Part shown: positions 1 to 24,000 of the stretch, in pieces
Layout of the letters: each line of letters begins with the position of its first letter
How positions within the stretch are numbered: position 1 is the first letter of the stretch
Assembly: GCA_016180965.1 (NCBI GenBank)
Contig: JACPAF010000001.1
Coordinates: 1-24,000, forward strand
Length of the DNA: 24,000 nt
Origin: Candidatus Aenigmatarchaeota archaeon
Lineage (GTDB): Archaea; Aenigmatarchaeota; Aenigmatarchaeia; JACPZZ01
Direction of reading: 5' to 3'
Program-made: the position numbers and the translations under genes
The notes under the pieces: generated by a model
What the model saw: only the letters and a program-made list of their open reading frames with translations
Told to the model about the DNA's origin: nothing
The model's database searches: none

Positions 1-2
1 AA

Positions 3-1793
3 CAGGAGAATAAGAAACCAGAGGATTACGTCCGGTTCTGGAACGAAAAAGACCAGAAAGATTTCAAAAAACTCGGAATTTCCTTTGATATATTTTACAA
101 GACCAGTTCAGATGAAAATATAAAATTGGTACAGCATTTTTTCCAGATGCTCAATGAGAAGGGCTTCATTTTCAAACAGGTTGTTTCCCAGCCATACTGC
201 GAACAGGACAAGAAATTTTTGCCGGACCGCTATGTAAAAGGCACGTGTCCATACTGCAACGCAACAGACCAATATTCTGACGGCTGCGAAAAATGCGGGC
301 GTGTATTTGAGCCGGGCGAAATAAAAGACGAACACTGTGCGTTGTGCAACAGAAAACCGATTACGAAAAAAAGCGAGCATTATTTTTTGAAGCTTTCCGC
401 CTTTTCAAAGGATCTAAAAAACTGGCTGCTGTCTAACGGAAACTTGCAGGAAGACGTCAAGAATTACGTGTTAAAATGGATTGACGAAGGCCTAAAGGAA
501 TGGGACATAACCCGGGATATAACATGGGGCGTGCCTGTGCCAAACGAAAATAACAAAGTTTTTTACGGCTGGTTCGACAATGCAATCGGCTATGCTTCAA
601 ATGCTATAAAATATTTCGGTTCCGAAAATAAAGCGAAAGATTTCTGGAATTCCTCAAAGATATACCATTACATCGGAAAGGATATCGTTTATCACCATTA
701 CCTGTTCATGACTGCCATACGCCTGATAACCGGAGAGTTCAAGGAGCCAGATTACATACCTACGCGCGGATATCTGCTTTTGCAAAATAAAAAATTCTCT
801 AAAAGCAGGGGATGGTACATCTCACTGGAAGATTTTCTGAACGAATTTCCGGCTGATTATTTGCGTTTTTACCTTGCAGCGATAACCACGTATTCGCAAC
901 AAGACGTCAATTTTGACTGGAAAGAATTCCAAGCGAGGATAAACAATGAACTGGTTGCGAACATCGGCAACTTCGTCAACCGCACATTGACTTTCATAAA
1001 TACAAAATTCGGCGGAGTTGTTCCGAAGCCTGAGGATGAAAATATCCTAGAAACTAAATCCGTGGATCTGAAAAACGAATTGGTGGACAAGATAAAATAC
1101 ATAAGCGCAGACGCCGGGAAAGAAATAGAGTCCAACCATCACGACAGGGCGTTGAAAAAAATACTCGAATTTTCAAGCGCATGCAATTACTACCTGCAAC
1201 TGGAAGAGCCGTGGAAGAATAAGAACAACAAGACCTGCTTGTATGTGTGCGTTAACGCGTGTCGTACGCTGGCCGTGTTGTTAGAACCGTTCCTGCCGTT
1301 TACTTCGGAAAAAATAAATAATATGCTTGGCACGAATGCGACGAACTGGAATTCGGCGGGCGAGATTGCGATCAAACCGGGCCACAAAATTAATGCTGCA
1401 GAAATACTTTTCAACAAAGTTGAAGACGCGGCGATAGATGCGAGATTAAAAAAATTGGGAGGTGCTAAAGACATGGTTGAGATAGAAGATTTTTCAAAAC
1501 TGGACATACGCGTCGGGAAGATATTGTCCGCGGAAAGCGTTCCGAGATCTGAAAAATTATTGAAGTTGTCTATAGACATAGGAAATGAAACGCGCCAATG
1601 TATTGCAGGAATGGCGAAATTCTACAAACCAGACGAGCTTATCGGAAAAGACGTGATTGTGGTTGTTAACTTAAAACCAGTCAAGTTCATGGGGCTTGAA
1701 TCGCAATGCATGATGTTAGCCGCGGAAAAAGACGGCAAGGTTGTTGTGTTAAAACCGGACAAGGATGTAGGGACGGGCGCGCTAATACGATGA
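3..1793 (+). CDS. metG: methionyl-tRNA synthetase, 5'-truncated by the window edge, with a C-terminal Trbp111/EMAP-type tRNA-binding domain
   Basis: The frame is open from the window edge (QENKKPEDYVRFWNEKDQKDFKKLGISFDIFYKTSS...), so the listed ATG at 126 is internal. It has MetRS zinc knuckles (CPYCN...CEKCG, CALCN). The C-terminal OB-fold reads DIRVGKILSAE...VVNLKPVKFMGLESQCMMLAAE. TGA stop at 1791-1793. Confidence 0.9.
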   Translation, partial: QENKKPEDYVRFWNEKDQKDFKKLGISFDIFYKTSSDENIKLVQHFFQMLNEKGFIFKQVVSQPYCEQDKKFLPDRYVKGTCPYCNATDQYSDGCEKCGRVFEPGEIKDEHCALCNRKPITKKSEHYFLKLSAFSKDLKNWLLSNGNLQEDVKNYVLKWIDEGLKEWDITRDITWGVPVPNENNKVFYGWFDNAIGYASNAIKYFGSENKAKDFWNSSKIYHYIGKDIVYHHYLFMTAIRLITGEFKEPDYIPTRGYLLLQNKKFSKSRGWYISLEDFLNEFPADYLRFYLAAITTYSQQDVNFDWKEFQARINNELVANIGNFVNRTLTFINTKFGGVVPKPEDENILETKSVDLKNELVDKIKYISADAGKEIESNHHDRALKKILEFSSACNYYLQLEEPWKNKNNKTCLYVCVNACRTLAVLLEPFLPFTSEKINNMLGTNATNWNSAGEIAIKPGHKINAAEILFNKVEDAAIDARLKKLGGAKDMVEIEDFSKLDIRVGKILSAESVPRSEKLLKLSIDIGNETRQCIAGMAKFYKPDELIGKDVIVVVNLKPVKFMGLESQCMMLAAEKDGKVVVLKPDKDVGTGALIR

Positions 1794-1800
1794 TAAAAAA

Positions 1801-2211
1801 TCATTTCTTGACGTAATTGGTTCCTGTGTACCCGCATTTGGCGCATGTGTACAATGTGTTTCCGGTTACCGGGCTTTCCATAGATTTCATCCCGTTGCCG
1901 CATTTCGGGCAGCCAAATGTTGAACCGTATGCACCGCCGCCACCGCTAGAAAGCAATGATAACATGCTTTCGGTCCGTTTGGCCGGCTGTTCAGCCTCTT
2001 GCTCAAGCGGCGTGGCCGGGGCTTCCTGCCGGCTTGGCGCAGGCCCAGGCGACGAAGAGATTCTATCCATGTCCAAACCGGCTTTCAAATCCCCGGCAGG
2101 TTGCAACGAAGCGTCGAAAAATGTTCCGCATCCTTTGCAAAGAAGTATTACAGTTGGCGAGGATTGGACTAGATGTATGCTGTTTTGGCAATTCGGGCAT
2201 AACTGCGGCAT
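1801..2211 (-). CDS. small double zinc-ribbon protein with a Pro/Ala/Glu-rich linker
   Basis: I place the start at the internal ATG (2211-2209), giving MPQLCPNCQ.... The longer 196-aa ORF would run through the divergent promoter and the neighbouring gene. It has two CxxC...CxxC ribbons (CPNC..CKGC and CPKC..CAKC) separated by SSSPGPAPSRQEAPATPLEQEAEQPAK. Confidence 0.55.
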   Translation of the reverse strand: MPQLCPNCQNSIHLVQSSPTVILLCKGCGTFFDASLQPAGDLKAGLDMDRISSSPGPAPSRQEAPATPLEQEAEQPAKRTESMLSLLSSGGGGAYGSTFGCPKCGNGMKSMESPVTGNTLYTCAKCGYTGTNYVKK

Positions 2212-2311
2212 GCGATCAATATAATTATTTCCTTGGTTGCTTAAATTTGTAAAGACTTGTGAAAATGTTAAAGATATTAATTGTCCAAGATTAATTATTT
2301 CACGAAGCTGC

Positions 2312-2872
2312 ATGAAAAAAACCAGGAAAAAAATTACAGAATACTGGGATAATCTGATTTCCAGCAGATTGCCGCCGTTTGCAACTTTCAAAAAGATCGA
2401 AGACGAGCTAAAGGAGCATTTCAGCTTTGCTGCATGGGCCTTTAAGCGTTTGATAATCCCCCTGATAATTTTTTATCTGCTGGTAGGCATACTCCTGGAA
2501 ACAAGAATACTGGCACCTTTACTGATATCGCTCCTAATATTTTTGTACAGCAATTTCCTTCCCGACATAGGTTACATAGTAAAAAAGACCAGGCGCAAAA
2601 GCAACGAGTGGAAATGGCACGAAAAATATTCGCTGCTGTTCTTCGCTCCCATATTCCTTTATTACGCCATCGCCGGAAGGGCCCAGCCGCTTTATTCCAC
2701 CGAAAGCAGGCCGTTCCACAATTTCAAATCCGCAATAGCATATGGATTTTTCCTGCTTTTTGTCGGTCTAATTTTGTGGGAAGAGCTTTCGAAGGCTCTG
2801 ATACTGACATCGTTCGGCCTGCTGGGCTTCGTGATACACCTTCTCGTTGACAAGAATTTCAAGATAAATTAA
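2312..2872 (+). CDS. integral membrane protein, function unknown
   Basis: Start taken at ATG 2312 (MKKTRKK...). At least four hydrophobic segments (LIIPLIIFYLLVGILL, LLISLLIFLYSNF, YSLLFFAPIFLYYAIAG, FFLLFVGLILW, LTSFGLLGFVIHLLV). LPDIGY and HLLVD give only a weak resemblance to YdjM/DUF457-type membrane hydrolases, too weak to make that call. Confidence 0.55.
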   Translation: MKKTRKKITEYWDNLISSRLPPFATFKKIEDELKEHFSFAAWAFKRLIIPLIIFYLLVGILLETRILAPLLISLLIFLYSNFLPDIGYIVKKTRRKSNEWKWHEKYSLLFFAPIFLYYAIAGRAQPLYSTESRPFHNFKSAIAYGFFLLFVGLILWEELSKALILTSFGLLGFVIHLLVDKNFKIN

Positions 2873-2875
2873 CTA

Positions 2876-2896
2876 GACGCATACATAGTATGCGTC
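2876..2896. terminator. perfect 8-bp palindromic hairpin between convergent genes
   Basis: gacgcata-catag-tatgcgtc, followed by agtttgttt. It lies between the stop of the membrane-protein gene (2872) and the 3' end of tRNA-Ile (2909). Confidence 0.4.
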
Positions 2897-2908
2897 AGTT
2901 TGTTTCGA

Positions 2909-2983
2909 TGGGCACGCTCGGATTTGAACCGAGGACCTTTCGATTATCAGTCGAACGCTCTTACCAAGCTGAGCTACGCGCCC
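2909..2983 (-). tRNA. tRNA-Ile (anticodon GAT), no intron, no encoded CCA
   Basis: The reverse complement folds as GGGCGCG-TA-GCTC-AGCTTGGTAA-GAGC-G-TTCGA-CTGATAA-TCGAA-AGGTC-CTCGG-TTCAAAT-CCGAG-CGTGCCC-A. All four stems pair, with one G-U in the acceptor stem. Confidence 0.9.
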
Positions 2984-2993
2984 ACATTAATTA

Positions 2994-3024
2994 GAAGCAT
3001 ATGCTATTCGTATGCACATGCTTC
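2994..3024 (-). other. conserved 31-nt hairpin (11-bp stem, 9-nt loop) ending 10 nt upstream of tRNA-Ile
   Basis: Minus strand reads gaagcatgtgc-atacgaata-gcatatgcttc, then the spacer taattaatgt, then the tRNA +1. A homologous element with compensatory changes lies at 16442-16472. Confidence 0.6.
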
Positions 3025-3112
3025 AGTCTACTCCGCACGAAGTTTTGTTTTTTATCTTAAATAAAAGGTGTTTGGGTATTCGATTCAAATTCTTAACCGT
3101 TTTAATAAAAGG

Positions 3113-3793
3113 ATGACATACAGACAAGTTTCCGTTACGCCCGCGGAATTTATCGAGAAGAACTTCCTGCACCCGCTTTACGGTGATGATCTCAAAGAGG
3201 CTGCAGAAGGCCTGAAAATTTTAAGGTCGATGAAAATCGCGGAAAGAGAGGGCTGTTTAGCGCAGCCGGGAGTTGTTTACAGCCGTGTCAAACACGTGGA
3301 AGATCTGGGCAACGGGCATGAACTGGACATACGAATTGCGACACCCGAAAATTCTTATAACATCAGGAAAAAGGTTAAAGGTGCATGGGTTTATCATCTC
3401 CACCCGGACACCAGAAAATACACCGCTGCCACGGAGTACAGGGTTTTACTCTGTGAAAATGTTGAAAGGTTGCCCAATGATTTTATGCTGTTTGACGGAA
3501 AATCGCATGGGCTGGAACACATGAGCGCCGGCTCCGAAAATCTTCCGCTTGGTCCGGATAGCCACCTTGTTTTGATGGTTACCGACAACGACATGAGGTT
3601 CCTGCAATTTTCCGCTACTGCGCCTGAATGGGAAGATCAAATTATCGATTACTTATCCCGGCCAGTAGCGGTTCGCCAATCTTATGGATTTGATATGTGG
3701 CAACTAAACGGCGTCTGGTCCAGGGGTGCTATGGTTACGATGGGAAGGAATTTCAGCCTGTATCTAAAGCGTCCGGAAAAGAATGGAAAATAA
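3113..3793 (+). CDS. hypothetical protein
   Basis: Clean 226-aa ORF from ATG 3113 (the listed 3068 start is a GTG). I recognise no family motif. It is flanked on both sides by minus-strand tRNA genes. Confidence 0.5.
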   Translation: MTYRQVSVTPAEFIEKNFLHPLYGDDLKEAAEGLKILRSMKIAEREGCLAQPGVVYSRVKHVEDLGNGHELDIRIATPENSYNIRKKVKGAWVYHLHPDTRKYTAATEYRVLLCENVERLPNDFMLFDGKSHGLEHMSAGSENLPLGPDSHLVLMVTDNDMRFLQFSATAPEWEDQIIDYLSRPVAVRQSYGFDMWQLNGVWSRGAMVTMGRNFSLYLKRPEKNGK

Positions 3794-3815
3794 TCAAGAC
3801 TCTGCATTTTTGGTT

Positions 3816-3834
3816 AAGCTTTTCGGAAAAGCTT
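3816..3834. terminator. palindromic hairpin between convergent genes
   Basis: aagcttttc-g-gaaaagctt, followed by gttt. It ends 4 nt from the 3' end of tRNA-Ala and lies 23 nt after the stop of the hypothetical gene. Confidence 0.4.
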
Positions 3835-3837
3835 GTT

Positions 3838-3909
3838 TGGACCGGTCGGGATTCGAACCCGAAGCCTCGACGATGCGAACGTCGCGATCTACCGTTGATC
3901 TACCGGCCC
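3838..3909 (-). tRNA. tRNA-Ala (anticodon CGC), no intron, no encoded CCA
   Basis: The reverse complement folds as GGGCCGG-TA-GATC-AACGGTA-GATC-G-CGACG-TTCGCAT-CGTCG-AGGCT-TCGGG-TTCGAAT-CCCGA-CCGGTCC-A. The G3:U70 alanine identity pair is present. Confidence 0.9.
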
Positions 3910-3920
3910 ATTGTATGCAC

Positions 3921-3970
3921 ATGTTTCTAGTTACAACGCATGCTTCAGTCGGCTTTTCAGCTAGAAACAT
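3921..3970 (-). other. 10-bp stem with a 30-nt loop, ending 11 nt upstream of tRNA-Ala; built from the same sequence blocks as the tRNA-Ile hairpin
   Basis: atgtttctag (3921-3930) pairs with ctagaaacat (3961-3970). Blocks gtatgcacatg (3913-3923) and catgcttcagtc (3939-3950) are identical to 3010-3020 and 3017-3028. Confidence 0.45.
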
Positions 3971-4039
3971 ACCGTATGATTGTATCGGTATGGTCCAACC
4001 AACAGCCTACTAACTTTCTTCCATTGTCCGATTTAAGTG

Positions 4040-4047
4040 TTATATAA
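4040..4047 (+). promoter_or_regulatory. candidate archaeal TATA box for the MBL hydrolase gene
   Basis: ttatataa is centred about 34 nt upstream of ATG 4078, which implies a very short leader or none. Confidence 0.3.
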
Positions 4048-4077
4048 TTGTCCCAAGAATAAGCTTTTAGTGATTCG

Positions 4078-4893
4078 ATGGTCAAACTTGTTTTCCTGGG
4101 CAGCGGCGGCGGTCGGTATGCCATGGCAACCCAGGCTCGTGCAACTGGCGGGTTCAGGATAGACATGGACGGCGTTAATATCCACATAGACCCGGGGCCG
4201 GGCGCCTTAGTCCGCGCAAAGGAATACGGAGTAAACATCAAAAACACCGATGTTGTCATGGTTTCACATGTCCATTTGGACCATTCAAACGACTGCAATG
4301 CCGTGATAGACGCGATGACCGAGGGTGCGAAGAACCCGAAAGGCATACTGCTGGGCAGCGTTTCGGCGATACAAGGATACGACAATAACAGCCCGGCGCT
4401 GCTGAAAATCTACCTGAAATCCCTGGAAAATACTGTGGTAATGAAAGCCGGCGATTCCACAAATTTAAAAAGCATAAAAGTCAAAGCCACGCCAACAAAA
4501 CATTCAGATCCAATGTGTATCGGGTTCCGCATCGAAGGCTCCAAAACCATATCATACACATCAGACAGCGAATATTTCCCCGAATTAAAAAAATATCACA
4601 AAAACGCGGATTTGCTGGTAATAAACATGCTGCGGCCTGACAATGACACGTGGCCGATGCACATGAATCTTGACAATGCCATTACGCTTATAAAAGAAAC
4701 CGAACCGAAGCTATGCGTTTTGCAGCATTTCGGGATGAAAGTCATTGAGCGCGGACCGGAAAAACAGGCGCAAAAAGCGGCGAAAGAAACCGGTGTTAAA
4801 GTAATCGCGGCCGAAGACGGTATGGTGCTGGACCTGGATAAAAACTCGGCTCCGCTTGGCAAATATATCCGGAACGACGTTAAGGAAGCTTAA
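4078..4893 (+). CDS. metallo-beta-lactamase-fold hydrolase
   Basis: The HxHxDH motif reads VSHVHLDHSND. The N-terminus MVKLVFLGSGGG and the later His/Asp ligand positions are typical of small archaeal MBL-fold hydrolases. Confidence 0.8.
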   Translation: MVKLVFLGSGGGRYAMATQARATGGFRIDMDGVNIHIDPGPGALVRAKEYGVNIKNTDVVMVSHVHLDHSNDCNAVIDAMTEGAKNPKGILLGSVSAIQGYDNNSPALLKIYLKSLENTVVMKAGDSTNLKSIKVKATPTKHSDPMCIGFRIEGSKTISYTSDSEYFPELKKYHKNADLLVINMLRPDNDTWPMHMNLDNAITLIKETEPKLCVLQHFGMKVIERGPEKQAQKAAKETGVKVIAAEDGMVLDLDKNSAPLGKYIRNDVKEA

Positions 4894-4951
4894 CTAACCT
4901 TTTTAACAAAAGGTTTATCAAATAACCTCTCAGGAAAAGTTTAATAAAAAG

Positions 4952-7384
4952 ATGATGAAAATGGAATTACAAAAAAGGTACGAACCGAAAGAATCGGAAA
5001 ATAAATGGCAAGTATATTGGCAGGAAAATAAAACTTACAACTTTGACCCGTCGGCCGAAAAAACTTTTGTAATAGACACGCCCCCGCCTTTCACTTCTGG
5101 CGTGCCGCACATGGGCCACGTTCTCTGGTGGACATGGAACGACATAATAGCCAGGTTCAAAAGAATGCAGGGTTTTTCGGTCCTCCTGCCTCAGGGATGG
5201 GACTGTCACGGGCTGCCGACAGAATTGAAAGTAGAAAAAGATTATAAAATAAGAAAAAACGAGAGGGAAAAATTTTTAACAGCATGCAAAGAATGGACCG
5301 GCGTATGCATATCCAGCATGAAAAAATACATGTCTTCGATAGGGTATTCGTCGGATTGGAATTACGAATACACTACAGACTCTCCGGAATACATCGGATT
5401 TGTACAAAAAACTTTGGTAAACCTTTTCGACAAAGGTTTAATTGAACGCGCCGAGCATCCGATAATGTGGTGCACCAAATGTTCGACCACGCTTGCGAAG
5501 GCTGAAGTCGGTTACGTTGAAAAGGACGGCGTCCTTTATTACATAAAACTTGAAGTTGAAGGCGGTAAGAAAATAACCATCGCAACAACGAGGCCGGAGA
5601 TGATGGCTGCGTGCGTTGCGATTTTCGTAAACCCTTCTGATGAAGAATATTCCGATTTCGTGGGTAAAACTGTAAAGATCCCGATTTTCGGGCAGGAAGT
5701 TAAAATTATCGCAAACCCGGACGTCGACATGGAATTCGGCACTGGTGTGGTTTATCTTTGCACATACGGGGACGAGATGGACATAAAATGGCAAAAAAGA
5801 TACGAGTTGCCGTCAATAAACCTGATAGACAATCATGGAAAATTAAATGAAAATGCAAAACATTTTGCGGGAATGAAAGTTGCGGATGCGCGGATAAAAA
5901 TAATTGAAGAACTGGGTATGCTCGGATTGATTGAGAAGGAAGATAAATTCAAGCACAATGTCTTGTGCCACACGGAACGCGCAGCATGTTTAAACCCCAT
6001 CGAATTCATACCGATGAAGCAATGGACCATAAAAGTCAAAGAGGCTTCGAAAGACGTTTTGAGACTGTCCAACGAGATCGGGTGGTTCCCGGAACACATG
6101 AAGATACGGCTTGACAACTGGGTAAGCTCGATGGACTGGGACTGGGTGTTTTCGAGGCAGCGCGTTTACGGGACGCCGATACCGTTCTGGTACTGCGACA
6201 AATGCGACAAGGTGTATCCGCCGGAAAACCTGCCCGTAGATACGTCATTGGAAAAATATAAAATGGAAAAATGCGAATGCGGCGGTTCAATTGTCGGCGA
6301 GAAGGACGTATGCGACGGCTGGATAGACTCTTCAATCACCCCGCTGATAATTTCAGGTTACTGGAAAAACGAAGCGCAACTTCACGAAAAGCTTTATCCG
6401 ACGGACTTGCGGCAGCAAGGGCATGACATAATAAGGACGTGGTCTTATTACACTATTCTCAGATGTTTCCTGGAAACCGGGGAGAAACCCTGGAAAAACA
6501 TACTCGTTAACAGTTTGATACTCGGGCCAGACGGCAGGGAGATGCACAAGTCGCTGGGCAATGTCGTATTGCCTGACGAAATATTGATGAAACACGGCGC
6601 GGACACGCTTCGGGCCGGGTTAGTAATGTTAGGTTTGTATTCAAGCGACGCCGCATTCAACTGGCAAAACATGGAATTTGCATACAAGTTTTCTACAAAA
6701 TTCTGGAATATATTCCGTTTTTTCACGTCTAACTTGGACGGGTTTGAAAAACAAACAGCCATAACAAACCCGATGGACAAATGGATAATTTCCAAATTAA
6801 ACAGGAAGATAGGAGAGATAACGAAAAACATAGAATCGTACCAGTTCGCTTATGCATTTGAGACTTTGCACGATTTCATATGGCACGAAGTCGCGGACAA
6901 TTACCTGGAGTTTGTAAAATACAGGCTTTACAACAATATCGAAAAAGAGTCGGCGCAGACGACGTTATACAATGTCATTTTCAGCTGCGTCAAGATGTTA
7001 TCGTTATTCATGCCCCACATAACCGAGGAGATGTACCAAGTTTATTTCAAACAGCTCGAAAAAAACGAAAGCGTGCATAAAACGGAATGGCCGGTTGTGG
7101 ATAAAAATTCGATGGACGAAGGGGTGGAACTTGCCGGTGAGTCTGCCAAACAAATAGTTTCGACGATAAGGAAATTCAAGACTTCAAACTCCATGCCGTT
7201 AAATGCGGAAATAAAACAGCTTATTATCCAATGCAAGGACGAGGACTTGGGCAAAGTCTCCAAAGTGTTAAAAGACGTCAGCGGCGCAATGAACGTCAAA
7301 GATGTAAGGTTGGGCACAATAATCGAGGGAAAAAATATCGTAGATATGGCTGACATGGGCGCGAAACTGTCTATTATTTTATAA
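4952..7384 (+). CDS. valS: valyl-tRNA synthetase
   Basis: Class Ia signatures: PPPFTSGVPHMGH (HIGH-type), TTRPE and GTGVVYLCTYGDEMD (editing domain), DWDWVFSRQRVYGTPIP, and EMHKSLGN (a KMSKS variant). The overall pattern matches archaeal ValRS as I remember it from Pyrococcus. Confidence 0.85.
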   Translation: MMKMELQKRYEPKESENKWQVYWQENKTYNFDPSAEKTFVIDTPPPFTSGVPHMGHVLWWTWNDIIARFKRMQGFSVLLPQGWDCHGLPTELKVEKDYKIRKNEREKFLTACKEWTGVCISSMKKYMSSIGYSSDWNYEYTTDSPEYIGFVQKTLVNLFDKGLIERAEHPIMWCTKCSTTLAKAEVGYVEKDGVLYYIKLEVEGGKKITIATTRPEMMAACVAIFVNPSDEEYSDFVGKTVKIPIFGQEVKIIANPDVDMEFGTGVVYLCTYGDEMDIKWQKRYELPSINLIDNHGKLNENAKHFAGMKVADARIKIIEELGMLGLIEKEDKFKHNVLCHTERAACLNPIEFIPMKQWTIKVKEASKDVLRLSNEIGWFPEHMKIRLDNWVSSMDWDWVFSRQRVYGTPIPFWYCDKCDKVYPPENLPVDTSLEKYKMEKCECGGSIVGEKDVCDGWIDSSITPLIISGYWKNEAQLHEKLYPTDLRQQGHDIIRTWSYYTILRCFLETGEKPWKNILVNSLILGPDGREMHKSLGNVVLPDEILMKHGADTLRAGLVMLGLYSSDAAFNWQNMEFAYKFSTKFWNIFRFFTSNLDGFEKQTAITNPMDKWIISKLNRKIGEITKNIESYQFAYAFETLHDFIWHEVADNYLEFVKYRLYNNIEKESAQTTLYNVIFSCVKMLSLFMPHITEEMYQVYFKQLEKNESVHKTEWPVVDKNSMDEGVELAGESAKQIVSTIRKFKTSNSMPLNAEIKQLIIQCKDEDLGKVSKVLKDVSGAMNVKDVRLGTIIEGKNIVDMADMGAKLSIIL

Positions 7385-7420
7385 CAAAAACCAATTCTTA
7401 GCAAATAGTGAGTGATTTTT

Positions 7421-8635
7421 ATGGTAAATGAAACCAAGATCGTCGAATTGAAAAAGCTGATACGCATACTCAAAAAAATCAGGGGGCGCCACACGGAACT
7501 GGTTACGGTTTACGTGCCTGCAGGCTACAATCTGATAGAAATTATAAACCAGCTCAAATCCGAAGGCTCGACGACGCAGAACATAAAATCCAAATCAACA
7601 CGAAACAACGTGCTTGATGCGCTAGATAAAATAATCCAGCACCTTAGACTTTATCGTGAAACGCCGGAGAACGGGCTCGCACTTTTCGCGGGAAACGTTT
7701 CAGAAACGGAGGGGGCGCAGAAACTTGATTTATGGGCAATTGAACCTCCGGAAAAAATGCAAAATAAATTGTACTGGTGCGACCAGCAATTTGTTGTCGA
7801 ACCTCTGGAAGAAATGGTCAAGGACAAAGAAGTTTACGGCCTGTTGGCTGTGGATAAATCCGAGGCTACCATAGGGTATTTGATCGGAAAAAAGATTGTC
7901 GTGTTCAAACATATTGAATCACTTGTGCCCGGGAAGACTGCAGCTGGCGGGTGGTCGCAAGCACGTTACGACAGGATACGAGCAGGCCTGTTAAATGATT
8001 TTTTAAAGGAAGTTTCTGACGCCGCGACTCAGGCATTCCTTGGCAAAAAAGAACTTATCGGCATAATTGTCGGCGGTCCGGGTCCCGTAAAGGATGATTT
8101 CGTCAAAGACGGCTACATGCACTATGAATTGCAGAAAAAAGTCGCGGGCGTCATTGACATATCTTACACAAACGAACCTGGGTTGCATGAACTCGTAAAC
8201 AGGGCGCAAAAAATACTGGTAAGCGCTGCGGTCACGAAGGAAATAGAATTAATGAAAATGTTTTTCACAGAACTTCAGAAGGATACAGGCCTGGGAATTT
8301 ACGGCTGGGTGAAAATTAAAGAAGCGCTGGAAAACGGAATGCTCCAAAAATTAATAATATCCGAGGATTTTGATTGGCTCCGTTCTAAGTTTAAATGCGG
8401 TAGTTGCGGCAATGAGGAGACAAGGGATTATAAACCGAATGATAAACAGCTGTGTTCAAAATGCAGGATGGAGATGCGTACAGTCAGCAGTGAAGACCTA
8501 ATCGACGTTGTAATTACAACTGCTGAAGATTTCAAAACCGAATACCACATTGTTTCGTCAAGCACCAGGGAAGGCGCGCAATTAAAAGAGCTTGGCGGGA
8601 TCGGCGGGATATTGAGGTACAAGACGAAATACTAG
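7421..8635 (+). CDS. prf1: peptide chain release factor aRF1 with a GGW variant of the GGQ motif
   Basis: NIKS (7580-7591), YxCxxxF (YWCDQQF), PGKTAAGGWSQARYDRIR at the GGQ position (GGW = 7946-7954), and a C-terminal CGSC...CSKC zinc-ribbon insert. ATG 7421 is preferred over the listed GTG 7412. Confidence 0.85.
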   Translation: MVNETKIVELKKLIRILKKIRGRHTELVTVYVPAGYNLIEIINQLKSEGSTTQNIKSKSTRNNVLDALDKIIQHLRLYRETPENGLALFAGNVSETEGAQKLDLWAIEPPEKMQNKLYWCDQQFVVEPLEEMVKDKEVYGLLAVDKSEATIGYLIGKKIVVFKHIESLVPGKTAAGGWSQARYDRIRAGLLNDFLKEVSDAATQAFLGKKELIGIIVGGPGPVKDDFVKDGYMHYELQKKVAGVIDISYTNEPGLHELVNRAQKILVSAAVTKEIELMKMFFTELQKDTGLGIYGWVKIKEALENGMLQKLIISEDFDWLRSKFKCGSCGNEETRDYKPNDKQLCSKCRMEMRTVSSEDLIDVVITTAEDFKTEYHIVSSSTREGAQLKELGGIGGILRYKTKY

Positions 8636-8932
8636 GGACGTGGAAACAGGTAAAATGGATCCCGCGAAGTGCACCGGACAAAAAAATCCGCATGCATGCC
8701 ACCGCCATCTTCCGTAACAAATGCGAAATTTCTATCCCCATCGATCCGAGCATTTCTACATGATCAGGCGCATCCACATACAGCGTATTGCCCTGGAATA
8801 TTTGCGCAAGCCCATTTCCAAAATTGTTTTAGCTTCGGCTATATCAGGAAACTTTTTGGTTTTGTAGCCCATGATACCAGAATACAGGCAACCTATTTAA
8901 AACATATCCTGCTGCCCAGTGTCAAATAAAAA

Positions 8933-9391
8933 TTATTTCCGTGTCAAATCCTCGACGTGGTCCGCGGCGTTTTTTAGCGCTATTGAAAAGCCCGGCTCCG
9001 ATCCCATTACCACGGTCTCTTTACCTTTTTTCTTCGCCTTTTGTATTATCGGCAGAAAGTCCGTGTCGCGTGAAACCATTACGATGACGTCTATGTCCCT
9101 GCTGTAGGAAGCTTCCATTATTTCTGCAGCCATGTAAACGTCGATATCCTGGTCCTTCTCAACGCCCAACGCTATCAAAGGCTCAAAACCTTGGCTCGAC
9201 ACGGCTTCAATTAATTTTTCGGATGCAAACTGGTTCAAGAAAACCTTCCCGTAAATCAAGCGGCCGTATTTTTTCGCGCGCTCTCGGACCTCCTTGAGGT
9301 CGATATTAAACTCTTTCCTTATCATGTTCGGGCCGTCTATGAATACGGCTACGTTTTTTCTGTTTCCCCGGAATATGCTTCCTAAAACCAA
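8933..9391 (-). CDS. NYN-domain (LabA/DUF88-type) predicted ribonuclease
   Basis: [10 protein letters not shown]..., [10 protein letters not shown] and [27 protein letters not shown] give the NYN acidic-residue pattern. The only in-frame start upstream of the domain is TTG at 9391-9389. Confidence 0.7.
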
Positions 9392-9464
9392 AATATCGCC
9401 CGAAATTAATCTATGATACCGAAGTTAAATATGCTAACCGGCCCGTTTGAACCCATTCGTCAAA

Positions 9465-10247
9465 TTAAGCCGTTTTAATGTCATGTGCGTCTATCGGCAG
9501 GTTGAAAGCACGTATGGCGTTTTTGGTTGTGGCTTCGTCCGACTCTGCGATTTTTATACCTTTTTGCGACGCGATGCTTTCTACGACTAAACGCACATTC
9601 TTCGGCACATTATCTTGCCCGTGAACGGGGTTAAGAAAAGGCGAGTCCGTTTCCGTCAATAACAAATCCAAAGGCATTTGTTTTGCGATTCTTTTGTGCT
9701 TGTTTGAACGGACAATCAACGTAGGTATCGATGCGAACCATTTGTTTTCCGCCACACGCGCAGCGAAAAGCTCTGCCCCGAAACAATGCATAATGACTTT
9801 TTTTGCGTCGTTATTTTCCAAAATCACAATTGCTTCTCCGTTGTCCTCGCGTGAATGAATAACTAAAGGTTTGTTAAGCTCTTTAGCCAGCTCTATGAAT
9901 TGTACGAAAACGTCGCGGCATTTTTGGCGGTCCGGTTCATTTTTAACGTGAAAGTTGTCTATCCCGACTTCGCCTATTGCGATTATTTTTTCCGAGTTTG
10001 CTTTAATAAATTCTATATGGGAGTCGATTTGCCGCGCGCTAAGTTTGGGTATCTCCTCCGGGTGCAAACCTATACACGAAAAAATAAAATTTGGGTAATT
10101 CTCGGCCAGCTTGATCGATTTTTCCGAATCTCCTATGGATGGCGCGCTGTCAATAACTGCGTCCATAGATTTCATTGAATCTTTAACTATCTCACCGCGC
10201 CTGTTGTCAAAGTTTGAAAACGTCAGATGGCAATGCGCGTCTATCAT
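9465..10247 (-). CDS. tatD: TatD-family metal-dependent hydrolase/DNase
   Basis: MIDAHCHL at the N-terminus, plus the later GEVGID, HSRE, MHCF and TETDSPF motifs of the TatD family. Its ATG overlaps the upstream gene's TGA as ATGA (10244-10247). Confidence 0.85.
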   Translation of the reverse strand: MIDAHCHLTFSNFDNRRGEIVKDSMKSMDAVIDSAPSIGDSEKSIKLAENYPNFIFSCIGLHPEEIPKLSARQIDSHIEFIKANSEKIIAIGEVGIDNFHVKNEPDRQKCRDVFVQFIELAKELNKPLVIHSREDNGEAIVILENNDAKKVIMHCFGAELFAARVAENKWFASIPTLIVRSNKHKRIAKQMPLDLLLTETDSPFLNPVHGQDNVPKNVRLVVESIASQKGIKIAESDEATTKNAIRAFNLPIDAHDIKTA

Positions 10248-10855
10248 GCTGATAACCTCGAAACTATCACACGATAACCGCCGCTTTTTTTGACGTAATC
10301 CTGGTTACCGAAAACTTCCTTCATCCGTTTCGCTATAGATTTTGCGCCTTGTTTTGTTTGCACGACCAGGTACAGATAACCACCGGGAATCAAATGATCG
10401 ACGGCGCCTTCGATAATTTTGTTAACCACAATCCTCCCTGCCCGTATTGGGGGGTTGCAGATTATCTTGTCAAATTTCCCTGCTTCCAGTCCATCGTACA
10501 AGTCGCATTGTACAACTTCCACATTACGCAACCCGTTCAATTTTACGTTAATTTTCGCAAGCTCAACTGCACGTTCGTTTATGTCTGTCATCAATACGCT
10601 ATTGGCGTGTTTGGAAAAGGCAATCCCGATCACCCCGTAACCGCAGCCCAAGTCCAGAATTCTGTCACCTTTTGAAACGGCGATTGATTCTACTAAAAGC
10701 AATGTTCCTCGGTCGACTTTATACTTGGAAAATACACCGCTTGCGGTTGTGAACCTGTAATTTGTCCCGTTGATCAGGGCTGTTATTATCTGTGTGTATT
10801 TTTTCGAACTTGGCGATGCGCTGAAATAGTGTTCCACTCTAAAATTATCGTACAT
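10244..10855 (-). CDS. class I SAM-dependent methyltransferase (RsmC/MJ0882-like small-domain type)
   Basis: ILDLGCGYGVIG (motif I) and CNPPIRAG (an NPPY-type motif IV). The size and layout match the archaeal MJ0882-like family. Confidence 0.7.
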   Translation of the reverse strand: MYDNFRVEHYFSASPSSKKYTQIITALINGTNYRFTTASGVFSKYKVDRGTLLLVESIAVSKGDRILDLGCGYGVIGIAFSKHANSVLMTDINERAVELAKINVKLNGLRNVEVVQCDLYDGLEAGKFDKIICNPPIRAGRIVVNKIIEGAVDHLIPGGYLYLVVQTKQGAKSIAKRMKEVFGNQDYVKKSGGYRVIVSRLSA

Positions 10856-10879
10856 ATTAATAGTTATCCTTGATTACTG

Positions 10880-13800
10880 ATGCATATGTCCGGCTGGTCC
10901 GCGGGAATTATTTCGTTCTTAATCATCCTTATTATAACCCCTGCACTGCTGTTGTCAAATGTGTCGGCCAACGAAAAAACCTCCAATGGAGAAAAAGAAA
11001 GCCAAAAGGGCGTATTCGCTCCCGGTTCCGGTGTCACTGCGCGGATACTACCTATAAAATCTGAATATTCGACTGCTCCTTCAAATACACCCGGCAGAAC
11101 ACAAAAACCAGTTGTTTTGTCGCAACAGGCCGCATGGGACGAAAACGATGAATATCACCACAGGTCGCACGCGCAATCCGTAATAGAGGCGAACAAAAAC
11201 CTTCTCGGAATAGGCGAAGAGAATATACGGCTTGTCAGCGGCAATTACGATGGTCCTTCTTATGCGAACCACAATTCGGGCACTTCTTATGTATTTTACG
11301 AGCAGATGCACAACGGCATTCCGATTTACGGCAGCTACATAGGCTTGATTTCGGTCAACGGCGAAGATGTGCTGATAAAATCCAACGTTTATCCCGGCAT
11401 TTCCGTTGGAACGGAACCATCGATAAACGCGGATGATGCTGTAAAACTTGCACAAACAAACCTAGGAACGGACTCCGATCCGCTAAATTATTCCCTGATG
11501 ATATTCCCCGTAAATTATGAAAAAAACGACTATGTACTGGCGTGGAAGATCCAGTTTTCAACGCTACATCCGCCGGCCGCATGGGAAATTTTTGTCGACG
11601 CCCAAAAAAGAAAAGTTATTTTCAAGCAAAACAGGATATTGGACTTATCAGTGTCCGGCAATGTTATAGGTTTCGTCTACCCTGAAAATCCCTCAAGGCC
11701 AAAGGCCGTGGTAAACTTTTCCGGATTGAATGTAAGCGCTTTCCAAAACGGCAAAATTGTCGGGTCTTCAATAACAAATGCAAACGGGTCGTATAATATT
11801 ACCGGCGTTTCAGGCGATGTATACGTAATTTCAGAATTGAACGGTCCGTTCGTAAACGTAATTAATGAGGACCAATCAAAGGCTAACCACAGCCTACTTG
11901 TAAGTACGCCTTCTGTCCATAACTGGAATTGGAGCGCCAATGACACGTCATACAAACAGGAAGAATCGAATGTTTTCTACCATGTCAACCGCATACACGA
12001 TTTCATAACAAAAGGCAGCCCGTTCGACATATCCCAGATGAATTACCAGGTTCCCGCCAATGTCGAATACGGATCGTCTTCGTGCAACGCATTCGCAGAT
12101 CCGAATGCGGGATCAATAAACTTTTTCGGCCCGGACGGGGGTTGCGAGGCGACTTCGCTGGGAAGCGACGTGATTTACCATGAATACACCCACTTGGTCA
12201 TTGACAAAGTCATGAACATCTTAGACCCGTCTCCCGATGAGAACGGAGGATCGATCCACGAGGGTGTAGCGGATTATTTCTCGGCCACATTAAGAAATGA
12301 TTCTGTGATAGGAAACGAAATTTTGCCAGAATCATCAATAAGATACCTTAACAACAGCCTGAAGATGCCGGAAGATTTCAGTGAGGAGGTCCATGACGAC
12401 GGCAGGATAATTGCCGGCGCTTTGTGGGATCTTAGAGGATTGTTAGGCAACAGCACAGCGGATAACCTTACAATACGGACAATGAAACTACGGGGGCAGA
12501 CATTCACACAGTTCCTCGCCGACATGTTCATTGCCGACGACAACAATGGAAACCTTGCAGACGGAACTCCTCACACAAGCGAAATTTGCAGGGCTTTCTA
12601 CGTCAACCATGGAATATTCAATTCATACTGCCCCGTCACACCTATCTACGGAAAACCGGGAGACAAAATATATTTGCTGGAGAACAACACACCGACGATT
12701 ATCAACGATTATCCGCTACCGGGCAATTCCAGTTCCATAACCGTTCCAAACCAATTGTCCGGTAATGTTAGCAACATCTCAGTGTTCGTGGGAATAAATC
12801 ACACATACATAGGCGATTTGAAAATACAGCTCCAATCGCCTTCCGGAAAGTCCATATTTCTCCATTACCTCACAGGAGGCCCTACAAATAATTTGTTCAC
12901 GTGGTACGGCAACGAAACGGTTCCAAAAACACCGGAGGGGTTGCATCAATTTCTTAACGAGCCTGCCAATGGAACTTGGCTGCTGAAAGTTGCAGATCAC
13001 GCCGAAGTGGATACGGGCACAATAACAAAATGGAAGCTATTAATTACGGTGAATATGCTCACACCGCGATGGTCTCTGAATAATTCCTACCTGCATGAAA
13101 CTTATGAAGCAAAACAAAATTACAGTTTCAAGATCGCCTGGAACGATACGGAAGGCGACGGCCCGTCAGCAATATCGCAAGCGGTTTTCGAGCTCAACTC
13201 CATGAATTATACCAAATACACCTCGCCTGCCGTGGCCAACGATTCCCAGGGAATTTTTTGGATAAACTTGACTGACCTGTCCGCTGGTTTGTATTCGTAC
13301 AAATGGTACGCCAACAACACTCTCGGTATGTGGAACTCCACAGCATCACTCCAGTTTTCGGTACACAAGCAGCCGACAAACACGACACTCTTGCTTAACA
13401 GCACACCAGGCGATTTCGCATACAACATTTCAACGTTTGCGAATTTCACAGCTTTTGTAAACGTGACCGGAAAAAACGTGACCCTGACCTCTGATATTCC
13501 GGGATGGCTGGACCAGAACGCCACCGACAAATTATACAACACTACACTGCTGGTTAAAAAAGGCGCATACAACATAACCGCATATTTTGCCGGCGACCAG
13601 AATTATTCCGAATCCTTACAAACCCATTTCGCCATAATAAAAAATACGCAAGCGCCGTTAATTTTGGGCAATTTCAGCCTGCCAGAAAGCGGCGCGGATT
13701 ACAATCCAACCAGAAATTATACGTTTAACGTGACCGCAGAAGATGATATTGGAATAGAAAACGTAATATTTCAATTCGACCTGTTGAATTACACGGCGTC

Positions 13801-15445
13801 CGTTTATTCAACTGGGTCTGCGCCACCCTTGAAATCCGGAAACTGGTCGGTCACGCTGCACGGCTTGGGCGCCAATGAATCCGGCCACAAACTAATCTGG
13901 TACGTAAACGATTCGTACGATAACTGGAACAGGACCGGAGAAATTAATTACGCGATAAAGAAAAACACTTCCGCGTACACAATAATAAGATTAAATAAAA
14001 CTCCTTCCGATGACAGCGAAACATTCGATTTCGAAGTCGGCGAACCTTTTTACATATACGTTTCAGCATCGGACCCGGCGATAACATTCAACATATATGA
14101 AAATTTATCCACCCCGGACACGCCAGAACTTGCAATTTCCCAGAATGGGATCCTTGAAGCCGATACCTACATATCTTCCGCGGGCGGTTATCATGTTTGG
14201 ATAAACTCTTCTGAAAATGAAAATTATACTGCAAACAACACGCTTTCGCACATCTTCATCAGGTCTAAAGACACCATTACTCCCAGATTAACAGAGTCGA
14301 TAATAGCACCAAGATCCATCAAAAGAAATTCAAACGTGACTTTCATGACAATCTCGGAAGATTACAGCGACACAAACGCATCCGTCAACATATACAATAA
14401 AACCAACCCAAGCTCGATGCGTGTATACATGGGCCAAATAACTTGGAAAGGCAATACGCTAACAAACCTGATAACTTTCAATTCTTCAATACTAGAAACG
14501 GGCACATTTTATGTAAACGTATCGCTTACGGACGCAAGCGGAAATTCTGCAAACTATTCCATCGGGAATATTACGGTATCAGATTCTGTGGGGTCAAACT
14601 ATTACAGCAACACGTACCTGCCAATCGAGGAAAAAATAGAACTCAATCTTTCTTCGGAGTTGAACATATCACTTAACATAAGTTCAAGTTCTTCAGGATC
14701 CACGGACTCTCTTGTCGTATCTTCTTACAATACAAATCCCTCCAATGATAACACAAATGGTGTTGCAATAAACAAGTTTTCGGAAATATCCGCGGGAGGT
14801 TTCCTATCAGATGTGTTAAACTGGGTTGAGATGAGAATATTTTATTCCTCTTCTGATATACCGGCGGGCTATGACGAGAACAATTTAAGAATCTATTACA
14901 ACCATCCCAACGGAACTTGGCTGCCGTATGAAGGTTCCGGTTCGGGCGGTGTTAATACAACCGAAAAATATGTTTGGGCAAATTCCACGCATTTCAGTAT
15001 TTACGGTGTTTTCGTGATGCCAACATGCAGCGACGGCATACAAAACCAAGACGAAAGCGGGGCAGATTGCGGCGGAACATGTTCGGCGTGCGCGTCTTCG
15101 GCTCCTCACATAAGCGGCGGAGGGGGTGGCGGAGGCGGATCTTCTATAACCACGACGACAACTACGACCACATCAACAACCACAACTGCTGCGACTGTTT
15201 CGGTCAAAAAAAATAATGAAACCGCAATTCCAAACATTACACAACCCGATTCAAAGGCGACTAACTCCACAAAAAACCAGGCTAACCTGAACAACAGCAT
15301 TACAGGTGCGGTTACATCCAGAACAAACAGCTATCTGGCCCCGATAGCAGTAATAGGATTGGCTTTAATCGCAATAATTGCATTCAAAAAATTAATCGGC
15401 CATAAAAAACCAAAATCCGCTGGGAAAAAATTAAAATTTAAATAA
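10880..15445 (+). CDS. large surface-anchored zinc metalloprotease (fungalysin M36/thermolysin-like) with a proprotein-convertase P-domain and a sequon-rich repeat region
   Basis: N-terminal signal peptide (IISFLIILIITPALLLSNVSA). FTP/PepSY-like propeptide (YEQMHNGIPIYGSY...). FYHVNRIHDF...NAFADP...HEYTH (12179-12193) with a downstream HEGVADYFSA. P-domain (about 12737-13051; NHTYIGDLKIQLQSPSGK...GTWLLKVADHAEVDTGTITKWKL). Then about 600 aa dense in N-x-S/T. Cys module CSDGIQNQDESGADCGGTCSAC, a Gly8 run, a Thr-rich linker, and a C-terminal TM segment with a basic tail. Confidence 0.75.
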   Translation: MHMSGWSAGIISFLIILIITPALLLSNVSANEKTSNGEKESQKGVFAPGSGVTARILPIKSEYSTAPSNTPGRTQKPVVLSQQAAWDENDEYHHRSHAQSVIEANKNLLGIGEENIRLVSGNYDGPSYANHNSGTSYVFYEQMHNGIPIYGSYIGLISVNGEDVLIKSNVYPGISVGTEPSINADDAVKLAQTNLGTDSDPLNYSLMIFPVNYEKNDYVLAWKIQFSTLHPPAAWEIFVDAQKRKVIFKQNRILDLSVSGNVIGFVYPENPSRPKAVVNFSGLNVSAFQNGKIVGSSITNANGSYNITGVSGDVYVISELNGPFVNVINEDQSKANHSLLVSTPSVHNWNWSANDTSYKQEESNVFYHVNRIHDFITKGSPFDISQMNYQVPANVEYGSSSCNAFADPNAGSINFFGPDGGCEATSLGSDVIYHEYTHLVIDKVMNILDPSPDENGGSIHEGVADYFSATLRNDSVIGNEILPESSIRYLNNSLKMPEDFSEEVHDDGRIIAGALWDLRGLLGNSTADNLTIRTMKLRGQTFTQFLADMFIADDNNGNLADGTPHTSEICRAFYVNHGIFNSYCPVTPIYGKPGDKIYLLENNTPTIINDYPLPGNSSSITVPNQLSGNVSNISVFVGINHTYIGDLKIQLQSPSGKSIFLHYLTGGPTNNLFTWYGNETVPKTPEGLHQFLNEPANGTWLLKVADHAEVDTGTITKWKLLITVNMLTPRWSLNNSYLHETYEAKQNYSFKIAWNDTEGDGPSAISQAVFELNSMNYTKYTSPAVANDSQGIFWINLTDLSAGLYSYKWYANNTLGMWNSTASLQFSVHKQPTNTTLLLNSTPGDFAYNISTFANFTAFVNVTGKNVTLTSDIPGWLDQNATDKLYNTTLLVKKGAYNITAYFAGDQNYSESLQTHFAIIKNTQAPLILGNFSLPESGADYNPTRNYTFNVTAEDDIGIENVIFQFDLLNYTASVYSTGSAPPLKSGNWSVTLHGLGANESGHKLIWYVNDSYDNWNRTGEINYAIKKNTSAYTIIRLNKTPSDDSETFDFEVGEPFYIYVSASDPAITFNIYENLSTPDTPELAISQNGILEADTYISSAGGYHVWINSSENENYTANNTLSHIFIRSKDTITPRLTESIIAPRSIKRNSNVTFMTISEDYSDTNASVNIYNKTNPSSMRVYMGQITWKGNTLTNLITFNSSILETGTFYVNVSLTDASGNSANYSIGNITVSDSVGSNYYSNTYLPIEEKIELNLSSELNISLNISSSSSGSTDSLVVSSYNTNPSNDNTNGVAINKFSEISAGGFLSDVLNWVEMRIFYSSSDIPAGYDENNLRIYYNHPNGTWLPYEGSGSGGVNTTEKYVWANSTHFSIYGVFVMPTCSDGIQNQDESGADCGGTCSACASSAPHISGGGGGGGGSSITTTTTTTTSTTTTAATVSVKKNNETAIPNITQPDSKATNSTKNQANLNNSITGAVTSRTNSYLAPIAVIGLALIAIIAFKKLIGHKKPKSAGKKLKFK

Positions 15446-15454
15446 AATTCTAAA

Positions 15455-15844
15455 TCACTTTTTCTGCTCGACCAGAACAGCATTCACGACACCGGAACGG
15501 CTTGGTCTCGACGTAACACGCGCCTTTCCGGCTTCCGTGTTTACCGTAGAACCCCGAGTTATTATGTTTCTCCTAATGAAGTTCGGGTTCGAGGGGCTTT
15601 CAACAACTGTCAATATCCTGACTTTTTTTGTCTTTCCAGTGGACGGGTCTGTAACATTGGCCATGTTTGTTGACAATGTAACGTAACTAACAGCTCCGCC
15701 TATGGATCTTTTGGTCTTTCTAACGAGTTCGCCGAGCCTGGTGAACAACGGTTCCGGTCTTCGGTCGCTTCTTGTTTTCTTGCCTAACCGATTGAGTTTA
15801 CCGCCGGTCGGTTTCCTGTGCGGCCTAAGGTTCCATTTCGTCAT
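15455..15844 (-). CDS. rps8e: 30S ribosomal protein S8e
   Basis: MTKWNLRPHRKPTGGK..., TGKTKKVRILTVVESPSNPNFIRRNIITRG and GKARVTSRPSRSGVVNAVLV match the eS8 family pattern. Confidence 0.9.
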   Translation of the reverse strand: MTKWNLRPHRKPTGGKLNRLGKKTRSDRRPEPLFTRLGELVRKTKRSIGGAVSYVTLSTNMANVTDPSTGKTKKVRILTVVESPSNPNFIRRNIITRGSTVNTEAGKARVTSRPSRSGVVNAVLVEQKK

Positions 15845-15939
15845 TCAGATCTCACCATAATTTAGAGTATGCATATTAATTACTTAGGAGAATAAGCAGA
15901 TTTATAAGCATCACTATTTTATATTACATGGGGAATTAA

Positions 15940-16176
15940 ATGGGCGACAATGATTCATCTAGCAGGCCGTTCAACGAGTTGGACCAGGCCAAAGGAAAAC
16001 GAGTAATAATCAAATTGAAGGGCGGCGAGGAAATCAACGGTATTTTGAAATCTTTCGACCAGCACCTGAACATATGGCTCGAGGACGCGGATGAAAATTC
16101 TGCGCAGAAGAGCAGAAAACTGGGCGATGTGCTGGTGCGCGGGGACAACATCATTTTGATATCGCCCTCCAAGTGA
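15940..16176 (+). CDS. archaeal Sm-like (LSm) protein
   Basis: Sm1/Sm2 motifs: KRVIIKLKGGEEINGILKSFDQHLNIWLEDA ... VLVRGDNIILISP. It sits immediately upstream of L37e, the pairing I remember as common in archaea. Confidence 0.85.
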   Translation: MGDNDSSSRPFNELDQAKGKRVIIKLKGGEEINGILKSFDQHLNIWLEDADENSAQKSRKLGDVLVRGDNIILISPSK

Positions 16177-16202
16177 TGGGCTAGATTCTTTCGGTGAATT
16201 AA

Positions 16203-16388
16203 TTGACAAAAGGAACATCCTCTTTCGGGAAACATAATAAGAAAACGCACATGCGCTGCCGTCGCTGTGGCAGATACACATATCACTTGCAGAAAAGCAA
16301 ATGCGCGGCATGCGGTTTCGGGCGCTCTCCGAAATTACGAGATTACTCATGGCGCAGAAAAACCATCCAAAGGAAGAGAAAGCTTTAG
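16203..16388 (+). CDS. rpl37e: 50S ribosomal protein L37e (TTG start)
   Basis: (M)[38 protein letters not shown] is the eL37 zinc-ribbon protein. TTG 16203 directly follows an in-frame TAA. GGTGA lies 5 nt upstream (16194-16198). The next ATG would delete the conserved N-terminus. Confidence 0.9.
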
Positions 16389-16441
16389 ATTTTCTTTATT
16401 TTAATAGCTGTGTTTATTGTATAATTTTGTAGTAGCAAACT

Positions 16442-16472
16442 GAAACAGATGCATACCAATAGCATCTGTTTC
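16442..16472 (+). other. conserved 31-nt hairpin (11-bp perfect stem, 9-nt loop) ending 10 nt upstream of tRNA-Lys
   Basis: gaaacagatgc-ataccaata-gcatctgtttc, then the spacer tagttgcgac, then the tRNA +1. It is homologous to 2994-3024 (minus strand) with compensatory stem changes. Confidence 0.6.
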
Positions 16473-16482
16473 TAGTTGCGAC

Positions 16483-16579
16483 GGGCCCATAGCTCAGCCT
16501 GGTAGAGCACCTGACTCTTAATTGAACTTTTGTTCATCGAGATATCAGGGAGTCGCGAGTTCAAATCTCGCTGGGCCCA
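16483..16579 (+). tRNA. tRNA-Lys (anticodon CTT) with a 23-nt intron at the canonical 37/38 position (16521-16543)
   Basis: GGGCCCA-TA-GCTC-AGCCTGGTA-GAGC-A-CCTGA-CTCTTA[attgaacttttgttcatcgagat]A-TCAGG-GAGTC-GCGAG-TTCAAAT-CTCGC-TGGGCCC-A. The intron has an internal tgaac/gttca helix, and its gag pairs with C32-U33-C34, giving a relaxed bulge-helix-bulge. Confidence 0.85.
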
Positions 16580-16596
16580 ATTAAAGATGTTTTACT

Positions 16597-17514
16597 ATGA
16601 TCTCCATAAACTACACGTTCCTGGGCGATGAATCAATTGTTAAGGAATGGGGCAAGAAAGGAACTTCATCGGATATAACGATCTACGACCGCAAAGACAC
16701 GGGCATTGTTAAAACATGGACACTGCCTACCGGATTTCCGGACAAAATACAATCTTTATTCCAAGCCATACAGCTTGGCGAATATGTTATTTTTCATGTA
16801 TCCAAATTGGACAAGTTCACGGGCGAGCAAATAATCGCGCTTGATGCTTTGCGAAAGGAAAAAGGTTTGTTGTGCCATTCTTACGAAGTTGATAGAAGCC
16901 TGCTGTTAACAATGATAAAAGGAACTGTTGTTGAGAATTACAAGCTGGTGGAACTTGAGAATTTGAAAACGGAAATGGATTCGCTGGCTGCTATTCAAAA
17001 AGAAGGCGAGGCTAAAGTTGTGATAGACCATTCGTTCGAAGTTAAAGGCGTTGGCGCTGTGCTTCTGGGTAAATTGGACCGCGGAAAAATAAAAACTTAC
17101 GACAATATGAAATTGTTGCCCGCGGGTTCCGAAGTAATGATAAAATCAATACAAATGCACGACGATACCGTAACGGAAGCATCGTCTCCAGCGCGCATTG
17201 GGTTAGCGATCAAAGGTGTTGATGCAAGCGCTGTACAGCGCGGCGACGTTTTATGCAATTCTGCAGATTCCAAAGTTTCACAAGAAATAATTTTGGATTA
17301 CAAACAAAACAAATATTTTAAAGAGGATGTTAAAGAAGGCCAAACTTTCGTAGTTAATGTCGGAATGCAAATGAAGACCGCGAAAATAATTTCATCGGCT
17401 CCCATGAGGTTACAATTCATGAAACCGGTTGTTTTTGAAATCGGCGAAATTGCCGTAATATTAAGGCCGGAATCGCAGGGCGTTAGGATTGTCGGAAGTG
17501 GAAAGATAAGTTAA
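16597..17514 (+). CDS. EF-Tu/SelB-like protein with a degenerate G domain (no P-loop) and an intact beta-barrel domain II
   Basis: Domain II is clear: VIDHSFEVKGVGAVLLGKLDRGKIKTYDNMKLLPAGSEVMIKSIQMHDDTVTEASSPARIGLAIKGVDASAVQRGDVL. The N-terminal region keeps only vestiges of the G motifs (SDITIY, LPTGF, SKLD) and has no GxxxxGK[ST]. Confidence 0.65.
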   Translation: MISINYTFLGDESIVKEWGKKGTSSDITIYDRKDTGIVKTWTLPTGFPDKIQSLFQAIQLGEYVIFHVSKLDKFTGEQIIALDALRKEKGLLCHSYEVDRSLLLTMIKGTVVENYKLVELENLKTEMDSLAAIQKEGEAKVVIDHSFEVKGVGAVLLGKLDRGKIKTYDNMKLLPAGSEVMIKSIQMHDDTVTEASSPARIGLAIKGVDASAVQRGDVLCNSADSKVSQEIILDYKQNKYFKEDVKEGQTFVVNVGMQMKTAKIISSAPMRLQFMKPVVFEIGEIAVILRPESQGVRIVGSGKIS

Positions 17515-17564
17515 AAGTTTTTGACCGGATGTTTTATATATTTATTTGAAGAATAGCTTTTTTC

Positions 17565-17825
17565 ATGGTAGACCCCTACGTAGATAAGTTCAAAGACTTA
17601 AGTGTACTGGACATAGAAACTGGGAAATTCGGTTTGCGTATAGGCTATGTAAACGGGAGCGGAAGGGCATTCATAGAGACGGATGCGGGCGAAGAACGCG
17701 TGTCTTACGTTAACCTGGGCATGCCTTCCGGCGGCTTATCTGCAGCATATGTTCTCAGCAGCCAGCTTAAGCGAGATCCGGGACTTTACAACTTCGGCAG
17801 AAGAAAAGAAGAAACACACGCCTGA
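17565..17825 (+). CDS. small hypothetical protein (86 aa)
   Basis: ORF with an A/T-rich TATA-like upstream region (ttttatatattt). No recognisable motif. Confidence 0.4.
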   Translation: MVDPYVDKFKDLSVLDIETGKFGLRIGYVNGSGRAFIETDAGEERVSYVNLGMPSGGLSAAYVLSSQLKRDPGLYNFGRRKEETHA

Positions 17826-17859
17826 TTCAATATTTCTATTCCAGATTTCAATTACTACA

Positions 17860-18723
17860 ATGGCGCTTACTGAAGGATTGTTGCTAGCATTAGTTTCAAT
17901 GTTTTGCTGGGGAATTGCGGATTTTATTGTCGTAGGGCCTGTAAGGAAAATAGGCAATATCAAAACTCTGGTAATCGGCCAGGCTGTAATATTTGCCGCA
18001 ATGATCTCCTATGTTTCTCTTTTTCCTAATAACATACATTTCACCCAGCAGGCTGTATTGCTTTCGTTCCCGCCTTCGGCGCTGATCATACTCGGTTTTC
18101 TTGCACTGTACAGGGGAATACAGGTTGGAAAGGTTTCGATTGTTGTTCCGATAGTTTCAAGCTGGTCCCTTGTTGCCGTAATCATAGGCTTTCTGGTTTT
18201 ACGCCAAACGCCCACCCCACACCAGATTGCAGGTGCTTTGCTCATAGTCTCCGGAATAATCTTAGTTTCATTAAAGCTGTCTGATCTCAGGTCGTCGATA
18301 AGAAAACATAAATTAAAAGGCGTTAAAGAAGCTTTGTTGTCAATGGTTTTTTTCGGCTCTGCGCTCGCGTTCAACAAATTTGTGATCGAATACGTCGGGT
18401 GGCTTTCAGCCAGTTTCCTGTTTTCGCTGTGGCAAACCTTAATTCTGGCTGCCCTGTTCTTCGTAAGCAAGCAGGGTAAAACAAAAACCGCGGGCAATTA
18501 TTTGCTTATTGCGGCTGCTGCCGGACTTTTGAACTGGTTTGGGGGATTGTCTTATAATCTTGGCATAAGCGGCGAATATCTTTCCGTGGTTTCTCCCGTT
18601 GCGTCGGCGTCCGTTTTTGTCACAGTAATACTTTCATTCATACTGTTGAAGGAGAGATTAACAAAACCACAATACGTCGGCGTGTTTTCCGTGATATTGG
18701 GAATAATCGCGATTGCCGTCTAA
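17860..18723 (+). CDS. EamA/DMT-family transporter
   Basis: Start taken at ATG 17860 (MALTEGLLLALVSMFCWGIADF). About ten hydrophobic segments in two halves, each EamA-like. The upstream 59 codons of the listed ORF overlap the preceding gene. Confidence 0.75.
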   Translation: MALTEGLLLALVSMFCWGIADFIVVGPVRKIGNIKTLVIGQAVIFAAMISYVSLFPNNIHFTQQAVLLSFPPSALIILGFLALYRGIQVGKVSIVVPIVSSWSLVAVIIGFLVLRQTPTPHQIAGALLIVSGIILVSLKLSDLRSSIRKHKLKGVKEALLSMVFFGSALAFNKFVIEYVGWLSASFLFSLWQTLILAALFFVSKQGKTKTAGNYLLIAAAAGLLNWFGGLSYNLGISGEYLSVVSPVASASVFVTVILSFILLKERLTKPQYVGVFSVILGIIAIAV

Positions 18724-18756
18724 TGGTTTAAATACTTTCTGCACATCTGATTACTG

Positions 18757-19767
18757 ATGGCAAAACGCATACAACCTGAATACGCAAAAGAATATTGGAA
18801 TGTTTTGCAAAGAGGTTTATTTTTTGAAAGTTCCATGCCTGAGATATGGGAATTTGAAAATCTGCAGGAATCCAATGATTGGATGAAAAAACATCACGCG
18901 GTTAAAAAACGTGTATCTCTGGGCTTTCTTAAGCCCGCGATAACTTTTCAGTATGAACCGATGCCGTCCGCAATACCGGGCGAATCCAGCTTCATGTTAC
19001 CGGCAACGGAAAAAGAAGTCCTGATGGCCAGGGTTTTGTACCAAAACGGCAAATTATCAGAAGAGGCCATCATGCAAAGAAATTTTAAACACAAAGAAGT
19101 TTTTTCCGGCCAATTGATACTTATTCCCACAGACGGCGCAGAAACTGCTGTCAGACACCTGGAAAGCGGCGGTTACCATGTACCATCAACGGCGATGGGA
19201 AGGAAAATCGGAATAATACACGAACTGTGCGAGCATGCAGCAACTCACATGAATCCTTCTTACACATTTGTAGTAAACTCCAAACTTGAGCGGGCGCATG
19301 CGCTTTCGCAAAATCCCAACGCGGATCAGGATTATGCAATACTTGAAGGTGCGGCTGCGCATGCGGCACAAGGCCACAGGCATACGATGGTAAACATGAT
19401 AGAGACGTGGGCGTTGGACCAGTTTGGCGAAGATGGTCGTAAAATTGTGCGGGCTCAAAACATGGGCGTTCTCAATATGTTTGCTGATATTTTTAAAAAA
19501 TACAAAACCCCCGAAGACATCAAGAACAACTACGGAGTTTACGTGGGTGAAATGATGGCATTTATGTCGTCGTTCCACGAATACACACTATTAGGCCAGC
19601 TTCTAACTGAACCTGCGTACAAAGGCGGCGTTAGGAATGCCGCTGATGAGCACATAAGAGGCGCTGTGTGGAGAATGTCGCATGAACAGCTCCAAGACTT
19701 ACAGGCAAGATCAACAAAATATATGGAAACCAGAGGTTTTAGAAATGTGACGCCCGGAAAAAATTGA
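18757..19767 (+). CDS. hypothetical protein with HExxH and a downstream Glu (candidate MA-clan gluzincin metallopeptidase)
   Basis: IIHELCEH (HELCEH = 19219-19236), with YAILEGAAAH 38 residues downstream (Glu codon 19345-19347). No signal peptide or TM segment seen. I did not recognise the family. Confidence 0.45.
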   Translation: MAKRIQPEYAKEYWNVLQRGLFFESSMPEIWEFENLQESNDWMKKHHAVKKRVSLGFLKPAITFQYEPMPSAIPGESSFMLPATEKEVLMARVLYQNGKLSEEAIMQRNFKHKEVFSGQLILIPTDGAETAVRHLESGGYHVPSTAMGRKIGIIHELCEHAATHMNPSYTFVVNSKLERAHALSQNPNADQDYAILEGAAAHAAQGHRHTMVNMIETWALDQFGEDGRKIVRAQNMGVLNMFADIFKKYKTPEDIKNNYGVYVGEMMAFMSSFHEYTLLGQLLTEPAYKGGVRNAADEHIRGAVWRMSHEQLQDLQARSTKYMETRGFRNVTPGKN

Positions 19768-21174
19768 TTATAATTTCTTTACCATGTACGCGCCTTCCAA
19801 GGCGTAGCCGAGTTTCCTATAATATTCCCGCGCTCCAACGCCTGAAATGACTGCGATCTTTTCCATGTTGTTTTCTTTTGAAATTTTTTCCGCCTCTTCC
19901 AATAATTTTTTACCGAAGCCGCGGTGTTGGAATTGGTCTGGATCGAAGCTGTTACCTATACCGGTTTCTTTTCCGAATACGTGGATCTCACGAACCAATG
20001 AAGTCGCAGGTGTTATCTCCGGCCTGAAAGGGCGGGACGGGAATCGCAGACGCAATAAACCCAATAATATGTCGTTCTTCGCGTCCTCGAAGCTCAAAAA
20101 TATTTCATGCCCGCCAGATGCCTGATAGTCTGTTCTCGTCAATTTTATTTCATTTTCGTCGATATGCTTTCCGTGCAACAAATTGTAACCGACTTCACGG
20201 CACCTTGTGCATACACATTTTTGATTGTCCTGTTTCATCCGGGCTTTAACTGCGTCGCGTAAGTGCGAATATTTCGTACCGCCTACCACATACTCGGCGG
20301 GTATGTCGCGCATCACACGGGATATTCTCGCATAGCGCGGAACTATAAGTTTCAATTTTGCCAGCAATTCTATCAACTCGTCATTGGTATAGGCGTAATG
20401 TTTATCCTCATTAAACCATTGCTGCAATTCCGTATTTTCCAAAACAAGGCAAGGATAAATTTTCACACCGTCCGGCCGTAAATCCGGTTTTTCAAATAAA
20501 ATTTTAAACATTTCCAAGTCTTTTTTTAAATCGGACCCGGGCAGGTTGCACATGTAATGGTAATAGACTTTGAATCCAGAGTCTTTCAACAATTTCGTGG
20601 ACTCTATTACGTCCTTAACAGTGTGGCCGCGTTTGGTCAATTCGTAGTTTTCATCGTCTGGAATTTGCACGCCCAATTCAACTCGTGTGGCGCCGAAACT
20701 TAACATTTGGTTTATCTGGTATTCAAGCGCCCAATCGGGCCGCGTTTCGATGCACATCGCCACACAGCGATTGTCTGCGGTTTCATTGTAATTTTTCGCG
20801 TCTTCAAGCGATGCAGAAACGAAGCCGTTCAACCCGTCGTAACAGCCTTTGATGAAATCGTGGCGGTAATTTATGGGAGTGGCCATGAACGTTCCGCCCA
20901 TCACAATAATTTCGACTTTGTCCGTTATGTGGCCCATCGATTTTAACGCATTTACACGCGACTCAACTTGCTTGTATGGGTCGTAAGCGTCACGCATTGC
21001 GCGCATTACGACCGGAGATTTAGGCAAATAGCTTTTAGGCGTGGGTATCTCCTTGTCAACCCCGCCCGGACAATAAATGCATTTACCCGGGCATGGAAGC
21101 GGTTTCGTCATTACAGCTACTATGCTCACGCCGGATATTGTGCGGACTTTCTTTTTAACATTCAACTCGATCAT
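19768..21174 (-). CDS. elp3: Elp3-type radical-SAM/GNAT tRNA wobble-uridine (cm5U34) modification enzyme
   Basis: TISGVSIVAVMTKPLPCPGKCIYCPGG (radical-SAM CX3CX2C). The TIM-barrel body includes GGTFMA. The C-terminal GNAT domain includes HRGFGKKLLEEAEKI. Its stop abuts the stop of the convergent gene with no gap. Confidence 0.9.
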   Translation of the reverse strand: MIELNVKKKVRTISGVSIVAVMTKPLPCPGKCIYCPGGVDKEIPTPKSYLPKSPVVMRAMRDAYDPYKQVESRVNALKSMGHITDKVEIIVMGGTFMATPINYRHDFIKGCYDGLNGFVSASLEDAKNYNETADNRCVAMCIETRPDWALEYQINQMLSFGATRVELGVQIPDDENYELTKRGHTVKDVIESTKLLKDSGFKVYYHYMCNLPGSDLKKDLEMFKILFEKPDLRPDGVKIYPCLVLENTELQQWFNEDKHYAYTNDELIELLAKLKLIVPRYARISRVMRDIPAEYVVGGTKYSHLRDAVKARMKQDNQKCVCTRCREVGYNLLHGKHIDENEIKLTRTDYQASGGHEIFLSFEDAKNDILLGLLRLRFPSRPFRPEITPATSLVREIHVFGKETGIGNSFDPDQFQHRGFGKKLLEEAEKISKENNMEKIAVISGVGAREYYRKLGYALEGAYMVKKL

Positions 21175-21208
21175 GCGATTAAATACATTCCCAAAGCAAG
21201 ATAAGCTT

Positions 21209-21877
21209 ATGCGATTAACAGACGAAAACGTGGAGAATGTTTACGATTCGATAGCGGAAGGCTGGTACCATGTACGACAGGACCCATTTTACATATTCAA
21301 TCCCGAATATTACGCATCGAAATGGGTGAAAGGCAAGATATTGGACATAGGTTGCGGAAATGCTATGCATTCCATCATTTTTGCAAAGCATGGTTTTGAT
21401 TGCGTCGCAACAGACGTGAGTAAACAAATGCTTTACTGGGCGAAGAAGAACTTGGAAAAGAATAAAGTTAACTTTCCATTAGTCAAGGCGAATTGCTTGG
21501 ATCTGCCCTTTAGAGCTAACACGTTTGACTATGTAATTTCTGTCGCTGTTTTCCATCACCTTGACTCGGAAGAGAAGCGATTAAAAGCTTTCAAAGAGGT
21601 TTTCCGGATCCTTAAACCGAATGGGATTGCGCTAGTCACAGTTTGGAATAAAACACAACCACGCTTTATACTGGGCAAAAAAGACCAATACGTGGCCTGG
21701 AACCACAAAGGTGTGGTTCACCAAAGATATTACCATTTATTCACTTACAGAGAAATGGAAAAAATGGCCAAACTAGCTGGTTTAACTGCTATTAAATTGT
21801 TCCCAGAAGACTCCTACAAACTGCCGGTCAAGATGTTTTCAAAGAACGTGTGCGCGCTGTTAAAGAAACGAATATAA
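21209..21877 (+). CDS. Trm9-like SAM-dependent methyltransferase (candidate tRNA mcm5U34 methyl esterase-forming enzyme)
   Basis: Start at ATG 21209. VYDSIAEGWYHVRQDPF, LDIGCGNA, LDLPFRANTFDYVISVAVFHHLDSEEKRLKAFKEVFRILKPNGIALVTVWNKTQ and RYYHLFTYREME line up block by block with yeast Trm9 as I remember it (VYNEIAPHFSQTRYKPW, DVGCGNGKY, FDFAISIAVVHH...CWALEQ, RYYHLY). Confidence 0.7.
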   Translation: MRLTDENVENVYDSIAEGWYHVRQDPFYIFNPEYYASKWVKGKILDIGCGNAMHSIIFAKHGFDCVATDVSKQMLYWAKKNLEKNKVNFPLVKANCLDLPFRANTFDYVISVAVFHHLDSEEKRLKAFKEVFRILKPNGIALVTVWNKTQPRFILGKKDQYVAWNHKGVVHQRYYHLFTYREMEKMAKLAGLTAIKLFPEDSYKLPVKMFSKNVCALLKKRI

Positions 21878-21926
21878 ATAACCTTGTCTGTTTAAGAAAA
21901 GGTTAATCAAAATATATACAATCGGT

Positions 21927-22053
21927 GCCTGGGTGGCTCAGTGGTAGAGCGCCAGAAATTTGGCGAAACTCATAAGGCGATGTATGAGTGTTGAGCTTAT
22001 GCTATGATAACTAAGACATCTGGAAGTCGTGAGTTCGATCCTCACCCCAGGCA
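21927..22053 (+). tRNA. tRNA with anticodon CAT (elongator Met, or Ile2 if C34 is modified) and two apparent introns: 12 nt at 30/31 (21956-21967) and 43 nt at 37/38 (21975-22017)
   Basis: GCCTGGG-TG-GCTC-AGTGGTA-GAGC-G-CCAG[aaatttggcgaa]A-CTCATA[aggcgatg...ctaagac]A-TCTGG-AAGTC-GTGAG-TTCGATC-CTCAC-CCCAGGC-A. The exons reconstitute a body very like archaeal elongator tRNA-Met. No single-intron model gives a U33-containing 7-nt anticodon loop. Confidence 0.7.
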
Positions 22054-22097
22054 ATCCAAATAATTTAGTTTAATAAAAACCAAACTCAAGTGTTTTT

Positions 22098-23231
22098 ATG
22101 CCAGAATACGTTTTCAGATATGCCGATTCTTATTTGGATGTTGCCAACAGCAAAGACAGTTACATAATAGCGAAAAACGGGAGAAAGTATCTCGATTTCT
22201 TGATGGGCTGGTGCGTTGGGAACGCGGGCTGGAATAAAAAAGCTATTACGGATTCCATGAAAAAATTCAAGGGCCCGACCTACGTTAGTCCGACGTACAA
22301 TTACGATGGATGGGAAAGGCTCGGAGAGAAGCTTGTATCCATAACGGGCCTTGATGCAACATGTTTCCGCGCTACCGGCGGAACGGAAGCTGTAGAAATA
22401 GCGCTAAAAATTTCCAAAGCTTACAACAGGAGAAAAAATTTCATAGCTTTCAAAAACGCTTATCACGGGCAATCTTTTGCATGCATGGCTTTGGTCGGGC
22501 TGCATGAAAACAAATTCGGTCCATATCCGGACAATTATCTCAGGATAAACCCGCTTTCCATAGCCAACTGGGACAAATTGACAGAGTCTGTTGTGAATAA
22601 CATAAAAAAGAAAAACATCTGCGCGTTCATATCCGAGCCGATAATATGCAACCTCGGCGTTGTCGTACCGCCGAAATCTTTTTTCCAGTCTGTGCGCGAG
22701 GCATGCGACAAAACAGATACTGTAATGATACTCGACGAAGTGACGAACGGATTCGGGCGCACAGGCGAATGGTTCGGGTTCCAAAATTATGGAATTAAAC
22801 CGGACATTATTACAATCGCAAAAGGTTTCAGTTCAGGCTATGCGCCTATTGGAGCGACGGTTGCAGATGCAAAAATAGCTGAGTCCATGCGGTTCGATTT
22901 CAGCAATTATTCAACTTTCGGCTGGCAGCCGTTAGCCGTAGAGACTGCTATTGCAAACATAAACTACATAGAAAAGAACAAGCTCGTCGAACGGGCGAAA
23001 AAAAGCGGCGAATACCTGATGTCAAGGCTCACTGAATTTTCAAAGCCGTCTGGCAAGGGCTTGTGCATAGGCATGTGGGTAAAAAACACAAACGTCAAAA
23101 AGAAATGCCGCGATGAAGGGCTTCTTCTCGACGCGTTCCTTTTCCGGGCAGTTTTATTTCCTGCGTTGGATGTAACTAAACAAGAAATGGACACGGCTGT
23201 AGAAATAATAAGGAAAAATTCAAAATTCTGA
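22098..23231 (+). CDS. class-III (PLP-dependent) aminotransferase
   Basis: ATGGTEAVEIALK, LDEVTNGFGRTGEWFGFQNYGIKPDIITIAKGF (with the Schiff-base Lys) and the overall layout resemble acetylornithine/GABA-type aminotransferases. Substrate cannot be assigned. Confidence 0.8.
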   Translation: MPEYVFRYADSYLDVANSKDSYIIAKNGRKYLDFLMGWCVGNAGWNKKAITDSMKKFKGPTYVSPTYNYDGWERLGEKLVSITGLDATCFRATGGTEAVEIALKISKAYNRRKNFIAFKNAYHGQSFACMALVGLHENKFGPYPDNYLRINPLSIANWDKLTESVVNNIKKKNICAFISEPIICNLGVVVPPKSFFQSVREACDKTDTVMILDEVTNGFGRTGEWFGFQNYGIKPDIITIAKGFSSGYAPIGATVADAKIAESMRFDFSNYSTFGWQPLAVETAIANINYIEKNKLVERAKKSGEYLMSRLTEFSKPSGKGLCIGMWVKNTNVKKKCRDEGLLLDAFLFRAVLFPALDVTKQEMDTAVEIIRKNSKF

Positions 23232-23241
23232 ACGTGATTCA

Positions 23242-23862
23242 ATGGCCGACAAAGAACAAATATTGGCAGAGATAGAAAAACTCGTCAAAGAGCGCTGCAT
23301 TGATGACGCGACGGGCCATGACTGGAATCACATAGATCGTGTGCGCAGAAACTCGCTGAAGATCGCGAAAAAAGAGGGTGGCGATGCTTTCATAATCGAA
23401 TTGGCTGCTCTGCTTCACGACGTAGAGGACTGGAAGACGGAAAATTACAAAAGCGGAATTGTTGCCAAATGGTTGGATAATTATGGTACGAATAAAAACG
23501 ACAAACAAAAAATAATGAACATAATAGAAAGAATTTCCTTCAAAGGCACAAACCACGATGATAATATGGACTCCATTGAGGGGAAAATAGTACAAGACGC
23601 AGACCGTTTGGATGCTATAGGCGCGATAGGTTTGGCCAGATGTATAGCTTTCGGCACGAGCAAAAATAGAACCTTATACGACCCGTCAATAGAACCGGAC
23701 ATGGGAATGAAACGCAACACAACCACGATAAACCATTTTTACGAGAAACTGCTTTTGTTGAAAGACAGGATGAACACGAAGACTGCCAAAGAACTTGCCA
23801 AAGAAAGACACGAATTTATGGATATGTTTTTAAAACAATTCTTTAGGGAGTGGAACAAATGA
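23242..23862 (+). CDS. HD-domain phosphohydrolase
   Basis: HDWNHIDRV, LAALLHDVED and QDADRLDAIGAIG give the H...HD...D metal-binding pattern. Confidence 0.8.
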   Translation: MADKEQILAEIEKLVKERCIDDATGHDWNHIDRVRRNSLKIAKKEGGDAFIIELAALLHDVEDWKTENYKSGIVAKWLDNYGTNKNDKQKIMNIIERISFKGTNHDDNMDSIEGKIVQDADRLDAIGAIGLARCIAFGTSKNRTLYDPSIEPDMGMKRNTTTINHFYEKLLLLKDRMNTKTAKELAKERHEFMDMFLKQFFREWNK

Positions 23863-24000
23863 AAATTATTTGCCTTGTGGGGATGCCCGGCTCCGGGAAG
23901 GGTGAAATAAACAAGATACTCGAATCTGAAAATATACCGACCGTGGTCATGAGTTCAATTGTGCGTGATGAAGTCAAAAAACGCAATTTAGAGTTAAACA
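23859..24000 (+). CDS. P-loop nucleotide kinase-like protein (UPF0200/adenylate-kinase-like), 3'-truncated by the window edge
   Basis: ATG 23859 overlaps the upstream TGA as ATGA. My translation is MKIICLVGMPGSGKGEINKILESENIPTVVMSSIVRDEVKKRNLELN, with Walker A GMPGSGKG. It is absent from the ORF track because it is partial. Confidence 0.6.
   Translation, partial: MKIICLVGMPGSGKGEINKILESENIPTVVMSSIVRDEVKKRNLELN

Follow-up and report, generated by a model that had tools for sequence, protein, structure and literature searches.

A family of palindromic repeats, probably mobile, at tRNA gene borders in groundwater archaea

We analysed a 24,000-nt stretch of DNA from Candidatus Aenigmatarchaeota archaeon (hereafter the window), in which two hairpins precede different tRNA genes. 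These hairpins look like members of a lineage-specific family of small palindromic repeats, and not like a dedicated tRNA-leader signal. The family behaves as REP/MITE-type non-autonomous mobile DNA and is probably mobile. At a probability of roughly 0.6, we favor a mobile or duplicative palindromic repeat that gathers at tRNA borders and highly transcribed loci, where it would be tolerated since normal processing removes the copies.

The leader hairpins and their family

ARAGORN and Rfam placed tRNA-Ile(GAT) at 2909..2983 on the minus strand and tRNA-Lys(CUU) at 16483..16579 on the plus strand; the latter has the anticodon CTT and an anticodon-loop intron, because of which ARAGORN miscalled it as Ile(aat). 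Each gene is preceded by an A-type hairpin unit (types are given below), at 2994..3024 (minus strand) for tRNA-Ile, and at 16442..16472 (plus strand) for tRNA-Lys. An orthologous copy of the former was found in L015, and orthologues of the latter in L003 (two, in tandem) and L006, where L-numbers (L002 to L034) are the labels of the compared loci.

Reading the window base for base, we confirmed what the earlier note had described at both tRNAs: an 11-bp stem, a 9-nt loop, an 'ACT' flank and a 10-nt spacer. The Ile copy, on the minus strand, pairs 3024-3014 with 3004-2994 (GAAGCATGTGC/GCATATGCTTC, one G.T) around the loop ATACGAATA (3013-3005); its 5′ flank is GTAGACT (3031-3025), ending with 'ACT' at 3027-3025, and its spacer TAATTAATGT (2993-2984) leads to the tRNA G1 at 2983. 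In the Lys copy, on the plus strand, 16442-16452 pairs perfectly with 16462-16472 (GAAACAGATGC/GCATCTGTTTC) around the loop ATACCAATA (16453-16461), with 'ACT' at 16439-16441 and the spacer TAGTTGCGAC (16473-16482) before G1 at 16483; its flanks (16432-16441 and 16473-16482) extend the helix with single-nucleotide bulges. The sequence read-out also bore out two compensatory pairs and one G.T/A-T exchange between the stems, Ile versus Lys differing at position 4 (G-C vs A-T), position 7 (T-A vs G-C) and position 8 (G.T vs A-T). Within the window, a 36-nt degenerate pattern matched the two hairpin sites and no others (expected in shuffles, 0.00), and the RNA folding z-scores of the two hairpins against shuffles were −3.7 and −6.4.

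Further upstream, an A/T-rich TATA-like stretch (ttttatttaagataaaaaa, 3048..3066, minus strand) lies ~20-35 nt 5′ of the Ile hairpin, and two TATA-like stretches (tttattttaata and tttattgtataatttt, 16395..16428, plus strand) lie 5′ of the Lys hairpin in a block identical in L003. Transcription into the leader is therefore plausible, as is the earlier note's placement of the hairpin in the pre-tRNA leader; judged from these boxes, the predicted start of both window copies would fall at or just before the hairpin foot.

The window holds other traces of the family. tRNA-Ile has family hairpins on both sides, the second being a C-type unit (CGAAACAAACTGACGCATACtatGTATGCGTCTAG, 2873..2907, hairpin 2876-2896, minus strand) one nucleotide past the tRNA discriminator. 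Upstream of tRNA-Ala(CGC) (3838..3909, minus strand) we found decayed family copies only: a degenerate B-type hairpin (GGACCATACCG ... CGGTATGTTTC, 3964..3996, minus strand) in the distal leader, and a nested truncated copy (ACTGAAGCATG-cgttgta-ACTAGAAACATGTGC-ATACAAT, 3910..3949, minus strand) that abuts the tRNA-Ala G1 (3909) and consists of left arms and half a loop, the right arms being missing. The family hairpin is absent from the fourth window tRNA (21927-22053). The truncated copy at tRNA-Ala, together with the absence at the fourth tRNA, therefore indicates that the element is dispensable for a tRNA gene. The window also codes for MetRS, ValRS, aRF1, S8e and similar proteins, which mark its host as an archaeon.

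A hairpin scan revealed ~45 related hairpins in ~190 kb of related loci. The family stem is 11 bp, with outer five pairs GAARC/GYTTC and six inner pairs that vary yet remain complementary; the consensus foot of the unit is (A)CT(A)GAARC ... GYTTC(T)AG(T) with an ATAC-type loop, with (GTAG)ACT or CTA as the left flank and TAG(TT) or AGT as the right flank. Units measure ~40-55 nt, or 31-32 nt without flanks. Type A has the inner stem CAKRTGC and a 9-nt loop ATACNAANA, type B the inner stem CATACCG and a 10-nt loop ATACAGTATA, and type C is short (GACGCATAC); several further unit types exist. At the gathering score, the Rfam matches in the window and 24 loci were to tRNA and rRNA alone.

In an alignment of 41 copies, catalogued for their complementarity, 97.6% of cells were paired and 7 of 10 pairs showed double-sided changes (66 cells); alignments slid out of register paired at only 30-53%. 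The N positions of the genome-scan pattern (below) form an unbiased sample, and these were ~90% Watson-Crick, with T-A, G-C and C-G alternatives. Taken together, the covariation among the 41 copies and the unbiased positions make the inferred selection on pairing sound, and the pairing constraint on a recurrent structure that had been proposed from two copies holds for the family.

A GTAG or GTAA stands 3 nt 5′ of many A-type stems. Among B-type copies GTAG occurred in 2/36 and GTA[AG] in 9/36; the script behind these tag counts counted quasi-palindromic B loops twice and missed 9-nt loops, and we used the GTAG counts alone. GTAG as a universal tag was thus unsupported, being absent from most B-type copies.

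Distribution and turnover of the units

The pattern GAANCANNTGCATRCNNANAGCNNNTGNTTC was scanned against one genome per species (185,579 species, 596 Gb) and gave 16 further copies, all in six related groundwater archaeal MAGs and nowhere else in the 596 Gb. Twelve of the 16 matches lay 9-13 nt 5′ of a tRNA (Lys, Ile, Val-UAC, Val-GAC, Ala, Phe, Arg, Leu and others); the remaining four lay 9 nt past the 3′ end of a tRNA-Phe, within an array of a distal leader, 134 nt 3′ of 23S rRNA, and in a toxin-antitoxin/wHTH island, respectively. At assumed round numbers of ~45 tRNAs per ~1.5-Mb genome, this proximity to tRNAs cannot be chance. A B-type pattern scan of metagenomes yielded 11 further copies, 5 at tRNAs and 6 between protein genes, whereas JGI metagenomes and viral contigs, scanned for the A-type, had 0 matches. 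From their translations, we take the genes that border non-tRNA copies to be rpS19e-like, Pus10-like/rpL21e-like, rpS26e-like and IleRS-like, among others.

The stem-to-tRNA distance was 9-13 nt in 18 catalogued cases, and the loops of these 18 tRNA-proximal copies were oriented forward relative to the tRNA in 13, reverse in 3 and not classifiable in 2. Roughly two thirds of the sampled tRNAs were occupied, in ~220 kb of clade genomes whose loci were picked via the motif. On the other side of the gene, four sites (window tRNA-Ile, L006 tRNA-Thr, L019 tRNA-Phe and L020 tRNA-Val) had the stem 9-12 nt past the tRNA 3′ end.

The closest relatives of the protein beside tRNA-Lys (78-88% identity) come from groundwater MAGs labelled Ca. 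Aenigmatarchaeota at NCBI, followed by a tier at 63-68% identity from Nitrosopumilaceae, Nitrosotalea and 'Thaumarchaeota'; we therefore regard the host, tentatively, as belonging to a Nitrososphaerota-related lineage. Among the more distant relatives (63-67% neighbouring-protein identity), the tRNA-Lys synteny is lost in L022 and L024, and the family hairpin was not seen in the upstream stretches read of L021 and L023.

Between close relatives, the units come and go. Synteny around tRNA-Lys is retained in L003, L006 and L002. Here the single hairpin of L006 differs in its stem (GAAGCACATGC/GCGTATGCTTC) and lies 9 nt from the tRNA; L003 carries two tandem hairpins, with an extra 49-nt unit upstream of the gene; and in L002 the leader and tRNA are replaced by a LAGLIDADG gene plus a different, hairpin-less tRNA-Lys. 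At tRNA-Ile, the proximal leader hairpin is common to the window and L015, while all sequence upstream differs; the window has a 35-nt unit 3′ of the gene (CGAAACAAACTGACGCATACTATGTATGCGTCTAG) that L015 lacks, and there is no target-site duplication. The interval from tRNA-Ala to tRNA-Ile holds four intact units in L015, and an orphan ORF and decayed units in the window, an arrangement that a deletion between two ACTGAAGCATG repeats would explain.

The orthologous Val-Val-Ala cluster of L014 and L008 exhibits the same turnover. In L014, a 40-nt unit is inserted 5 nt upstream of tRNA-Val(CAC), and an extra B-type unit lies further upstream; the tRNA-Val(UAC) unit has opposite orientations in the two loci at equal distance; the tRNA-Ala leaders are entirely different; and the tRNA-Val(CAC) stems show compensatory pair differences. 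Comparisons of filled with empty sites (window/L015 and L014/L008) revealed neither a target duplication nor a conserved tetranucleotide target at the junctions.

Units also lie inside the loops of other units (e.g., the L013 intron), forming concentric nests as many as three or four layers deep, of which apparent 'solo arms' are the outer layers. One such nest reads CTAGAAGCAT-gaggaa-ACTGAAACATATGCAT-cgcag-CTAGAAGCATACCG-loop-CGGTATGCTTCAGT-ttact-ATGCATATGTTTCTAG-caacct-ATGCTTC. Concentric triple nests, seen in L029, L030, L032 and L034, show this architecture repeated at unrelated loci; the nest in L031 has two layers, and the nested copies of L025 are cut by the contig end. The D-loop intron of tRNA-Thr contains a plain C-type hairpin in L013, and in L027 a B-type unit within the loop of that hairpin.

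These distributions leave little of the earlier note's proposal of a dedicated 5′-leader element: the same family lies ~10 nt 3′ of tRNAs, in introns, 3′ of 23S rRNA and in protein-gene spacers, in both orientations, in tandem and nested arrays, and with gain and loss between close relatives. A generic dispersed repeat without positional preference, which the note had set against its own proposal, is right as to dispersal and wrong as to preference, that for tRNAs being strong. The genome-wide scan with its tRNA distances produced further copies at tRNAs, of the kind that the note had proposed to look for.

Under the mobile-repeat reading, we infer movement at the DNA level, by an enzyme, of units that may be neutral to the host. 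Units are gained, lost, inverted, tandemly stacked and inserted into the loops of older units, without target-site duplication, and build up flush with tRNA gene ends (stem ~10 nt from either end) and at other heavily transcribed translation-apparatus loci. Copies adjacent to tRNAs would be transcribed within the precursor and tolerated because RNase P removes them along with the leader, or tRNase Z along with the trailer; copies inside a tRNA would survive only where hairpin and tail complete a bulge-helix-bulge (BHB), and would become introns. No transposase or other mobilising enzyme was identified in the loci read. The 241-aa ORF between tRNA-Ala and tRNA-Ile was rejected for this role, as it had no Pfam/NCBIfam match and no homologue; against the PDB, it gave weak non-specific matches only (best E 6e-4, spatacsin).

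The strongest rival, which we consider rather unlikely, is a host-functional RNA hairpin that serves as punctuation, stability element or folding-insulator of pre-tRNA, pre-rRNA and translation-gene transcripts, stands at a fixed distance of ~10 nt from where RNase P and tRNase Z cleave, and has spread by duplication, like mRNA-stabilising bacterial REPs. The sharp 9-13 nt spacing, fixed on both sides of the tRNA, and the high occupancy also fit a host function and count against the mobile-repeat reading, as does the biased loop orientation; the copy 3′ of 23S rRNA and those near ribosomal-protein, aaRS and Pus10-like genes would suit a hairpin of this kind, and the TATA-like boxes of the window would put it at the 5′ end of the primary transcript. 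The conserved TATA-like box of tRNA-Val(UAC), however, is separated from the stem by only 14 nt, which would place the start within the left arm. Orthologous tRNA loci of close relatives vary in the number, type, orientation and presence of copies, functional-looking tRNAs have truncated or absent copies, and the nested and tandem arrays have no obvious processing logic.

Two measures of constraint bear on the same choice. Between orthologues, stems changed less than loops and spacers (13/110 vs 20/87, p = 0.054), and some orthologous stems differ by compensatory pairs, both of which would also fit a host function; the mobile GC clusters of yeast mitochondria show the same stem-conservation pattern (PMC4478555), and the comparison therefore does not separate host from element function. 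Mismatches on the tRNA sense strand comprised 6 G.T vs 5 A.C; with no excess of G.U-compatible pairs, RNA-level selection in the tRNA-sense orientation was undetectable, which may count against the host hairpin.

Intronic copies and further rival readings

Family hairpins were found in the D-loop introns of tRNA-Thr(CGU) in L013 and tRNA-Leu in L007, in a multi-intron tRNA of L018, at the canonical position of tRNA-Leu(UAG) in L020, in a second tRNA of L013, and in tRNA-Thr of L027. The tRNA-Thr(CGU) of L013 forms the BHB GTTG / GT^A / ACTA-hairpin-AGT / CGGC / AC^A / GAGC, in which a 4-bp central helix (two G.U) is set between two 3-nt bulges and the family hairpin is the inner helix; excision of this intron gives the expected GCTCAGTTGGTAGAGC D-arm. 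In L020, tRNA-Leu(UAG) has a BHB at the canonical position with the hairpin in the intron interior. A search combining BHB detection and ARAGORN was too permissive (it gave wrong solutions, e.g., for tRNA-Lys), and its splicing results were used for L013, L012 and L014 only, where they agree with manual cloverleaf parsing.

We tentatively propose, as a possibility short of an even chance, that new archaeal tRNA introns arise from these palindromic units, through insertion of mobile hairpins in and around tRNA genes. An insertion would persist where its stem serves as the BHB inner helix and its 3′ tail pairs with the upstream exon, allowing it to be spliced out, and the resulting non-canonical intron could then grow by further nested insertions.

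The intragenic relatives in L013 and L020 are genuine BHB introns, and the 3′ splice site, 9 nt past the stem, is near the stem-to-tRNA distance of the leader copies; both observations would suit a leader hairpin that forms, with its flanks, a BHB substrate of the splicing endonuclease, such that EndA cuts the leader, possibly at tRNA +1. We regard this as very improbable. The BHB central helix is absent from 18 leader copies, including both window copies (the best has three G.U wobbles), the 4 nt before the 5′ triplet and the 4 nt past the stem being unpaired; leader folds give a 3x3 internal loop or single-nucleotide bulges instead of two staggered 3-nt bulges; and EndA would be predicted to cut 3-7 nt upstream of +1. 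With unpaired flanks and no staggered bulges, leader hairpins lack the motif that defines an EndA substrate, and the window copies lie outside the mature tRNAs, not within the genes.

Equally hard to credit is a DNA operator or promoter element, i.e., a palindrome through which a dimeric regulator would control stable-RNA genes together. The symmetry of the palindrome, its conserved outer half-sites and its location between TATA-like boxes and the tRNA are what such a site would offer; nevertheless, the inner 6 bp vary yet stay complementary, which a protein site does not need, the distance to the TATA-like box varies (14-22 nt), and copies occur 3′ of genes, in introns and nested in each other.

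Several specific functions were rejected outright. As a core promoter, the hairpin would have its loop at −26, where it is not TATA-like, and this role does not suit copies 3′ of genes, arrays and a varying TATA distance. Inspection of the ACUGA flank found no C box, ACA box or tandem G.A pairs, which discounts C/D-box, H/ACA and K-turn readings. The 3′ flanks (TAGTT/AGTT) have no T run and do not make an oligo-T terminator. A separate hairpin family (..CTTTT-loop-AAAAG..) beside tRNA 3′ ends fits that description. Lastly, chance likeness or local duplication can be dismissed almost entirely despite there being just two full copies within the 24-kb window, given 0 matches expected from shuffles and dozens of copies at unrelated tRNAs in at least 7 genomes or contigs.

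Relation to known repeats and meaning

Full-text literature searches turned up no account of repeats like these at tRNA borders in Archaea. By analogy, the present family appears to work most like a REP or a miniature hairpin element. Bacterial REP/BIME elements with RAYT transposases are known, including REPs within other palindromes (PMC3733652, PMC3333891, PMC2817692). Like our units, REPs (RAYT- or TnpA_REP-associated; GTAG- or CGTC-tagged) are dispersed, extragenic, arrayed stem-loops with covarying stems and no target duplication, and roles in mRNA stability have been proposed for them; at 20-40 nt they are comparable to the 31-32 nt of our units without flanks, and they too are short imperfect palindromes in many copies that sometimes lie inside other palindromes (PMC3733652). 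Some A-type copies even have GTAG or GTAA 3 nt before the stem. We did not file the family as a REP because the GTAG tag is not general in it. The host is moreover an archaeon, and the units target exact tRNA borders, form concentric multi-layer nests and act within tRNA introns; in the loci read, we noticed no Y1 (HUH) transposase gene with the repeats on either side.

Fungal mitochondria offer a second parallel, in which GC-rich palindromes flank tRNA genes in Neurospora (Yin, Heckman and RajBhandary 1981, as cited in PMC4478555). These palindromes and the mobile GC clusters of yeast mitochondria are likewise short hairpin repeats that flank tRNAs, vary between strains, merge and nest, and conserve stems over loops, and whether they are processing signals or selfish DNA is a long-running debate (PMC4478555). 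In contrast to our units, they are organellar and GC-rich, and GC42 has an AG target duplication, of which the present family has none.

Archaeal tRNA introns transpose in Thermoproteales by an unknown mechanism, according to accounts of Fujishima et al. 2010 in PMC4090602 and PMC4033280. The family resembles them in its hairpins within D-loop and anticodon-loop introns with a BHB, and differs in that most copies lie outside the mature tRNA, have no BHB, and belong to another archaeal lineage.

The subterminal hairpins of IS200/IS605 and their miniature derivatives are also imperfect hairpins, recognised as single-stranded DNA, and they insert without duplication; if our units likewise favored DNA exposed as a single strand (replicating or transcribed), this would account for their enrichment at highly expressed genes. 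In contrast, no tnpA or tnpB was linked to any copy seen, and the junctions have no conserved tetranucleotide target. The eukaryotic elements Ty3 and Dictyostelium TRE are mobile DNA that lands a fixed short distance from tRNA genes, where it is harmless; they are long retroelements that code for proteins and are directed by Pol III factors, whereas the present units are palindromes of ~50 nt whose archaeal host has a single RNA polymerase. The units differ from MITEs by the absence of target-site duplication, and from CRISPR arrays in that their inner stems differ, their flank spacing is 11-26 nt and copies are scattered beside tRNAs.

Covariation in a gene-adjacent hairpin alone, as this family illustrates, is no proof of a gene-specific regulatory RNA. 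Small dispersed palindromes have been well studied in bacteria and organelles; if the mobile-repeat reading is true, an uncultured archaeal lineage would carry REP-like DNA that homes to exact tRNA borders and is also found as tRNA introns. If the palindromic units do give rise to introns, they would amount to a tRNA-border-targeting mobile element in Archaea, and would explain, by a concrete mechanism, how archaeal tRNA introns transpose, which has long lacked an explanation. How such introns spread between unrelated tRNA genes is a question that this family, with copies in leaders, trailers, introns and self-nests, makes testable.

Two further hairpin families

We observed a second hairpin family, distinct from the main family of palindromic units with GAARC...GYTTC feet, that takes the form NNNCTTTT-loop-AAAAGNNN with a stem often of 9–13 bp. 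It occurs in the window (3816–3834 and 21879–21905) and in loci of related groundwater archaeal MAGs (L003 13937–13959 and 18521–18541; L010 3849–3869; L012 525–551; L020 1639–1729). Copies are found directly 3′ of tRNA genes, where on either strand they resemble an oligo-T terminator, and also within bulge-helix-bulge (BHB) introns of tRNAs, both T-loop and anticodon-loop introns.

A third palindrome family, CAYAGGAAAYC-loop-GRTTTCCTRTG, frequently forms adjacent pairs (L016 224–270 and 4345–4468; L020 700–755; L018 1776–1804 and 7673–7701; L012 1310–1358; L010 5032–5109). Some copies are adjoined or enclosed by rRNA regions, and one is enclosed by a tRNA intron.

Intron-bearing tRNAs and LAGLIDADG genes

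ARAGORN labels the intron-bearing tRNA-Lys(CUU) of the window (16483–16579) as 'Ile(aat)' and misses the 127-nt tRNA at 21927–22053, which was found by Rfam and must carry one or two introns. Both tools fail to detect several tRNAs of the relatives that carry non-canonical or multiple introns (up to 303 nt).

LAGLIDADG sequences were noted at L002 8684–9361, L003 14065–14862 and 1–1627, and L021 2–370. LAGLIDADG-type genes adjoin tRNA loci of the relatives; in L002, such a gene took the place of the tRNA-Lys leader and introduced another tRNA-Lys. In L003, aRF1 is interrupted by an intein that has a LAGLIDADG domain (848 aa); the aRF1 gene of the window (7412–8635) has no intein.

Two ORFs and the label of the relatives

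Between tRNA-Ala and tRNA-Ile, on the strand opposite to both, lies a 241-aa ORF (3068–3793, plus strand; 226 aa from the first ATG) with no Pfam or NCBIfam match, only weak and non-specific PDB matches, and no homologue among 5.8 billion proteins. In the relative L015, 200 nt of hairpin units make up the orthologous interval. The ORF is an orphan gene, if it is a gene at all. A 336-aa ORF (18757–19767, plus strand), without any family match, occurs in the window and L001. L002 and L003 lack it at the syntenic position (EamA transporter/radical-SAM gene), and in L006 the interval holds two unrelated genes.

The related MAGs (records L007–L020) are labelled Ca. Aenigmatarchaeota at NCBI, and the nearest relatives of their proteins outside their own clade are Nitrosopumilaceae, Nitrosotalea and 'Thaumarchaeota'. 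This assignment may be mistaken.

Possible exchange of tRNA genes between hairpin units

Comparison of L018 (7880–7975) with L019 (4641–4875) revealed nearly identical arrays of B- and A-type hairpins sharing an AGT(T/C)AACAGT tail, followed by a sense tRNA in L018 and by the reverse complement of tRNA-Phe in L019. This arrangement suggests that palindromic units can recombine with one another and thereby invert or swap the tRNA gene that they enclose.

What the first reader, a model, noticed from the sequence alone, without database searches (positions are those of the whole stretch)
7946..7954. aRF1 with intact stop-codon-reading motifs but GGW in place of the universal catalytic GGQ
In the sequence, the release-factor gene carries NIKS (7580-7591) and YxCxxxF (YWCDQQF). 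At the position where archaeal and eukaryotic RF1 read PGK..GGQS..R(F/Y).R, it reads PGKTAAGG-W-SQARYDRIR, with TGG at 7952-7954. No GGQ occurs anywhere else in the protein.

From established knowledge, Gly-Gly-Gln is conserved across bacterial RF1/RF2, eRF1 and aRF1, and the Gln sits in the peptidyl-transferase centre during hydrolysis. Going from CAA or CAG to TGG needs at least two substitutions, so a single base-call error is unlikely.

Genes in this window end in TAA, TAG and TGA, so nothing here suggests stop-codon reassignment.

By inference there are three possibilities:
- The lineage terminates translation with a Trp-containing motif.
- A second canonical aRF1 exists elsewhere, and this copy is a non-hydrolysing stop-codon binder with a rescue, stalling or regulatory role.
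- The gene is decaying.
Basis: partly seen in the sequence, partly recalled or inferred. Interest (0 to 1): 0.8.

Follow-up and report, generated by a model that had tools for sequence, protein, structure and literature searches.

The report
Archaeal release factor with Trp replacing catalytic Gln
The gene for the protein that ends translation in this DPANN archaeon really does carry Gly-Gly-Trp where all studied release factors carry the "universal" Gly-Gly-Gln, and more than a hundred related archaeal lineages conserve the same change, so the glutamine seems not to be indispensable in nature.

Summary
ORF 7421-8635 (+) is a full-length aRF1 (TIGR03676: 459.7 bits, cutoff 234.7). Its GGC-GGG-TGG at 7946-7954 aligns with the GGQ of solved aRF1 and eRF1 structures.

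It is not an error or a decaying gene:
- An independent assembly is 100% identical over 1,790 bp.
- Among 354 aRF1 homologues with a readable motif, 158 carry GG[W/M/F/Y]. These include nearly all proteins at least ~48% identical to this one, and 16 species-representative genomes (codons TGG or ATG).

The gene sits in the same ValRS → aRF1 ← NYN ← TatD slot as canonical GGQ aRF1 in related Aenigmatarchaeota and other DPANN genomes. It is therefore the positional orthologue, not an extra paralogue. No second aRF1 was seen in any non-Q genome, but that search was not exhaustive.

The change is coordinated: GGQ-S-[A/S]-x-R-F versus GG[W/M/F/Y]-S-Q-x-R-Y. The two states switched at least 7 times.

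Best reading: a working release factor with an alternative catalytic loop. Inferred, not shown: backbone-driven hydrolysis, a hydrophobic residue in the pocket of methyl-Gln, and possibly a Gln moved two residues downstream (GGxSQ, as in VLRF1).

I found no paper describing this. Biochemical activity, single-copy status and Mtq2 loss remain untested.

The parts
7421..8635 (+). aRF1 gene (404 aa, stop TAG). An alternative GTG start at 7412 would give 407 aa.
   Evidence: TIGR03676 aRF1_eRF1 scores 459.7 bits against a cutoff of 234.7. Pfam finds eRF1_1, eRF1_2 and eRF1_3. The AF2 model has pLDDT 86.6 and its best PDB matches are aRF1/eRF1.
7454..7819 (+). N domain (stop-codon recognition), residues 12-133
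   Evidence: Pfam eRF1_1, 57.4 bits.
7580..7591 (+). NIKS motif (residues 54-57)
   Evidence: Read directly from the sequence. N54, K56 and S57 are invariant in the 23-sequence alignment.
7772..7792 (+). YxCxxxF motif (YWCDQQF, residues 118-124)
   Evidence: Read directly from the sequence. Y118, C120 and F124 are invariant.
7835..8218 (+). M domain (peptidyl-tRNA hydrolysis domain), residues 139-266
   Evidence: Pfam eRF1_2, 118.7 bits.
7946..7954 (+). GGW (GGC GGG TGG; G176 G177 W178) in the column of the universal GGQ
   Evidence: (aligned to the GGQ of 4af1, 3agk and 4crn). In the AF2 model it lies in the loop 167-179, just before helix 180-206.
7955..7969 (+). S179-Q180-A181-R182-Y183. 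The +2 Gln and +5 Tyr co-vary with the non-Gln state. Together with GGW they make a GGxSQ loop.
   Evidence: +2 is Q in 129/158 non-Q proteins against 21/196 GGQ proteins. +5 is Y in 139/158 against 39/196.
8234..8623 (+). C domain, residues 272-401, with a CxxC...CxxC insertion (C326, C329, C345, C348; nt 8396-8464)
   Evidence: Pfam eRF1_3, 83.7 bits. C326, C345 and C348 are invariant.
4952..7384 (+). Valyl-tRNA synthetase gene immediately upstream (conserved neighbour of aRF1)
   Evidence: tblastn finds ValRS ending just before aRF1 in GGQ loci (L014-17, 20, 25, 27, 31-33, 36, 41, 42, 44, 51, 56, 57, 61, 65, 77, 79) and in GGM loci (L021, L028, L070).
8933..9391 (-). NYN-domain gene (TIGR00288) immediately downstream, convergent (conserved neighbour)
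   Evidence: The same gene lies downstream of GGQ aRF1 in L003, L005, L027, L031, L037, L040, L041, L052 and L060.
9465..10247 (-). TatD-family gene (conserved neighbour)
   Evidence: It lies downstream of aRF1 in GGQ loci (L014-16, 20, 25, 27, 31, 32, 42, 52) and in GGM loci (L021, L024, L070).

Best explanation
This is the organism's ordinary, working class-I release factor: the positional orthologue of canonical aRF1 in an Aenigmatarchaeota (DPANN) genome. Its catalytic loop has moved to an alternative, conserved state, GG[W/M/F/Y]-S-Q-x-R-Y, in place of GGQ-S-[A/S]-x-R-F.

Shown:
- The substitution is real and lineage-wide.
- It is maintained by selection.
- It is coordinated with two nearby positions.
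- It has arisen or been exchanged repeatedly.
- It sits in the ancestral aRF1 locus.
- All stop-codon-reading motifs are intact, and all three stop codons are in use.

Inferred mechanism:
- Stop codons are read by the unchanged N domain.
- The two invariant glycines still place the backbone NH of residue 178 next to the peptidyl-tRNA ester. That backbone group, not the Gln side chain, is thought to drive hydrolysis.
- The bulky hydrophobic side chain (Trp here; Met, Phe or Tyr in sister lineages) fills the peptidyl-transferase-centre pocket that N5-methyl-Gln normally packs into. This would make the Mtq2 methylation step unnecessary.
- Gln180, two residues downstream, gives a GGxSQ loop like that of VLRF1-type relatives. 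It may supply the side-chain amide that helps to position water.
For: Identity:
- aRF1 equivalog score 459.7 against a cutoff of 234.7, with three eRF1 domains.
- The AF2 model matches aRF1/eRF1, with TM 0.82 to eRF1 in 5lzt.
- The GGW/GGQ column assignment is supported.

Reality:
- An independent assembly is identical.
- TGG or ATG occupies this codon in 16 GTDB species genomes.

Conservation:
- Of the 120 closest homologues (48-100% identity), 119 are non-Q: GGW, GGM, GGF or GGY.
- Of the 354 homologues scored, 158 are W/M/F/Y, 196 are Q and 5 carry another residue (A, E or S).
- NIKS, YxCxxxF, GG, S179 and R182 are invariant.

Orthology: ValRS → aRF1 ← NYN ← TatD synteny is shared by the window (GGW), by GGM loci and by many GGQ DPANN loci. 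The GGQ loci include the complete Aenigmatarchaeota chromosome CP066684.

No second copy seen:
- No assembly appears twice among 80 loci that include 16 non-Q genomes.
- No GGQ protein lies on a contig of the same length as the non-Q contigs of 1,105,251, 555,152 or 316,182 bp.

Coordinated loop change: +2 Q in 82% against 11%, and +5 Y in 88% against 20%. Every Q/non-Q switch in the DPANN superclade flips both.

Recurrence:
- 7-12 state changes by parsimony on bootstrapped NJ trees.
- Separate GGW/GGF forms lie near Thermoplasmata, Woesearchaeota and Nanohaloarchaeota sequences.

Stop-codon usage is alike in GGW, GGM and GGQ lineages.

Literature:
- The Gln backbone amide catalyses hydrolysis (PMC6742477).
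- The Gln side chain has a packing role, and its N5-methyl group packs on U2506/A2451/A2452 (PMC5799190).
[quoted passage not shown] This is known only from the title of Seit-Nebi et al. 2000, in the reference list of PMC12440015.
- GGxSQ is the loop of aVLRF1/acVLRF1 (PMC6514570).
Against: - No activity data exist.
- GGQ is called universally conserved, and the yeast Q182E variant could not be propagated even beside a wild-type copy (PMC12440015). A non-Gln residue could therefore be expected to be harmful.
- No complete non-Q genome was scanned.
- 27 non-Q proteins have Ala at +2 (mostly GGWSAN), and 7 have no Gln or Asn at +2 or +3. The relocated-Gln idea therefore cannot be the whole story.
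- Loss of Mtq2 in non-Q lineages is untested: the Mtq2 search was too insensitive.
- The AF2 loop is of low confidence (pLDDT about 58) and says nothing about ribosome contacts.
Confidence: 0.75

Rival explanations
1. Non-hydrolysing stop-codon binder. The GGW protein recognises stop codons but cannot release the peptide. It would act in stalling, rescue or regulation, while a separate canonical GGQ aRF1 elsewhere in the genome terminates translation.
For: - GGQ is regarded as universal and essential (PMC5799190 and PMC6144793).
- Catalytically dead relatives such as Pelota exist.
- MAGs labelled Aenigmarchaeota include both GGQ and GGW aRF1 proteins. Without whole genomes, co-occurrence cannot be strictly excluded.
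Against: - The GGW gene sits in the ancestral ValRS-aRF1-NYN-TatD slot that holds the GGQ gene in relatives.
- GGQ and non-Q forms interleave on the tree at short distances, rather than forming two parallel paralogue clades.
- None of the 16 non-Q species genomes shows a second locus among the 80 kept, although Aenigmatarchaeota GGQ genes of similar identity were recovered from other genomes.
- No GGQ protein shares a contig length with any large non-Q contig.
- There is no rate acceleration: the protein scores about twice the equivalog cutoff.
Confidence: 0.1
2. Split-first termination. The GGW aRF1 is the only aRF1 but does not hydrolyse. It recognises the stop codon and, with ABCE1, splits the ribosome. 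The peptidyl-tRNA left on the large subunit is then cleaved by another enzyme, such as a VLRF1-type factor or peptidyl-tRNA hydrolase.
For: - From my own knowledge, not tested here: hydrolysis-defective eRF1 together with ABCE1/Rli1 can still promote subunit dissociation in vitro.
- VLRF1-type factors act on large-subunit-bound peptidyl-tRNA (PMC6514570).
Against: - GG, S179, R182 and the whole M-domain loop are strictly conserved. The compensatory pattern at +2/+5 argues that the loop still works in the peptidyl-transferase centre.
- Routing every protein through a rescue pathway would be costly for organisms with reduced genomes.
- No such partner gene is present in the window.
Confidence: 0.05
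3. Sequencing or assembly error, or a decaying gene.
For: None beyond the rarity of the motif.
Against: - An independent assembly is identical.
- The ORF is intact, with all domains.
- The same residue occurs in more than 100 diverged homologues, and TGG occurs in 12 other genomes.
Confidence: 0.01

Closest known systems
Canonical archaeal aRF1 / eukaryotic eRF1 (TIGR03676; structures 4af1, 3agk, 1dt9, 5lzt)
   Same: - Same three-domain fold and length.
- NIKS and YxCxxxF decoding motifs.
- A Gly-Gly pair at the tip of the M domain, followed by S-x-x-R-[F/Y]-x-R.
- The C-domain zinc-ribbon insertion.
- The same genomic slot next to ValRS.
   Different: - The Gln of GGQ is Trp, or Met, Phe or Tyr in sister lineages.
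- +2 is Gln instead of Ala/Ser, and +5 is Tyr instead of Phe.
- The residue that Mtq2 methylates in Haloferax aRF1 (PMC6144793) does not exist here.
VLRF1-type release-factor relatives (aVLRF1/acVLRF1; Vms1/ANKZF1 clade)
   Same: Same superfamily M-domain fold. The catalytic loop is described as GGxSQ (PMC6514570), which GGWSQ fits exactly. The Pfam acVLRF1 model matches residues 142-266 at 55 bits.
   Different: VLRF1 proteins lack the NIKS/YxCxxxF codon-reading domain and act in rescue on large subunits. This protein scores far higher as aRF1, and falls below the NCBIfam acVLRF1 cutoff (52.2 against 125).
Pelota/Dom34
   Same: A paralogous three-domain A-site factor that lacks the catalytic Gln.
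   Different: Pelota has an Sm-like N domain, no NIKS or YxCxxxF, and a poorly conserved loop. This protein scores 66 bits against the Pelota cutoff of 177.65 and keeps GG plus the whole loop.
Laboratory Gln substitutions in RF1/RF2/eRF1
   Same: A single-residue replacement of the GGQ Gln. Partial activity has been reported for human eRF1 mutants. This rests on the title of Seit-Nebi et al. 2000 (reference list of PMC12440015) and, from my own knowledge, on Shaw & Green 2007, which the library does not hold.
   Different: Those are engineered, generally impaired variants in a GGQ-adapted background. Here the replacement is natural, fixed, conserved over deep divergence and accompanied by co-varying changes.

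Membership tests
aRF1/eRF1 class-I release factor | Three domains: eRF1_1, eRF1_2, eRF1_3 | tested here: met
   Pfam scores are 57.4, 118.7 and 83.7 bits, all above cutoff. The AF2 model matches aRF1/eRF1 structures.
aRF1/eRF1 class-I release factor | Whole-protein score above the curated equivalog cutoff (TIGR03676) | tested here: met
   459.7 bits against a cutoff of 234.7, covering model positions 2-403 of 403.
aRF1/eRF1 class-I release factor | Stop-codon-reading motifs NIKS and YxCxxxF | tested here: met
   NIKS at residues 54-57 and YWCDQQF at 118-124. Key residues are invariant in the alignment.
aRF1/eRF1 class-I release factor | Gly-Gly-Gln tripeptide at the tip of the M domain | tested here: not met
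   The protein has GGW at 176-178, aligned to the GGQ of 4af1, 3agk and 4crn. No GGQ occurs elsewhere in it.
aRF1/eRF1 class-I release factor | Orthology with canonical aRF1 (same genomic slot) | tested here: met
   ValRS upstream and NYN/TatD downstream, as in many GGQ DPANN loci.
aRF1/eRF1 class-I release factor | Only aRF1 in the genome | tested here: inconclusive
   No second copy was found in 16 non-Q genomes among the 80 loci kept, or on large non-Q contigs.
aRF1/eRF1 class-I release factor | Stop-codon-dependent peptidyl-tRNA hydrolysis on the ribosome | not testable with these tools
   This needs a release assay with the recombinant factor.
aRF1/eRF1 class-I release factor | N5-methylation of the GGQ Gln by Mtq2 (shown for Haloferax aRF1, PMC6144793) | not testable with these tools
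   - The target Gln is absent.
- The window holds no Mtq2. Its MTS-type methyltransferase is an MJ0882 homologue with NPPI, scoring 69.6 against the HemK2/MTQ2 cutoff of 87.
- A GGQ relative does have HemK2/MTQ2 6 kb from aRF1 (L003, 195 bits).
- Genome-wide presence in non-Q lineages could not be determined.
VLRF1 family (aVLRF1/acVLRF1) | GGxSQ catalytic loop | tested here: met
   G176-G177-W178-S179-Q180 fits the pattern. The pattern is as described in PMC6514570.
VLRF1 family (aVLRF1/acVLRF1) | Family-level score and an architecture without the codon-reading N domain | tested here: not met
   NF041024 scores 52.2 against a cutoff of 125. Pfam acVLRF1 scores 55 bits against 118.7 for eRF1_2. 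An N domain with NIKS is present.
Pelota/Dom34 | Family score above cutoff; Sm-like N domain; no decoding motifs | tested here: not met
   TIGR00111 scores 66.2 against a cutoff of 177.65, and matches only the M and C domains.

The most novel reading that the evidence does not exclude
A large branch of DPANN archaea terminates all translation with a release factor that lacks the 'universal' catalytic glutamine. Archaeal RF1 would then have two interchangeable catalytic-loop states: GGQ-S-A/S-x-R-F, and GG[W/M/F/Y]-S-Q-x-R-Y. Lineages have switched between them repeatedly. The three co-varying residues lie within six codons of a homing-intein insertion point. The states may therefore be carried between lineages by co-conversion during intein homing. 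The hydrophobic state would make Mtq2 methylation of the release factor dispensable.
Probability: 0.3. Interest if true: 0.92.

Novelty: new variant of a known kind. Interest (0 to 1): 0.82.

Why it matters
The Gln of GGQ is the textbook example of a residue conserved in all class-I release factors of all three domains. Bacterial and archaeo-eukaryotic factors even reached it convergently, and each evolved a dedicated methyltransferase for it. Its exact chemical role is still debated: water coordination, exclusion of larger nucleophiles, or packing.

A natural, selected replacement by Trp, Met, Phe or Tyr in more than a hundred lineages, with identifiable compensating changes, is a ready-made experiment for that question:
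- It predicts which second-site changes (+2 Gln, +5 Tyr) allow the Gln to be lost.
- It predicts that Mtq2 is dispensable in those lineages.
- It offers release-factor variants that could be useful for engineering termination.

It also shows that annotation or 'catalytically dead' calls based only on the presence of GGQ would misclassify the main release factor of a whole archaeal group.

Tried and rejected
1. **Sequencing error.** Rejected. The Logan contig L001 is identical, and relatives share TGG.

2. **Register error.** Rejected. Three PDB alignments and a 23-sequence alignment agree, and there is no other GGQ.

3. **The nearby MTS methyltransferase (10244-10855) as a degenerate Mtq2.** Rejected. 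It is an MJ0882 homologue (196 bits to 1dus) with NPPI, and falls below the HemK2/MTQ2 cutoff.

4. **Testing Mtq2 loss, using the Mtq2 of a GGQ relative as query.** Inconclusive.
   - Only 539 candidates were scored.
   - Hits on the same contigs as aRF1 were found only for the P0271 clade.
   - Nothing was found for other GGQ or GGW contigs.

5. **Looking for a second aRF1 by matching contig lengths across the two homologue lists and the genome scan.** None was found, but the lists are capped at 120 and 80.

6. **Gene conversion around the motif (sliding-window similarity).**
   - GGQ proteins nested in the GGW clade lose their extra similarity to that clade only around residues ~165-240.
   - About half of that drop is the motif residues themselves.
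   - Suggestive only.

7. **Intein phylogeny against host state.** Intein nearest neighbours mostly follow the host clade. One GGF-host intein (P0164) is closest to GGQ-host inteins. This gives no clear support for transfer between states.

8. **Stop-codon reassignment.** Rejected. All three stops are used at similar frequencies in GGW, GGM and GGQ loci.

9. **Literature.** Eight full-text searches and two reference checks found no paper describing a non-Gln aRF1 or aRF1 inteins. Shaw & Green 2007 is not held.
Full report
**The gene and the observation**

ORF 7421-8635 (+) encodes a 404-aa protein; an alternative GTG start lies at 7412. It has the three eRF1 domains (Pfam eRF1_1/2/3). It scores 459.7 bits on the NCBIfam equivalog model for aRF1, whose cutoff is 234.7.

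The DNA at 7946-7954 is GGC GGG TGG. phmmer against all PDB chains aligns ...PGKTAAGGWSQARYDRIR... with the GGQ of Halobacterium aRF1 (4af1), Aeropyrum aRF1 (3agk) and yeast eRF1 (4crn), residue for residue. NIKS (7580-7591) and YWCDQQF (7772-7792) are present, and there is no GGQ anywhere else in the protein.

**Not an artefact**

- A Logan assembly of run SRR12113431 gives a 1,790-bp contig that is identical to window 7200-8989.
- The protein is on record at NCBI as aRF-1 of a 'Candidatus Aenigmarchaeota archaeon', on a 316-kb contig.
- Other Trp codons in the gene fall in columns that are Trp in most or many aligned homologues (W105 in most, W119 in about half), so TGG is decoded normally.

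**How widespread it is**

- Of the 120 closest homologues in a 5.8-billion-protein collection (48-100% identity), 119 lack Gln at this column. Most have GGW, a coherent subgroup has GGM, and a few have GGF or GGY.
- An exhaustive HMMER search of 1.84 billion cluster representatives shows GGQ taking over only among more distant aRF1 proteins.
- Over the 354 homologues with a readable motif, 158 are W/M/F/Y, 196 are Q and 5 carry another residue.
- In a scan of one genome per GTDB species, the 80 best loci included 12 GGW (all TGG), 4 GGM (all ATG) and 64 GGQ. Records titled 'Candidatus Aenigmatarchaeota archaeon' fall in all three classes.
- Trp has a single codon. Its retention across proteins only ~50% identical overall is therefore strong evidence of selection on this residue.

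**Orthologue or extra paralogue?**

In the window the gene order is ValRS (4952-7384, +), aRF1 (+), NYN (8933-9391, -), TatD (9465-10247, -). tblastn of these neighbours against the fetched loci gives three results:
- ValRS ends just upstream of aRF1 in more than 20 GGQ loci from Aenigmatarchaeota, Woesearchaeota, Pacearchaeota and others. These include the complete chromosome CP066684.
- The same arrangement is found in three GGM loci.
- NYN and/or TatD lie downstream, on the opposite strand, in many of the same loci.

The GGW gene therefore occupies the ancestral aRF1 slot.

On NJ trees built with the motif masked, GGQ and non-Q proteins do not form two parallel clades. A mostly non-Q clade of 155 sequences sits inside GGQ DPANN lineages, and itself contains small GGQ groups.

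No assembly appears twice among the 80 loci. No GGQ protein in either 120-protein list lies on a contig with the length of any large non-Q contig (1,105,251, 555,152 or 316,182 bp and others). These negatives are limited by list caps and by the lack of a complete non-Q genome. Single-copy status is therefore likely but not proven.

**A coordinated change of the catalytic loop**

The residue at the Q column co-varies with two nearby positions.

| Position | Non-Q proteins | GGQ proteins |
|---|---|---|
| +2 is Gln | 129/158 | 21/196 |
| +5 is Tyr | 139/158 | 39/196 |
| Gln or Asn at +2 or +3 | 151/158 | 87/196 |

Within the DPANN superclade, all five GGQ groups (83 sequences) have Ala or Ser at +2. 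Every switch between Q and non-Q flips +2 and +5 together.

Parsimony on 60 bootstrapped NJ trees needs 7-12 Q/non-Q changes in 277 sequences. Separate GGW or GGF proteins are most similar to Thermoplasmata, Woesearchaeota and Nanohaloarchaeota sequences, and all of them carry Ser-Gln after the motif.

The window protein's G-G-W-S-Q fits the GGxSQ loop that Burroughs and Aravind describe for aVLRF1/acVLRF1 members of the same superfamily (PMC6514570).

**Mechanism: what is shown and what is inferred**

Shown:
- The decoding motifs are intact.
- G176, G177, S179 and R182 are invariant.
- The fold is normal: AF2 pLDDT 86.6, TM 0.82 to eRF1 in 5lzt.
- All three stop codons are used at similar frequencies in GGW, GGM and GGQ loci.

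From the literature:
- The backbone amide of the Gln is held to catalyse hydrolysis (PMC6742477).
- The side chain has a packing role, and its N5-methyl group makes van der Waals contacts with U2506, A2451 and A2452 (PMC5799190).
- Mtq2 methylates this Gln in Haloferax aRF1, and its loss slows growth (PMC6144793).
[quoted passage not shown] This rests on the title of Seit-Nebi et al. 2000, cited in PMC12440015.

Inference: in the non-Q state the glycines still present the backbone NH of residue 178. A large hydrophobic side chain fills the pocket used by methyl-Gln without needing methylation. Gln180 may provide the amide that helps to order the water. The 27 proteins with Ala at +2 show that the relocated Gln cannot be the full explanation.

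**Mtq2**

The window's small methyltransferase (10244-10855) is an MJ0882 homologue, not Mtq2. A GGQ relative (P0271, locus L003) has a bona fide HemK2/MTQ2 gene 6 kb from aRF1. A search with that protein found Mtq2 on the same contigs as GGQ aRF1 in that clade only. It was too insensitive to say anything about non-Q genomes. Co-loss of Mtq2 is a prediction, not a result.

**Inteins**

Fifty-five homologues carry an insertion exactly between GG[Q/W/M/F/S] and the following Ser. Each begins with Cys and ends with His-Asn. They match Pfam Intein_splicing, and the larger ones also match LAGLIDADG_3.

This codon boundary is thus a homing-intein site, and all three co-varying residues lie within six codons of it. 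Whether co-conversion during homing spreads the loop states is an open idea. Two quick tests were only suggestive.

**Novelty**

Eight full-text searches found no paper that reports a non-Gln aRF1, or an aRF1 intein. Current papers call the motif universally conserved. The library lacks most subscription journals, so prior description cannot be excluded.

I rate this a new variant of a known kind. It is a member of the aRF1 family by every test except the GGQ tripeptide itself.

**Verdict**

- The most likely explanation is a functional release factor with an alternative catalytic loop (confidence about 0.75).
- A non-hydrolysing paralogue (about 0.1) and split-first termination (about 0.05) remain possible.
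- Error or decay is excluded.

Noticed in passing
Related proteins P0121-P0266 (e.g. P0121 residues 178-311, P0123 180-686); the equivalent point in the window lies between 7954 and 7955: A homing intein is inserted exactly between GG[Q/W/M/F/S] and the following Ser in 55 aRF1 homologues. Each starts with Cys, ends with His-Asn and has Ser at +1. They match Pfam Intein_splicing, with LAGLIDADG_3 and HTH_3 in the large ones; the mini-inteins are 130-150 aa. The window gene has no intein. I found no paper on this.
   Followed up: partly
window 10244-10855 (-): A 203-aa MTS-type methyltransferase homologous to MJ0882 (PDB 1dus, 196 bits), with NPPI instead of the NPPY of Gln methyltransferases. 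It is not Mtq2. By contrast, a GGQ-type relative (L003 3183-3785) has a true HemK2/MTQ2 gene 6 kb from its aRF1.
   Followed up: yes
window 16597-17514 (+): A 305-aa protein whose only recognisable part is EF-Tu domain 2, i.e. the middle of SelB/EF1-alpha (TIGR00475 76.8 bits, far below cutoff). It looks like a translational-GTPase paralogue without a detectable G domain, about 8 kb from aRF1.
   Followed up: no
window 16483-16579 (+) and 21926-22054 (+): Two intron-containing tRNA genes. One is tRNA-Lys(CTT) with a 23-nt intron. The other has a 53-nt intron at a non-canonical position; default ARAGORN missed it, and Rfam and ARAGORN -i found it.
   Followed up: partly
window 8633-8635: TAG is used as a stop only once among 19 window ORFs, and that one use ends the aRF1 gene itself. 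Across 14 GGW loci, TAG makes up 22% of stops, so it is not avoided.
   Followed up: yes
window 10880-15445 (+): A 1,521-aa ORF whose only Pfam match is a single proprotein-convertase P domain (residues 631-720). The rest is uncharacterised.
   Followed up: no
Related proteins P0245, P0270 (GGE); P0262, P0265 (GGA); P0219 (GGS): Rare aRF1-like proteins carry Glu, Ala or Ser at the Gln column. GGE (P0245, P0270) and one GGA (P0265) sit on long branches; P0262 and P0219 were not placed in the tree. GGE and GGA are closest to Bathyarchaeia and Thermoplasmata sequences. They may be divergent paralogues rather than main release factors.
   Followed up: no
Loci L023, L029, L034, L038: MAGs titled Thermococcus sp. 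or Thermococcaceae carry GGQ aRF1 genes 47-50% identical to this DPANN protein. That is higher than expected for Thermococcales, and may reflect binning contamination or mislabelling.
   Followed up: no
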